Assembly: GCA_965637545.1 (NCBI GenBank)
Contig: OZ281496.1
Location: 28,148,001 to 28,212,000, forward strand
Origin: Phallusia mammillata
Lineage: Eukaryota
Length of the DNA: 64,000 nt
Reading direction: 5' to 3'
The notes beneath the pieces are model-generated. The model had not been told where the DNA came from and did not search any database. It worked only from the letters and a program-made list of their open reading frames with translations. The translations under genes and the position numbers were made by a program. Every line of letters begins with the position of its first letter. Positions within the stretch are counted from its first letter, which is position 1. Below are positions 1 through 64,000 of this stretch, in pieces.

Positions 1-1065
1 TTCATATTTATGTAACTGTAAAACAAGTCTGCCTAATACTATGCTGCTGTGGGTTGGAAATTCGAATACCACTGAAGCTTGTGATTGCATTTTCTTGTCG
101 CAGATACCACAAAATGCAATTCCTTATCGCTGTGAAAGCCTTGGTGTATGATACATATATACGAGTCATAGTTTTTGATAATCAGAATTATCTTTTCTCT
201 TGTGCCTCCTTGTCTTTTCTACAGAAAGTTATATTTTACTCTTTTGTATGATGACACAGCACACAAACAGTGACTTGGCATTTATTTTAGGTACCAACGA
301 GGGGCTTGGTGCGTTATACCCTCGCGAAGTACACATGAAAACATCACAGTATAGACATTTAAAGTGTAATTGGTAAAACAAAACAGGAAATACGATTTCT
401 CTGTTTTTTGATATTGGTAAAAAACATGACGCACACACAGAAAACGTAAATTTCATTTCTTACAAAATAATTTAAAATAACGCCTTTAAGGAAAGTTATT
501 AATGAAGAATTAGACTAAACGCTTTTGTTGATTTTAAATAAGGATTGATGGAGGGTTGACCTAAATATATTTGTGACAATGCTCACATAAATAAATATAT
601 AATTTATCGTAACTTATTTGCTAATGTGAGTGGATAGGCAAAATGGAAGGAATGCAAGAGAACCAACACCTAAAATCATAAGCGAAATATTTCAACAGGA
701 CAATAGGGAAATGTAACACACAAAACACGAAAGCACACATAAATAAATAGAGTATTTAATTTGCGTATGTACATTAAGCCCGTTGTATGTGCAACCTTAA
801 CCTTAAATATGGCTTAGCATGCAGAAGTGAGCTTCAGTGTTTCCTAAACAAAAAAGGCACCATAAATTCCAGTGTTTCCGAACGAAAAAATAAACTTACA
901 AAACACATAGGGCGTTACTGTGAAACCGAGATAAACGCTGTAGCGAAAACTAAAAGGCAAACAAAATTGCACCGGGTCCATTCAACAAAACGACAATTCC
1001 CTATGCTCATATTGTTCACAGTCTAGCGCCACCTCGCGATGGAAACTTTGCCGCATGATGTCGCA

Positions 1066-4000
1066 CTAGTACAAGTCCATTGTCCCGCTGCTGCTCTTTT
1101 TCTTTTTCGGCTTTTTCGATTTGGACGAAAGCGACGGAATTGCTTCGAGTTTATGAGGCCGTCGAACCAGGTCGTCTAGGCCGGTGTAGGAGGCACCTGG
1201 GGGCAGGGTGGGTACGTTTGTGGCCGACAAGGGGTGATGGTGCGAACCACCGACCGGGGAATACCGGTCCCCGTTTTGTGAAAAACCGTTTGACGAGGAC
1301 GAAGACATTCCGCCGCTTGGGCTGTTACTATGGAAACGACCTGTTGAGAAATGAAAGAAATTTTTCATACTTTTAGTATTGGCCTGATAAAGTTGAAAAA
1401 GACCATTGCTTGGTGCCTTTACTAATAACCTTTTTCTGTTTTCTCTTTGCGGTCTAATTAGTTACACATTACGTGGTTCACATTTATGTATAACAGTGAG
1501 TTTTAGTGTCGGTATAAGTAAGAAAGAACCAAAATGCTGTACTACATTGCATTTGTGGCTAGCATACGACATGTAGATATGGAACTTTAGGGTCTCATTG
1601 TTTCAATCAGTGCTGGATTAACCATTAGGCAAACCTACAGACCAGTCAAAAATCCAGGCCACTTTAAATGATTTGGCAACACTGATAATAATTCTAATTT
1701 TTTAGTTGGCAACCCTGATTTTCGGGCCACTTATAAAATGTGCCTACAGGCCAGCAGACCCTTAATCCGGCACTGGTTTTAATATTCTAAAGTCTTATGA
1801 AATCTGAATCCCAATTGTGGCCACAGTTCATACAAAAACTTAGTGTGTCGCTTACTTCTTAGCGTGCCATCCGAGTGAGACGAAGAAATAATTTGCTTCA
1901 CTTGTCGTTTCGGCATGAAGTAGGAAGAGGCTAACTGTTCGTTGCGACTGTTGTTCAACTTTGCCAAATATTTATCTTCGTCACTTCGCTGTAACGAAAA
2001 CCAGGTTTATTAAAATACGACGAGCTTGGTTTGCTATGTTGTATGTTGAATAACAAGCATGTAGTCGAATAAATCAGTTGAACATCCGTCAAATTCATTA
2101 CTGTTCGATTGTTAACTTGGAACAACTGACTTGATATTTTTAGGCATTTTTCTGTTGTAAGGTTGATTATAGTCATTCCAGTGCCAGTTTTGTTCGATGG
2201 AACACCGAATTGTAGAACTTAATTCGTATGGTTTAAATATACTGTATTGCAAACCGAAACCAACAAACCGAAACTCAACTATCGATTAAACTTTCTAATC
2301 ATTCATTTGACACATTAGCAATGCAACTGTTAACTACGTAGCTTGCTCTTTTACTCAATTCTCTCGGTTTTATTTTATTGTACTCACCTGTGAATAACTT
2401 TCGGTTGAGCTGGTAGATTGTGGCGGGGAATAGCCTACCCGATCTGAGTAGCCTCCTCTCACGCCGTTCTGTGGACCTAAACACAAAACATACCTGGTGA
2501 GTGAGGAGAAGCAAGTATAATTTCACCCCTTGATCAATGACATTAAGACATATAGATGGGGTGTTTCAAGCCGTCGGCTGTGAAGCGCACACAAAATTGT
2601 GACAAAAAAACTAAAACTGACAAGTTTCTTTTATTAAAAGATAGGCAGATTTTACAGGCGTGTGCAAAGGTTGTTTTCATTGTAGGTGAAAAAATCCACC
2701 GTTGTTCGTACCTGCACTTGGTAGCGACGTTTTAACAATCACCAGGTCGGGCAGAATCCATCTTTGCTCGTCTTCGTCGAACTTGGTTTCAGACTTGATG
2801 CGGTCTAAGTTGCCATAATTACAGTCCCGTCTGATAGTGGGCTGCAGTTTGCCCAAAATTCCCTGCAGAAGGTGAAAAGTCAATGCCAGTTTATGTTCTG
2901 GTATCTGCAGTATGGAGGTTGGACTAGAATGATGGCTTTCCTGCACCTTTTTCATTTTTATATTGTACAAATTATTTAATGAACGACCACATACACTGTT
3001 CGCCACACGTAAAACAGATATAAGCTTGTTATTCAGTTTTAAAAGCAAAATTATGCAGAAGGAGTTTAAAACATTAAGACACCATGTATAGTAAAGAAAT
3101 CATGCTCTGATTGGTACAGCCCACAAAATACACTGGAATAATAATAACTCGTTTGTTTGGATTGCTTACATTAAGAAGCTCCAACTCTCGTTCCTGTCTT
3201 CTTATCGTCGCGAGGTATTCACTTCTGTCACGTTCGAATTCGTAATTTAAATCCTCCACCTCCATTTTTAAACCTTCCAACTTAAAACATGTAAGGAAAG
3301 TATTTGAGCTGCATGCAATTTGAAGCATATAATTTTGACATGGAGTTTTTGAATTCTGTAGATATTTGTTTCAAAGACAGATTGCAGACCGTTTAGGGAT
3401 AGTTTGCCATAGATCACACATCTTGTTTTATTTTCGCCCATTTTTACTTGCTGCTGGATTTTACACTTCATTTAAAAATGGCATAAGTATTGTCGAAACG
3501 TCTTGTATTTTTTAAACAATAGATTGACTTGACTGTTTTTTTTTATAATTTTCAGTGAAGTAAAACCGTTTTCCTTTTGTCTGTTATAGCAGCTGGCCGA
3601 TCTCATACTCAATTTTTACGCAAAAGTCCCTTCTTCATCTCAATTTTAAATACTCTCAGTCTATCCTGAAACAATTCTTACCTTCTTTTTCTGCTTAGTT
3701 ATAATCTTGTCGCGTCCTTTTACGTCGTCATGAATGCTGTCGTACACGTCCAGAATTGTTTCGTCATCATCCCGTAACGTGGCCTGTGCAAGTCGGCGCT
3801 TTCGCTCGTCCACGTGTTTACGCCGACTCTGACGTCGTAGTTTCGCTTCCTCGTCACGTGACCTTTCTCCGCCAACCATGTTCTGCTGTAGCATCTGAAG
3901 TCTGCCAATCAAATGTCACCAAGTTCACAAACTTTTAGGAATAACTCGATTTAAAAACGGAATTACAACGTAACCAAAGAGCCTATCTAATTTGTTGTTG

Positions 4001-7000
4001 TTTTCGCCGGTGTATTTATTTTTTATTTTTTTGCTTTTCAGGATTTTTTTTAACTGGGCCTTGCAAATTTGCTTATGCCTATTTTTAAACTAATATGCCC
4101 CTTCGCATAAAAAACCTACCGCTTTAGCGCCTCCTCGTGTTGCTTCATGACGTCGTCCTCGTTCGTTTTTTCGTCTTCTTCGAGGAGAGCATTGTTAGGC
4201 ACCTCCTCGTTGGAGGGCTTGCTACCAATGTACTGAGCGACCTTCAAACATAGCACGTTGTGTTATTATTAGGACATACGTTTGTACAGTTTATTTGGAG
4301 TATGTACCTGATGTTCCGGCTGTTGTTGTAAAGAAACCGTCTCACTGGTCGTTTCACCACTCTGAAATCAAACACAGGTTCCATGAAAAACTTTACACTT
4401 GAATTTTGTCGACATGAAAATGTTACAAAACAAACAAATTTACCAGTGAGAAGATGTTTCAAAATAACACAACACATCAGTAACAAAAACTGATCAGGGT
4501 TCGTACTCGTCAAGGGTTCGAACCCCACGACAACAAAACAAAGTTGCATCGCACGGTTCACTTTCAAAGAACAGATACCCCATTATTTTTAAGTGTATTA
4601 TGAAACAATGAACTACAAACATTCACACCACCTCAGTACTTCGTAAACAGACGAATTTGTTCTTTCACGACCAAGCTTTCACTTAATGAACAAAATGGTA
4701 TTATTCATTAAAACAGAATATGCGATTACCGGGTATACGATTGACCAGAATCTAAATATGAACATCAAAAAAATCTCATCTCTAAACATCTTTCAGGGAA
4801 TATCCACTTTAAACCGAGACATATAAGAAACACCAAAATTTCAACTGAGACAGATCGTTCATCGATCGTCATAATCATGCCACTTATGACGACAACAAAA
4901 GTACCAGTGACGTCACGTCAGACCCAAGCGAGCAGACGTCACCAGTGTATGGCATCACCTCGAAGGAGGACTCGTAGAAACCGACGTCGGATGCTGTGGA
5001 TGATGTTAGCGGCATCTTAAAAGCGACGGAAAAGATCAGTTTAAGAGGAACGTGTTTTGAACTATAACTTACAATGAAAGACACCCTATCAATGTTGGCA
5101 AACAATCAAATCCGAATTCGCTTTTTGCAGCGACCGGTTACGGTTAACAATTGACAACAAATAAGAATCCATCATTGGAAAGACGACAAAATCTTCCTTA
5201 CATTTTCCTTTATTCATTTAGTCACTTCAATTATTATTTTGTAAAAAGTCGCACATGCTCTTCAAGAATAACACCACAAGAAATCAAGATTCCAATGCAT
5301 TGTGGGAGTATATATAGTTCAGCCATCGTAACATGATGCCAAAGTACGTCGAACAACATTATCAAACACTGCCACTTTACGACACAACAAACCATGCTGC
5401 AACAACGGCCCCGCTCATATCCTACTGGAAAATCGCCCCCATCGGCGATGGCACCCCCCATGACGTCAGAGATGCGGTCATGAAGTGACCTTCGGACGGA
5501 CATCTCAAGGGCATGGTTGTAGATTAGTTCCGATAGCTTAAGCATGAAATTCGCCGACTGGCGGTAGACTTTTAGATCGGTGTCTTGTGATTGGTCGCCT
5601 TCAGTCACGTGGTCAAGTTCGAGCCCGCCAACATCCGACGAGCGGAAAGATGGCGACACGCTGTCGCCCGTTACACTGCTGCTACAATCATCGCTAGTGC
5701 TGGAGTCGTCGTCAGGGGGATATGGAGAGATGTGAGACAGCTTGGTGGAAAGTTTTGTAGCGAGGAGTTATGTTAATGAGCAATAATAGTGCAGAGCCAA
5801 CAACCAACGAAAAAATGAAATAAAGAGGTGTTGACCCATTAACCGCCAACCACACTATCTTTTTAGTGAATCAATGGATACCTTTTGCTTCAAAGCTTCA
5901 TAAGGTTGCACCGTTTTACTTGGTGAATTTTGAGGCTAGAGTAAGCCTTACCCAACCAAATGTTTTTAACCAAAAAAGTCTGGATGCGTATTGTTTCCTA
6001 TTCAAGATGGGAACATACCTCTTGTGAAAGACGATCCATGGTTAACGTGTTCTGCACAGCAAGGCCTAAAAAGAAAATAGATCTAAGATTTTGAAATTGC
6101 AGAAGAAACGAGAATATCGAAATGCAAACATGCTAGTCTGATCAAAACACTAGAGCAGTGGTTCCCAACCAGGGCCCATGGCCCCCCAGGGGGGCCACGA
6201 GCTGTGTTTCGGGGGGCCACGGGCGTAGATTCACAAGAAACACCCACTAAAAGTCATTTTCACTTTAACTTTATTCCCGAAATTAATCGACTATTTCACA
6301 TACTATTTGTTTATAGTGAGGTTTATCACGCTCATTTACTCTATTAGACCTGTTTAAGGCCAAAATTAATACCGCATTCCAACGCGAGATTGCTATCTAC
6401 ATTTTAAGGGGGCCGCAGGTCCTATATGGTAACTTGAAGTGGGCCACGAGGCCAAAAAGTTACTTTAAGGGGGCCATGGTCCACGAAAGGTTGGGAACCA
6501 CTGCACTAGAGAGTTTGTATGTTTTGAAAACATACTATTATAAACGTTTCCGACGTCCAAAAACGTTTTGAGCAGTTGAAAAAATATCTTTTTGCAACCA
6601 AGCTATCTCATTTACTTTTAATGTCAGACTTGTAATTATTATGAGTGCAAACATTTGGTAAAGCCAATACGTTTTTATGCAAGGATGGCATTACCTGCTT
6701 GTGATATATGCTGGTCGTATTGGGTCTTCAATTTGTTCATGTCCTCCTGTAACTTCGCATTGCTCATTTGCTCGGCTTCATATCTCTGCTTTAGCTCCGT
6801 GATTTTCTCCTCGTATTCCTAAACCCCCAAAATAATCTTATTATTACCGCATGGCGAAACACGTGGCAGAAAGCACTTAGAAAATGTCAATAAGAAGCTA
6901 AAGGCTTCAAATTGCCTTACTCCAAACAAGAGTTTGTGGAATGAACAGATTGCTGTCGTATAAATACCTTTCGCATGGAGTCAGATTCCAGATCTGCATT

Positions 7001-10000
7001 TCCGGTCTCATCCGTTTCTTCTTGTGTTTCCGACTTGGAGCGCTGCTGAAACGGGGACTGTCCCTCCAGCAAGGCTGCAAAATTACAGTTGTAAAATTTT
7101 AAGTAAATCCATTAAGTCAGTATTGTTTAAGCTTCTCAACAAGCGCCACAGAATTGCAAAATTAAAAAAATACGATGAATGTAACACATCATGAAAAACA
7201 CAATTAAATACCTCGTAAAAACACCATTGCATCAAATATATCCCATTTTTATGCCAAACCTTTAATTAACAATTAAGGATAAAATAAATTTCCGCCTATA
7301 CTAAATTGTCGAAACTCATTGCACGTTTTTAACAAACTCGCACAATGTTTGTAAATATTCACTCCTGCTGCCAATAATACTGTGAAATCTAGACCACGCG
7401 GATTGAAAACATGGAAACGTTGGATAAAAACTAGTCGAAAAAAGATGGGCATGAATAATTTAAAAGTGCGGACATTTGGCGCTCGTAAGCCCGTCGTTAT
7501 CAAGTCGGAAATCGCGATGTCAGGTGCTGGATGTTCATGTAAACAAAACCTGACCATAGCGCTGAAGCATTGTGGTTATGTGCAAGCAGAAATCGGCTAC
7601 AGCTTTCAAAGATTAAAATCAAAGTAAACATAGAACTTTTGACAACTTGCAGTTGACTTTACCAAGTAACTTTAGGTTACTACTTTTACAAATTTGACTT
7701 CATTAAAATCAAATTAAAGAGGATCGTTGTGCATTAAAAGATTTTTGGGAAGATCAAAACTCGAAATGTCACCCCTTTTTCTCTAAATTGTTATTTCTAT
7801 TCAGTGGCCAACACCACGTTGTACAAATTTGACTCAGATTTTTCTTTGTCTATTTCTCAAACAGCAACAGATGCACTTTTAACGACAATTTCCGAAAGTC
7901 CGAACTGCTACGTGACAAAATTAACCTTAAAACAGTACTTTCATTGTACTTCACGAATGATAGTAATGACTCCCAAGGTAAAGTGCCCATACATGAACTG
8001 TGAAAATATTAACTTTGTTCGATGCACATGAAAGATGGACGAATGAGTCGTTTCATGGAATGACAATGACAAATTTGTGAGAAGATGTGAATGATGTAAT
8101 CGTATTTAGCGATGCTGTTACAAAAGCTGCAAATATTATGACCAGCACTTCATAATATTTTGGCGCTATGGATCAATTGCCACCAGATGCTTCCATTTAA
8201 AACCTTAACACCTCGCAAGTTGAAAAATTACTTCGAATTCAGACTCAAAACAAATGTAGAAATGATTAATTCAGCATTCAATTGCATTTTAGCACCTCAA
8301 GCCCGCATGAGCGCAGCGCATTTCGTACGGAAATGCGCAAACGTATAACTACCAACCGCTGCTGAGGGCCTCGGCCAGTTTTGGATCTTGCTTGGCGTTG
8401 CCGACTAGAGCTGTAGAGAAACTTGTAGTAAATTAAAGATGACTGCAGGTTGCCAGAAACTGTTTAGACTTTGAGAGCTATTTTTTTACAAGTATTCAAC
8501 TGAAATTGGGGACCTTCGTCGTTTACCCAGTCTGAAGTTTTACATTCATTTGAAAAAGAAAATGCTTTTTTGCAGGATCTGTCCCTCTATAGTAGGTAAA
8601 GTGAAGGATCAATTAAATTCAATCTGATTTCTTACATATAAATGTCTGTCTGTCTTTGTGATTACTGTTGGCAATTTGAATGCAAATCCATCTAAAAACA
8701 ATCGGTCCATACCATATACTTAAAATAAGTGATTGATGGGGCTAAATGAAAAAACGGTTATATGTTACTTGAATAAGTAGTGAGAAGTGACATGTTTGCG
8801 TCGAATAAATGATTGTTTAAAACGAGATGCTCCACCAAACAAATGACTAAAATGTATGCTTGTTGTATTTTCGTCTCGTTGCTAATTCTGCGTCATCTTA
8901 CCTTTGATTCCATCTGGTCCAAGTTGTCCAGCAAGCAAACCTCTTAGTTTTTTAATCTCTTCCTGATATTCTCGTAGCAATGCGTCCTTCGGGTCTTCGT
9001 TGATATGAGGCTTGTTCTTTATATTCTTGGCTCGATTGGCGTAACTAAAACATAGAAAATAGAAGTTTAGTAATATGATAAAAGTTCATTTTCCTAATGA
9101 TTATACTGTGGCACAAGGATTTTAATTATAATTAGTAAAACACACACACGTAATTCTTTAGTTATGAAAACGACAGTTTTTGCCCCGAACTCTGCGTTTC
9201 AAACTAGCCGTAATTATTCAATTCAGGTTCGAAAGAATCGCTCGTAGTTCAATTTCTACACAAAACGTAGCAAGTTCGGTTGATTAAAAAAAATTAACAA
9301 AGTAAAGAGAATTCAACCACGCCATACGTATCTTTTTGCTTATGAGGTTATCTTGCAACCCAGCGACTGTGGACTGGATTGATCTTAAGCTTCTTACCGT
9401 AACGTGCTTAAGGTCTCATCGTAATTATTGTCGGCTGGTGATAAGCAGGCTACCATCAAAGTCTTCGTGTTCCCTCCTAGAGAGTCTTGCAGTAGTCGAG
9501 TAAGCTTTGAATCACGGTAGGGAATGTGCTTCGACTTTCCGTCCACCAAAGCCGATATAACGTTGCCTGAAATTTAATGGTGTTAGTTAGAATTCAGCAA
9601 ATTTTTCAAATGGTTGGATGACAATAGAACGTTCACAAAAGTAACAAGAATTGGTTTGTAATTGAGTTGAGTTGAGTTTATTTCGCTCGGTGAAAAAATC
9701 GTAGTAACACAATTGCACTAAAACATTCACCTTGCCGGAGCAACGTTGAAACGTTAAAAAGCGCGACAAAGTAGAGGGTACAATTGGTGGAAAGATGAGA
9801 AAAGCGCTGCAGCACACCGTTATTATAAGCGCTATATGACGGGGACTCACATCATAGGGTGAGGTTGACGCATTAGGACGTCAAGACTGGGGGAAAAACA
9901 ATTGAATAAGGCAATGACAGTACGGAATGTATAAATCTTCAAATCTGTGGTTAGACGTTGTGTTTTTACGGATTTTACAGGCAATGATAAAAACGTGACG

Positions 10001-13000
10001 ATGTCCACAAGTGCGGTTTCAGATAAATACAGTTAATTTTTGCTCGTCAAGTTAGTGTTAAGGTCACACAATGCTACGTGTTTCTAGCTGTTTGGATAGG
10101 TATTGCAAAGTTGCACCGTGATCGAGTATCAAATAACTTTCGTTTTAGCTTTAACGAGTTAATCGCCCGTGGCGTCAACAAACACTTCGACTGTATCGTG
10201 ACTTAGCAACCAAACAAACAAACAAGTATTTCTGTTCGTGTAGTAGATGTCTTGGGCAGAGTATAACATCTTCGCATACATCGCGCAATTTACAAACTTT
10301 TAAACAGCAAGTCATGGATGTTGTGATCTTCTAGCGATTAATAAGCACTTGTCTGAGTTGATATTTGTTCACCTATATAACCTAGACCACTGTCATGACT
10401 ACACAACCAAACATACGAGTCTCATTGCACTTTACGAGATGCTGTAATCGTTCTGATGGTTAACTTCAAGGATAAGCAGATTTTATGAACAAATCTTATT
10501 TAGACGTGGCTTTCTTTGGTGTAAATTCAAGCTGGGATGAGGAAATACCTCTTGCCTATTTAGAGGCCAGTCAATTCAACATTCTTTGTAGTACTTTGGT
10601 TTTTTACCAGTGGGCCCAACAACCATTGGGAATTTTAATGAACCTTGCAAACTTGACTCAACGAACACATGGTTGCAACCAACAAAAAGTGCAAAGCTTG
10701 GGATAACTAAAAAGGTTTTTTTTCTTTACTTGAACAATGAGACATATCGACCGTGAAGGATAAAGAAAGATAACAACAACAACAGTTGACTTGTAACTGC
10801 ATCACAAATGATCTCAAACAAGCCATAAATTAAACTCAAAAGTTGGCAATCTCAAGTCAAGCTACTCACCCAAGGCTGATAGGGAAAGGTTGATTTTTGT
10901 GGCTTCTTTGAGTCGATCACCAGTGGCACCTGTCTTTGATTGTCTCTCGCTACCAGCCAAATCGACCAAGTTTAATTTGCCTGCTCGAATGTGGTCACCA
11001 CCATCTATACCTGTTAAAAATGTATCGCATTTGTAAAGAATTTGTTGCTGTATTTTCTGTGATTACGGCACCCTAAATATACAAGGTTTATTCTTAAAGG
11101 AATGTGAAGTCACAATTGTTTTACCATTGCAAACATACAACATTGTTTTACCATACAATACAAATAACAAGCAGTGATTGGGCATCAGTCTTTAACCAAA
11201 CAAGATTCCAAAACCCACACCTTTGCAGACAATAACCAGCAAAAAAATTTCTTCTTTATTATGTAAACATTAATTTTTTCATTTATTGTCATTTATCTTC
11301 TATTTTATCTTTACAGGCCAGGGATAAATATCCCGGTTGTTAACACCAAAATATACAACACACATTATCCCAGCATGCTCAATGCTTGTTACCTTTCAAT
11401 AGATTAGCTGTGGAAAACACAAAACAATACTCAAAAATGACTTGGTAAAGTAAAAGTAGAAACTGTTACTCCTTATGATTTTATCAATCCTTATTCAAAT
11501 AGAATGTAAATCATTTATGACAATTCCATTGTAATTTTTTGTAACTTTTAGTCTTGTGCAAAACACAAGCAAGACACAAATTAGCAACACATTCCCGCTA
11601 CCTGTGTCACAGGCTTCTAGGTATATTGTAAAAATTGAATGCGAACGAGATGAGTCAGCATTCATGAGAGTTGCACCAACTGTTCTGTTTTGCCAACCCA
11701 TAGACATGACACGTTCACATTCTAATACATTGCCCACTCTTTGCATGGAAAGATCTTTGACATACACGCCCTTGTCAGGATGTTCTTTAAGCTGTAAAAG
11801 CATAGTTTTTTTAAACATGTATGCTAATTTCACAGTTTTTTATTACATGAATAGAGTGCAAAAGGAGTTTTTTTTCTGTTGTTGATAGAACTTTAAATAA
11901 ACATGCAACTTTTGCAGGTATGATAACTGTTGACATATTGTCCATTAAGACATTTGTTTTGGGCCGTTTTTGGACATTTTTTGTAACATTGATTTGCTTT
12001 GAAGGTTTGGAGGTTAATTTGGTGATGTATCATTCCTTACCTCTAGTTTTTCTTTGATGTTCTTACTCAGTAAATCTCTCACATCTTCATTGTAGATCTC
12101 CAAGTAACTTGCATGGACCAAATATTTGGTGTTTTCTGCAGTCTTGATAAACAGAGAGGTTTTGTGATTTTGGTGGCTATTTTAAGTACACTATAACTTT
12201 TTTGTTTAAAACTGTTTTTTTAAACCAATTGAACAGACCTTGAAGGCAGTCAGGATGACTTCTTTATTTTTGTTTGAAACTTGTACAGTTTACATGATAT
12301 GTACATGATACAGGTTCATTATGAATGAGTTTCCAAACAAACATATACAATTTCAACATACTTCCGGTTTGAAATAGCCATGTCACAGGTGGAATAAGGG
12401 CAGAGGATTGTGAAACAACTTCTATTGTGTAAAGCATGACTGGCACCCGGTACATTGACCAGCATATCAAGTTACAAGCTTTAGACTGGTTGGGGTAATA
12501 TAATTGTTGTCTCAAAACAAATTAAAATACTGCTTGATAGGGATGTGCCAAAACTGCAAGTGTTCTGTTTGGTCGAGCACCAAGTACCTCACGTTAATGC
12601 TCGGTGCTCGGGTGCATTATGACGTCACAAACATTCCCTATTAAACGCAAGTTTTAGCATTACAACGCCGCTTACGTCACCAACGGTGTATTAAGCTGTA
12701 CGGCAGGGGTGTCCAAACTTTTTTTAACGGGGGCCAAATTTTACCAGGTAAAGACGCCCGCGGGCCAACGTTTTTTCAGAATTAAGACACAAATTTACAG
12801 GATTTAAGGAAATTTTGTTGAGTTAGCACCTTCCTTTTTACCGGTAAATGAAGTTCCATGGAAAGCTTTTGCGTGATGTAGCGTCGCCCAAACCCCAAAA
12901 CTTAATCCAAAGTTCCAAACTATGGCGGGCCATACGCAACACAATTTTGAAAAAAACAGCCGCGGGCCACTTGAAATGCCGTCGCGGGCCGCAGTTTGGA

Positions 13001-15285
13001 CACCCCTGCTGTACGGGCACATGAAGTACACGTTTTTTTCACAATCATAACGTATTTAAATAAACAGTCATTTTTGTTCTTGTATACCCTTTCAAACAAA
13101 ATTTTCTTATGTTACTATGAATATGCAAATTAAGTGCTCGGGTCAGTTTGTGCAACTGCTCGGCCGAGCACCGAGCATTAAAAACGGCGATGCTCGGTAC
13201 CGAGTACCGGGGTTCTGGCTCGGCTCGGCCCATCCCTACTGCTTGATAAACCATTACGGATAATAAAGATTACCATGTAACTTTGACAGCTTATAGACTA
13301 GTTGTGTTGCCACATCATAAAATATTAATTCACCTCTATGCTTTCAAAAATATGTTGAAAAGCTCGTGGAATTATGCCACGTTGTGTTGCTGGATCTTCT
13401 ATGCCTTGCATGCTGAAGGATTTTCCACAGCCGGTTTGTCCGTAAGCGAACACAGTTCCATTGTAGCCTTCAACCACTCCCTGTGAAAAAAGTATTTGTG
13501 TGTAAAATTTCAAGACATTAAAAATGGAAAGGAAAGATAAATACAAGATCGAAAGTGAAACATTTTGGCTTTGACAAAGAAAAAAAGACCTTGCGCTTAT
13601 GACTTAATAATTTACTCATCTTTTTGATTGCTGCAATAAATATGATATGAGAGTGATTATACTAAGCAATATCAGACCCTCCAACAGGCAGCATGGTCAT
13701 TGACCATCACTGTTTGTGACAATTCTATGTGAACAAGGAACTGCAGATTTTAAACAAAAATATATGTATATTCCAGTTCGGCAAAATAATTCGATGTGAA
13801 TTGATTGACTGATTCTGTTATTTGGAAATCATTTCCCATTCTCAGTTAAGTGTGATATTGATTCCCCAAAAGTCTGAATGCTAAGAATTTTGTGTACTAC
13901 TTGGACACACCAAATAGAAATCTTCACCAAGAAACGAAATTAACTAAAACCCTAAATTGCTTTCAAGTGATCAATTAAGAAGGTTTGTAATCCTTGAGAT
14001 GCTTCACAACTGGTTAGTGCTGTCACTTATTCGTAGCTGGTCCAAACTTTACCGTCTTTGGCATACCAACCCTTATATTTGCTAGGAACCAATTCACACT
14101 TTAAGTGGCAAGAGACCTTTGTCAAGGCAAAGTGGAGGTTTACGTTCAAAGGTCAAGTAGGATTTGAAAGATGATTATCTAAATATTGCTGGGAGAAGAT
14201 TTGTCGTTGTCAAGCAGTTTGTTGATCTTGCCAATAAAAATCAAATAAAGTCTGAGGATTTATTTTTACACCGAAGACAATGAGAAAAATAATTTTATTG
14301 TTTTCTTTGTTGTTATATTACTCTTTAGTTTATGTACCATATATTTTGTTTGTATGTATCTTGATCAAAACAATTGAGGACAATGTTGCTACAACAGTAA
14401 TATATTAACTACGTCTGTCATAGCAACACATGGAAAACAGTAACAAAATGGTTATTTACATCAACTCAGCTGTGGCCATATCTTGACAGTGATAATAAAT
14501 TATTTATGTAAGGTGTATTGACATACAAAGGACTAAGATAAAGCTTTAAAATCCTACTCCATTTGCTGAATAGATTAATACCCAGTGGTGGTTTAAATCA
14601 AATATGAGAAACTGGAGAAGTTTTGTTTGTTAGTTTTATTGATTCTTGTTGTATATTTCTCTTTGCAAAGTTGTAGTACAAAATGTCAATAGTTTAGTTT
14701 TTCGGTACAGGGGTTTTGACATCCTATTTTGCGATGGCAATTTCAAAGTAACACACTTGCCTTTTATTCACTACAAGCTTGTCATAAAACAATAAACTTA
14801 AACCCTAAAACCTCCAACCAAAAAGTAAAATACAATTGACTTGTCCCAACAAAAGCAGCAACAAACTGCCCACCTCAACTAGTGGATATGCGATGTCATT
14901 GTAAATTTGTTCAGTCGTTGAGTTGACATAGTAAGCACCATCAAAAGTAAACTCCTTGGGCACTTGGTCAGTGGATCCTGGTTTTCTGATACTACATTTT
15001 CCCATGTCGTCTATCATATCCACAATATTCTGTTGACATAGTTTTTAGGATTAGTAACAAAAGTCTAAACTGGGATCTAGTTGCCTAAACCATAAAAACT
15101 GAATGAAAACACGAGCAAAATCTATCTTTAAAATTGACATTTAATATTGTCCATGTTTGTAAAAACTTTTCTTACATTCATTTGAATTAAAACATAAAAA
15201 AACATGTCATTACCTTGCAATTAAGCTTTTTTTCTCGGTCATTGAGTGGCCGGCAACGAACAATCACTTTAACTGCCTCTGCCAT
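1066..15285 (-). CDS. KIF17: Kinesin-2 family motor, KIF17/OSM-3 type; 21 exons, about 1003 aa
   Basis: Hand-spliced GT-AG exons with consistent phase: 15285-15214 ([15 protein letters not shown]), 15029-14874, 13480-13334 ([18 protein letters not shown]-loop), 12142-12041, 11791-11602 ([11 protein letters not shown] switch I), 11010-10870 ([12 protein letters not shown] switch II), 9566-9398 ([20 protein letters not shown]), 9044-8902, 8410-8357, 7074-6968, 6818-6695, 6065-6019, 5740-5393, 5015-4905, 4241-4120, 3901-3682, 3280-3170, 2862-2712, 2476-2388, 1988-1856, 1340-1066. The tail RPHKLEAIP...KSKKPKKKK resembles the KIF17 tail with its basic ciliary-localisation cluster. Exons 5740-5393 and 5015-4905 are less certain. 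Confidence 0.93.
1608..1775. mobile_element. 168-bp non-autonomous hAT-like MITE in KIF17 intron
   Basis: TIRs CAGTGCTGGATTAA / TTAATCCGGCACTG; flanks gtttcaat / gttttaat (7 of 8 TSD match). Confidence 0.7.
4492..4545 (+). mobile_element. Degenerate fragment of the tRNA-derived SINE family
   Basis: ctgatcagggttcg...gggttcgaacccc-acgacaa resembles the B-box region of the copies at 54983 and 57671. Confidence 0.4.
6156..6503. mobile_element. 348-bp hAT (Charlie/Buster-like) MITE
   Basis: TIRs CAGTGGTTCCCAAC / GTTGGGAACCACTG; perfect 8-bp TSD cactagag at 6148-6155 and 6504-6511. Confidence 0.92.
12538..13238. mobile_element. Non-autonomous hAT element with TAGGGATG termini, host of a nested MITE
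   Basis: Ends TAGGGATG...CATCCCTA; perfect 8-bp TSD ctgcttga at 12530-12537 and 13239-13246; subterminal ctcgg/ccgag repeats. Confidence 0.88.
12704..13008. mobile_element. 305-bp hAT MITE nested in the 12538-13238 element
   Basis: TIRs CAGGGGTGTCCAAAC / GTTTGGACACCCCTG; perfect TSD ctgtacgg at 12696-12703 and 13009-13016. Confidence 0.92.
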
Positions 15286-17437
15286 CTTTCCAGTAAAGTG
15301 ATTGGCTGCTTTCTAAAAAACAAAACACCAAATTATATTGAACTCTTTGTATGGATCATACTAAGAAAAGGTTTCAAATGCCTAGGGGCCTTGATACAAA
15401 AATGCATTTGCCAACACAAAACAACCACAAAATTCTCATTTAAAAATGTCAGATTTTGAGATAAATACATAAAGAACGGCTATGCCTCATACCTGTGAAG
15501 GACATATCTTTAATGACATAATGCTGTTCACCTTTAATGCCTCATTTAAAATTAAAACTAAACAGATGTTAGCAAGACTCTATTTACTGCACTATATCTT
15601 AGTCACCAAACACTTGTATGGCGATACAATACTGACCAACCAACCAGAAAAAAATATTTTAATTAGACAGACAACACAATAAAACACAACAATAGCCATG
15701 GCAATCAATATTTTATACAACTTCTTGGCTGTAAAGACCACAATAAAACTATTTGACATTATGTTTGCCTGCAGTACAAAGCATATTGTCTTTACAGTTG
15801 GATATATTATAAATGACTGTTCAGTGCACATAGTCGGCAGCACATTTCATGTAAGAGTCAAATTATCACATTCAAGTACTTAGAAGATCACTTGAAACTC
15901 TATTTTAGAGAGGTTTTATAAATTAGGGATTGTATGATCGATATAACGATGATACAGTCAAGAGTTTTACCCTGTTTGTAGACAGGGATATCTGACAAAC
16001 AATGTTAAGCAAGAACTCAGTTTGGATATTGTTTCAGTTGTTCACTGTAGTTTGCAATTGAAGGTGCTCCAAAAGCAGTCAAAGTGTTTCACAACAATGC
16101 TGCATTACAGACACCACTTTTCGTATTACTATTACAGTTGCTTACATCAAATGAAAGGTTTCACTTTACTCTGGTGGTAAACTGTTTTTTTTTATTCAAG
16201 TTACTTTGTTATTTATGAAAAATGAACGTAAGTTTATTCATTTATTTCAAAAGGTGTTAGATATTTAAATTATACTAGTTTATTCCAGACTTTTGTGCAG
16301 CACAAACCTGATTTGAAGTGTGGACTTTTTGTTGGCAAAATTATTCTCAAATTTTCGATTGGTGATTATAATTTTCTTGGTGCAACATCATGAAAGAAGT
16401 TGAACAAACAGGTAAAAAACTTTCACCAATATTGTTTTCTATTTATGTGATATCTACTCAACAACAGAAAAACTATATCAGGTTACGAATGTATAAAATA
16501 TAATGTCACAAGTTCTGCACAAACATAACAGAGAAAATGCAAAACCTTTGAAAAAAAGTGTTTGACTGTATGAATTTCAAAAAACAAATTTTGTCTAATT
16601 GTAGTTGATCAAGAATTGTCTAATTTGAATCTCAATTTAGGGAAGGACTTGCTACATTTTGCCACCTTTCAGATTAAAGGATGTACCGTGTTTGTGGTTA
16701 CAACTTACAAGATAGCTATCATTTGTCAGAACTCAATGCTAAAACTTGACTCATTATATCTTTGAAATAACTTAACAAAGTTTTTCACCAATTAGTGTAG
16801 GTTCACATATCACATATTAAGCAATTAACACTGGACCGACACAACCAATTAAAAGACATTTTTCCCATAAAAGTCGCACACTGCATCGCAAAATACTGCA
16901 CAATTTCCCACATACAACTAACAGCACCAAATCACTGTCGAACATGGCTGTAAAAACGAAATTTATAATTTATAATATCTCTTATCAAACAATAACAAGC
17001 TTCCGTAACAACAATAGCTTGCCGTTCCCAGCAACACGCTGACTGACAATTTGACGTCAAAGAATTCGGAACACCTTTAAAAATTGCGCCCCCAGTGTGT
17101 AAGCTTGTCTTCAAATTTTCATTCATGAAAAAAAAAAACCTGCGAGTCTCTTGTTAGCGAATTTATACATGATAATATCCTATATTTAATGGCAAACGAA
17201 CGGCTGTAGACGTATTAATTGTACCAGAACATTACGGATGCAGTAACTCTTTACAAGACATTGAAACAACAATTATTTCAAGTGGTATGTACCCCTACTG
17301 CATATCATCTGTCAGCCAACAAGAGAGCAATTCGTGTTGTTAAATATCGCCATGTGTGCTGAAACGTTAAACGGTAATTAGTTAAAACTCGTAAAATAAA
17401 ACTCTGTCAGGTTAGATCTGAAAGTCTTTTTTGGAAC

Positions 17438-20400
17438 ATGATTGTTCGAGTTGTTTTTGGTATTTGTTTGATTTTACATAATCAGGTTAGTTTGGTTGTT
17501 ACGTTGTGTTGTATGACCCGTTTTATCATAGTTTTGATTGGGCCAGAGCTTTGGCATTTTCTGCTAGTTTGCTAGCACAATTTGGCGTTGAGGTTACGTA
17601 TTAATATCGGCTTTTCATGACTTTGATTCAACAAAATTGTCTCGATTTTATTTGCCCACCTCTTTATTCAGAACTCATTTGCTTGTCGGCTACAATGGAG
17701 ATTGCGAGCAAGAGCAATTTTGCAGGAAATCTTTAATATCGAACCACAGAGAATGGTGGATCTGGATGAAAATGGCCAACCTAGATCAAATCGCCCTATT
17801 AACTTGGAGGGCACTCTTTTTGATCGAAGTCGTCCTACCCAGGACGATTTTCCTTTCTTTCAACCGTTTGAAATTTACACTGACGAAGGAGGTTGTTATG
17901 AAGAAGGTAAACTGGTCATCGATGCCTTACAATTGAAATACAATTGGTGGCCTAATTTTCAGTTAATATGCAAATTCACAGCAAATAATTATGAGCTTAA
18001 CCTACGAAGACTAAAAAAACGACAAAGTATAAATATCCGGTCGTTTGACTGATTTATTTTGTTTAAAAGACAGAAGATGATCTATACAGATGCGTTTGAA
18101 TGACTCATGTTAAGATTAAATGCATCTTCAAGCTGTCTTCTTTAGATCATGTCGCAGTGAACACACCAAATAGTTGCTTTAAAAAATCATATCAGTCAAT
18201 TTCTTTTTTGTGACAACAAACAACTTGCTGCTCAAACTTTATAGGAGATTCACACCAGTATTTGGGAAAGGTATCATACACAGAAACTGGAATGCCTTGC
18301 TCAAAATGGAGCGTATTCTCATATTGGTTGCATCAGCGCTTGATGGCAGCACAAGAACGAAAAAACAATCGAATCAAGGACAGTGTCTGGTACTTGTCCC
18401 CACAAGATAGCGGCAGAGATGACGCTGAAATCATGGTGGCTAATCATACGATAAGAGACATGCACCACAAAGGCAAGGTTTCATTGTAGACCAATCTTGA
18501 GTTCAAAATGTTCTAACAGTCTCTCGTTAAATAACTTTGTATAACATTGTATGTTCCTAAATCATTTTCATTGCTTGAAAGCATGAAGCAAATTTATATC
18601 CTAAAACCTCGCATTTTATAATGTGAGCGCAGGGAGTTTTGGATTCAATTTGTTTGTGTAAATATTTCTTATTACACATATGCATGACTTAAATGCTTTG
18701 TATTTTCGTTTACTTGTTCTTCAAGAAGGATTGACATTGTAAAATCGGTTCACAAGTCGCGAGAGTTTAACAAAGACTTGACTGAGTATAACGTTGTTAT
18801 CATTACTAAACCATTCTTGGACAAAACACACAAAACCTTCAACCAATATCTTTTAGGTCTTCTTGATCACAACTACTGCAGGGACCCGGATAAATCAGGC
18901 AAACCTTGGTGCTTTCTGGAAACCAAAAAATACGTACTTTGGCAAGCTTGCGGGGTTCCTAAATGCGTAAGTTTTATCAATACATGTTTCCTTGTTATGT
19001 TATCTGTTCACCATCCCGACTTAATAATATTTAATAGCACTTGTATTGGCCATTGTGAAATTTTCATATTTAATTTTATCGTCTCGGAAGACAGCTCTCA
19101 TTCAATTTGTATTCTTATTCAAAGACGCCTTGTTGGCGCTTAAGACAACGAACAGTTCGTGTTATCCATGTCCCGCCATTGCTGGAAACAACTTGGATTC
19201 CAAACTGCAAAATGGACGGAACGTTCGACAGTTTACAGGTGCATTTAACGACGCGGCCATTTGAAATTGTCACTGGCGTCTATTTTTGGGTTGCGTTAGA
19301 GCAGGGGTGGGCAACCTGCGGCCCGCGGGCCACATGCGGCCCTTGATTAAATGTTGTGCGGCCCGCAAAGACACTTGGACTTCAAATGTACTGGCAAACG
19401 AGTCCAATTATTATATATTTTTGAGCGGATTAGTGCGCCTGTGCTATTTTTCTACGACTTGGCAATATGCTGCGAGAATCAAATGCGAATTTTACTTTTA
19501 ATATGCAACGAGGTAAAATCATTTTGTGTTATATAAAGGTGCGGCCCGCGATCTAATTACCGCAATTGTATTTGGCCCCACAGTGACAAAGGTTGCCCAC
19601 CCCTGCGTTAGAGCGTTGTCATCTCATAAAACTTGGTGTGTGCGTCATCGCATCAAATTTCATGCTCTACTATTGTGCCCTTGGGTCTATTAAGAAACCA
19701 CTGACTGCATGGGTACATCGAAAATGACCATACCTCATGTTCACACTAACATTTGTAAAGTTGTAGCTGTCTGCTATACAGTTAACTAGTTTCACTCCAA
19801 ACCTTGTGTTCACAGCATTCCTTACACAGTTTTGCTATATGAGTGCGTTTTCAATTGTTGTTTGGCTACACAACTGTTACAGTTAAATATTATGTTGCTG
19901 TATATCATTTGTGCGTAGTGCTGGAAAACGTACTGCTGGTGTGCGGATCGCAATGGACAGATTATAAAGGGGACGTTAACCAACAAAGCGCATGGACAAC
20001 CATTGTGTAACGAAGGTTAGTTTTTAAAGCAACCCAGCTCGTGAGTATTATAGCAGGATTTCACCCATTGCCCTGTTTACTTTATTTGTTCCTGCTACAT
20101 AAACGCAGACAAATAAAAACGACTCTCCGGAACTAAGGCGTTGTAGAAAACAACACTTTGTCACAAAATCCATCCATTTGTTTCGTACAGAATACACAAG
20201 ACCAGGTGCTAAAAGGATGCGTGTAGCAGCAAACAGGAAACGTAAAGTGACAAGCAAAGAAACAAAGACCCCAGGCATAAACTTGTACCGTAATCTAGCA
20301 ACAAAGACCACCAAAGCCAGGACGAGAGTGTCAAAACAGTCCATATCACAACGCACAATGACCGATTGGATGCAAAAAATGTTTCAATGGACTTCAAGAA

Positions 20401-20836
20401 CCAGTATCCGTCAAACAAGGAAAACGCGGCGGGTTCATGGCGGTCATGGAACTTCTGACGAAAAGCGCGATAATGTCACGATTACTTCAAGAGACGGGAA
20501 ACGCAAATACCAATGCGAGGTGCGTTACACCACAATCAATACGCTTCGCTGCGAACCAGTACCTCGAACGCCTAAACAAAGTGACAAGCTTTCCACCAGC
20601 ACCGGTCCTCTTCGGCGCTGCTTCGTCGTGCAAAGGCTGCGCGTGATTGGCTGGGCCTGCACACGTGACATTGATGACGCTTCATGGTACGTTGCGAGGT
20701 TTACCCGGGTTCCAGTCACCTCACGTAGCTTTGGACGAAATAGCAAGGTTATTTTTCAAGGGATCAGTTACAGGTGTATCGGACCGCCAGCTGTAAAAAG
20801 TCAAAAGAATGCCAAAAGATGCAATGTTACATGCCC
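17438..20836 (+). CDS. Secreted protein: signal peptide + kringle (with insertion) + thyroglobulin type-1 domain + basic/Cys-rich C-terminal region; 3' end unresolved
   Basis: Exons 17438-17485 (MIVRVVFGICLILHNQ), 17672-17906, 18245-18472 (GC donor), 18857-18966 (HNYCRDPD..KPWCF..ACGVPKC), 19125-19238 (C..WIPNCKMDGTFDSLQ), 19919-20015 (CWKTYCWCADRNG), 20191-20836. Phases are consistent. The last exon ends either at donor CC|gtaagt (20836) or at in-frame TAA 20838-20840. Confidence 0.8.
19302..19605. mobile_element. 304-bp hAT MITE in intron of the kringle gene
   Basis: TIRs CAGGGGTGGGCAACC / GGTTGCCCACCCCTG; perfect TSD cgttagag at 19294-19301 and 19606-19613. Confidence 0.92.
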
Positions 20837-23800
20837 GTAAGTTTATTGATTTCTTATTGTAGGTAAAACATATGTTCAAAATTTGCAACATAAGGTCCCT
20901 AATGGAAAACAAATGTAAATTCTAAACGGCACATCTAAAGGGCGGGCGGTAATAGCACCAATGAATTTTATTTAGTGTACTTAGCAATAAAAATGCCGTT
21001 CTACCAGGCGCTAACCGACACGGCAAACATAATTCCCTGATGTTTCCCGTTAAACTCAATTTCTCCCCGTAAATTCAGTTTCTTTGGCCATATATTTCAA
21101 ACTGTATTTTTCCGGTATTATATCTTTGTTCGTGACCGGTTCAGCCACAAAATTGCCTAAAATAGATCTATTACCAGATGCCGAACCTCTGTGCCAACAT
21201 TCACTACAATCTACGTTAAAGAAATACGAAAAGTAAAGTATATGTGCTTCAAGTCTTGGCGGCGTTGGAGGCTCGTGAAATCGACTTGTGTGAAATTGGA
21301 TGCGAAAACCGACCAGGCGTAAACGTACACGTGACCGAGACGATGGCCAAAATGAACTTTACCTTTGGTGTGGTTAATAGTAAAGCCCATTGTTGCTTTG
21401 CTTTGTGAAACGTGTTTTTACATGTAGCTGGCTATAATAGTCAGTCTTTGTGCCTGTTGCTATTTTAGGTTACGTGCCAAAGAATTTCCCTTTATGACTT
21501 GTCTAGAGTCTTTGAAAAAGAGTCTAAACATCGTTTGAATTGTCGATAAACCAATCTTTGGGGATTACATGTCCACTGACTGTTGTTGATTTATTTTTAT
21601 TGTCTGAGTCAAACAGCCAGCTTTAAAATTCCACATATTTTTAAACATAACGGCCACATGACAAGAAAAACAAAATTTCTGCTGTTAACAAATATTTTAC
21701 AAAAGTACATACAGATTTTTACCTAACTTTTTTTAAACATAATATGCAACGATATTCTGACAGTAGATTCTGGAAAAGGTATATGTAAAGGACAACGCGT
21801 AAAGTGGTTGTCCCCTAAGTTGAAATCGTATGGGTAAATGATCGAGAAACCGCTGTGTGTACAACCTCGACTTATGTTGGGCTTGCTTTATGTACAGCAT
21901 AGACACGGATGCCACGAATTTTATCTGTTGAGTCTTACAGCGAATGATAAGATAAGGATTCTCAAGCCACAGCCTGGTCAAATGGTTCTTTGTACATGGG
22001 ACTGGAGTTGTAAAGAAGAAAATTTTCATATTTATCGCTTAAACTTGCCTCAATCGATCGTCCTGTCTTATACAGTTAAAACATCGTTGAATCTTTTTAT
22101 ATTGAATGTCTTTTGTGCAAACAATCGGACTTTGCAGATAGCTCTCATTTTCTTTTCATCTAATTTAAACGTAATGGCAACAACGTAAAAGTATGCAAAA
22201 ACAGCTTGTTTGGTCGTATTTGGAACTCCAGGTTTATGCAAGAAAGTTGAATGTTTCGCAAATATTGTTAAAAAAGAACTTCAGTTCACCGATCGAGTTT
22301 TTAAATCTGCTCTGCACGCGTAATAAGTACCAGTGTGTTTACATTACTGCTGTGTTGTTTTTGTCCAAAACGACTTTCCAAACAGCTCACTTTAGGAATT
22401 CACCCCATTATAGCGCTGACGCATATGTTGTAACACTAAGCAGGGGGTTTGGGTTGGATGCTTCATTGAGCATGATAGCAGGGCAGTACCCCAGTGCGAG
22501 CGGGAAGGCTGAAAATAAAGTTTTGTGCCTGACAGGACAAGTCAACCGAATCGATGCCCAGTGAATACGGAGAAGTCCGCCCATGGTTTTTGAAACTCTG
22601 TTGACGAAAGCGGAAAATGAAGAGTAGGGTGAAGTATTGAACTGTGTGTTTTGGGGGGTGGCAACTTGTTGAGAATATGTAAATTGCTTGTTGCTTGGCA
22701 ACTCTTTGGTATTTTTAAAACAACTCGTATTGGTATTTATGTTAGTCCGTAAGTCGTTTCTTTCACAGATAGTTTAAGAAGCTGTCTTCTCCCTAGAAAA
22801 AGTACTAAATATATTTGGTCTTAAGCCAATATAGTTGGTTAAATGAAACTCTTATTTACATTTCCTGAGTTCAAACAAACGTATGATTTGAAGTGTGCCT
22901 TTCGTCGTCACTGAAAAGTTTTCTTTGCGAATTGGGGAGTTTGAGTTTCAGACTAGGAAAGACTAATTTTAGAAAGTCCAGGTGTTGCAAGAGACGAGGT
23001 TACTTTCGCAAGATTTCCACATCGAGTACGTCGACTTACAAGCAGCTTGTTACAACAGGGTGACGAAGCATTGGTAAAAGGAGAATTGTTTTGTTGATTC
23101 TTTCCGAACCTTGTTGTGTTTTTAACTGACGTTTTTGCCTGTTTGTCATTGTTTTTTTGTATTGGCTGTTTTGAAGTTCCAGAGTCGAATGTATAAGTTT
23201 TTTTTTTTCAACGGACGAAAGTTAAGGTAAATATAACAATAATTAATCAGATTGTTTGTCAGGCCAGAATCAATAACATTGCATGTCAATTATTTACATC
23301 AGATTGAAGAACAGATGCAAGAACGTGGCAGCATTAATTTTAGAATTGTTAAAAATCCCTGATAAATTAAGATTATGTTAGGAACAAGTTTTCATGAAGT
23401 TTCGTGTTAGGTGTGTTTCTGGTGTTAGATGAATGTTTGATACAGTTCAAACAAATCTGTTATCAAACAGTTTAATTGCTGACGCGAGTTTAACAAAAGT
23501 CGGTTGCCTATAACCGTTGTCTTTTTAAGTAGTACCTGTGAAATCATCACAATTCTTCCCAAGGAACACAACTTTTGTGACAGACTTCAGAGCAAACTTT
23601 ACAAAAACCTGCTACACTTTTTTAACGGATTTGGGCATGTTTGTATTGTGAGTTTAGAAGTAGGTTTATTCGCCGACCAACCCGCCATTGTCTTCATTTT
23701 TGTCGATCGATGTCATCATGTCATATCAAACCTTTCATAAACCACAAAAACTTCATTCAGAGGGACATTAATCTTTCAGATCACGTGACACCATCGAAAC

Positions 23801-26800
23801 GACGTCATTCTCGTGACACTAAACACACACGTCAGACAAATAGCGGATAGGCGGTTACTGATTTACAGACCCTTAAAGCTTCATATACAACTGCGTACGG
23901 TAAAGGCTTTATTTGATCTCTTTGTAACGTTGCTTTTGCAGTTTATGCTGTAGCGTGGGTGTGTATACTTGTGAGGCTATTATCTGGTTAAATATGTCCG
24001 CATAAAAACGGAAATCCCAATGCCCTTTGAGGCGAAGTAGTTGGTTCCGCCGCTTGCACATAGTTACCCAGAATTTTGAACCGAGGTTTAGTTCTGTTTT
24101 AAAGGTAGTTATTGAATCCTTTTGGGCTTGAGATGGAAATGAGCTTTGAACCAAATGGAAGAGATATGTTCTTGTTACACAGGAAAGCTTTTCCCACATC
24201 AGGGTCTGAATCTAAAGCCAGCAAGGGATTAGTGAAGAAAGCATGTCTTCTTTATACCAAGTAAACGCTTTTTGGTTTAATGTGGTTTTTAGATACTTCT
24301 GGTAAGGTTTCTGAAGGATTTTAGTCTGAAACGTATGCCTAGAAACAATGCACTGAACCTATACGTTGGTTTATAAGGCACTTAAACGTTATTTAAAAAC
24401 ACCAGTAGGGTAACAGGGACTCAGACCTACCACAAGGCGCCATGTGGTTCTAAGGGCTCTTTACAACAGGTTTTTCATTGCATATTTAAAACTGTGTTCT
24501 GTAAAAGGAACCAAGCCTGAAGTATAAAGCTGAAGTGCATTGGTCAAGTCCACTTCGAATTTGATAGAGATTTGAAAAAACGGGCTTATGTTTTATCTGA
24601 CAGTGAATTTCTCATTAAGGAATAAGCCCAAGTCATATCAACAATCGGTAAGACCAAATTTATTTGATATGTTTGGAGTCTCAGTGTTTTGTTTAAGTCC
24701 CTGCCGTAAAGAGATAAACAGCCGTCACAGAATGGTCATGTATAATATCCACTGTCACGCTTTGCCCGAAAAAATAAACCAAACAGTGTTTTAAATTTCT
24801 CTGCCGCCGTGCGTTGCCCCCCGAAGTCGAATTAGAAATAGCACTTGTGTAAAGAGCGCCTTAGAACGACGTTTTCAAGCGATTACGGCACCGCTGAAGA
24901 GGTCTTTATTGCTGGTGGTTATGATTGCCTGGCATCAGTACGCGCGCGCCCTTTAGGAATTTAAACTACATAGCTTTGCTTTTCTTCCGACTGACATCAG
25001 AGTTTACAGCCAATTAGGAGGACGCGCAGTGGTTTGGAGCGCCACTATTTGATACAACTACAAGTGCTACAAAGCCTTCTAAAATGCGATTACAGTTTGG
25101 GGCACACGACGAGAAGTTGATTTGTTTTCAGAGGTCTTTTCGGCAGATGGTGGACAGCAGCTTGGCATTGTTTGTGACAGCAGTTAGTTTAAGGTGTGGT
25201 GAAATGAGTTAAAGCAGATGGCAGCGTTTGTCAGGCCGGTCGTTTTGCGAACTGTTTTGTTTCAAACATTGTCATATGTGACAGCTTTATGATCGAACTT
25301 TCTTAGTGTTGGTGCTGTGTAGGTCCTCAGAGTTGAATCAAACCACTGTACCTTAACTATTTGAGCTAGGTTAGGCAGTTCATTGGGGCTAAATAGGGTA
25401 TCGCAATCAGCCTAACAAAAGTATATAAACGAGTATTGCTCTTCCAACAGTTTTTATTTAATCGACGTTTCGGCGTCCCATGCAACCGTGTTTTGTAATT
25501 TAGTTGCATTAAAAATATCATTTGTCAATGTTAGGTAAAACCAAATGTATTTGTATTGGGTAAGATATCTTTGAAGCTGTTGTTGATTAGATTTTGCACG
25601 GTTATTAATGGTATTTTAATGATTGAAGAGTCCTGTAAATCGTTTAGACGAGAAACGAAATGCATTAAGGCAATGTCTAGCTGCGGTGGTATGTGTGAAA
25701 ATGTCAAAATGAATTATTATGATACTGACTGACGCATGCGTTTCTTGTCATTAGTACCTAAATGTATGAAACGACAGACATTGGTTGTGAGAAAATTAAC
25801 AAAATCGTTTGTGTGATGCTTACACTTCCTAAACGTACATAATGAGTTTGTTTTCCACTTGCACTAGAGAAGTATACAGTTTAGGATCTTGAGTTTTTCT
25901 TCCTAATCTATGTCTATCAGGGATAGTTGATAAGTAAGACGTGCATTTTAGGGTGAGTTAAACAGTTTTACATAAACGTGTCTTTGTCCCGTTGGAATTT
26001 TTTACAAGTAGTTATCCTTTAAAGACTTGTGCAATGAGAACGTTGACATCTGCTGTTTAACGGATATTTGCACTGTAAACCTTTATTACCAGAATTTCAT
26101 TTCGGAAACACCTTTATATTAAACCTGAATTTAGATGTGACTTTAAACCACCTCATATTATTACGTACAAAAGATCTTTTTAATCTACAATTTCATAAAC
26201 AAAAATCTCGCTATATTTACTCGCCCAAATTCGCACGTAAAAGACCCACAATTTTTAATATCTCGTGCCCATTAATTCTATGTGCGGTCATGGCCTTGTG
26301 CTGCTGTAAAACTAGCGCAAATTTGAAGGCCGTGCCAATTACAAGTGAATGGGATTTAATGGCTTCCTCAGTCAAACTCAATTCAATTACGTGAGTGAAA
26401 TTTGAATTTAAATTGTAGTGGAACACCCTTGGGTAATTTCTAGTGTCAACATCAGGTTAACCAGCTGTTAATGATTTTATTGTGTTGTTAATTAGTAGCA
26501 ATTGCGCCATCGTCCTTATTCAGTGTATAAACCCAGAGATATTCATGGACATGAGAAACCCGACCGAGAAATGGTTTGATAATTTTTGGTGACCTGAGAT
26601 ATTATGTTTTAATTTTTTTTTATGATTTCTGTGTTGCGAGTTGACTGAATATACTGGTGAAGTAATTGTAAGTCCATGGGCCGATAAAAAACGTTATTGT
26701 TATCAGAAAACGGCAAAAGTTTCCAGAACTTACTGGAAAAAAAATCGGGTTTTTTTGGTTTTGCTTTTGTTTACAAACATGGCCATGCATACATAATCAT

Positions 26801-28377
26801 TTCAAGGCCCTTAGGTTTAGAGAACTAGCATTAAAGAGACAAAACGGCGTTGCAGAGGTAATCCGATAAACACAGAACGTCGCTTCCAAGAAACAGTTAA
26901 CACCTTGAAAGTCAGTCAACCAAAATGTTGCGTTTGTGATGGTTACCAGCGAGGTGCTAGTTAACACATGATGACGAGTTGTAATCCCTGCTGAGTATAT
27001 CTTAATCCGCGCTTACAAGACCGTCTAATTTGTCTGCTTACTGCTGTGGCGTGCCTGCAGGTTAGACCAATGTTCACCAGCGACGTAATGTTCGCCTCTC
27101 CAAGACTGAGAAATGCGTTTCACTTTATGCCTGGCCGCTCTCGAGGTATTTTTTCATGCAAGTGCCCTCATTTTTCGTGCCTGAAAATTCGCTATACCCT
27201 GGTATTGCGGGAAGGAGCTGTTTTTGTGGTTTATAGGAGTCAGTACTGGAAGAAAAAATAGATGCTTGTTAGTTTTGAAGCTACTGTCGCGGTTTTTGTA
27301 TTGTGTGTTCAGTTTTCCTTTTCTGTTTAATACTTAACCGATAAAAAAGCTAGTTTTTTTAAAAATTTAAAGTACATTAGAAAATTAATAGTCAGACAAG
27401 ATCAAAACAAGGTTCTGGTGTTGTTATGCAGACTCGAAATTGTTATCTACCATAAACGGACTATGCTGAAATGCATATTTAGCGAGACACAGTTAAAATT
27501 ACTTGGGTAAACTATCTTGCATGCTGCTACGGGTGGAATGAATTGTGGTGTTTGTGGTCTTTGTTTGCAGATCAGTTTTATATGCTTTAACAACAGGTGT
27601 GAATTTTTTGTTTTGTAGCAATGGCTATATTGCATAGTTAGATTATTGAAACGAAAGTTATTAAGATTTTCCTGATTTTTAAGGGCTTGTGTGATGTACG
27701 TTAAGTTGATGGTGTTGGACAAGAATCTATATATTTGCTATAAACTATAATTACATTCAGTTGGTCAACAAAACATCGTCTTGCTGAGTCACCGCAAATA
27801 CAGCGTGTATAATCATAGGCATTTAGGTGTAGCACAGATTTGTGGCACAATAGAACACACCCCTCGTTCATAACCTTTACCTTTATTCAGAGTCAACCAA
27901 GCGATTTGTTATGCGCGCTCACAAATCGTAAAAATACATCCTAACATTAAGACCGGAAAGTCAATGTCACGGCGTAGATCTAACCAAGTTCAACAGGACT
28001 TTGTCGTTCTAGCAGTGACGACTTTTCTTCATTAGACCGTTAGCTGCTTTGTACACAACGAACGCACCAGGGGTTTATTGTTATTGGCTTGTACTAGTGT
28101 GAGCGGCTCGACCGTCACAACGAAAAGTGGTGGTTATTATTTTAGCGCCCCATGTTGTTTTGTGACTGCTCGAACCCGCACTGATTCTGAATTGCTTTGC
28201 GTCACAGGGTTTTGTTTGCACTGTTGAAGCTCTGCGCTGTGCCAACAATGACTGAATCTGCTTGAGAATTGGAGCTTTTCGAGATACACCGAACGAAGGC
28301 TTTGTGTTGTTGAGCTACACAAGAAAGCCCGTCTTTCGAAAAAATACTATATCGAGCGGGGACGACTTTTCTCGGAG

Positions 28378-30832
28378 ATGAGTGACAGAGACCGACGTTA
28401 TTCATACGACCGAAATCACCGACACCACCATCATCGAGGCTACTCCAGAGAAAGAGACTATTCAGACCGTGAAGACAGTTACCGTCGAGAGAAGCGCAGA
28501 GTCCCTGGGCTTGTAACAGACCCTGCTGATCGAGATCGCGATAGATACAGCACCATTGAGGGCGAGATTCGCCGAGGTCAGACTGAATCCATGGAACGCT
28601 ATAAGACTGATAGTTATTACAGCAAAGAACAAGGCCGCAGCAAAATTACCAAGGATACCATGTCGGCTCCTGCATACAACATCTCGTCCACACAGCCGTA
28701 TCTTCCAAGAAGTCATAAAGATTCTCCACCACTTTATTCTCCAAGTGCCAGCAAAAAACGAAGGCTGCCTTGCAACCCTTCCGTGCTGTCGTTTCTCGGG
28801 GGGTTTATTGGTGTAGCTGTAGTCGTCGCTGCTATTATCCTGAGCTGGTACACCAGAGTGACTGTTAACGGAACTGGCGTAAGTACTAGCACACTTTTGC
28901 AGTCACTAAAATTTCACTAAAATGCTGTCATTGGAATGTTCTTACAACAACTTTTAAAGAATAAATTGTAGTCCTTACTTCTGCCCGAATAGTTCTGAAA
29001 CAAATTTATGGCTCTGGCATTTCGTTGAACAAATGGATACGGCAACATTGTAAGTAGCAGCGTTAAAACTTCATTGGGACTGCCACTTTTTCTCAACTTG
29101 AAGCCAGATTTGTGAGGCTTACCGCTGTAAAAACATACTCTTTTAATGGTTGCCTGGTTGCTCAAACTTTCTTGGGCTTTGTACTTGGAAATTGCTTTCG
29201 TATTCTTCTTAAATTTGCCTTCTACTGTGCAGATAAGTGTCACCAACCTGGGACTCTTCTCATTCTGTACACGCGAGGGAGGAGTCATCACATGCGGCAC
29301 TATCGAAAACTACAGCTCGGCAGGCGGCAACGGTAAGAACGGTAACAAGCTTCAACGATTAACAACGTTTGTGTACCGAAATACACGGGCAACTTGTACT
29401 AAATGAAACCTCGGCCAGTGAAATACTTCAGCGATAACCTGCTCAATCTAAAGGATATTGATTTGTTGTTGTGTAACCTGTCCTATACCCACGTTTTGTG
29501 TTCTCTATTTCTTGGCGCTTCATAGCGTTTGAACGTTTACGGCTTGATGGTTGTAGTGTAATGGGGCGTAATGTTTTCGTTCTTCAAGCGGACAAATATG
29601 TCTTATTGAAATAGGGTTTAAAATCAAAAGCATTTTATATGTACCCCCTTTACGTGCTGTACAGTCATTACCGTAACCAACATTTCTGGTCGGAAAATGT
29701 GGTCCCATGACCGATACCCATACAGCTTGGAAGGAGCCAATATAGTAAGCACTGTACACCTTGTGGTATAAAACTACAAACAGTTTTACCTCTTACCTCT
29801 GTACAGTCAATGCCGGAAGCTACATTTCTGGTACAAGTCAATAACAGTTGTGGTTCTGTGACCGATATTAATTCCATTTGTTGGTTTTCAGTTTTCTCTG
29901 ATTTGGAACAAGCCACACGTGGACTTATCATCATATCGGCTATTTTCGGCCTCGTGGCTCTGTGCATCGATATTTTCTTTGCGTTGCACAAATACGAGAG
30001 ACGCCGTGGCGCTTTCTACGGCGGCGCCGCCTTTTTGTTGGCAGGTGAGTTTGAAAACTTTATTTGTTAGAGCGAAACCTTTCGGTGACAAAACATAACT
30101 GAATATCATAAGCTTTTTTGCGCTATATGATAACACACCCTGTGTGCTATTGATTTGATGGATAGTGTGCTTTACCCAGGTGAAGACGCCCCAAATGAGA
30201 CGTCGAAACGCCGGATAAGTTGTATATAATTGCCGATTGAGAAAAAATGCAAAGTTTTCAAAATATGCTTGGCAACAACACTATATTCATAACTGTGCTT
30301 TACTTAGCTTGATTGTTTGGACTCACATATTTTGCCCCTCCGCACCAGTTTCATCAGGATTTACGTGTAAAAATGCTACATTTAAATTGTTGCAAACTGG
30401 TTTTATGTACAATTCACTATAGTGACCAAATGTTTAAGAAAATGTCCTGTTATTGCACAAACCTGTCCTTTTGAAGAAGATGATGGTGTAGTATTTCTGT
30501 TTACTTTCAATTACAACTTTGAATCTTAACCCCTACAATAGGCCTGGCGTAACATGATCTTTAAGGCTTATATATGGCTACCTTAATCACTATGGGAATA
30601 AAATATATGTACCAATAATACAAGCTATAAACAATCCAATGCTTCAGGTTGCTGCGGAGTTGCGGCCATGGGATGTTATTCTTCAGTCATTTCGAGTGCC
30701 ATAGCTGCTACCACCGATAGAAGTGCAGCTATTCCCAACATCTCGTTCTATCTCGGATGGTTTGGCACTACCCTGTTTCTGCTCTCAGCATTCACTTCCT
30801 TTCTCTCTAACGCCACCTCTTGGTCAAAGTAG
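28378..30832 (+). CDS. Claudin/PMP22/EMP-superfamily tetraspan protein with ~135-aa N-terminal extension
   Basis: Exons 28378-28878, 29233-29332, 29892-30044, 30648-30832 (phases 0,1,1). TM1 followed by W...GLF.FC.....C (W-GLW-C-C signature), QATRGLIIISAIFG (TM2), TM3, and SFYLGW before TM4. No C-terminal YV PDZ motif. Confidence 0.87.
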
Positions 30833-31689
30833 TTCAAGCAGTTGCGTCGGATGAGCTAAGCGTGGACTTCAAGATTTCGGAGCCAATTTTTGGGGACCTG
30901 CTTTTGCTGTTGGCGCAAGGCTGGATCAAACTATGCAAGCTTGCTTGTGCGTTGTACATTTTTACATTACAAGAATATTTTAAACCAGTAAAGAACTAAA
31001 TAAAATAAAAATCCCACTTCCCGCTTTTTATTTAAAGTAATTTCTTTCGTTGCCAACGTCTGCAGTCTTAAAAGCACAAAACCTTAACAGTTGCAACAAA
31101 GTTAAATTCAGTTTCGAGTTGAACTTTGACCTTTTGTTTTGTGCCAGCAGATTTTATGCGACCGCTGTTTTTAAACTTACGCAATCATCTATCGCAGTTT
31201 TACGTAGTTTCATGTGATATATACATATATACGTATGATGGATTTGCTTTTCCGAAAGAGAAATAATCTTTTCAAGGCAAAGAAATTCATGTACAAAACC
31301 GCCTTGTTTTTTATGCTTTTTCGACCGCCAGGCTTTTTATTTTATTGTTTTCTTATTGTTATGTTTCTATTACACGTCTGTAGGCTTTCTTTACATTTAT
31401 GATGGAGTTATGTGTCCTTATGGATTTAAAAATATGGACCCCAAAATCCATTGTTACAAACATTAACTCTTGGCATAACTTAGAAGGTGGCCGTTTTATC
31501 GAAATCATTTTTATGTAGTTTGAATGCTGCCTTCAATTTATTAGAAAACTCTAAAATTTGACAAACAGAACCTGCTGGTGCAATATAAGACACTTAGTAC
31601 ATTTCGTGGCTATTTTATCCAACCATTTTAGCTGTTGCCATTTCCTGTTCGAAAAGTATCTCAAATTCGATATCAATCCAATGCTATTT

Positions 31690-32420
31690 GGCCAGTGCAT
31701 TTATGTAAGTACTTATCTATTTCCCACATTTATTTGCGGAACATAATCGTTTTAAACATACCGTTGTATGGTTTTTTAACTCTTTTGTTTCCCATCAGAA
31801 ACAACAGACCTTGACTAGTAATCTTTTTGGCTATATTTTCTATTTCTTTCCAACCATTTGTAGAAAAGTTGTCAATGCTGGAGTTAGGGTTTCAACGTGT
31901 TTTTTATTATTTCGTTTATACGTGTATTTTCTTCAAAACCGTTCATAGCGTGTTGCCTGGCTGAAAACCATCGTGTTTTGGTATGTCTACATTAAGAGTA
32001 TGCGTCTGTTTTAATATGATTTATTTCATCCGTATCTGGTTGCTATTCTGGCGATTGACACATTGTGCAAAGCAAAGTAATACCCTTTGTTGTTTATCGC
32101 AGTAAAATAAAGCATAGGAACACTATACAAGGATGTGTTTGTTTTGTGGTGAATCAGTTCTTACAAACGACGCAATGAATTGAAATGCACTTTTTTCATT
32201 TTTTAATCTTTTTTTCAAAGCAAAGTCTTTCTCTTTTTTAACTTTTTGCCATGGCTCAACGCGCATGTAGAAAACATTTATTTTTTATTCGAATTTTATT
32301 CGACTTTTTACAGTCACTAATACGAACAAAAATCAACTTTAAAGCAATAGAATATATACAAAACTGTACAGCACAAAATCAGACAAAACTCGATATTCAC
32401 CAAAAGTGAAATAACACACA
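31690..32420. repeat. 3'-flank module of the ZU5 array, copy beside paralogue A
   Basis: Closely similar to 40010-40730, more diverged to 34790-35530, partial at 37365-37500 and 43605-43870; shared core gccatggctcaacgcgcatgtagaaaacat and minus-strand AATAAA. Confidence 0.85.
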
Positions 32421-32548
32421 AAGTCATTTTATAAAGGAACATTTTTTTCACACAAACTCGATAAATCCACCAAAGAAACAAAGTGGTCAATATGCTCTAA
32501 AAAAACTACTCATTTACTGTTGTGCACAAATTCAAAACCAATATATAT

Positions 32549-33925
32549 TTAAAACGGTCCGATGTTTACGTTGCTGTTGGTGACATTGAAAACATTTGAG
32601 CTGATTTCTCTTGCTATTTGACTCCAGTTGATGAAGAAACTGCCCTTAACTTTTTCCCGGAGTTCGGTTTCATTTCGTTCCTCATAAATCGTGTAGTCAA
32701 CAGGTTGGACATCATCTTCAATTGGTTCTTCACTTGACTTTACCAAAAACTGTCGCGAAAGAGCGTCGTCATCTCTCAAGTTTTCTTGACTGATGACTGC
32801 ATTTTCGGGACGAAAATCAACAGCGTAGTCGGACACAAAAACTAGTCTCAGATTGTATGTTGGGCTGTAAGAGAAAGTGTTCATCGATATACACAATGTT
32901 TCATTTGTGTGCAGTTGTCTGACTCGGTCAAATGAAGAACCGTCGCTTTCAGTTAAATACCAAATCACTTCAAACGCACGATTACTGACAACTTTTCTAA
33001 ATCCCAAGGATGTTATTTGCCAGCCCAATCTATCACCCGCTCTTTCTTCTTCTTCAATAGCAATAGCCCTGTCAGAAAAGTGGAGTGCTTTGTACACTAC
33101 TTTGCCATCTGTACCAAGGGTGGCATTGGATTCAAATTGCCATGGCGACTTGTCGTTTTGGCGAACAAAGATAGAAACTTTGACTGGTCGCTCTGCGTCG
33201 AGAGAAAAGTAGGCGCTTCGACCCTCAACCTGAAAGTGCTTTTCAAATATTGTGCCGCTTGGCTCGCAGCATAAAATAGGAGCAATGCAAAAGAATTCGG
33301 AACCGTTCCCCCCAAATCTTTTTATGCTAGGTTTAAGACTTACAATCACCTCAACTTCTTTCTGTGTGGGACAAGCTGGAAAATCGACTTTGTAATCACC
33401 AAGGCTGATGTTTGCTCCCTTAAAACCAATCCGTTGATTTACGAATTGTGGAGAATTAGGCAGGTTTGGTTTTGGGTTCGTAGGTTCCACAACATCATTG
33501 CTGATTAGTGGTTCAGTATGTTTTTCTTTGGTGAAAAGAAGTCTCATAGATTCCTGAAGACAATCACTAAACCAAATTCCTTTCAGAAGTTTACAACGTA
33601 CCACTTTGCTTAGCAAAGAGAAAAGTAGCAACAACCCAACAACCAACAACAACAGTTCCACCTCTGTATAAGCTACGTTCCAAGTATGATCCAAAGGCGG
33701 CGGTATGTCATCAGTTATAGGCGCTGCAGTTGACCTTTCGAATGGATGAAGATTTTCCAGCGCTTCATTGCTTTCTTGAATCTTGCTCAAAATATATTCT
33801 CTATTTACAGTTGATCTTTTGAATTTATGAAGATTTTCCAGTATCGCTTTACTGTTTTCACGAATCTGTTCTAAAGTATGTTTTCCATTTGCAGTTACTA
33901 TCATTATTGGCTGAATCGAAACCAT
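32549..33925 (-). CDS. Array paralogue A: ectodomain + TM + ZU5(HFS) + UPA-like + RHIM-like end, 458 aa
   Basis: Uninterrupted ORF; TM VELLLLVVGLLLLFSLL; ZU5 signature IAPILCCEPSGTIFEKHF; HFS at 33074-33082; terminal VFNVTNSNVNIG. An AG just upstream of the ATG allows an additional 5' exon. Confidence 0.85.
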   Translation of the reverse strand: MVSIQPIMIVTANGKHTLEQIRENSKAILENLHKFKRSTVNREYILSKIQESNEALENLHPFERSTAAPITDDIPPPLDHTWNVAYTEVELLLLVVGLLLLFSLLSKVVRCKLLKGIWFSDCLQESMRLLFTKEKHTEPLISNDVVEPTNPKPNLPNSPQFVNQRIGFKGANISLGDYKVDFPACPTQKEVEVIVSLKPSIKRFGGNGSEFFCIAPILCCEPSGTIFEKHFQVEGRSAYFSLDAERPVKVSIFVRQNDKSPWQFESNATLGTDGKVVYKALHFSDRAIAIEEEERAGDRLGWQITSLGFRKVVSNRAFEVIWYLTESDGSSFDRVRQLHTNETLCISMNTFSYSPTYNLRLVFVSDYAVDFRPENAVISQENLRDDDALSRQFLVKSSEEPIEDDVQPVDYTIYEERNETELREKVKGSFFINWSQIAREISSNVFNVTNSNVNIGPF

Positions 33926-34129
33926 TCTGGTCTGGAATCACAAACACCTGATCGTTTTTCAGACTATAACTTCACTTTATTTGTCGTTGCTTATTTCATC
34001 AACTAGATAAAGCTTCTATTTATTGCTTCAAAAATCAAACACTTTCACTTGCAGGAGGTCTAAACCGTATATGGCATTTGCAGACGAAACGGGTTATTAT
34101 TTTTCCAAGTAAGTCATAAAACCCAGGTG

Positions 34130-34215
34130 GATCCCCACTCGGTCAATTCTAAAGGTTGCCTGGTAACCCAAGGCATACACCCACAGATTGTTATCCTTCA
34201 GTGACTTAGAAAGGA
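34130..34215. promoter_or_regulatory. Conserved upstream element with RFX X-box, paralogue A
   Basis: GTTGCCTGGTAAC at 34155-34167, about 230 bp upstream of the ATG; homologous blocks at 37060-37145 and 45795-45890. Confidence 0.5.
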
Positions 34216-34251
34216 AAAGTTTCCTGTGTTTGCTGTTGCCAATAACTACAC

Positions 34252-34718
34252 CAGTGGTTCCCAACCTTTTTTGTTACATTCCACCCTTTGCCCATTTTCT
34301 TACTATTCATTCCTCCCCATAAGATGAAAAACAAATATAACATAAAAAATTTTAGCAATTTAAAATATCAGTTTATTTCACATTACTACTCAATGCGAAA
34401 TTTGCTCTCGCTTGCGCTCTGAAAGTAGTTGTAATGGCAGCACAGTTCTTTTTATACTACTCGTCTCTTTTAAATACTGGTAGTTGACTAAAACTTAGGC
34501 TACAACTAAAATCTACACAAACAATGATATGCAACAAAGAATCTAGTTTCATTACACATACTATTTACTAACTGTCGACTGTTCAGTTTTTAAGCAACTA
34601 AGCATCAGCCAGATTGCCAAAAACAAAAATGTTGAAACAATTGACTTTGTTATGACAATAATTAATTAAATAATTTAAGTGCCTGAAAGAGGAATTCCTC
34701 CCCGGTTGGGAACCACTG
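34252..34718. mobile_element. 467-bp hAT MITE between paralogues A and B
   Basis: TIRs CAGTGGTTCCCAACC / GGTTGGGAACCACTG; perfect TSD aactacac at 34244-34251 and 34719-34726. Confidence 0.92.
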
Positions 34719-34789
34719 AACTACACAAACGTTCTGGTGAATAACTTATGACGCCAACACCCTTTAATTCAATACCCTTTAATCCAATA

Positions 34790-35530
34790 CCCTTTAATTA
34801 GTGCATTTATGTAAGTACTTATCTAACTGCTACATTTGTCGCCTTAACATAATCATTTTGAACAGAACGTTGTATGTTTTCCCTCCTGTTTCTCAATAGT
34901 GGAACAGCGGACCTTGGCTATTAATCGTTTTGGGTATAATTTCCATCTAAACATTTGCAGAAAAGTTGTCAATCCTGGAGTTATGGTTTCAGTTTGTTTG
35001 TTTGTTTTCTTGATCATTTCGTTTATATGTGCATTTTCTTCAAATCCGTTTGCAGCGTTTTTGTCTGACATAAAACCATCGTGCTTTGGTATCTTTACAT
35101 TAAGAGTATAGATTTGTTTTAATATGTTATAGTTTACCCGTAATTTGTTGCCGTTTTGGCTATTGACACATTGTGCAAACCAAAGTAATACCCTTTGTTG
35201 TTTATCGCAGTAAAATAAAGCATAGGAACACTGTACAAGGATGTGTTTGTTTTGTGGTAAATCGGCTCTTACAAACGACCCAATTAAATGCTTTCGTGGT
35301 TCTTTGTGGAGAAAAAACCAATATTTCTTTTTTTAAAGCAAGGTCTTTTTCTTTCTAACTTTTGCCATGGCTCAACGCGCATGTAGAAAACATGTCTTCT
35401 GTCACTTTTATTCGACTTTTTACAGTCACAAATATGTACAAAAATCAACTTTAACAGCAATAAAATATACACAAAACTGTGCAACACAAATTTAGACAAA
35501 ACTCGATATTCATCTAAAGTGAAATAGCGC
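34790..35530. repeat. 3'-flank module of the ZU5 array, copy beside paralogue B
   Basis: Colinear with 31690-32420 and 40010-40730. Confidence 0.85.
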
Positions 35531-35678
35531 AAAAAGTTATTTCATAAAGGAACATTTTCTTTTAAATTCCCAAAAGAAACAAAAACAGTTGTTTAATGGT
35601 CAATATGCCCTAAAAACTACTCATTTGCCACTGTACACAAATTCAAGGCGAGGATATAATTAAACCAGGCACTTCCAC

Positions 35679-36839
35679 TTAAACCGCCCTGATGTTTATG
35701 TTGCTGTTGCTGACATTGAAAACATTTGAACTGATTTCTCTTGCTATTAGACTCCAGTTGATGTAGAAACTACCCGTTATTTTTTCTCGGCTTTCGGTTT
35801 CATTTCGTTCCTCATAAATCTTGTAGTCAATAGGTTGGACATCATCTTCAATTGCTTCTTCGCCTGACTTGACCAGAAACTGTCTCGAAAGAACGTCGTC
35901 ATCTCTCAAGTTTTGTTGACTGATAAGGGCATTATCAGGACGAAAAACAACATCGTGGGCGGGAAGAAAAACCAATCTCAGATTGCATCTTGTGCTGTAG
36001 GAGAAAGTGTTCATCGATATGCACAATGTTTCATTTGTGTGCAGTTGCCTGATTCGTTCGAATGAAGGACCGTTGCTTTCAGCTAAATACCATGTCACCT
36101 CAAGCGCGCGTTTGCCAACAGCTTTCCCGAATCCAAACGACGTTATTTGCCTGCCCAATCTATTACCCGCTCTTTCTTCTTCTTCAATAGCAATAGCCCT
36201 GTCAGAAAAGTGGTGTGCTTTGTACAGTACTTTGCCATCTGTACCAAGGGTGGTATTGGACTCCAATTGCCATGGCGATTTGTCGTTTTTGCGACCAAAG
36301 ATGGAGACTTTGACTGGTCGCTCTGCGTCGAGAGAAAAGTAGGCGCTTCTGCCCTCTACGTGAAAGTTCTTTTCAAAGCTTGTGCCGCTTGGCTCGCAGC
36401 ACAAGATAGGAGCAATGCAAAAGAATTCGGAACCGTCTACACAAAAATTTCGTATACTTGGCTTCAAACTGATGCCCGCCTCAATTTCTTTCTGTTTAGA
36501 ACAAGCAGGAAAATCGACTTTGTATTCACCAAGGCTGATGTTCGCTCTCTTCGAACCTATCAACTCATTTACGTGTAGGGAAGAATTAGGCGGATTAGGC
36601 TTTAAGTTCAAAAGTGCAGGCAAGGCATTTTCAACGTTATCTTTGCTGATGAGTCGTTCAGTTTTTTTCCCTCTTGTAAAGTATTTGAAATATTGTAGAA
36701 CACCAACAAGATAACAATCAAAAACAGAAGTCCAAAAAACAGACAGTACGTTGGACCTCAGCAGTAGACTCTGACGCTCTTTCCACGACGTTTTCCTTCT
36801 TATGCCACAGCCAAATTCTTCTGGGCATTTCAATTTCAA
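35679..36839 (-). CDS. Array paralogue B (close to A): ZU5(HFS) + UPA-like intact, 5' end unresolved; possibly a pseudogene
   Basis: 386-codon open frame strongly similar to A from FT.....TE.LIS onward; HFS at 36204-36212; no in-frame ATG ahead of the ZU5 region and a TGA two codons upstream of the ORF start; terminal motif NINIR instead of NVNIG. Confidence 0.6.
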   Translation of the reverse strand: MKLKCPEEFGCGIRRKTSWKERQSLLLRSNVLSVFWTSVFDCYLVGVLQYFKYFTRGKKTERLISKDNVENALPALLNLKPNPPNSSLHVNELIGSKRANISLGEYKVDFPACSKQKEIEAGISLKPSIRNFCVDGSEFFCIAPILCCEPSGTSFEKNFHVEGRSAYFSLDAERPVKVSIFGRKNDKSPWQLESNTTLGTDGKVLYKAHHFSDRAIAIEEEERAGNRLGRQITSFGFGKAVGKRALEVTWYLAESNGPSFERIRQLHTNETLCISMNTFSYSTRCNLRLVFLPAHDVVFRPDNALISQQNLRDDDVLSRQFLVKSGEEAIEDDVQPIDYKIYEERNETESREKITGSFYINWSLIAREISSNVFNVSNSNINIRAV

Positions 36840-37967
36840 TTTTCAAGTATTTTCTTGTATACGCCCATGACACCCGTCGCTACATTCTGGCTAGTCGCTG
36901 CAAGTAAAGATGTTCAGAGAAAGTATCCATATCTAACGAAGTGTTCATCGCCGTCTAAAGTTCAGACAGAATATTTAAACAGTGCGTCGTTTCTGAACCC
37001 GTCGATAAAATTCGCAAATGGCAACAGGTGTGTTTCTTTCTCTAGCTATAACCCCTTGTTAATCCCCCCACGGTCATTTTTGATGGTTGCTTAGTAACAG
37101 CAAACTCCCACCCACACATCGTTTTCCCTCAATGACTTAGAAAAGCAAAGGTAAAAGCGCCAGACGTCATTGCTCATGGAAGAATGAAGGTAAAAGCTTC
37201 AGACTCCTTTGTTTGTCATTGCTACTGCGGCTTAAATTCCTGCTAAATATAACGTCAGTATTTGAAATGTGTCGACTGGTACAGATTTATGATTTCTGCC
37301 GAATTTTTTTATTTCTCTTCTACCGTGCACAATTACCTATCAGTATTTATCTTTATGAATTTTTTTCATGGCTTAACGCGCATGTAGAAAACATTGTATT
37401 TTGTTACTTTTATTCGACTTTTTAAAATTACAAATACGTACAAAAAATCAACTTTAAAAGCAATAAAATATACACAAAACTGTACACCTAAAGTGAAAAT
37501 AACAAATTTTTTCATTAGGGAGCATTAAATTTTTCTTCACAAAGACCACACATAAAAAAAACTTCGTCTAAAGGCTCTAAAAATTCTTTCCATTCACTTG
37601 TTTACATATATGCACATTCGAAACTGCGTCAATTTGTCGTAGTTAAATGTAACGTCTCGGGGCGACACTAAAGGCACCAAGCGTGTGTATTCACTGCTGC
37701 CTTTAAACAGTGGAAACTTTCCGCCAAATGCATCATTGGAAAATGTCCCGTTAAGGGCTGTATGTTGTGTTTTGGTCCCATATTTTGTCAATTGTTTTAA
37801 CTTGTGACATTGATATACAGTAACGAATCCTGATTTTTAAAAAAATGCCCAGAAAGTTTGCACATAGAAGCATTAAAGACGCGGAAAAGATTGTCACATT
37901 TGTGCATTGTCATATTCTTGGTTTTCACAACCAGGTTCTTCTTCTCCAGTCGTTTCGTTCCCGTGCA

Positions 37968-39442
37968 TCAACACATGTCTCTCACATGCAGGTGATTGAC
38001 GTTACCAGTAATTGTAAGGCTTGGTTCTGGCTCGCGTGCGGCCCATGAAATGTAGAATCGACCGTCAACCATCGACTCATTTCCTTCAGACAACATTTGA
38101 TCAATTTTGTAAGTGATAGTTGAAAGTTGGCGTTCGGGATTTTCTAATTCAATAAGAAAGTTTGTGGGAAGGGACTGAAGGAGACGTAGACGGTTTGATG
38201 GGATTCCAACTTCATTTCGATCTAATTTTGTTTCTTCTCCTTGAAGTTTTAAAACAAGATTTTGATCAAGTCGAATCCTTATCGTCTCATAGGATATTGC
38301 TTTATTTAAATTCTCACATTGCCCTCGAATTCGATTGTAAGTTGCCTCGTCCATTCGATCAATGAGAAACCAAGTAAGATCTCGTGCATGCTGACCGAGT
38401 CGCCGTGTGTAACCAAAAGTAGCCATTTCTCTGCACACATTAGCTGCGTTCGAAACGTTGACAATAACTTCGCGATCAGAAAAATGATCAGCCTTGAAAA
38501 CAACATTCCCTTTGTTGTCTAGTGATGACGTCGATTCCACTTGCCAAGACGATTTCTCGTCATTTCTGACGTAAACCTTCACAGGGACTGATTGAGATTC
38601 GTTCAACGCGAAGAAGCTGCTTTGTAATGTAACTGTAAAAGGTTTGAGGAACTGTATACCGGATGGTTCGCATCTAAGCCAGGGAGCAATTCGGAAGTCG
38701 TTTTTGCTCTGGACACTGTCGTATCGACCGACTGAGAATTTGAGAAACCTTTTGTGACTTACTGCTCCTTCAGGAAAGCAAAGTTTGTAGCATCCGACTT
38801 GAGCCGTCCCACCGTCGAATCCCAAGCACAATGTGTGTTTGCCTTCATGACTTGTGGAACCAAAGAGTTTTTGCTGATTTAAAATTTTTAGGACTAATAG
38901 TTTCTTCCGAGTTTTTGCACTGTCGTCCAATCGCAATGAGATAGAACTAGTGTTAGATGATTCTATGCGAAGAGCGAAAATGAGATATGCTATAACCAAA
39001 TGGATTACAACCAACAGAATTATCAGAACTAAAGTGATAATTGAGGTCAAACTCCAAAAAGGAATAAGCTCCTTATCTGATCCGCTGGTGGCAGTGGCGG
39101 CGATGGTGGTGGTTGGTTTGGGGGTGATTGCAGTGGTAGGGGTGGTGTTGGGAGTGTCGTACAATGTAGTTGAATTTATCTAAACACATACCGTCAGTAA
39201 GTTTTTCAATCAAACAATCTGTCACTTTTACATCATAAAAATTTCAAAAATTTCAAAATCTTGTTTTTGCGATGTTACAAATATTACCAGGTTTATTATG
39301 TTTTAGAAAACAGTAAAAAGATTACAGATCTGGACAATGTGTAGCCAGCAGCTTACTTACATTTATTCTACCTTGCAAAAACGAGTCAACAAAATCTTAC
39401 CGTAGTGCCCTCGAAAGTTCTCGTTGTAAACGCAAAGTCCAT
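37968..39442 (-). CDS. Array paralogue C: Thr/Pro-rich ectodomain + TM + ZU5(HFS) + UPA-like; C-terminal tail frameshifted
   Basis: Main exon 39179-37968 with acceptor gtgtttag; upstream exon 39442-39401 (MDFAFTTRTFEGTT, donor gtaaga, phase 0), which may extend further 5'. HFS at 38478-38486. Ends HLHVRDMC* because of a 2-nt insertion relative to paralogues D and G. Confidence 0.8.
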
Positions 39443-40009
39443 AATGTCAGGGGATTGTACAGAGACTGGTAAAGGCAATCCACAAACGTACAGTGTACTG
39501 GAACGAAATTTATCCTCATTGGTTTTAAAACTTCAAAGACCAAATAAAAACAAAACTTTATGATAGGCTTTATGTTTTGAAACTTAGCACAAAAAATAAC
39601 TCCACTAAAGTGTTACGGCTAGGCTGACATTAATGTATCCTACAATCATCATTTTAATCGTATAGGACATTACCTATCTGGTGCAATTCAAAACCTTCCT
39701 TCGCTTTTGTTTTGTTTTGAAATAACAGTGTATTATTGTCTAAATTATTAATGATGCAACTTGTGTTAGGTCGCTAAAGCGTAAAACAGTTTCTCATAAC
39801 TGTTCAAAAACCTACATTAAATAACTTTAGAAATTGTTTAAACCTGTTTCACTACTTGACCTCAAAAAAAGTTCTCTTGTGTTGTGCTACGAAAACAAAG
39901 TTTTGGGCAGCGACTGTCGTCCCTAAACGAATACCCTGGGAATAACCTGGCAAACTTTTTTGAGAGTAACAGTCGGCGCCATGGTTAATAGAAAAAGGTA
40001 TATATTAGC

Positions 40010-40730
40010 CGGCATTTATTTGATTACTTATCTGGCTCCCACATTTATTTGCGGAACATAATCGTTTTAAACATACCGTTGTATGTTTTTTTTAACTCTT
40101 TTGTATCCCATCAGAAACAACAGACCTTGACTAGTAATCTTTTTGGTTAAAATTTCTATTTCTATCCAATCATTTGTGGAAAAGTTGTCAATGCTGGAGT
40201 TAAGGTTTCAACGTGTTTTTTATTATTTCGTTTATACGTGTATTTTCTTCAAAACCGTTCACAGCGTGTTGCTTGGCTGAAAACCATCGTGTTTTGGTAT
40301 CTCTACATTAAGAGTATGCGTATGTTTTAATATGATGTATTTCTCCCGTAACTTGTTGCCTTTCTGGCGATTGGCACATTGTGCAAAGCAAAGTAATACC
40401 CTTTGTTGTTTATCGCAGTAAAATAAAGCATAGGAACACTACACAAAGATTGGCTTTGTAGTGAATCAGTTCTTACAAACGACACAACGAAATTAAATGC
40501 TTTTGTGGTTCTCTGTGGAGAACAAACCAATCTTTTTTTCAAACCTAAGTTTCTTTCTAACTTTTTGCCATGGGTCAACGCGCATGTAGAAAACATGTCT
40601 TTTGCTACTTTTATTCGACTTTTTTTACAATCACTAATACGCACAAAAACCAACTTTAATAGCACTAAAATATACACAAAACTGTACAACACAAATTCAA
40701 ACAAAATGCGCAATCACCTATAAAGTAAAA
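40010..40730. repeat. 3'-flank module of the ZU5 array, copy beside paralogue D
   Basis: Very similar to 31690-32420 over about 700 bp by eye. Confidence 0.85.
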
Positions 40731-41110
40731 AATATCACCCAATTTTTTTGTTTATTTTCACATGAGTCATACCATGAAATCAAATGTTGTCTAAAGGCTC
40801 TACAAATTCTTTCCATTTACATATTTACACAAAATTCGAAATTGTGTCAATTTGTCGTGGTTGAATGTAACGTCTCGGGGCGACCCTAAAGGCACCAGGC
40901 GTATTTGTTCATTGCTGCCTTTAAATATAGTGCCAAATTTCCGCCAAATGTATCATTGGAAAATGTCCCGTTAAGGGCTGTGTGGTGTTTTGGTCCTATA
41001 TTTTGTCAATTGTTTAAACTTGCAACGTTGATATACAATAACGAATCCTGATTAAAAAAAACTGCTCAGAAAGTTTCCACATAGAAGCATTAAAGACGCG
41101 AAAAAGATTG

Positions 41111-42660
41111 TCACATTTGTGCATTGTCATATCCTTGGAACCAGGTTGTTTCTGAACCAGGTTGTTCTTCTCCAGTCGCTTCGTTCACATGCACCAACAC
41201 ATCTCCAACATGCAAGTGATTGACGTTACCAGTGATTGTACGGTTTGGTTCTGGCTCGCGTGCGGCCCATGAGATGTAGAATCGACCGTCAACCATCGAC
41301 TCATTTCCTTCAGGTAGTCTTTGATCAATTTCGTAAGTAAAAGTTGAAAGTTGGCGTTCAGAATTTTCTAATTCGAGCAAAAATTTTGTGGGAAGGGACT
41401 GAAGGAGACGTAGACGGTTTGAAGAAATTTCAATCTCATTTCGATCTAATTTTGTTTCTTCTCCTTGAAGTTTTAAAACAAGATTTTGATCAAGTCGAAT
41501 CCTCAATGTCTCATAAGGGATTGCCTCGTCTGAATTCTCATTTTGCTCGCGAATTCGATTGTAGGTTGCCTCATCCATTCGATCAATAAGAAACCAGGTG
41601 AGATCTCGTGCATGTTGACCGAATGACCGCGTAAAACCAAACGTAGCCATTTCTCTGCCCACTATAGGTGCGTTTGAAACGTCAAAAACCTCTTCGCGAT
41701 CAGAAAAATGATCAGCCTTAAAAACTACATTCCCTTTGTTGTCTAGTGATGACGTCGATTCCAGTTGCCAAGGTGATTTCTCGTCATTTCTGACGTAAAC
41801 CTTTACAGGGACCGATTGAGATTCATTCAACGCAAAGAAACTGCTTTGCAGTGTAACTGTGAATGGTTTGAGGAACTTTATACCGGATGGTTCGCATCTA
41901 AGCCAGGGAGCAATTCGGAAGTCGTTTTTGCTCTGGTCGCTGTCGTATGGACCGACTGAGAATTTGAGAGAGGTTTTTGTGACTTACTGCTCCTTCAGGA
42001 AAGCATAGTTTGTAGCAGCCGACTTGAACCGTCCCACCGTCTAAGCCCAAACAGAGTGTCTGTTTGCCTTCGTGACTTGTTGTCACGTCGCCATGTGATA
42101 CTTCTATAAGTACGTTGTGATTTTATGCGCAAAACTGAATGGGAACGACTTAAAAACAAGACGATTACTAGAATTGAGAGACATAAAGCGATAAAGATCG
42201 AAGTCAAGATTGTAACAAGCTCATTATCTGGTTCGTAGGGGGCGACGTCGTTGGTGGTTGGATTGGAGGTGAGAGTGAATGTTGGGCTGGGGTTCGAGTT
42301 AATGCTGGTGGTAGGGGTGATGTTGAGGGTGTTGTACACTGTAGTTGAATTTATCTAAACATATACCTTTCGTAAGTTTCTAATATCACACAACCGTTCA
42401 ATTTTTACATTTTAAAAACATCAACTTGTTGTTATATTTTTGGTTTTCTCATCCTGTCCACGAACGGGAGTTTCGTAGGCTGAATATAACAGCCAGCGTT
42501 TTGCCATTCGCTACACTCATGAAACTCTAAAGACCGAGACAATGTGCAGCTAGCAGCTATAATTAGGCCTACATTTGTTCTAACCTGCAAAAACATTTTA
42601 ACAAAATCTTATCGTAGTTGCCTCGAAGGTTTTGTGGCTTGTTAATACAATTACATTCAT
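41111..42660 (-). pseudogene. Array paralogue D: full-length but disrupted
   Basis: Three ORF pieces in different frames (41995-42339 with TM, 41898-42086, 41111-41830). One frameshift lies just after the TM, a +1 lies in the A-run near 41975, and the donor of exon 42660-42613 is changed from GT to AT. HFS at 41702-41710 and NHLHVG retained. Confidence 0.85.
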
Positions 42661-43993
42661 AATGCCAAAGGATTGTATAGAGACTGGTAACGGTAATCCA
42701 CAAGCCTACGGTGTATACTAAAAAAGAAATCTATCTTGTTTTATCATCAAACTTTAAAGACCAACACTGTAAAATAAAATAAAACATAACTTTACATGAG
42801 GCTTTGTATTACATCTTAGTATGAAAAAATAACTCCAGTAATGTGTAACGGCTATAGGCTGGCTTGGATGTATCTTACAATCATCATTCAGTCGTATGGG
42901 ACATTTCCTATCTGGTGCAATTGAGAACCTTTCCTTCGCTTTTGTTTTGTTATGAAACAACATTGTATTAATAATAATACCACTTTTCTTGGGTCGCTAA
43001 AGCGAAGAAAAACATTTAATAACTTTAGAAATTGTTTAAACCGGTTTCACTATTAAACCTTAACGAAATTTGCTTGAAGACAAAGTTATGGGCAGCGACT
43101 GTCGTCCCTCAACGAATAACCTGCGAATTTCACAACAAAATTGTTTTGGAAATTACAGTAGGCGCCATTGTTACGTCGTTTTTGTCAACTGTTGTGAACA
43201 TAACTTTGTCCAGCAACACGTATAACAATTGTCCTGTGACGCAACAGTTGGTGTTTCATTCACTGTAAATCGGGATCCCACCCAGGGGGTGCAGACTGTT
43301 AACGTTTCTGTCAACTTTGTTTTATTAAAAAATGATTCTCTAAAACTTTTTTTGTTCACCCACTGTATTGCGCACGTACTAACCACAAACGTGGGACAAT
43401 AACCCGACAATTGTGTCCGAGTGTTTTCTTTATCACTAGTTTGACTCTCCCAAAAACTTTGGCAAGTTGAATGTTAACTATAAAAAAACCACAACAACAA
43501 GCACTGTGCGACAACTTGGCTGTGTTTATAGTAGGCCATCCAGTAATTGAACAGTGTCAGTGTTGATTTAAAAAAATCCGGACCCCAAAATCCATTGTTG
43601 CGAACAATGAAATGAAATTAAATGCTTTTGTGGTTCTCTCTGGAGAACAAACCAAACTTTTTTTCAAAGCAAAGTCTTTCTCTTTCTGACTTAGTTGCCA
43701 AGGCTCAACGCGCATGCAGAAAACATGTCTTTTGTTACTTTTATTAGTTTTAACAGTCACTAATACGCATAAAAATCAACTTTAAAAGCACTAAAATATA
43801 CACAAAACTGTACAACACAAATTCAAACAAAACGCGCAATCACCTAAAGTAAAAATATCACTCAAATTTTTATTAAGGAGCATTTAGCTTTCCTTCACAA
43901 AAAATAGTGAGTGAAAGTAACGTCCCGAGCGACCCTAAATGCCTCAGGCGCCATTGTTCACTGCTTTCAAATAGCGCCTCAGGCGCCATTGTT

Positions 43994-44777
43994 AATACCG
44001 GATGGTTCGCATCTAAGCCAGGGAGCAATTCGGAAGTCGTTTTTGCTTTTGTCGCTGTCGTATGGACCGACTGAGAATTTGAGAGAGGTTTTGTGACTTA
44101 CTGCTCCTTCAGGAAAGCATAGTTTGTAGCAGCCGACTTGAACCGTCCCACCGTCTAAGCCCAAACAGAGTGTCTGTCTGCCTTCGTGACTTGTTGTCAC
44201 GTCGCCATGTGATACTTCTATAAGTACGTTGTGATTTTATGCGCAAAACTGAATGGGAACGACTTAAAAACAAGACGATTACTAGAATTGAGAGACATAA
44301 AGCGATAAAGATCGAAGTCAAGATTGTAACAAGCTCATTATCTGGTTCGTAGGGGGCGACATCGTTGGTGGTTGGATTGGAGGTGAGAGTGAATGTTGGG
44401 CTGGGGTTCGAGTTAATGCTGGTGGTAGGGGTGATGTTGAGGGTGTTGTACACTGTAGTTGAATTTATCTGAACATATACCTTTCGTAAGTTTCTAATAT
44501 CACACAACCTTTCAATTTTTACATTTTAAAAACATCAACTTGTTGTTATATTTTTAGTTTTCTCATCCTGTCCACGAACGGGAGTTTCGTAGGCTGAATA
44601 TAACAGCCAGCGTTTTGCCATTCGCTACACTTATGAAACTCTAATTTAGACCGAGACAATGTGCAGCTAGCAGCTATAATTAGGCCTACATTTGTTCTAA
44701 CCTGCAAAAACGTTTTAACAAAATCTTACCGTAGTTGCCTCGAAGGTTTTGTGGCTTGTTAATACAATTACATTCAT
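43994..44777 (-). pseudogene. Array paralogue F: recent duplicate of D truncated inside ZU5; may still encode a 135-aa TM peptide
   Basis: 43995-45290 is near-identical to 41880-43150. Exon 44777-44730 with intact gtaaga donor plus exon 44468-44109 give ectodomain + TM + short tail. ZU5 homology stops at CEPSGI (about 43995). Confidence 0.85.
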
Positions 44778-46791
44778 AATGCCAAAGGATTGTATAGAGA
44801 CTGGTAACGGTAATCCACAAGCCTACGGTGTATACTAAAAAAGAAATCTATCTTGTTTTATCAAAACTTTAAAGACCAACACTGTAAAATAAAAAAAAAC
44901 ATAACTTTACCTAAGGCTTTGTATTACATCTTAGTATGAAAAATAACTCCAGTAATGTGTAACGGCTATAGGCTGACTTGGATGTATCTTACAATCATCA
45001 TAGTCGTATGGGACATTTCCTATCTGGTGCAATTGAGAACCTTTCCTTCGCTTTTGTTTTGTTTTGAAACAACATTTTATAAATAATAATACCACTTTTC
45101 TTGGGTCGCTAAAACGTAGAAAAACATTCAATAACTTTAGAAATTGTTTAAACCGGTTTCACTATAAAACCTCAACGAAATTTGCTTTACTTTGTGCTAC
45201 GAAAACCAAGTTATGGGCAGCGACTGTCGCCCCTCAACGAATACCCTGGGAATTTCACAAAAAACTTTTTTGGAAGTTACAGTCGGCGCCATGGTAAAAA
45301 AAAAAATTCAGTCGCCCATACCCTCCAAACCTAACCAATTAAGGTTTTATAGCGCGCCTAAACAAACGTAATAAAGCGCTGAAAAACGTTGCCCGCTTTT
45401 TCAGCCGAATCAATTGTTACAAACGACACAATACATTTAACTGCCTTTGTGGTTCTTCAGGTGTACAAGAACATGTTTCAGCGTTGTCGTTTTTTTAAAG
45501 TACTTTGTTTGTCACTTTTTATTTCATCAGCACGATAAAGCTTTTAACTTATAGCTTTTGGTTTGTCATAATTGAGTTCACTCGCATTAACAGCATAAGG
45601 TCCAGTTGAAAACATCCATATAGCAACGGGTATTTTAGGTTCGGCCTGACCGACCGAGATTTTTTGGCCTCATGGCCGAATATTTGGTTTCAGCCCGAAC
45701 CATTTTAGGCGGGTTCTGTGCATCACTAGTTTAAACCGTATATGACATTTGCACACGAAACAGCTTATTTGTTTCCAAGTACGTTATTAAACGGTAAATC
45801 CCCACACGGTCAATTCTAAACGTTGCCTGGCAACCTCAAGACAGACGCCCACACATGTTATCCCTAATTCAGTGACATTGCAACGAAAAATTTAACTGTA
45901 AACCAATCTGTGTTTGCCGTTCCCAATATCTCACGCTACAACGCGATGGAAAAAGCCGAACATTGCTGGCAATTTTTTAGATTAAAATTTTATATCTGCA
46001 AAACAATATTTTAAGACACCGCTTAAATGAATGAATGAAATACGTTTTGTACTTGCTGGTCTATTTACGTCTTTTTGTATTTACGATATTTACACATGAA
46101 CTACTAACGTACATAGACTGATATTAATCCACTCTGTGTTTGTTAAGTTAGGGTTTGTACCCTAGCTGATTCCGTCCTTTACGCATTGTTCCTCAGCCGA
46201 ACCCCAATTCATAAGAATTGGTGCTTTATTCAGATTTTTTATGAACAGTTTCTGGACCAAATCAAACCAAATCCGGTTTTACACAAAAATTAAACTCGTC
46301 AGTTAAAAGATTTGTTTCTTAAAGCACAATATAGGCCATACCCTAGTAAAATTGCTTACCTGTGCTAAAACAACGGTACTGAACACGCTATATACGCAGT
46401 TTCGTTGTAGTTGACCTTTAGTAGAAATTCTATAGTTTCAACACGTAATGGTACTTCCCTTATTTTTCTGCTGTGGTTGTAGGGTGGGTTGTTTTCAGTG
46501 AAGCAAATCACCGTAGCATTTGTCTACTGGAGTGAATGCCATTTCAAGAATGATGATGTGTATAACGAACCGGTTAAGAAGTGGGAAAAGTTAGGCTTTG
46601 TTGTAGCAGTGATGATATACGAACCGCTATTTTAACGAATACTCTTTTAAATCTTTATTAGATTAAAAGCAAAGTTTTATAGTGTTTTTATTTTTAAAAT
46701 AGATGCTTAAGATTTTTTGAGAAAGTCACATTTTTAAAAATTACTATGTTACTGCAGAACATTAAACAATATTTACAATTAGTATTCCCTG

Positions 46792-48135
46792 GTGTATCAC
46801 TGTACTGCTAATTCAACGCCATTTGAGATGGAGGACAAACAATTCGCCGACATGTTTAAGAGAACGAAAGCATCTTTGCCAGCTTCGACTACAGTTTCGG
46901 TTGTTCAGTCCGAAGGCGCTTCTTATGACGAAGGCCACTTTGTTTATCCAATAGCAATAGTTGCATTGGCCTGTATTGCCATAATTGTTGCATCGTTTGC
47001 ATTGTGGATATTTCGGATCAAACCGTCCAAACCTTTACCGAACTTATTTTCACCACGTTCGAGTTCGTACTACGGGGCAAAGTGTTATGGCTCAATGGTA
47101 TCGGAACGGGCAAGGGCCCTGAAATTTAGCCCTTTTAAGTCCAAATCGCCACAAAACTTCGAAAACAATAAACGCTCTACTGACAGAGTGACAGACCGAT
47201 GGTCTCGGAAACTCGATATCTCCTTAAACAGGAATGGAAGCGATTTTACACTCGGATGCTATTGTTTGTCATTTCCAAAAGGCTCAGTTGACAAAGATGT
47301 AGATTTGAGTTTTTCCGTCGAATCCTTTAACGATGACACAGAACACAAAAAGGAAATACGGATCGCTCCGCGTCTTAGATGCGAACCATGCGGCATAAAG
47401 TTCACCAAACCATTTACAGTTATACTGCAGAGTAGTTTCTTTGCGTTAAACAAATCTCAATCAGTCTCTGTAAAGGTTTACGTCAGAAATGACAAAAAAT
47501 CGCCTTGGCAACTTGAATCGACGTCATCACTAGACAACAAAGGGAAGGTAGTTTTCAAGGCTGATCATTTTTCTGATCGCGAAGTTATTGTCAGCGTTTC
47601 CAACGCACCTATTGTGGGCAGAGAAATGGCCACGTTTGGTTTTACGCGGTCATTCGGTCAACATGCACGTGATCTCACCTGGTTTCTCATTGATCGAAAC
47701 GACGAGGCAACCTACAATCGAATTCGCGGGCAATATGAGAATTCAGATGAAGCAATACCCTATGAGACAATGAGGATTAGGCTTGATCAAAATCTCGTTT
47801 TAAAACTTCAAGGAGAAGAAACAAAATTAGACCGAAATGAAGTTGAAATCTCATCAAACCGTCTACGTCTTCTTCAGGCCTTTCCCACAAAATTTCTGCT
47901 TCAATTAGAAAATTCTGAACGCCAACTTTCAACTGTCACTTACGAAATTGATCAAATGTTGTCTGAAGGAAATGAGTCGATGGTTGACGGTCGATTCTAC
48001 ATTTCTTGGACAACACCAGAACCTCCGGAACCAAACCTTACCATTACTGGTAACGTCAATCACTTGCACGTGGGAGATGTGTTGAGGCATGTGAACGAAA
48101 CGACTGAAGAAGGACCTGGTTCGGAGGAAAATTGA
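46792..48135 (+). CDS. Array paralogue G (inverted orientation): ectodomain + TM + ZU5(HFS) + UPA-like + RHIM-like, about 435-447 aa
   Basis: Uninterrupted ORF; first ATG at 46828, in-frame acceptor at 46781-46782 suggests an upstream exon; TM FVYPIAIVALACIAIIVASFALWIF; HFS at 47566-47574; LTITGNVNHLHVG at 48037-48075. Confidence 0.85.
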   Translation: MYHCTANSTPFEMEDKQFADMFKRTKASLPASTTVSVVQSEGASYDEGHFVYPIAIVALACIAIIVASFALWIFRIKPSKPLPNLFSPRSSSYYGAKCYGSMVSERARALKFSPFKSKSPQNFENNKRSTDRVTDRWSRKLDISLNRNGSDFTLGCYCLSFPKGSVDKDVDLSFSVESFNDDTEHKKEIRIAPRLRCEPCGIKFTKPFTVILQSSFFALNKSQSVSVKVYVRNDKKSPWQLESTSSLDNKGKVVFKADHFSDREVIVSVSNAPIVGREMATFGFTRSFGQHARDLTWFLIDRNDEATYNRIRGQYENSDEAIPYETMRIRLDQNLVLKLQGEETKLDRNEVEISSNRLRLLQAFPTKFLLQLENSERQLSTVTYEIDQMLSEGNESMVDGRFYISWTTPEPPEPNLTITGNVNHLHVGDVLRHVNETTEEGPGSEEN

Positions 48136-48725
48136 CCTTAAAAAGGGGAATACACAATTATGATAATATTGTGTTGTGTCGTTTGTACCAGTAAAAGCAC
48201 CGTCCATGTCAGTCGGGACTATCGATAACATACATATGTATATTTAGCCACGCATCCATAACGCGGAGTATAAGAAGTTATTTGGTATTCTATAGCCAAA
48301 CCAAAAGGCAAGTCAAAATTCAGTTATTGGGAATAGTCTTTGGAAATCGGCTTTTGGCTAACAGTTAATTGCTTATCGAGCAGGAATATAAAGCCATATG
48401 TGCTTATACTGAACTCTTATTTGTCAACATAATAATAATTGATTTCGAATTAAATGCTATGAGTGTCAAGAAACTAGACCGTTTGATTTGTCGACCGAAT
48501 CTCGCAGTTTGTTTCGCTTTTTGTCGCAAACTGCAGTCCCGTCGGTGATTACCCGGGGGATTCACCCAAAAGTTTTTTCCAGACATTTTTGTGTAGGCGT
48601 AAGGTTAATACATAGAACTTTGAATAAACGAAAAGAATAGGCTATGCCTTCTGATAACATTCCCATGATACCATTAAATGCTACAAAACACTGCAAAAGA
48701 AGTATTATAATACAAAATCATTACA

Positions 48726-48948
48726 ATGTAAAAACATATAGAGCCAATAAATGATAAGCTGCAGACAGTGCACACTGTTTCGACCTATAAGGTCTCATCA
48801 GTGCAGCTGGTGACGAGAGATCGGCCGCCTTGGCTAGTGTAGCCATTCAACGGCACTCCAGTTTGTTGGGAGCACAGGGTACAACCCCATGCATCACCTA
48901 GTCTGTGCGATGCCACAACTCGAAACAGTGTGCACTGTCTGCAGCTTA
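48726..48948 (-). mobile_element. 223-bp Penelope-like/retrozyme-type insertion with inverted terminal segment
   Basis: 14-bp direct repeat acaaaatcattaca at 48712-48725 and 48949-48962; perfect 29-bp inverted repeat at 48755-48783 and 48920-48948; contains a hammerhead ribozyme. Confidence 0.7.
48756..48808 (-). ncRNA. Type I hammerhead ribozyme
   Basis: Minus strand reads AGCTGCA-CTGATGA-GACC(TTATA)GGTC-GAA-ACAGT(GTGC)ACTGT-C-TGCAGCT: complete core, stems I, II and III all pair, GUC cleavage triplet. Confidence 0.9.
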
Positions 48949-49368
48949 ACAAAATCATTACATTTGGGAATATATCAACTATTTAATTTGCTAGAAGATA
49001 AACACAATGTTACCCTCGTTTTAGCATAATTTGTAGCACTTATCCTTAATATTTTGTGACGTTTTAAAGTTATAATAGGCATGTAAAAGACTCCATAAAA
49101 AACGAGAACAACAGACATTTTAGTCCGGCTAACAAAGTTTCGTCGCAAACCTTATTTAGCCGTTCGCTTCACCTCACTCAGTAAACACAAAAGCCTTGAT
49201 GGCGCAATATCGTCACGGGCCGATACGCAAACACTCCTTCGTATAACTTTTCAGCACACCTTGAGACGGGCGGTCGAAGTACAGCAGAGTCACAATCGTT
49301 AAAGAAACGTTCCTAATAAAGTAAAACAGTGCAGTTTTATGTTGTGTTTGAGGTAATCTTAAGCAAAG

Positions 49369-50889
49369 ATGGAACACAATCTTTCAGTTTTGGAAAGGTG
49401 TAAAAATTGCACTGCTAATGAAACCAATATAACTGCTGTTGTGCCGAATGGAAAGAATGATGTCAATTTTCCTTGGCTTCCTGTTGTTTATGTAGTCCCA
49501 GTGGTTACTATTATCGCATTTCTGTATCTCTTGCTACGGCGGTATTATACTAAGTTGCGTCGGGCTGTTCAGCAGCCTCTCGCCTTGACAGTTCAACCTT
49601 GCTATCAGTCAAACGCTAAAGAATCTTGCCTTAAAGCTCCAACTGCTTTGCAGAAGGTTCAAGAGCAAGGCGTCAAAGTGATTTTATCAGATATTTCAGA
49701 AACAAGAAATACTCTAAAACCGGTTTCGACCTCAACAGAAAACGCTAAAATCTTGAGTATAACTCTGGGGCCTAAAGGTGAAACTGTACGAAAGGGTTGT
49801 TACACTCTAATATTTCCTCCTGGTGCATTGGACAAAAATACTGATGTTGAAATCTCAGTCTTGGAAAATGAGGACAGCACTATATCAGGGCATTTCAGAA
49901 TCGCCCCTGTGTTACGATGCGAACCTAGCGGATTATCGTTCAAAAAACCGTTTCAAGTTGTTGTTGAAAGCAGGTTTTTCGCCTGGACCTCAGACAAACT
50001 TGTTGCAGCTAAAGTTTCGGTGCGGGAAAACGCATTTTTGCCTTGGGAAGACGAGTCAACTACTTTGCTAGGTCATGACGGAAAGGCTGCGTTTTCGGCT
50101 ACGCATTTTTCAGGTCGATCTATCGACTGCAACCTAGAGGACCGGAGTGATGTAGGAAGGGATATGTGCACTTTTGGATATTTGTCTGTTTTGGATCATC
50201 AAGCCACGGAGCTTACTTGGTACGTTTTAGACAAACAAAGTAATGATGACTATGAACGTATCTGTAAGCGTCACATCAAGGACAGTGATGCAGTTTCATA
50301 CCAAGTTATGAAGGTTAACTTAGATTACAGGCTGAAATTAACGTTGACCTCAAACAGCAGTGTAAATTTGGAGCCAAAAGTGGAATTTATTGAAAGCTGG
50401 GATCTTTGCAGTCTAAACACAAGATCAAAGAAATTTTTGCTAGAACTGGGTGATGAATATGTTAAAAGGTCAACAGTGAAATACAATGTTAAACACCAAA
50501 CAATAAGAATGGACATGCTTGAGTACGGCGACACGGGCAATACGATTGCGCAAGGCCGATTCTTTGTTCAGTGGGGTTTGGCTCGTAGCGAATCTCAAAC
50601 TAGCCTTCAATTCGTCGGAGGAACACAAAATCTAAGTCTGGGGAACAACGGCACAACTAGTTTCAGTTCGTTTTCGGAAAGCTCCCAAAACTCACAAAGC
50701 AATTTAAGTTTACCATTGGCCGAGCAGTCAGTGCAAAACGAGGACATTCGTGGTTTACCAGCTGCGCGGGCTCAACTTCCTTCCACACCAAACGACAGTC
50801 GCGCATCGACCTTAAACAGGCCTGCGATCCAATCTCCAATGGCCTTTAACCAATCAGCAAACGATTTGGTGTTTTTTAAGGTTGTTTGA
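49369..50889 (+). CDS. Array paralogue H (most divergent): N-glycosylated ectodomain + TM + ZU5(HFS) + UPA-like + RHIM-like + Ser/Gln/Pro tail, 506 aa
   Basis: ATG-to-stop ORF; sequons NLS, NCT, NET, NIT before TM WLPVVYVVPVVTIIAFLYLLL; ZU5 LGPKG...LIFPPGAL...IAPVLRCEPSGLSFKKPF; THFS at 50101-50112; LQFVGGTQNLSLGNN at 50605-50649. Confidence 0.88.
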   Translation: MEHNLSVLERCKNCTANETNITAVVPNGKNDVNFPWLPVVYVVPVVTIIAFLYLLLRRYYTKLRRAVQQPLALTVQPCYQSNAKESCLKAPTALQKVQEQGVKVILSDISETRNTLKPVSTSTENAKILSITLGPKGETVRKGCYTLIFPPGALDKNTDVEISVLENEDSTISGHFRIAPVLRCEPSGLSFKKPFQVVVESRFFAWTSDKLVAAKVSVRENAFLPWEDESTTLLGHDGKAAFSATHFSGRSIDCNLEDRSDVGRDMCTFGYLSVLDHQATELTWYVLDKQSNDDYERICKRHIKDSDAVSYQVMKVNLDYRLKLTLTSNSSVNLEPKVEFIESWDLCSLNTRSKKFLLELGDEYVKRSTVKYNVKHQTIRMDMLEYGDTGNTIAQGRFFVQWGLARSESQTSLQFVGGTQNLSLGNNGTTSFSSFSESSQNSQSNLSLPLAEQSVQNEDIRGLPAARAQLPSTPNDSRASTLNRPAIQSPMAFNQSANDLVFFKVV

Positions 50890-51337
50890 CATGCCAATAG
50901 CCTAAACTGCGTGGCCTCTGCTTTATCGGTTGTGAAAAGTATTTTGTATGTGCTTACTTTTCGATCATTGAGCTCTAATTTATTTTCTTTTTGGTGCTAC
51001 AGTAGCTAACTCGTTATGTCGGTTGCATTCTTTTCGATTTAAAATGGTACCAAACATCATATTTTTTTGTATCTTCGATGAGTTAACACACTCAATCCGG
51101 TAATTTTTACTGCTTTGTCTGTAAATACAAGTTTTGTACATTTTTGCATGTGTTGTACTATTATTCTGATTAAAAACAGTTATTTCCGATAAAAAATGAA
51201 GTTCTTAGAAAAAAAAGAGAAAAAAATATTTTTGGATTTCTTAGTCGAGGATTAAATGTAGGGTCCTTTTTTTCTTTCTTTTCTCTCCCTGGAAGAAAAA
51301 TTCGGCGGTGTTCGTTTGCAACTCAGTTTGAAAATCA

Positions 51338-60677
<9,340 letters not shown>

Positions 60678-60901
60678 ACGTGCATTGTTTTAGGATCACA
60701 TAATCATTGCACTTTACATTTTTTTGGTCGTTATCAGGGCACCTCGACAAATCCTATATGACTGATTAGGGCCGGTGTACTGCTGACGTTATATGCAATC
60801 CCATTGTACATAGCTGCGTAATTGCGTTTCGCCCTACCTTAAACTCTTGCTGTAATTCACTTATGCGTATTATGATATTATTTGACGACTGCAACCAATA
60901 C

Positions 60902-61134
60902 TAGGGATGTGCTGAAGTTTAAGGTTTAAATTTAACGTTTAAAGATCAACTAAAACGTAACTTTAGTATCAATACGAGTCACGTTGTCTACGATACATTT
61001 GATGTTTTATGCATTTAATGGTTTTTTTGGAATATAACGTACAATTTTCAAATGTATTTTGTTACTTTAACAGTACGCAATGCTTATCAAAACATTCAGG
61101 TTTTGATTGAAGTTTTTTCTTCCGGTGCATCACT
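60902..61134. mobile_element. Old hAT-type MITE with TAGGGATG...CATCACTA ends
   Basis: Imperfect TIRs; flanks accaatac / actactac (6 of 8 match). Confidence 0.45.
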
Positions 61135-62308
61135 AACTACTACTAATAGTTATCATTTTCAAATTTGAGGTTTTTTTCAGTGAAAACAAAACCGTTTTAT
61201 GATCACAAATATGATGTATTTGTCTTAATTTCTATGTTGCAACTTCGTAACTACCTATTTACTGTTTTGGGTTTTGAACTGAAAAAACATTGCATTTTTT
61301 CCGTTCAAGGTGATATTACGCTTTATCAAAATGAACAATTGCAAGTTCCGTATGTATAACAATATTACTGCCGAAATATAACGCTCGGTCATCCATTGTC
61401 GTTCTTGTGGCATTGTATGTAGTGTTAGTCGACAAGCATAAGAACGCTTTAAAGTGAAAGACGAAATTGCCAGAAAGATCAAAGAAAACAAAACTGTAAG
61501 AGCAACTTACTTATCATATGTCGAAGATACTCTAGGTTACAAGTTCAAGAAATCTGCTTTGACAGTAAGGTAACATTAGCGTATCTTTCTTTAAACGTTT
61601 CACTTTGTTAATGATCGAGTCGTAAGCACAGTGGTTAAAAGATGGCGGTCTTCCGATGAAGCACGTAAGTTGCAGTAAATAAAACGGTATGAAGATCATT
61701 TTGCTATAGGCTTTTATACCCTCATAGTTATTACTACATCTCAATGTACCAGAGTTTTTACAGAAAACAGTTTTTGCGTGATTGGCATTGACGGTAAATA
61801 GGTAATCGTTTAACCACCCATTTGTGCGCACTTAGTAATACAGTTCTGATCAGAAGCTCGAGCTTTGGGCCGTGGTCTGGCGCTTGGCCATGATCATATT
61901 TTTAACTGGGCCGAAAAGCTATTTAGAGTCAATGCATTATTGTAAAATATTTATCTTTAGTTTTTTAATATTTTGTATAGATTTATAAAAGCACCATCAA
62001 AAAACTAATAAAACCTAATTTTTGTTTCTGGATTTTTGCCCTGTTCGGTCAATTTTACCCACGTAATAGGTTGGTTTGGTTTAATAAAAATATAGTAAAA
62101 ATGCGCTACAGCAAATATTTTAAAATTTTCAGTCTTTTTGATTTCGTATATTTACCGCAATTGCATCATACTAATTAAGTCAAAAAATAGGTCTTATTTT
62201 CGCATTTTTTATTATTTTGGGGTAGTTTGGAACTTTGTGCCTCTGGAAAACTAATTAAGGTTTTCAAGGCATTTCAGGCCACGTCCAGTTAATCAGCCCA
62301 TTCAGCTC

Positions 62309-62494
62309 TGTGATTGGACGGTTGAAGAGCGCCAATGCCACGTTTCAGGAGCAAGCGTTCTGATTGGTCGAAAGAAAAAGAAAAAAGGGAATCGTCACAC
62401 CTTGAACGCGTGCGGCCGATCAGTCTTTCTTTAGCAACTCGTGTTGAAGGTGGTTGTGTTGACGGGAGTCTGCTAGAAGATTGAAAAGATGCAG
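62309..62494 (+). promoter_or_regulatory. CCAAT-box promoter and first exon of a downstream gene; duplicated at 63872-64000
   Basis: Three CCAAT/ATTGG boxes (62313, 62332, 62363) followed by a donor CAG|gtaact at 62494. Confidence 0.55.
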
Positions 62495-62990
62495 GTAACT
62501 TGTAAATTTGCTTGTTTACTTGTTACCTATAATTCTACTTGTTCGGTGTCTATGATGGTAGTAAACTTTGGTGCACACTGGTTTACTCCTGCACAGATAC
62601 CGGAATCAAACTTACATAGTTGGTTAGGGCTTGCAGAAAATTTTTAAGAGCAAAGTTGTGTTGGATCATTTTGTTTCAGATTTAAGTAAGAAGAACAATA
62701 TGATTTGGGAAGACATTGTCTGTGAAGAGGAATGATGATTTACGGAAACAGGCGAGTAAATGTGTTTGTAAATGTTATGAATATAATGTCAAAGTTTGTA
62801 AGTCCAGCATGGGCGGATAGTTTAAACGTGCACTTATTCTGTCTTCGCATGTCGAGATGCTAGATTGTTTTTAATAAACTAGTTAATATATCGCCTTAAA
62901 TACGTGGTACTGCTTCTGCTTTGTTTTGCAGAAAAGGAACACTGATGTCGATTTGAGTTGCAACCTAACTGCGTAAAGGACAAAGAACAG

Positions 62991-63009
62991 ATGCCTAAAG
63001 CTCCAAAAG
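62991..63009 (+). CDS. Possible first coding exon (MPKAPK-G) of an unidentified gene continuing beyond the window
   Basis: ATG CCT AAA GCT CCA AAA G|gtatgt at the end of a likely exon (acceptor ttttgcag near 62931). Too short to assign; recalls the TMA16 N-terminus. Confidence 0.25.
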
Positions 63010-64000
63010 GTATGTTATGTTGAATACGCTTTCAAATAGGCCTGCTTGTGCAAATTATGTAACATAATAATATGTAGGGCTTTATTTATAATCATTTCTA
63101 CCATATTGTAGCGAATATCTAACCCGGTGTTTATGCATGTTGTACTTCAGTTTTTTGCATGTCATGTGTTTTCGGCTATTCGTTCCTCGCAATCGGTGGA
63201 AGTGAGAGTTTATTTTTTTGCCGCTAAAATTAAATTAATATCAAATACATTAATAGTTCTGTTGAATTATCGCATAAGATTTTGGTCGTAATGTTGACTC
63301 ATCCTGTCGTAGAATGTTGACATATGCTTTAGCACATAATAATGTAGCTTTAATTTTCCATAAGTTTCTGCCTCCTTGTTTTATTTCCTGCAGCATACGT
63401 AAATGCGATGCGACCGTATTCCATGACGAGGAGCTAACGTAAAGGAACATGGCCTTTGAATTTGAGGTAACTAATCTAGCCTTACTGTTGTTGTTGTTTT
63501 TTATTAAATTAAAGTCATAAAATATATGTAGCATACAGCCTGTTACATACCACAGCAAAACACTTTACGTATAGTCCTATATGGGTAAATGAACCAACAA
63601 GTCCCGTGATTGTTCGTTTATACCGTTTCTATGACATTGTACATGTAATCTTTGATTTTTTGCCGATGGGGAATAAATGAATGCTACACTTGCGCTACTT
63701 CATTCTTGTTCGACGGCCTCGGTGAAGGTTGCTGGTGTATTTGGACTTCGTGGATTTCTAAGAAGTCTGACGGATGTTTCAACTTCCGAAGAAGAAGTAC
63801 ATACAAATATCAGGTACTCCTGTTTTGCACATTGTTTTTGTGATGCAGAAGTAAACTATTTTTTGCAGTTATGTAATTGGACGGTTGAAGAGCGCCAATG
63901 TGACGTTTCACGAGCAAGCGTTCTGATTGGTCGAACGCAAAAAGAAAACAAGGGGTCATTCTTTCTTGAGCAGCTCGTGGTGAAGGTGGTTGTGTTGACG

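Follow-up and report, generated by a model that had tools for sequence, protein, structure and literature searches.

The window analysed here, a stretch of 64,000 nucleotides from Phallusia mammillata, contains an array of seven related genes at 32549-50889, with copies A, B, C, D and F on the minus strand and G and H on the plus strand. The preliminary description had listed these seven paralogues, and the open reading frames and sequence of the window confirm both their coordinates and that the observation is real. All seven are present; three of them (A, G and H) are fully intact, and B, C, D and F are altered.

32549-33925, minus strand: copy A, an intact 458-aa ORF with an ATG start
33599-33655, minus strand: transmembrane (TM) segment of copy A
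33074-33082, minus strand: His-Phe-Ser of copy A
32552-32596, minus strand: tail motif of copy A, NVFNVTNSNVNIGPF, at the protein C-terminus
35679-36839, minus strand: copy B, a ZU5-UPA ORF without an in-frame ATG
36204-36212, minus strand: His-Phe-Ser of copy B
35682-35726, minus strand: tail motif of copy B, with Gly replaced by Arg
37968-39442, minus strand: copy C, two exons, open frame, altered tail
39401-39442, minus strand: exon 1 of copy C, 14 codons from the ATG
39180-39400, minus strand: intron of copy C, GT..AG
37968-39179, minus strand: exon 2 of copy C
38976-39032, minus strand: TM segment of copy C
38478-38486, minus strand: His-Phe-Ser of copy C
41111 to about 42400, minus strand: copy D, a pseudogene with two frameshifts
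41702-41710, minus strand: His-Phe-Ser of copy D
41201-41242, minus strand: tail motif of copy D
about 43991-44507, minus strand: copy F, a truncated N-terminal fragment (ectodomain, TM segment, start of ZU5)
46792-48135, plus strand: copy G, an intact ORF with an in-frame Met lying 13 codons into it
46957-47013, plus strand: TM segment of copy G
47566-47574, plus strand: His-Phe-Ser of copy G
48034-48078, plus strand: tail motif of copy G, NLTITGNVNHLHVGD
49369-50889, plus strand: copy H, an intact 506-aa ORF with an ATG
49477-49533, plus strand: TM segment of copy H, with four N-glycosylation sequons upstream
49741-50583, plus strand: ZU5-UPA core of copy H
50104-50112, plus strand: His-Phe-Ser of copy H
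50602-50652, plus strand: tail motif of copy H
50743-50769, plus strand: second conserved tail motif of copy H, DIRGLPAAR
50860-50886, plus strand: terminal NDLVFFKVV of copy H

The coding sequence lies almost wholly in a single exon, as had been described; in C, D and F, a short first exon is followed by a GT..AG intron. The open frames of A, G and H span 447-506 codons and retain the TM segment, the His-Phe-Ser and the tail. Copy B, whose TM segment is degenerate (hydropathy 1.5), is probably a pseudogene. In copy C, the tail motif has the same Gly to Arg change, and a 2-nt deletion leads to an early stop and a shortened tail. The frame of copy D is broken by a deletion of ~65 nt near 42080, common to F, and by a 1-nt insertion at 41978. 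Copy F is 97% identical to D, and the homology stops directly after CEPSGI.

The intact copies follow one plan, in which a short ectodomain at the N-terminus leads into a single TM helix, then a ZU5-UPA core, and finally a disordered tail of limited length. The membrane anchor is clear in A, C, G and H, where the 19-residue mean Kyte-Doolittle hydropathy reaches 2.5-3.3. Topology is indicated by basic residues on the C-terminal side of the TM segment and sequons on its N-terminal side; the array proteins are single-pass membrane proteins with the N-terminus outside and no signal peptide. The ectodomain is short, diverges quickly and is often Thr/Pro-rich. On the cytoplasmic side, the copies carry the ZU5 signature IAPxLxCEPSG..F.K.F, and the His-Phe-Ser is followed by a conserved region of ~155 aa (put at ~150 aa earlier), with the short Asn/Gly/beta-branched motif ~10 residues beyond it.

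On modelling evidence, we assign the cytoplasmic part to a ZU5-UPA supramodule of the UNC5CL/PIDD1/FIIND kind, in agreement with the earlier proposal. In the AlphaFold model of H, pLDDT is >90 across residues 125-405, a TM helix spans 37-68 and the tail is disordered; comparison of the model with UNC5-type structures recovered the ZU5-UPA fold. In VIA-align, the model (residues 125-402) matched the UNC5b cytoplasmic domain chain (541-828) at Z 17.1, the ankyrin-B ZU5-ZU5-UPA-DD likewise at Z 17.1, and the FIINDs of CARD8 and NLRP1 at Z 13.9 and 13.7. The top Foldseek match in Swiss-Prot was human UNC5CL (E 3e-15; query 70-411 versus 20-394), and the Atlas clusters nearest to this fold were UNC5 and UNC5CL. 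ZU5 is also detectable from sequence: Pfam ZU5 (PF00791), which has a cut-off of 21 bits, scored 24.1 for H, whereas G (18.6) and C (15.6) stayed below the cut-off, and it matched 22 of the 42 related sequences, while the family profile found ankyrin ZU5 chains at E 5e-13. The closest sequence matches were the ZU5 domains of ankyrin and ZO-1. The UPA profiles (PF17217, PF17809 and PF23679: UPA, UPA_2 and UPA-FIIND) gave no match to the window copies at E <=1 and none among the 42 relatives at E 0.01. Since these models find nothing, UPA is assigned by fold alone.

The His-Phe-Ser does lie at the ZU5/UPA junction, as first noted, and does not vary among the six copies long enough to include it (A, B, C, D, G and H). 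In most of the 42 tunicate ZU5-UPA sequences, HF is kept and followed by Ser, Cys or Thr, an exchange pattern expected for a nucleophile. UNC5CL also carries a His-Phe-Ser cleavage motif; for UNC5b and the ankyrins, we know of no report of self-cleavage. The array proteins have the (H/S)-F-S motif with which ZU5 ends in the autoproteolytic ZU5 proteins (PIDD1, UNC5CL, NLRP1 and CARD8). PIDD is cut at HF/S, and CARD8 and NLRP1 at SF/S, with the fragments remaining associated; the UNC5b residue that matches the Phe of the CARD8 SF/S site is Leu-677 (PMC3210808).

The absence of a death domain, noted at the outset, is upheld: there is no Death or CARD Pfam match, and the proteins end 20-100 residues beyond UPA in a disordered tail. 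Death, CARD and RHIM Pfam models matched none of the 42 related ZU5-UPA sequences, and the downstream ORFs contain no Death/CARD-type domain, the next gene starting at ~51338, about 450 bp past H. UNC5CL (ZUD) resembles the array proteins in its N-terminal anchor, nearly absent ectodomain and cytoplasmic ZU5-UPA, but it has a C-terminal death domain where they have a disordered tail, and identity is ~15%. The FIIND proteins NLRP1 and CARD8, and PIDD1, share the fold and the (H/S)-F/S motif at the junction, whereas they are cytosolic and place the module between an upstream LRR/NACHT and a downstream CARD or death domain; in the array proteins, a TM segment precedes it and no folded domain follows it. 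UNC5A-D and the ankyrins also share the two-domain fold, but the array proteins lack the Ig/TSP ectodomain, the ankyrin repeats and the death domain. The array family is an apparently new version of UNC5CL/FIIND-type modules without the death domain. We found neither a named family for this architecture, as the preliminary description had supposed, nor a paper on it. Full-length relatives were found only in tunicates or marine contigs, every one named "uncharacterized," and we take the family to be tunicate-restricted.

Birth-and-death evolution, as suggested before, fits the three broken copies (B, D and F) and the three subfamilies. In our reading, H represents the ancestral form with a long tail: P0001 of another species groups with it, and relatives from Clavelina and from metagenomes have its second tail motif too. 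The shorter-tailed A/B and C/D/G would have arisen as lineage-specific duplicates, several of them decaying. Elsewhere the module is fused to other domains, namely NACHT, BTB-Kelch and UBA-like in Styela, a kinase in Phallusia and SH2 in one contig, all without a CARD or death domain. In the Styela NACHT protein P0012, a C-terminal ZU5-UPA fold (Z 19.4 to UNC5b, Z 16.7 to the NLRP1 FIIND) is followed by a disordered 45-residue tail and no CARD.

We propose that these genes encode a tunicate family of single-pass ZU5-UPA proteins with FIIND-like self-cleavage and output through a tail motif, an explanation that, taken as a whole, we give slightly better than even chances. ZU5-UPA is a self-cleaving switch in PIDD1, UNC5CL, NLRP1 and CARD8, and the array proteins would likewise cut themselves between Phe and Ser. 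This would leave a membrane-bound ZU5 stub holding the UPA-tail fragment non-covalently. Once the N-terminal part was lost or degraded, the UPA-tail fragment would be released and would self-associate via UPA, and one or more short linear motifs in the tail, not a death domain or CARD, would recruit the next component. By analogy with the known switches, innate immunity is the most likely setting. To our knowledge, ZU5-UPA switches in all cases studied to date pass the signal to a death-fold domain; the array presents the same type of switch anchored in the membrane, with a bare tail instead, in tunicates, the vertebrates' sister group. Should the tail prove to be the output, it would represent a second route that couples a ZU5-UPA switch to downstream partners, and the array proteins would be a compact system in which to study the requirements of UPA oligomerisation. 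Counting against the explanation, B, D and F are broken and the tail of C is altered, the RNA runs described below contain none of the copies, the Pfam UPA models find no match, and UNC5b and the ankyrins have the fold without known self-cleavage or an immune role.

The preliminary description went further and read the tail as RHIM-like. In this scheme, the tail motif is a divergent RHIM-type amyloid motif, and freed UPA clusters seed a cross-beta fibre that templates the motif of a partner, as with RIPK1/RIPK3, PGRP-LC/IMD and NWD2/HET-s. The sequence evidence currently does not support an amyloid tail, and we consider the scheme unlikely. In its favour, like the motifs of RHIM and cRHIM proteins (RIPK1, RIPK3, TRIF and ZBP1; Drosophila PGRP-LC/LE and IMD) and of fungal HET-s/NWD2, the tail motif is short, has abundant Asn, Gly, Val and Ile, and is placed in a disordered region where related architectures have death-fold domains. 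It is also rich in Thr, alternates polar with hydrophobic residues and takes exactly the place of the death-fold domain in other ZU5-UPA proteins, and its Gly to Arg change is restricted to the two decaying copies, B and C. Amphioxus has RHIMs at positions usual for death-fold domains, and RHIMs have been reported as wholly absent from tunicates (PMC4262963). The RHIM core tetrad is (V/I)-Q-(V/I/L/C)-G inside an 18-20 residue segment (PMC13506858). Its counterparts in the window are VNIG in A, LHVG and TITG in G, and QFVG and LSLG in H, none with Gln at position two, and no window copy has the canonical tetrad. The other sequence tests failed as well: Pfam RHIM gave no match at E <=10, neither the motif profile nor the two most RHIM-like tails recovered a RIPK or HET-s chain from the PDB, and similarity to verified RIPK1/RIPK3 RHIMs did not stand out from shuffled tails (p 0.14 for A, 0.19 for G, 0.70 for H). 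For the window copies, the likeness does not extend significantly beyond composition. Three Styela ZU5-UPA tails did exceed their own shuffles against RIPK RHIMs (p 0.002, 0.009 and 0.038; Fisher 0.016 over 19 tails). A leave-out test was positive with segments picked by eye; in the unbiased test, a profile from the position-defined tails of other species missed the window motifs, and conservation of the tail motif is confined to within subfamilies. Among long-tailed members, DIRGLPAAR is conserved better than the proposed RHIM. Amyloid signalling pairs (NWD2/HET-s, bacterial BASS) share the motif with a partner that is typically adjacent. The window contains no partner with a matching motif (p 0.11-0.53 for a second copy), nor do the loci of four other relatives (L002, L003, L005 and L006) contain a second copy; the locus of the nearest relative, P0001 (L001), does have one, in register, 1.4 kb off on the opposite strand, with a score of 57 versus a shuffle maximum of 33. 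The broadest form of the amyloid reading would, if true, provide a chordate counterpart to fungal and bacterial amyloid signalling, joined to FIIND-style self-cleavage. This form, in which tunicates swapped the ZU5-UPA/FIIND death-fold output for short, fast-evolving amyloid-type motifs on membrane-anchored, NACHT-, kinase-, SH2- and BTB-Kelch-linked sensors, with matching motifs on partner genes, seems to us doubtful.

There are two further alternatives. The module could be a non-immune scaffold that binds a cytoskeletal or membrane partner in the style of ankyrin, ZO-1 or UNC5, without self-cleavage and with ordinary docking motifs in the tail. The ankyrin and ZO-1 ZU5 matches, the fold in common with UNC5b and ankyrin-B, neither of which is known to cleave itself, and the absence of an immune domain in cis from the window copies agree with this. 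We nevertheless regard it as quite improbable, given that His-Phe-Ser is invariant and its Ser is replaced only by nucleophiles in distant relatives, while UNC5b departs from CARD8 at Leu-677. The fusions to NACHT, kinase and SH2 also argue against a scaffold, and tandem expansion, quick ectodomain divergence and pseudogenes are typical of an immune gene family. It is very unlikely, in our view, that the cluster is a silent, decaying remnant without function in Phallusia mammillata. The damage to B, D, F and the tail of C would suit such a remnant, as would the RNA data: sampled words of H and of A-C were absent from twelve RNA-labelled runs of the species, and two RNA runs compared with G and H gave coverage only over a repeat, although these are small runs, with 16-34 million letters of contigs, from unstated tissue. 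Against it stand the preserved features of A, G and H and the paralogue dN/dS in ZU5 and UPA, which at 0.17-0.38 is far under 1 and indicates past purifying selection on the core.

The seven related genes that the preliminary description placed in tandem at window positions 32549-50889 (A, B, C, D and F on the minus strand, G and H on the plus strand) are borne out by the list of open reading frames and by three-frame translations. The frames that are open are as follows:

32549-33925, minus strand: A, open from a usable methionine to the stop
46792-48135, plus strand: G, open from a usable methionine to the stop
49369-50889, plus strand: H, open from a usable methionine to the stop
39401-39442, minus strand: exon 1 of C, 14 codons including the methionine
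39180-39400, minus strand: GT..AG intron of C, followed by the main exon in an open frame

D and F have the exon layout of C, with a short first exon, a GT..AG intron and a main exon. In C, a glycine of the tail motif is replaced by arginine and a 2-nt deletion brings an earlier stop. B has no in-frame ATG, and its membrane segment is decayed (mean hydropathy 1.5, versus 2.5-3.3 in A, C, G and H). The reading frame of D shifts at two points, one being a deletion of about 65 nt also present in F and the other a private 1-nt insertion at 41978. F shares 97% identity with D, and its homology is lost just past CEPSGI. In sum, A, G and H are intact, C has a damaged tail, and B, D and F are wrecks. 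The point at which F and D part is a junction with unrelated, internally repeated sequence. Both copies belong to a duplication roughly 2.9 kb long, and its upstream flanks are repeated too (about 42400-43200 and 44560-45300); the flank sequence is found again upstream of C, at about 39700-40000.

In our maximum-likelihood tree, the core sequences fall into three subfamilies: (A,B); (C,D,G); and H together with P0001, a full-length relative from another species. The latter two are joined with support 93/93. In ZU5 and UPA, the paralogues have pairwise dN/dS ratios of 0.17-0.38, and about half of the non-synonymous sites differ in the N-terminal part. These results fit birth-and-death evolution of genes with a history of selection.

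The assignment of these proteins to the ZU5-UPA fold, also proposed beforehand, held up: ZU5 by Pfam, by the family profile and by structural superposition, UPA by structure. Pfam ZU5 matches H at 24.1 bits, above the cut-off of 21, and the family profile finds ankyrin ZU5 chains in the PDB (E 5e-13); a single-sequence PDB search gave no match. Because the Pfam UPA models match neither the window copies nor the 42 relatives, UPA was assigned by fold. H was modelled with AlphaFold2 on an alignment of 42 relatives. The model places a helix with confidence at residues 37-68; residues 125-405 form a beta-rich core (pLDDT >90), and from 411 onward the tail falls below a pLDDT of about 50. Superposition of the core gave Z 17.1 for the UNC5b cytoplasmic domain (model 125-402 on chain 541-828, which we take to be ZU5 plus UPA), Z 17.1 for ankyrin-B ZU5-ZU5-UPA-DD, Z 13.9 for CARD8 and Z 13.7 for the NLRP1 FIIND. 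Foldseek is consistent with these superpositions, its top match among reviewed proteins being human UNC5CL (E 3e-15; query 70-411, hit 20-394 of 518), and a protein-language search ranked UNC5 and UNC5CL clusters first. Sequons lie N-terminal of the helix and basic residues C-terminal of it; the predicted topology is thus N-out and C-in, with no signal peptide.

The His-Phe-Ser (HFS) tripeptide is located at the end of the ZU5 part, in the first residues of the strand running into UPA. It is invariant in all six window copies that extend to that region, and across 42 tunicate ZU5-UPA sequences the position of its serine is occupied by Ser, Cys or Thr in most cases and by other residues in a few; such an exchange would be the pattern expected of an attacking nucleophile. 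The cleavage site is HF/S in PIDD and SF/S in CARD8 and NLRP1; its serine is essential, and the cleaved fragments remain associated (PMC3210808). Since HFS is kept as a nucleophile-like site and PIDD, CARD8 and NLRP1 cleave at HF/S or SF/S, we strongly infer by analogy that the window proteins would cleave themselves at HFS.

What follows UPA sets these proteins apart. Death, CARD and TIR models match none of the window copies and none of the 42 relatives, each of which was scanned through to its C-terminus; the tails comprise 20-100 residues and are predicted to be disordered. No hidden death-domain exon was found among the open reading frames downstream of the array genes, and about 450 bp past H a Rossmann (FAD/NAD) exon of another gene begins. 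The absence of a death domain, as originally claimed, is therefore borne out by domain scans, tails and downstream frames alike, and the family is a new form of the UNC5CL/FIIND-type module that lacks this domain. The frame past H (51338-51622, plus strand) encodes the start of an FAD/NAD(P)-binding Rossmann domain (Pfam FAD_oxidored, E 4e-5). It probably represents exon 1 of the neighbouring gene, and it bounds H on the 3' side.

A single-sequence search with H of a set of 5.8 billion proteins returned only one relative, and a profile search of 1.84 billion representatives returned 65 proteins. The best eight of the 65 are full-length kin with the layout of the window copies. P0001 comes from a Logan assembly and P0006-P0008 from Clavelina lepadiformis; P0002-P0005 are encoded on marine metagenome contigs, each gene being single-copy within 10 kb either side. 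P0025 and P0029 of Styela clava are more distant members. All of these carry the database name “uncharacterized,” and no description of the architecture turned up in our full-text literature searches; the family appears to be restricted to tunicates and uncharacterised. In the remaining profile-search hits, similarity is confined to the ZU5-UPA part. Upstream of it, P0012, P0014 and P0016 of Styela clava have NACHT, UBA-like or BTB-BACK-Kelch domains, P0022 of Phallusia mammillata (labelled “RIPK1-like”) has a kinase, and P0019 from a JGI contig has SH2. No death-fold domain occurs in any of these remaining hits, and the five proteins just named, which lack a CARD or death domain, end in short tails rich in Asn, Gly, Val and Ile. 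Modelling of the C-terminal 382 residues of P0012, the NACHT protein, gave a ZU5-UPA fold (Z 19.4 to UNC5b, 16.7 to the NLRP1 FIIND) with some 45 disordered residues after it; P0012 resembles the layout of NLRP1, but without the CARD.

About 10 residues past UPA, each subfamily has its own short motif, which had been proposed to be an amyloid-type, RHIM-like element standing in for the death domain.

Tail motifs by group
A/B: NVFNVTNSNVNIG
C/D/G: LTITGNVNHLHVGD
H: SLQFVGGTQNLSLGNNG
P0001: NVNINGSNCVNIGNEG
Metagenome group: S-I-x-x-G-D-x-V-x-H-Y

None of our sequence tests supports this identity. The RHIM-defining tetrad, (V/I)-Q-(V/I/L/C)-G (PMC13506858), is in no window copy, and none of nine tails was matched by Pfam RHIM at an E limit of 10. 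In the PDB, a profile made from 18 tail segments matched collagen adhesins and no RIPK or HET-s chains. As reference motifs for a direct comparison we took those of human RIPK3 and of RIPK1, both confirmed on PDB chains; a search for vertebrate RIPKs with the Phallusia “RIPK1-like” kinase had given generic kinases only. When 19 tails were scored against these two motifs, with 1000 shuffles each, the window copies were unremarkable (A, p 0.14; G, p 0.19; H, p 0.70). Values of p <0.05 were confined to three Styela tails (0.002, 0.009 and 0.038), and Fisher's combined p was 0.016 for the 19 non-independent sequences; the two best Styela tails still found no RIPK chain in the PDB. We also considered one motif common to all subfamilies. 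A profile built without the window copies gave an apparent motif match in 6 of 6 test proteins, several of its training segments having been selected visually. Trained only on position-defined tails from other species, a profile did not recognise the window motifs, and a motif profile had no power out of sample, on 23 distant relatives. Because the unbiased repeat and this last test failed, we rejected the shared motif. Within each subfamily the first motif is real, constant in place and always in disorder; neither a common sequence across subfamilies nor kinship to RHIM is demonstrable.

Some observations leave the amyloid reading a minor possibility. In amphioxus, RHIMs occupy the usual death-fold positions, and tunicates appear to be without them (Kajava et al., PMC4262963); a divergent tunicate motif at the death-fold position could be what the profiles of Kajava and colleagues missed. 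The P0001 locus, L001, has a second in-register copy of the tail motif, NVNINVSHCVIVGNQNTAV (L001:149-205, minus strand), on the opposite strand 1.4 kb upstream. This copy shares 10 of 19 residues and has similar codons; its score is 57, compared with at most 33 for 200 shuffles, and it opens a reading frame extending past the contig end. The pair, at one locus only, is reminiscent of fungal NLR/effector genes, which carry matched motifs; the search for an adjacent partner motif was negative in the window and at four other relatives' loci.

The long-tailed members share a second motif, [D/E]-hydrophobic-I-x-x-x-P-A-x-R, which is DIRGLPAAR in H (50743-50769) and in P0001 and also occurs in the Clavelina and metagenome relatives. 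Its conservation exceeds that of the proposed RHIM. H (50860-50886) and P0001 further have a terminal ND-x-VFF in common. Since A, B, C, D and G lack both of these further motifs, the first motif is the only tail element in every copy.

As for transcription, sampled words of H and of A to C occurred in none of twelve RNA-labelled runs of the species, which are small sets. Two further runs containing window sequence, X1 and X2, have even coverage across genic and intergenic DNA; they look like DNA runs and are for that reason uninformative on transcription. Over 45000-50999, two RNA runs covered only a very high-copy repeat at 48.7-48.95 kb. This repeat, between G and H (48725-48950), reaches a word depth of about 282,000 in a DNA run versus about 100 in its flanks, and also occurs in RNA-run contigs. 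Rfam at the gathering threshold and tRNA scans of the window came back empty; below that threshold, 48758-48807 on the minus strand matches a type I hammerhead at 22.8 bits (gathering score 34; E 0.006 for 701 bases). A second repeat, upstream of G at 45400-45800, has 10-60x the depth of its flanks in DNA runs.

Follow-up and report, generated by a model that had tools for sequence, protein, structure and literature searches.

Gene content of the locus

The 64-kb window, by which we mean the whole stretch of DNA that was analyzed, contains a cluster of related sea-squirt genes on both strands (Table 1). As single ORFs, the genes encode TM-ZU5(HFS)-UPA-tail proteins, a family that is confined to tunicates among the matches found. 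Translation reproduced, at the coordinates given, the four tail peptides on which the original prediction was built, namely those of the minus-strand paralogues A and D and the plus-strand paralogues G and H. In paralogues A, B, and C, the reading frame closes 2–3 codons past the motif, and in C a 2-nt insertion immediately past the motif has shifted the frame and terminated the ORF early. The peptides had been described as C-terminal, which holds for A, where only PF precedes the stop, but not for H, where ~80 residues follow. Gene-wide dN/dS among the copies is 0.19–0.43 (e.g., 0.36 for B vs A and 0.19 for D vs G).

Transcription of G is probable: in X25, a run that is itself only probably RNA, contigs cover 46761–48126, that is, the G ORF only, with nothing upstream or downstream, and the contig at 47957–48126 runs through both the G motif and the stop without a joint. 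No expression of paralogue H was seen in the RNA-like runs, whose RNA label is presumed.

Table 1. Gene copies and tail motifs of the cluster, in window coordinates
Feature	Position	Strand	Description
Paralogue A	32549..33925	-	458 aa, single ORF: N-terminal part, TM helix, ZU5(HFS)-UPA, 24-aa tail
A motif	32558..32593	-	VFNVTNSNVNIG, then PF and stop (translation)
Paralogue B	35679..36839	-	386-aa ORF; alignment to A begins at residue 106; TM segment degenerate
B motif	35688-35723	-	VFNVSNSNINIR; Arg replaces final Gly
Paralogue C	37968..39164	-	398 aa
C motif	37980-38018	-	LTITGNVNHLHVR; Arg replaces Gly
Paralogue D, C-terminal part	41111..41830	-	239 aa, single frame
D motif	41204-41242	-	(R)TITGNVNHLHVG = RTITGNVNHLHVG (translation)
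Paralogue D, TM part	41995-42339		In a different frame; either a frameshift or a short intron
Fragment copy E	43979..44507	-	Only TM part and start of ZU5; without tail motif
Paralogue G	46792..48135	+	447-aa ORF, first ATG ~46828; TM, ZU5(HFS)-UPA, tail
G motif	48037..48075	+	LTITGNVNHLHVG (translation)
Paralogue H	49369..50889	+	506 aa: TM helix 37-67, ZU5-UPA core 124-401, 105-aa disordered tail
H motif	50605..50649	+	LQFVGGTQNLSLGNN, residues 413-427 (translation)
Second conserved tail motif	50743..50775	+	DIRGLPAARAQ; long-tailed members only

Position of the motif on the ZU5-UPA scaffold

The four peptides each begin 6–10 residues past a G-x-F-[FY]-[IV]-x-W segment, which AlphaFold2 models as the final strand of the ZU5-UPA core; the earlier placement of the peptides after the G.F.I.W end of a UPA-like domain is thereby confirmed. 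In the model of paralogue H, the core has a pLDDT >90, the fold ends at W402, and the motif is coil whose pLDDT drops from ~68 to ~44; in that of paralogue A, the core (160–433) is modeled at high pLDDT, the fold ends at W433, and the motif is again coil, with pLDDT <50. Foldseek matched the ankyrin-B ZU5-ZU5-UPA-DD (1.9e-12), the UNC5b cytoplasmic domain (1.3e-11), and the NLRP1 FIIND (7e-7), and its matches to 4d8o, 3g5b, and 7crw assign the core to the ZU5-UPA fold; Pfam recognized ZU5 in H (E 4.4e-5). A Pfam search for Death or CARD gave no match in the cluster proteins or their tails. The models thus support a motif that occupies a disordered tail at the site where the death domain or CARD of ZU5-UPA proteins usually lies.

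At the ZU5/UPA junction, H-F-S is invariant in the copies that retain this region (6/6) and lies between two strands in the H model; self-cleavage at this site, before the Ser, is putative in these proteins.

Composition, variation, and selection

The motif consists of alternating aliphatic residues, Asn, and Gly, without Pro or charge. Its core reads VNIG in A, LHVG in D and G, LSLG in H, NIR in B, and HVR in C. The three Gly-ending forms had been taken for three distinct motifs, one per subfamily; since they share homologous alignment columns, they represent a single diverged motif, not three separate ones. The assignment of one core to each subfamily is also weakened by P0001, the closest relative of H (46% identity), which is H-like overall yet carries VNIG. 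Between H and P0001 the hydrophobic and Gly pattern is kept and the polar positions differ, and in more distant kin the second half of the motif is replaced by His/Tyr-rich strings that end in Ser or Asn, not Gly.

Family-wide identity is 23% in the motif columns, compared with 40% in ZU5, 31% in UPA, and 18–19% in the flanks. When C, D, and G are compared, TITGNVNHLHV (11 codons) shows 5 synonymous and 0 non-synonymous differences, a count that supports purifying selection on the motif within subfamilies. The peptide in the cluster proteins is real and selected. In the long-tailed members, the DIRGLPAARAQ motif reaches 40% pairwise identity vs 19% in the flanking tail.

Comparison with RHIM and cRHIM sequences

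The RHIM core tetrad is defined as (V/I)-Q-(V/I/L/C)-G (PMC13506858). It is absent from all motif copies, with no tetrad Gln anywhere, and the presence of a strict VQVG by chance in copies D and E, within their folded ZU5, shows that tetrad-type matches are cheap. Scoring with the RHIM profile (Pfam PF12721), as the original prediction had proposed, gave no match in the whole proteins (E<=1) or the cluster tails (E<=10, HMMER filters discarding most matches above E ~0.1), nor in the tails of other ascidian ZU5-UPA proteins. Searching the PDB with a motif profile recovered no RHIM chain, and hhalign against three published RHIM peptides returned nothing. Shuffling tests against the same three peptides gave p values of 0.02–0.05 for A, 0.04–0.28 for H, and 0.08–0.16 for G, which fail multiple testing, and 0.25–3% of ordinary natural 19-mers reach the same RHIM-similarity scores. 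The tail of Styela P0033, in which NIYN-x(2-3)-G...V-N-I resembles the NIYNCSGVQVG of RIP3, scored p ~0.003 uncorrected against the RIP3 RHIM peptide, a value that becomes borderline once corrected for 23 tails.

Deep mutational scanning of RIPK1/3 gave a spacing of aliphatics at i, i+2, i+8, and i+10 with Gly at i+11 (10.64898/2026.02.19.706818). P0001 (VNINGSNCVNIG) has exactly this spacing, and the loop is one residue shorter in A and one longer in G and H, so that 4 to 6 residues separate the two hydrophobic pairs among A, P0001, G, and H. As expected of a RHIM, the peptide lies in an unstructured region flanking a folded domain (AlphaFold2 coil, pLDDT <50–68, in H and A). Known cRHIM cores include LHFG in fly IMD and VHIG in shrimp IMD (PMC10268257), and the cRHIM core V/I/L-x-x-G is found in A, D, G, and H, with Arg breaking it in B and C. 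As only Gly is fixed, this definition is loose and the match carries little weight; across all six reading frames of the translated window, [VI]xxG is matched at 404 places. Canonical RHIMs, as well as RIPK1 with RHIM plus DD, are reported to be absent from tunicates (PMC4262963; PMC12119088). In amphioxus, RHIMs occupy positions that are usually those of death-fold domains, and many RHIM proteins have immune-type architectures (PMC4262963).

The description of the peptides as RHIM/cRHIM-like therefore survives in part: the likeness of LHVG to LHFG and VHIG and the predicted disorder agree with it, whereas the tetrad and the Pfam, PDB-profile, and hhalign signals are missing. At the level of sequence, the RHIM likeness of the tail peptide is only suggestive, and RHIM homology of the motif is not demonstrable.

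Matching tails on other ZU5-UPA proteins

The segment NVFNVTNSNVNI of A matches NTFNITGSNVNI of P0041 and NIYNINGCNVNI of Styela clava P0033 at an equal distance from the UPA end (p<0.001, maximum over 16 shuffled tails), and the domains are only 18–28% identical. The A-form matches found are cross-species only (Styela P0033 and P0041), and no further motif instances were found within the window. The heads on ascidian ZU5-UPA proteins from Styela, Phallusia, and Clavelina include NACHT, a RIPK1-like kinase, BTB-Kelch, UBA, LRR, and SH2; these proteins are without DD or CARD, their tails are N/T/G/V/I-rich, and an echinoderm match retains ZU5-UPA-Death. A de novo motif search restricted to the 16 non-family tails found nothing beyond composition (z=0.97), and a matrix made from these tails fails to pick out the motifs of the window. 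The family context favors a homotypic signaling tail.

Proposed role and alternative explanations

Our preferred explanation, which we put forward tentatively and with less than even confidence, is that the peptides are one disordered interaction motif replacing the death domain or CARD on ascidian ZU5-UPA proteins, with a RHIM-like polymer as the working model. The motif itself is real and is a plausible RHIM analogue, and amyloid formation is putative; we read the motif as a functional analogue of RHIM/cRHIM and not as one by shown descent. The protein would be membrane-anchored, its ZU5-UPA and tail facing the cytosol. By analogy to PIDD, UNC5CL, NLRP1, and CARD8, activation may free or cluster the part made up of UPA and tail, and UPA-driven clustering would raise the local concentration of tails. 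These could then stack as beta-strands into a RHIM-like polymer, its aliphatics pointing inward, its Asn residues forming ladders, and its Gly residues placed at the turns. Such a polymer would recruit the matching tails of further ZU5-UPA proteins, for instance kinases or NACHT proteins. It is only by inference that we credit the tails with polymer or amyloid formation, with these partners, and with a part in immunity.

Instead, the tail might be no more than a short linear motif for docking, such as a strand added to the sheet of a folded adaptor or enzyme, which binds 1:1 with no polymer or amyloid. A short, disordered tail that is conserved as a pattern and not as an exact sequence would suit such docking, no RHIM link is statistically secure, and the second, better conserved linear motif of the long-tailed members (DIRGLPAAR) is typical of multi-motif docking tails. 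However, the A-type peptide is found on ZU5-UPA proteins with quite different heads, which fits like-with-like association better than one docking partner; the Asn ladder, alternating Val/Ile, and Gly, with no charge or Pro, form a typical composition for beta-arch stacking; and the tail sits in the slot of a homotypic polymerizing domain (DD or CARD). We therefore consider simple docking rather unlikely. It is far less probable that the peptide is the last strand or a hairpin of the folded UPA and no separate motif: its start only 6–10 residues past the last UPA strand is what this reading has in its favor, but in the AlphaFold2 models the fold stops at W402 for H and at W433 for A, with the motif as low-pLDDT coil in both, and the solved ZU5-UPA structures that Foldseek aligned leave the peptide uncovered.

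Two further explanations, both of which seem improbable to us, concern the resemblance to RHIMs itself. The peptides could be true, diverged RHIMs, descended from a chordate ancestor and transferred to the ZU5-UPA scaffold within tunicates, as the similarity of P0033 to the RIP3 RHIM together with its link to subfamily A, the RHIM hydrophobic spacing of P0001, the wealth of immune-type RHIM proteins in amphioxus (PMC4262963), and the cRHIM cores resembling LHVG (PMC10268257) would allow. Against descent stand the missing tetrad Gln in every copy, the lack of any Pfam, PDB-profile, or hhalign signal, the variable loop, and a terminal Gly that is not family-wide; short Asn/Gly/aliphatic peptides also converge easily. 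Conversely, the resemblance could be due to chance, the tail being a low-complexity, Asn-rich, disordered remnant of a lost death domain with little or no function. Motif identity family-wide is indeed barely above that of the flanks, non-family tails are alike in composition without a motif, tetrad-like matches arise by chance even within ZU5, and B and C tolerate the change of Gly to Arg, with a frameshift right past the motif in C. Yet B and C have decayed in other ways too (loss of the TM segment in B, a frameshift in C), and a remnant of this kind accords poorly with the 5:0 ratio of synonymous to non-synonymous differences in the G/D/C motif, the preservation of the A motif in P0033 and P0041 despite their diverged domains, and the pattern of hydrophobic residues and Gly that H and P0001 have both kept.

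Relationship to known signaling systems

The preferred reading, a disordered interaction motif in the death domain or CARD slot, invites comparison with four kinds of system. In UNC5CL, PIDD1, and the FIIND of NLRP1 and CARD8, a ZU5-UPA module with self-cleavage of the H-F-S type precedes a death-fold domain. With these the cluster proteins share the ZU5-UPA fold, the H-F-S at the junction, and a signaling element directly after UPA; as in UNC5CL, their membrane anchor lies N-terminal of ZU5. Unlike these proteins, they are without a death domain or CARD and have a disordered Asn/Gly/aliphatic peptide of 12–16 residues instead.

Mammalian and viral RHIMs (RIPK1, RIPK3, TRIF, ZBP1, and M45) are likewise short, Asn-rich, and located within disorder, with two aliphatic pairs, a polar or Gly loop between them, and Gly at the end, and in amphioxus RHIM proteins they fill a slot that otherwise belongs to a death-fold domain (PMC4262963). 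The cluster motif differs in its missing tetrad Gln, variable loop length, lack of profile-level similarity, and protein context. Arthropod cRHIMs (PGRP-LC/LE, IMD, and shrimp SRB2) resemble it in their loose four-residue core ending in Gly, the LHVG of G and D being close to LHFG and VHIG, and in their placement on the cytoplasmic part of a membrane receptor; the hosts here, however, are tunicate TM-ZU5-UPA proteins with no PGRP, IMD, or SRB context.

Fungal and bacterial amyloid signaling motifs (HET-s, PP, sigma, and BASS), which pair NLR sensors with effectors, differ in that our motif follows ZU5-UPA at the C-terminus and that its matches are cross-species, not between a sensor and an effector in one genome. 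As in those systems, a short motif stands in place of a death-fold-type adaptor domain, proteins with sensor-type heads (NACHT, LRR) and with enzyme-type heads (kinase) have tails that are alike, and the motif variants could encode pairing specificity.

Gene copies and placement of the peptide

By searching the window with A, G, and H (tblastn), one finds seven copies in total, in sequence with no N bases. The original prediction placed RHIM-like peptides in A, D, G, and H directly after the UPA-like domain; translation finds all four at those positions, each 6-10 residues downstream of a G-x-F-[FY]-[IV]-x-W segment.

A single long ORF makes up each of A, C, G, and H. Its product begins with a short N-terminal region, which in H and C contains N-x-S/T sites, and continues with one transmembrane (TM) helix, a basic stretch, ZU5-UPA, and the tail. 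Beyond the motif, about 20-30 residues follow in G and D, and about 80 in H. A hidden death-domain exon reached through a splice donor after the motif can be rejected: in A, B, and C a stop codon comes 2-3 codons past the motif, with no usable donor, and in G a contig of a probable RNA run is colinear over the motif and stop.

The gene-wide dN/dS of 0.19-0.43 and the dS of 0.3-0.8 among copies argue that the copies are old and mostly under purifying selection. The alignment of B to A starts only at residue 106, its TM segment appears degenerate, and C has a frame-shifting 2-nt insertion directly after the motif; the copies with Arg in place of the last Gly are therefore more likely to be degenerating than to be designed inhibitors. 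The TM part of D lies in a different frame. The TM-encoding N-terminal ORFs of D and of the fragment copy E translate to identical stretches of 114 residues. Each is out of frame with the ZU5 part that follows, because of a short intron or else a frameshift common to both; E has nothing beyond early ZU5.

Features of the gene cluster and its surroundings, with the motif as it stands in the family alignment
Feature	Position	Strand	Motif in family alignment	Basis or remark
A motif	32558-32593	-	VFNVTNSNVNIG	translation
B motif	35688-35723			Arg in place of last Gly
C motif	37980-38018			Arg in place of last Gly
D motif	41204-41242	-		translation
D, TM-encoding ORF	41995-42339	-
D, VQVG in ZU5	~42029	-		GGTVQVGCYKL
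E, N-terminal fragment copy	43979-44507			tblastn
E, TM-encoding ORF	44109-44507	-
E, VQVG in ZU5	~44143	-		GGTVQVGCYKL
G, contig coverage	46761-48126			run labelled probable RNA (label a guess)
G motif	48037-48075	+	LTITGNVNHLHVG	translation
Short repeat between G and H	48724-48954
Hammerhead_1 match	48758-48807	-		sub-threshold
H motif	50605-50649	+	SLQFVGGTQNLSLG	translation; residues 413-427
H, second tail motif	50743-50775			residues 459-469
Flavoprotein exon	51338-51622	+
P0001, closest relative of H			NVNINGSNCVNIG
P0006, Clavelina relative			NYNIQSQSTHMIVG
Distant members			SIIFGDTVHHYHS, NITCGDTVNHYYS, SIYVGDQVSNHYYN

Fold and position of the tail

An AlphaFold2 model of H, built with a 39-sequence alignment, has the TM helix at residues 37-67 and an all-beta core at 124-401 (pLDDT >90), beyond which the motif is coil, with pLDDT dropping from ~68 to ~44. 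In a second AlphaFold2 model, that of A, the core (160-433) is followed by a short helix (434-442) and by the motif (444-458), again as coil with pLDDT <50. Foldseek matched the H model to the ZU5-ZU5-UPA-death domain (DD) part of ankyrin-B (1.9e-12), the cytoplasmic domain of UNC5b (1.3e-11), and the FIIND of rat NLRP1 (7e-7). Pfam detected ZU5 only weakly and gave no match to Death, CARD, or RHIM domains.

Because the motif is coil beyond the ZU5-UPA core in the models, it is no part of the fold and takes the place where a death-fold domain is usually found. The alternative that the peptide is a piece of the UPA fold itself is rejected by both models, and we give it next to no credence. Readings of the peptide as a pLxIS, TRAF6-type, or N-glycosylation site were also rejected, since, judged by eye, these are not conserved among the copies, and since the positive-inside rule and the ZU5-UPA context put the tail in the cytosol. 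Between two strands of the fold, an H-F-S is invariant in all copies; this is the place of self-cleavage in PIDD, UNC5CL, and FIIND-type modules, and by analogy the window proteins may cleave themselves there.

One diverged motif

A word search with H returned one protein, P0001 (46% identity), and a profile search of 1.84 billion representatives, a library that leaves out the window's own proteins, gave 62 matches, 8 of them strong. Those that bear a species name are all tunicate (Clavelina lepadiformis, Styela clava, and Phallusia mammillata). The original prediction saw three distinct motifs, one core per subfamily. VNIG, LHVG, and LSLG share the same columns of the family alignment, so we now read them as a single diverged motif; the assignment of one core to each subfamily also does not hold strictly, as P0001, the closest relative of H, carries the VNIG of A.

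Pairwise identity across the family is 23% for the motif columns; ZU5 (40%) and UPA (31%) are higher, and the flanking tail is lower (18-19%). The final Gly is not kept throughout. Family-wide, conservation lies in where aliphatic residues and Gly occur rather than in the exact letters.

A second conserved tail motif, DIRGLPAARAQ in H, varies as REIRGRPASRY, ELIERRPATRA, and EYIVTLPASRV among the relatives P0001, P0003, P0004, P0006, and P0028; its identity (40%) is above that of the RHIM-like motif, and it is missing from the short-tailed copies A-G. Family members P0002-P0005 and P0085 occur in ENA metagenome assemblies (L002-L004), on contigs of up to 36 kb. Two different members lie on contigs both 34,049 in size, so the tandem arrangement is probably also present in another tunicate in the metagenome samples.

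Comparison with RHIM and cRHIM

A RHIM has been defined as a segment of 18-20 residues with the core (V/I)-Q-(V/I/L/C)-G (PMC13506858); no copy of the motif has the tetrad Gln. Scoring with the Pfam RHIM profile (PF12721), which had been proposed as a check, gave no match in proteins or tails, in a search run with no positive control. Of 177,635 PDB sequences, those that a profile of ten family motifs retrieved at E<=10 included neither a RHIM nor a HET-s chain; the best matches in the PDB sequence searches, with this profile and with the P0001 tail, were designed beta-propellers (E ~0.3). An ESM Atlas feature search with residues 400-440 of H gave no usable result, and hhalign found no match between an A-type motif alignment and three RHIM peptides from the literature.

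These three peptides (M45 and the 12-mers of RIP1 and RIP3) were also compared with the motifs by local alignment, with scores set against composition-preserving shuffles. The shuffle p was 0.02-0.05 for A, 0.08-0.16 for G, and, for H and P0001, ~0.04 with the best single peptide and 0.06-0.28 with the three scores summed. Distant family members gave no signal over shuffles against these peptides, and 0.25%-3% of 19-mers from unrelated proteins attained the same scores. In a deep mutational scan of RHIMs, the key positions were i, i+2, i+8, and i+10, together with Gly residues at i+7 and i+11 (10.64898/2026.02.19.706818). P0001 has this spacing; the motif of A falls one residue short of it, and those of G and H exceed it by one.

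In the cRHIM only the Gly at the fourth position is fixed, as in LHFG of fly IMD and VHIG of shrimp IMD (PMC10268257). A, D, G, and H all have this Gly, and LHVG looks close to both IMD examples; the same rule also fits hundreds of sites in the six-frame translation of the window. A perfect VQVG lies in the first strands of the folded ZU5 of D and E, which indicates that tetrad matches come easily by chance.

Tails on other ascidian ZU5-UPA proteins

The weaker profile-search matches are further ZU5-UPA proteins of ascidians, whose heads differ greatly, namely, NACHT (P0012), protein kinase (P0022, P0039, and P0031 of Phallusia mammillata, two of them annotated as RIPK1-like), BTB-BACK-Kelch (P0017 and P0042), UBA (P0014), LRR (P0056), and SH2 (P0018). 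None has a death fold, and all finish shortly past UPA in tails rich in N, T, G, V, and I; an echinoderm match keeps ZU5-UPA-Death. Unlike the vertebrate kinase-RHIM-DD arrangement, the three kinases have kinase-ZU5-UPA-short tail, and they are candidate downstream partners for such tails.

The A-type motif is shared across families. At equal distance from the UPA end, P0041 has NTFNITGSNVNI and Styela P0033 has NIYNINGCNVNI, which match NVFNVTNSNVNI of A. In 1000 of 1000 trials the score of this match was above the best that any of 16 shuffled tails attained; the ZU5-UPA domains of these proteins are just 18-28% identical. The most RHIM-like tail, too, is that of P0033 (p ~0.003, uncorrected, against NIYNCSGVQVG of RIP3). 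Beyond the family, no match to a G-type or H-type motif was significant. A small HMM of five family motifs, tried against other ZU5 proteins, reached an iE of just 0.33 for its best match, the P0041 tail. Word searches with the A tail region, and with the UPA end and tail of P0033, added no proteins.

Motif discovery by EM over 23 tails gave a z of 4.8, owing largely to seven related family members. With the 16 non-family tails alone, z fell to 0.97, nothing over composition, and a motif universal to ascidian tails is therefore unsupported; a matrix from those 16 did not recognise the window's motifs.

Expression

Contigs of one run, for which the label of probable RNA is a guess, cover the G ORF, including motif and stop, with no joints, so that G is probably transcribed. 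The G flanks and H have no coverage in this run, and coverage resumes from 51349 in an exon of the neighbouring gene, which opens a glutathione/thioredoxin-reductase-like flavoprotein (VIGGGSGG...GGTCV). Expression of H was not seen in the small runs labelled probable RNA, which is uninformative either way.

The short repeat between G and H has very deep coverage in four of four RNA-like runs, with joints of the 'goes back' and 'skips 93' kinds. Hammerhead ribozymes gave no match in it at the gathering score; a full-length Hammerhead_1 match (E 0.004) reaches 22.8 bits, short of that score (34). The repeat looks like an expressed retrozyme-type element.

Interpretation

We tentatively favour, as possible if short of probable, a homotypic polymerising motif in the death-fold slot of ascidian ZU5-UPA proteins. 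Ascidians would have joined a short homotypic interaction motif to ZU5-UPA instead of a death fold. The UPA-tail part would first be clustered or released, the tails would then form a stacked beta-sheet polymer, an analogue of the fibrils of RHIMs or cRHIMs, and the polymer could recruit matching tails on kinases or NACHT proteins, with a putative immune role.

Three other explanations should be kept in mind. The peptide might be a docking motif that acts without polymerisation, which we find doubtful. It might be a RHIM by true descent, a reading that overlaps the polymerising model; given the absent Gln, the null results with PF12721, the PDB, and hhalign, the weak shuffle p values, and the loose cRHIM rule, RHIM membership is not demonstrated, and such descent is rather improbable. 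That the peptide is an Asn-rich remnant without function seems quite improbable; within a subfamily the letters are conserved, TITGNVNHLHV in C, D, and G having 5 synonymous and 0 non-synonymous changes.

We found no paper on tunicate ZU5-UPA proteins with such tails. RHIMs have been described as apparently absent from tunicates, and those of amphioxus occupy the usual sites of CARD-like domains (Kajava et al., PMC4262963); a 2025 survey found tunicates to be without a RIPK1 homologue that combines RHIM and DD (PMC12119088). If the tails polymerise, this reported gap in RHIM-type signalling would be filled, a chordate lineage would have traded death-fold polymer signalling for an amyloid type on the same ZU5-UPA scaffold, and three motif variants with two Gly-to-Arg variants in one cluster would offer a compact system for the study of polymer specificity. 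If they do not, a tunicate-specific TM-ZU5-UPA-tail family with a conserved post-UPA peptide is still defined.

The self-cleaving ZU5-UPA scaffold drives the NLRP1 and CARD8 inflammasomes and the PIDDosome. An extension of the polymerising model, unlikely as it stands, is that tunicates swapped the death folds on many ZU5-UPA proteins (a set that may comprise membrane receptors, NACHT proteins, RIPK1-like kinases, BTB-Kelch proteins, and SH2 proteins) for amyloid tails that serve as address codes between sensor and kinase. The tail variants (A-type NVFNVTNSNVNIG, G-type LTITGNVNHLHVG, and H-type) may then wire particular sensors to particular kinases, and such tails, freed by UPA self-cleavage, would be a counterpart, among chordates, of the amyloid signalling of fungi and bacteria.

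Follow-up and report, generated by a model that had tools for sequence, protein, structure and literature searches.

An array of ZU5-UPA genes

The window, that is, the whole 64,000-nucleotide stretch of Phallusia mammillata DNA analysed here, carries an array of related ZU5-UPA copies on both strands (Table 1). A tblastn search within the window recovered six copies that encode a His-Phe-Ser (HFS) motif and one truncated copy, matched at 43994-44468(-), and no others; the truncated copy lacks the HFS region because its similarity stops after CEPSGI at 43994, before the motif. No second motif-less copy was found in the window at E<=5, whereas the lettering A to H of the earlier note on this DNA, with E and F unnamed, implies two.

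The copies differ in their state of preservation. Copy B shares 71% identity with A starting at A residue 106, but it lacks an in-frame ATG, its hydrophobic segment is weak and gives no clear membrane anchor, and its tail motif carries a Gly-to-Arg change; it is probably truncated or decaying. Copy D carries at least two frameshifts in its N-terminal and early ZU5 part, together with a putative splice donor changed from GT to AT, and retains a single open frame from mid-ZU5 to the end. We infer the splice in copy C because it is conserved in C itself, in D and in the truncated copy. Contigs from a probable RNA run span 46761-48126, lying only on the G ORF with bare flanks, and none was seen for copy H among the contigs of that run.

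Table 1 Copies of the array and parts of copies A, C and H, in window coordinates.
Feature	Position	Strand	Description
Copy A	32549-33925	-	458-aa ORF, intact, with ATG; HFS at 33074-33082
Copy A, parts			Transmembrane segment (residues 91-109), then ZU5-UPA, then tail ending NVNIGPF
Copy B	35679-36839	-	HFS intact at 36204-36212
Copy C	37968-39442	-	Main exon 37968-39179; HFS at 38478-38486; Gly-to-Arg in tail motif
Copy C, putative first exon	39401-39442	-	14 codons; ATG, GT donor, TTTAG acceptor
Copy D	41111-42660	-	Pseudogene; HFS at 41702-41710
Truncated copy	43994-44777	-	Putative first exon 44730-44777, N-terminus, transmembrane segment, first ZU5 half
Copy G	46828-48135	+	Intact, 435 aa from first ATG; HFS at 47566-47574
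Copy H	49369-50889	+	506-aa ORF, intact; HFS at 50104-50112
ZU5 half of H	49756-50133	+	Model residues 1-126; includes post-motif strand completing the ZU5 sandwich
UPA half of H	50110-50571	+	Model residues 119-272; begins at Ser of HFS
Tail motif of H	50602-50643	+	Directly after UPA; pattern h-x-h-G ... h-x-h-G

The HFS motif lies at the ZU5/UPA junction

Nine-base translation returned HFS codons at all six sites and on the strands listed, in the contexts LHFSD (A), HHFSD (B), DHFSD (C, D and G) and THFSG (H), in agreement with the earlier note, which had described the motif as invariant in the six copies that retain the region. The subfamilies differ synonymously in these codons (His CAC/CAT, Ser TCT/TCA). 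The accompanying claim that the surroundings differ widely holds for the domain as a whole, which is only 27-35% identical between subfamilies, but not for the immediate flanks, where an A-x-H-F-S-x-R block is invariant among the aligned sequences.

The bare triplet is common, with 34 HFS occurrences when the window is translated in all six frames. In an alignment of five window copies with the sequence P0001, 43 of ~292 columns are invariant; chance would give about one invariant triplet, and two are observed (CEP and HFS), so that invariance inside the array, taken alone, is not decisive. The presence of HFS in six copies also partly reflects recent duplication, because B, D and perhaps C are damaged or doubtful. 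The weight of the HFS evidence lies in the position of the motif at the ZU5/UPA junction and in its conservation in distant relatives.

The first of these was assessed on an AlphaFold2 model of the copy H domain, built on a 57-sequence alignment (pLDDT 92.3, pTM 0.83). The domain as modelled is a ZU5-UPA supramodule, with HFS at model residues 117-119, in the turn that links strand 110-117 to strand 120-126. Foldseek matched it to the ankyrin-B ZU5-ZU5-UPA-DD (4e-11), UNC5b (2e-10, TM 0.58) and the rat NLRP1 FIIND (4e-6), and VIA-align to ankyrin-B 4d8o (Z 17.1), UNC5b 3g5b (Z 16.4 over model 1-273), CARD8 7jn7_B (Z 13.1) and the rat NLRP1 FIIND 7crw_A (Z 13.0); the CD97 GAIN domain matched weakly over model 1-128 (Z 9.1). 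ZU5-only chains (3f59, 3kbu and 3ud2) align from residue 1 to residues 126-130 (Z 12.5-12.7, rmsd 2.1-2.7), and the UPA-only chain 7crv_D, 146 residues from a rat NLRP1 FIIND crystal, aligns over 119-272 (Z 11.5), starting at the motif Ser. CARD8 residues 181-444 align with model 1-273 and place the cleavage residue Ser297 within ~2 residues of Ser119, the equivalence with the NLRP1 and CARD8 sites being derived from the ends of the aligned ranges. The model and the structural alignments thus put HFS at the junction of ZU5 and UPA, the site of self-cleavage in PIDD1, NLRP1 and CARD8.

The Pfam ZU5 model (PF00791, cutoff 21 bits) scores H above its cutoff (24.1) and G and C below it (18.6 and 15.6), with no match in A or B, and the Pfam UPA and FIIND models, including UPA-FIIND, match none of the copies. 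A 57-row family profile reaches ankyrin ZU5 chains at 1e-21, but its alignment includes ankyrin-like rows.

Conservation of the motif in relatives

A profile search over 1.84 billion proteins gave 63 hits, with 57 rows in the resulting alignment; the nearest named proteins are uncharacterised ascidian proteins. Across the 57 relatives, F118 is kept in 55 and has the lowest entropy of all columns, H117 is kept in 47, and position 119 is Ser in 42, Cys in nine, Thr in five and Gly in one, so that 56/57 residues there could act as a nucleophile. As far as sequence can tell, the motif columns resemble those of a catalytic site. When the seven columns around the motif were masked, 43/63 hits remained at E<=1e-3 and 20/26 hits aligned across the site read HF[S/C/T], a control that lessens, without removing, the bias of a hit-gathering profile that contained the motif.

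Within subfamilies, dN/dS is 0.16-0.36, and between them dS is saturated. HFS is also kept in a 46%-identical full-length homologue and in intronless relatives in other samples and ascidians. Judged by these patterns, the three subfamilies are old and the motif has been held by selection.

Membrane topology and a short tail

Hydropathy points to one strongly hydrophobic 19-residue segment, with sequons N-terminal of it, in copies A, C, G and H and in sequences P0001-P0006. The segment is followed by 3-7 Lys/Arg residues in all of these except C, which has two; in H, where the segment spans residues 37-55 (49477-49533), four N-x-S/T sequons precede it. This order of segment and Lys/Arg cluster would place the ZU5-UPA module in the cytosol, and cleavage would consequently yield a membrane-bound N-fragment and a soluble C-fragment of UPA plus tail, matching the membrane-tethered layout proposed earlier. 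The C-fragment of G is predicted at 187 aa and 21.5 kDa, close to the earlier estimate of about 21 kDa, and that of H at 259 aa and 29.1 kDa.

No Pfam Death or CARD domain matched in any copy or in P0001-P0008. The tails instead comprise 20-100 residues with no Pfam domain, and their first modelled part is of low confidence, pLDDT in the H model dropping from 70 to 50 past residue 270. The other copies, and P0001-P0004 as well, have equivalents of the H tail motif, with the tetrads VNIG (A, P0001), LHVG (D, G) and LSLG (H), Arg for Gly in B and C, and, at an earlier position, IIFG, IYVG or ITCG in P0002-P0004. The core tetrad of the RHIM is (I/V)-Q-(I/V/L)-G, and its Gln is found in no copy. 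A Pfam scan of the isolated tails at E<=10 yielded no RHIM match, and a tail profile (A4) hit nothing but an unrelated entry among PDB sequences at the same threshold, each being a weak test for so short a motif; the description of the tail as RHIM-like thus finds no profile support in Pfam or among solved structures.

Comparison with known ZU5-UPA systems

UNC5CL is closest in architecture, having an N-terminal membrane anchor, a cytosolic ZU5-UPA, no large ectodomain and a similar length (about 518 aa); it retains HFS autoproteolysis (PMC10084454, PMC7883297) as well as its transmembrane helix (PMC10084454), but ends in a death domain where the array proteins have their tail. In language-model features (0.87) the UNC5CL cluster ranks second-nearest, and in shape it comes third (TM 0.62, 249 residues) in an Atlas search over model 1-270, in which UNC5 reached TM 0.64. 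Word-based searches returned P0001 or nothing and thus gave no direct sequence link to UNC5CL, with which orthology is unlikely.

The FIINDs of NLRP1 and CARD8 share a ZU5-UPA module that is cleaved at x-F|S where the subdomains meet, with a C-fragment of UPA plus effector (PMC3210808), but use SF|S rather than HF|S, carry a CARD effector and are cytosolic rather than membrane-anchored. PIDD1 is cut at HF|S right after ZU5, with a Ser nucleophile and a buried Phe (PMC3210808, PMC7883297); unlike the array proteins, it has LRRs and a death domain, contains two ZU5 domains, is cut at two sites and is not a membrane protein. Structurally, UNC5A-D and ankyrin ZU5-UPA-DD modules match best (Z 16-17, TM 0.58-0.64), yet they are non-autoproteolytic and have death domains.

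The GAIN motif is HL|T, and GAIN and Nup98 differ from the array proteins in motif and protein context. A related autoproteolytic fold has been proposed for the GAIN/Nup98 autoproteolytic domain (Liao et al. 2014, as cited in PMC10084454).

Proposed mechanism and alternatives

Because the motif lies at a known cutting junction and is conserved by selection, self-cleavage at F|S is likely in the intact copies A, C, G and H. The earlier note had extended cleavage to each protein, which is too broad given the frameshifts and altered putative donor of D and the missing start and weak hydrophobic segment of B. We favour, with a probability of roughly 0.6, the reading that the array encodes self-cleaving single-pass membrane ZU5-UPA proteins whose C-fragment is freed after loss of the N-fragment. 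Each protein would have a short, probably glycosylated outer N-terminus, one transmembrane helix, a cytosolic ZU5-UPA and a short tail. ZU5 folding would bury the Phe of HFS and strain the Phe-Ser bond, which the Ser hydroxyl, assisted by His, would attack in an N-to-O acyl shift followed by ester hydrolysis, cutting between Phe and Ser without a protease, as in PIDD1, UNC5CL, NLRP1 and CARD8. Since the C-fragment begins with a strand that still completes the ZU5 sheet, cleavage, which would probably be constitutive, would leave the two parts bound non-covalently. Only removal or unfolding of the membrane-bound N-fragment would free the C-fragment, made up of UPA plus tail and about 20-29 kDa in size, and UPA self-association could then gather tail motifs for downstream signalling. 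Computation supplied the fold, the place of the motif at the junction, its conservation and the topology signals; cleavage and the steps after it are predicted. Release, which the earlier note had suggested to occur on activation, and tail signalling are argued by analogy and are tentative, falling a little short of an even chance.

The strongest competing explanation, a distinctly less probable one, is that cleavage serves maturation only, the fragments staying permanently joined and the complex signalling at the membrane in the way described for UNC5CL and GAIN-domain receptors. The resemblance to UNC5CL fits this, as does the inclusion of post-motif strand 120-126 in the ZU5 sandwich, to which the ZU5-only chains also extend; moreover, HF/S and SF/S cleavage, with its buried Phe and Ser nucleophile, leaves the fragments of CARD8 and PIDD associated (PMC3210808). 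However, NLRP1 and CARD8, which have the same module, release UPA-CARD after N-fragment loss (PMC11408587), and it is hard to see how so short a tail could recruit a partner without being concentrated or exposed.

A role of HFS in folding or partner binding, in proteins that are never cleaved, is unlikely. Changes at the residue preceding Phe have only a small effect in Nup98 and CARD8 (PMC3210808), so sequence alone is no proof of activity; efficient cleavage of CARD8 also requires upstream His and Glu residues, and some relatives have degenerate sites, among them SLS, GFS and RFG. Against this, ZU5 domains that do not cleave lack HFS, ankyrin having NVS at the aligned site, which implies that the fold does not need HFS, and UNC5b having Leu where CARD8 has its Phe (PMC3210808); Ser, Cys or Thr at position 119 in nearly every relative likewise suits a nucleophile and not a packing residue. 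That the array is a decaying, non-functional cluster sharing HFS by descent only is very improbable: the damage to B and D, the truncated copy, the Gly-to-Arg changes in the tails of B and C and the lack of RNA contigs over H would fit, but they are countered by the low dN/dS within subfamilies, the persistence of HFS across subfamilies at saturated dS, the intact ORFs of A, G and H, the retention of HFS in the homologue and intronless relatives, and the probable RNA contigs over G.

Implications

The PIDDosome and the NLRP1 and CARD8 inflammasomes are switched by ZU5-UPA modules that cut themselves at x-F|S, and, to our knowledge, the released part bears a death-fold domain in every studied case. 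The array family, which is tunicate-type, lineage-restricted, tandemly duplicated and under purifying selection, retains the switch and a membrane anchor but ends in no more than a short conserved tail. Should cleavage and release prove real, ZU5-UPA would be a general-purpose release device not bound to death-fold signalling, and the array would offer a simple system in which to study the UPA half by itself. If the tail makes RHIM-type assemblies, two innate-immune mechanisms so far described apart would become linked. More speculatively, and with considerable doubt, the array proteins may be membrane-anchored sensors that follow the "cut first, release later" logic of NLRP1 and CARD8, with a short amyloid-type motif in place of the death-fold domain; they would be triggered when the exposed N-fragment is lost or degraded, for instance through a pathogen acting at the membrane, and tunicates would then have joined the self-cleaving ZU5-UPA switch to a different class of signalling polymer.

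Fold of the array domain and position of the HFS site

Pfam ZU5 matches H above its cutoff (24.1 bits versus 21), whereas G and C fall under the cutoff and A and B give no match, and Pfam searches of the full-length copies, and likewise of their closest relatives, returned no UPA, FIIND, Death, CARD or RHIM match. Word-based protein searches with H as query retrieved only P0001 (of P0001-P0020, the homologous proteins from our searches), and those with the G domain retrieved nothing. A six-sequence profile gave chance-level matches only against PDB sequences and 63 hits against 1.84 billion protein representatives, and the alignment of 57 rows built from these hits supported an AlphaFold2 model of H residues 130-428 with a pLDDT of 92.3 and a pTM of 0.83. 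It replaced an input of six close sequences only, for which the model was unusable (pLDDT 41).

Foldseek matched the model to PDB entries of the ankyrin-B ZU5-ZU5-UPA-DD (E 4e-11), the UNC5b cytoplasmic domain (E 2e-10, TM 0.58) and the rat NLRP1 FIIND (E 4e-6), and VIA-align scored 4d8o (ankyrin-B, Z 17.1), 3g5b (UNC5b, Z 16.4), 7jn7_B (CARD8, Z 13.1) and 7crw_A (rat NLRP1, Z 13.0). An Atlas shape search returned UNC5 (TM 0.64) and the UNC5CL cluster (TM 0.62), and the Atlas feature search, used as a lead only, ranked UNC5 and UNC5CL at the top. As modelled, the H domain is a ZU5-UPA supramodule.

The His-Phe-Ser (HFS) motif occupies residues 117-119 of this model (its own numbering), in the turn linking strands 110-117 and 120-126. 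Structural alignments of ZU5-only crystal chains cover the model from residue 1 to 126-130, and 7crv_D, a 146-residue crystal chain of the rat NLRP1 FIIND, matches the UPA half only (119 to 272), its alignment beginning at the Ser of the motif. CARD8 residues 181-444 align to model residues 1-273, so that Ser297, where cleavage of CARD8 has been shown experimentally (PMC3210808), lies within about two residues of Ser119; the equivalence of HFS to the NLRP1 and CARD8 sites is thus read from the ends of aligned ranges.

Conservation of the motif in the array and in relatives

Nine bases in each of A, B, C, D, G and H translate to His-Phe-Ser, bearing out the coordinates and strands that an earlier note had assigned to all six copies. 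Codon choice varies synonymously among the subfamilies A/B, C/D/G and H, with His encoded by CAC or CAT and Ser by TCT or TCA. A tblastn search of the window with the paralogues recovered the six copies together with a truncated one; a second copy without the motif (F), implied by the lettering of the earlier note, was not found at E<=5. Identity by tblastn is 71% between A and B, 74-84% among C, D and G, about 31% between A and G, and 27-35% between H and every other copy. The earlier remark that the surroundings of the motif differ widely thus holds for the whole domain but not for the immediate flanks, as an A-x-H-F-S-x-R block is invariant in an alignment of five window copies and P0001.

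Invariance inside the array was rejected as significant by itself. A six-frame translation of the window contains the bare HFS triplet 34 times, and with 43 of about 292 columns (15%) invariant in the six-sequence alignment, chance would already give roughly one invariant triplet; taken alone, the in-array pattern is therefore weak evidence.

The wider family is more informative. In the 57-row alignment no column is as strongly conserved as that of Phe (55/57), His is present in 47 of 57 rows, and the Ser position is filled by Ser (42), Cys (9), Thr (5) or Gly (1). It is Ser, Cys and Thr that can initiate an N-to-O or N-to-S acyl shift (PMC3210808), so the column looks like that of a nucleophile and not of a residue kept for packing. 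Since the query profile had included the motif, we masked the seven columns around it and repeated the search at unchanged database size; 43 of the 63 hits remained at E<=1e-3, and among the 26 whose alignment spans the site, 20 have HF[S/C/T]. ZU5 domains that do not cleave are without the motif: ankyrin has NVS at the aligned site, and UNC5b has Leu where CARD8 has Phe (PMC3210808). Degenerate sites (SLS, GFS, RFG) in some relatives show that the motif is sometimes lost.

Among named proteins, the closest relatives come from the ascidian Clavelina lepadiformis and are uncharacterised. P0007 and P0008 from this species (CAK8685875.1 and CAK8685874.1) are numbered consecutively and lie on the same contig, so the family may form a tandem array there as well; in P0008 the motif has been lost naturally, SLS standing in place of HFS. 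Farther afield are an amphioxus ankyrin-like protein with ZU5 and Death domains and three distant hits (P0013, P0019 and P0020) in which ZU5 with an HFS-type site stands beside unusual other domains: NACHT in a Styela clava protein (GFS), BTB, BACK and Kelch (HFC), and SH2 (HFS).

Gene state, selection and expression

Within subfamilies dN/dS is 0.16-0.36 and between them dS is saturated, which together argue that the three subfamilies are old and that selection has kept HFS common to them. Three copies, A, G and H, are intact. The long ORF of C has no ATG; in C, D and the truncated copy a conserved, putative ATG mini-exon of 14-16 codons precedes the long ORF by about 220-260 bases, its TTTAG acceptor being in frame, and in C it would be the first exon. 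At the donor, C and the truncated copy read GT and D reads AT; D is further disrupted by two or more frameshifts. B lacks an in-frame ATG, and its hydrophobic segment is weak. In view of the state of D and B, the earlier proposal that each protein is cut can hold for no more than four copies, A, C, G and H. About 900 bases upstream of C, D and the truncated copy are largely alignable, D and the truncated copy being closest.

Contigs of a putative RNA run cover the G ORF with zero mismatches and are absent from its flanks; contigs of the same run gave no coverage of H. The probable RNA contigs of G start three bases past a CAG, a candidate cis- or trans-splice acceptor. Between G and H lies a very high-copy repeat, for which the contig depth of a DNA run sums to as much as about 1.4 million, versus about 370 on its flanks, and which is covered in probable RNA runs too; a sub-threshold match to the type I hammerhead falls inside this repeat. 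Rfam gave no match at the gathering score in window 30000-52000.

Features of the array in window coordinates
Feature	Coordinates	Strand	Remark
B tail motif	35682-35702	minus	NINIR, final Gly replaced by Arg
C tail motif	37974-37994	minus	HLHVR, final Gly replaced by Arg
C mini-exon	39401-39442	minus	
D mini-exon	42613-42660	minus	
Truncated copy	43994-44468	minus	tblastn similarity ends past CEPSGI block
Truncated-copy mini-exon	44730-44777	minus	
CAG upstream of G	46755-46757		
G, putative RNA contigs	46761-48126		
G, first ATG	46828		
Repeat between G and H	48738-48954		
Type I hammerhead match	48758-48807	minus	sub-threshold, 22.8 bits versus gathering score 34, E 0.004 (501-base search)
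H second linear motif	50730-50886	plus	

Topology and the C-terminal fragment

In A, C, G, H and P0001-P0006 a single strongly hydrophobic segment, N-terminal in position, is followed by a Lys/Arg cluster, and in most of them N-x-S/T sequons precede the segment (four in H, none in A or P0006), an arrangement predicted to place the ZU5-UPA domain on the cytosolic side. The soluble C-fragment expected from cleavage would comprise UPA and a short tail, with a predicted mass of 21.5 kDa for G, in agreement with the roughly 21 kDa anticipated earlier, 29.1 kDa for H and 20.3 kDa for A.

In all close members a short motif of alternating hydrophobic residues follows directly on the last UPA strand; it is devoid of Gln and ends in Gly, which is kept in A, D, G, H and P0001 and replaced in B and C. 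Comparison of the tails with Pfam gave no RHIM match, a tail profile searched against solved structures found no RHIM chain, and our literature search found no publication joining RHIM and ZU5 in one protein; 'RHIM-like', the term of the earlier note, accordingly denotes a putative resemblance. Far downstream of the UPA half, H, P0001 (residues 478-526) and P0006 of Clavelina (in its tail) share a second linear motif, (D/E)-I-R-G-(L/R)-P-A-(A/S)-R, which may be a candidate docking site; a C-terminal N-D-x-V-F-F is common to H and P0001.

Proposed mechanism

By architecture the closest known protein is UNC5CL, with its membrane anchor, ZU5-UPA and HFS cleavage (PMC10084454), and by logic the closest are the FIIND proteins. 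Unlike either, the array proteins are missing a death-fold domain; neither a Death nor a CARD domain was matched in the window copies or in P0001-P0008. Like PIDD1, UNC5CL, NLRP1 and CARD8, which cut themselves, the intact copies most likely self-cleave between Phe and Ser soon after folding. The cut would leave the N-fragment bound to the membrane and yield a soluble C-fragment, and the two would remain together because the strand past the cut completes the ZU5 sheet. As in NLRP1B, for which PMC11408587 describes release upon loss of the N-fragment, freeing UPA and the tail would require N-fragment loss, and it is by this analogy that the C-fragment might be released and its tail might signal.
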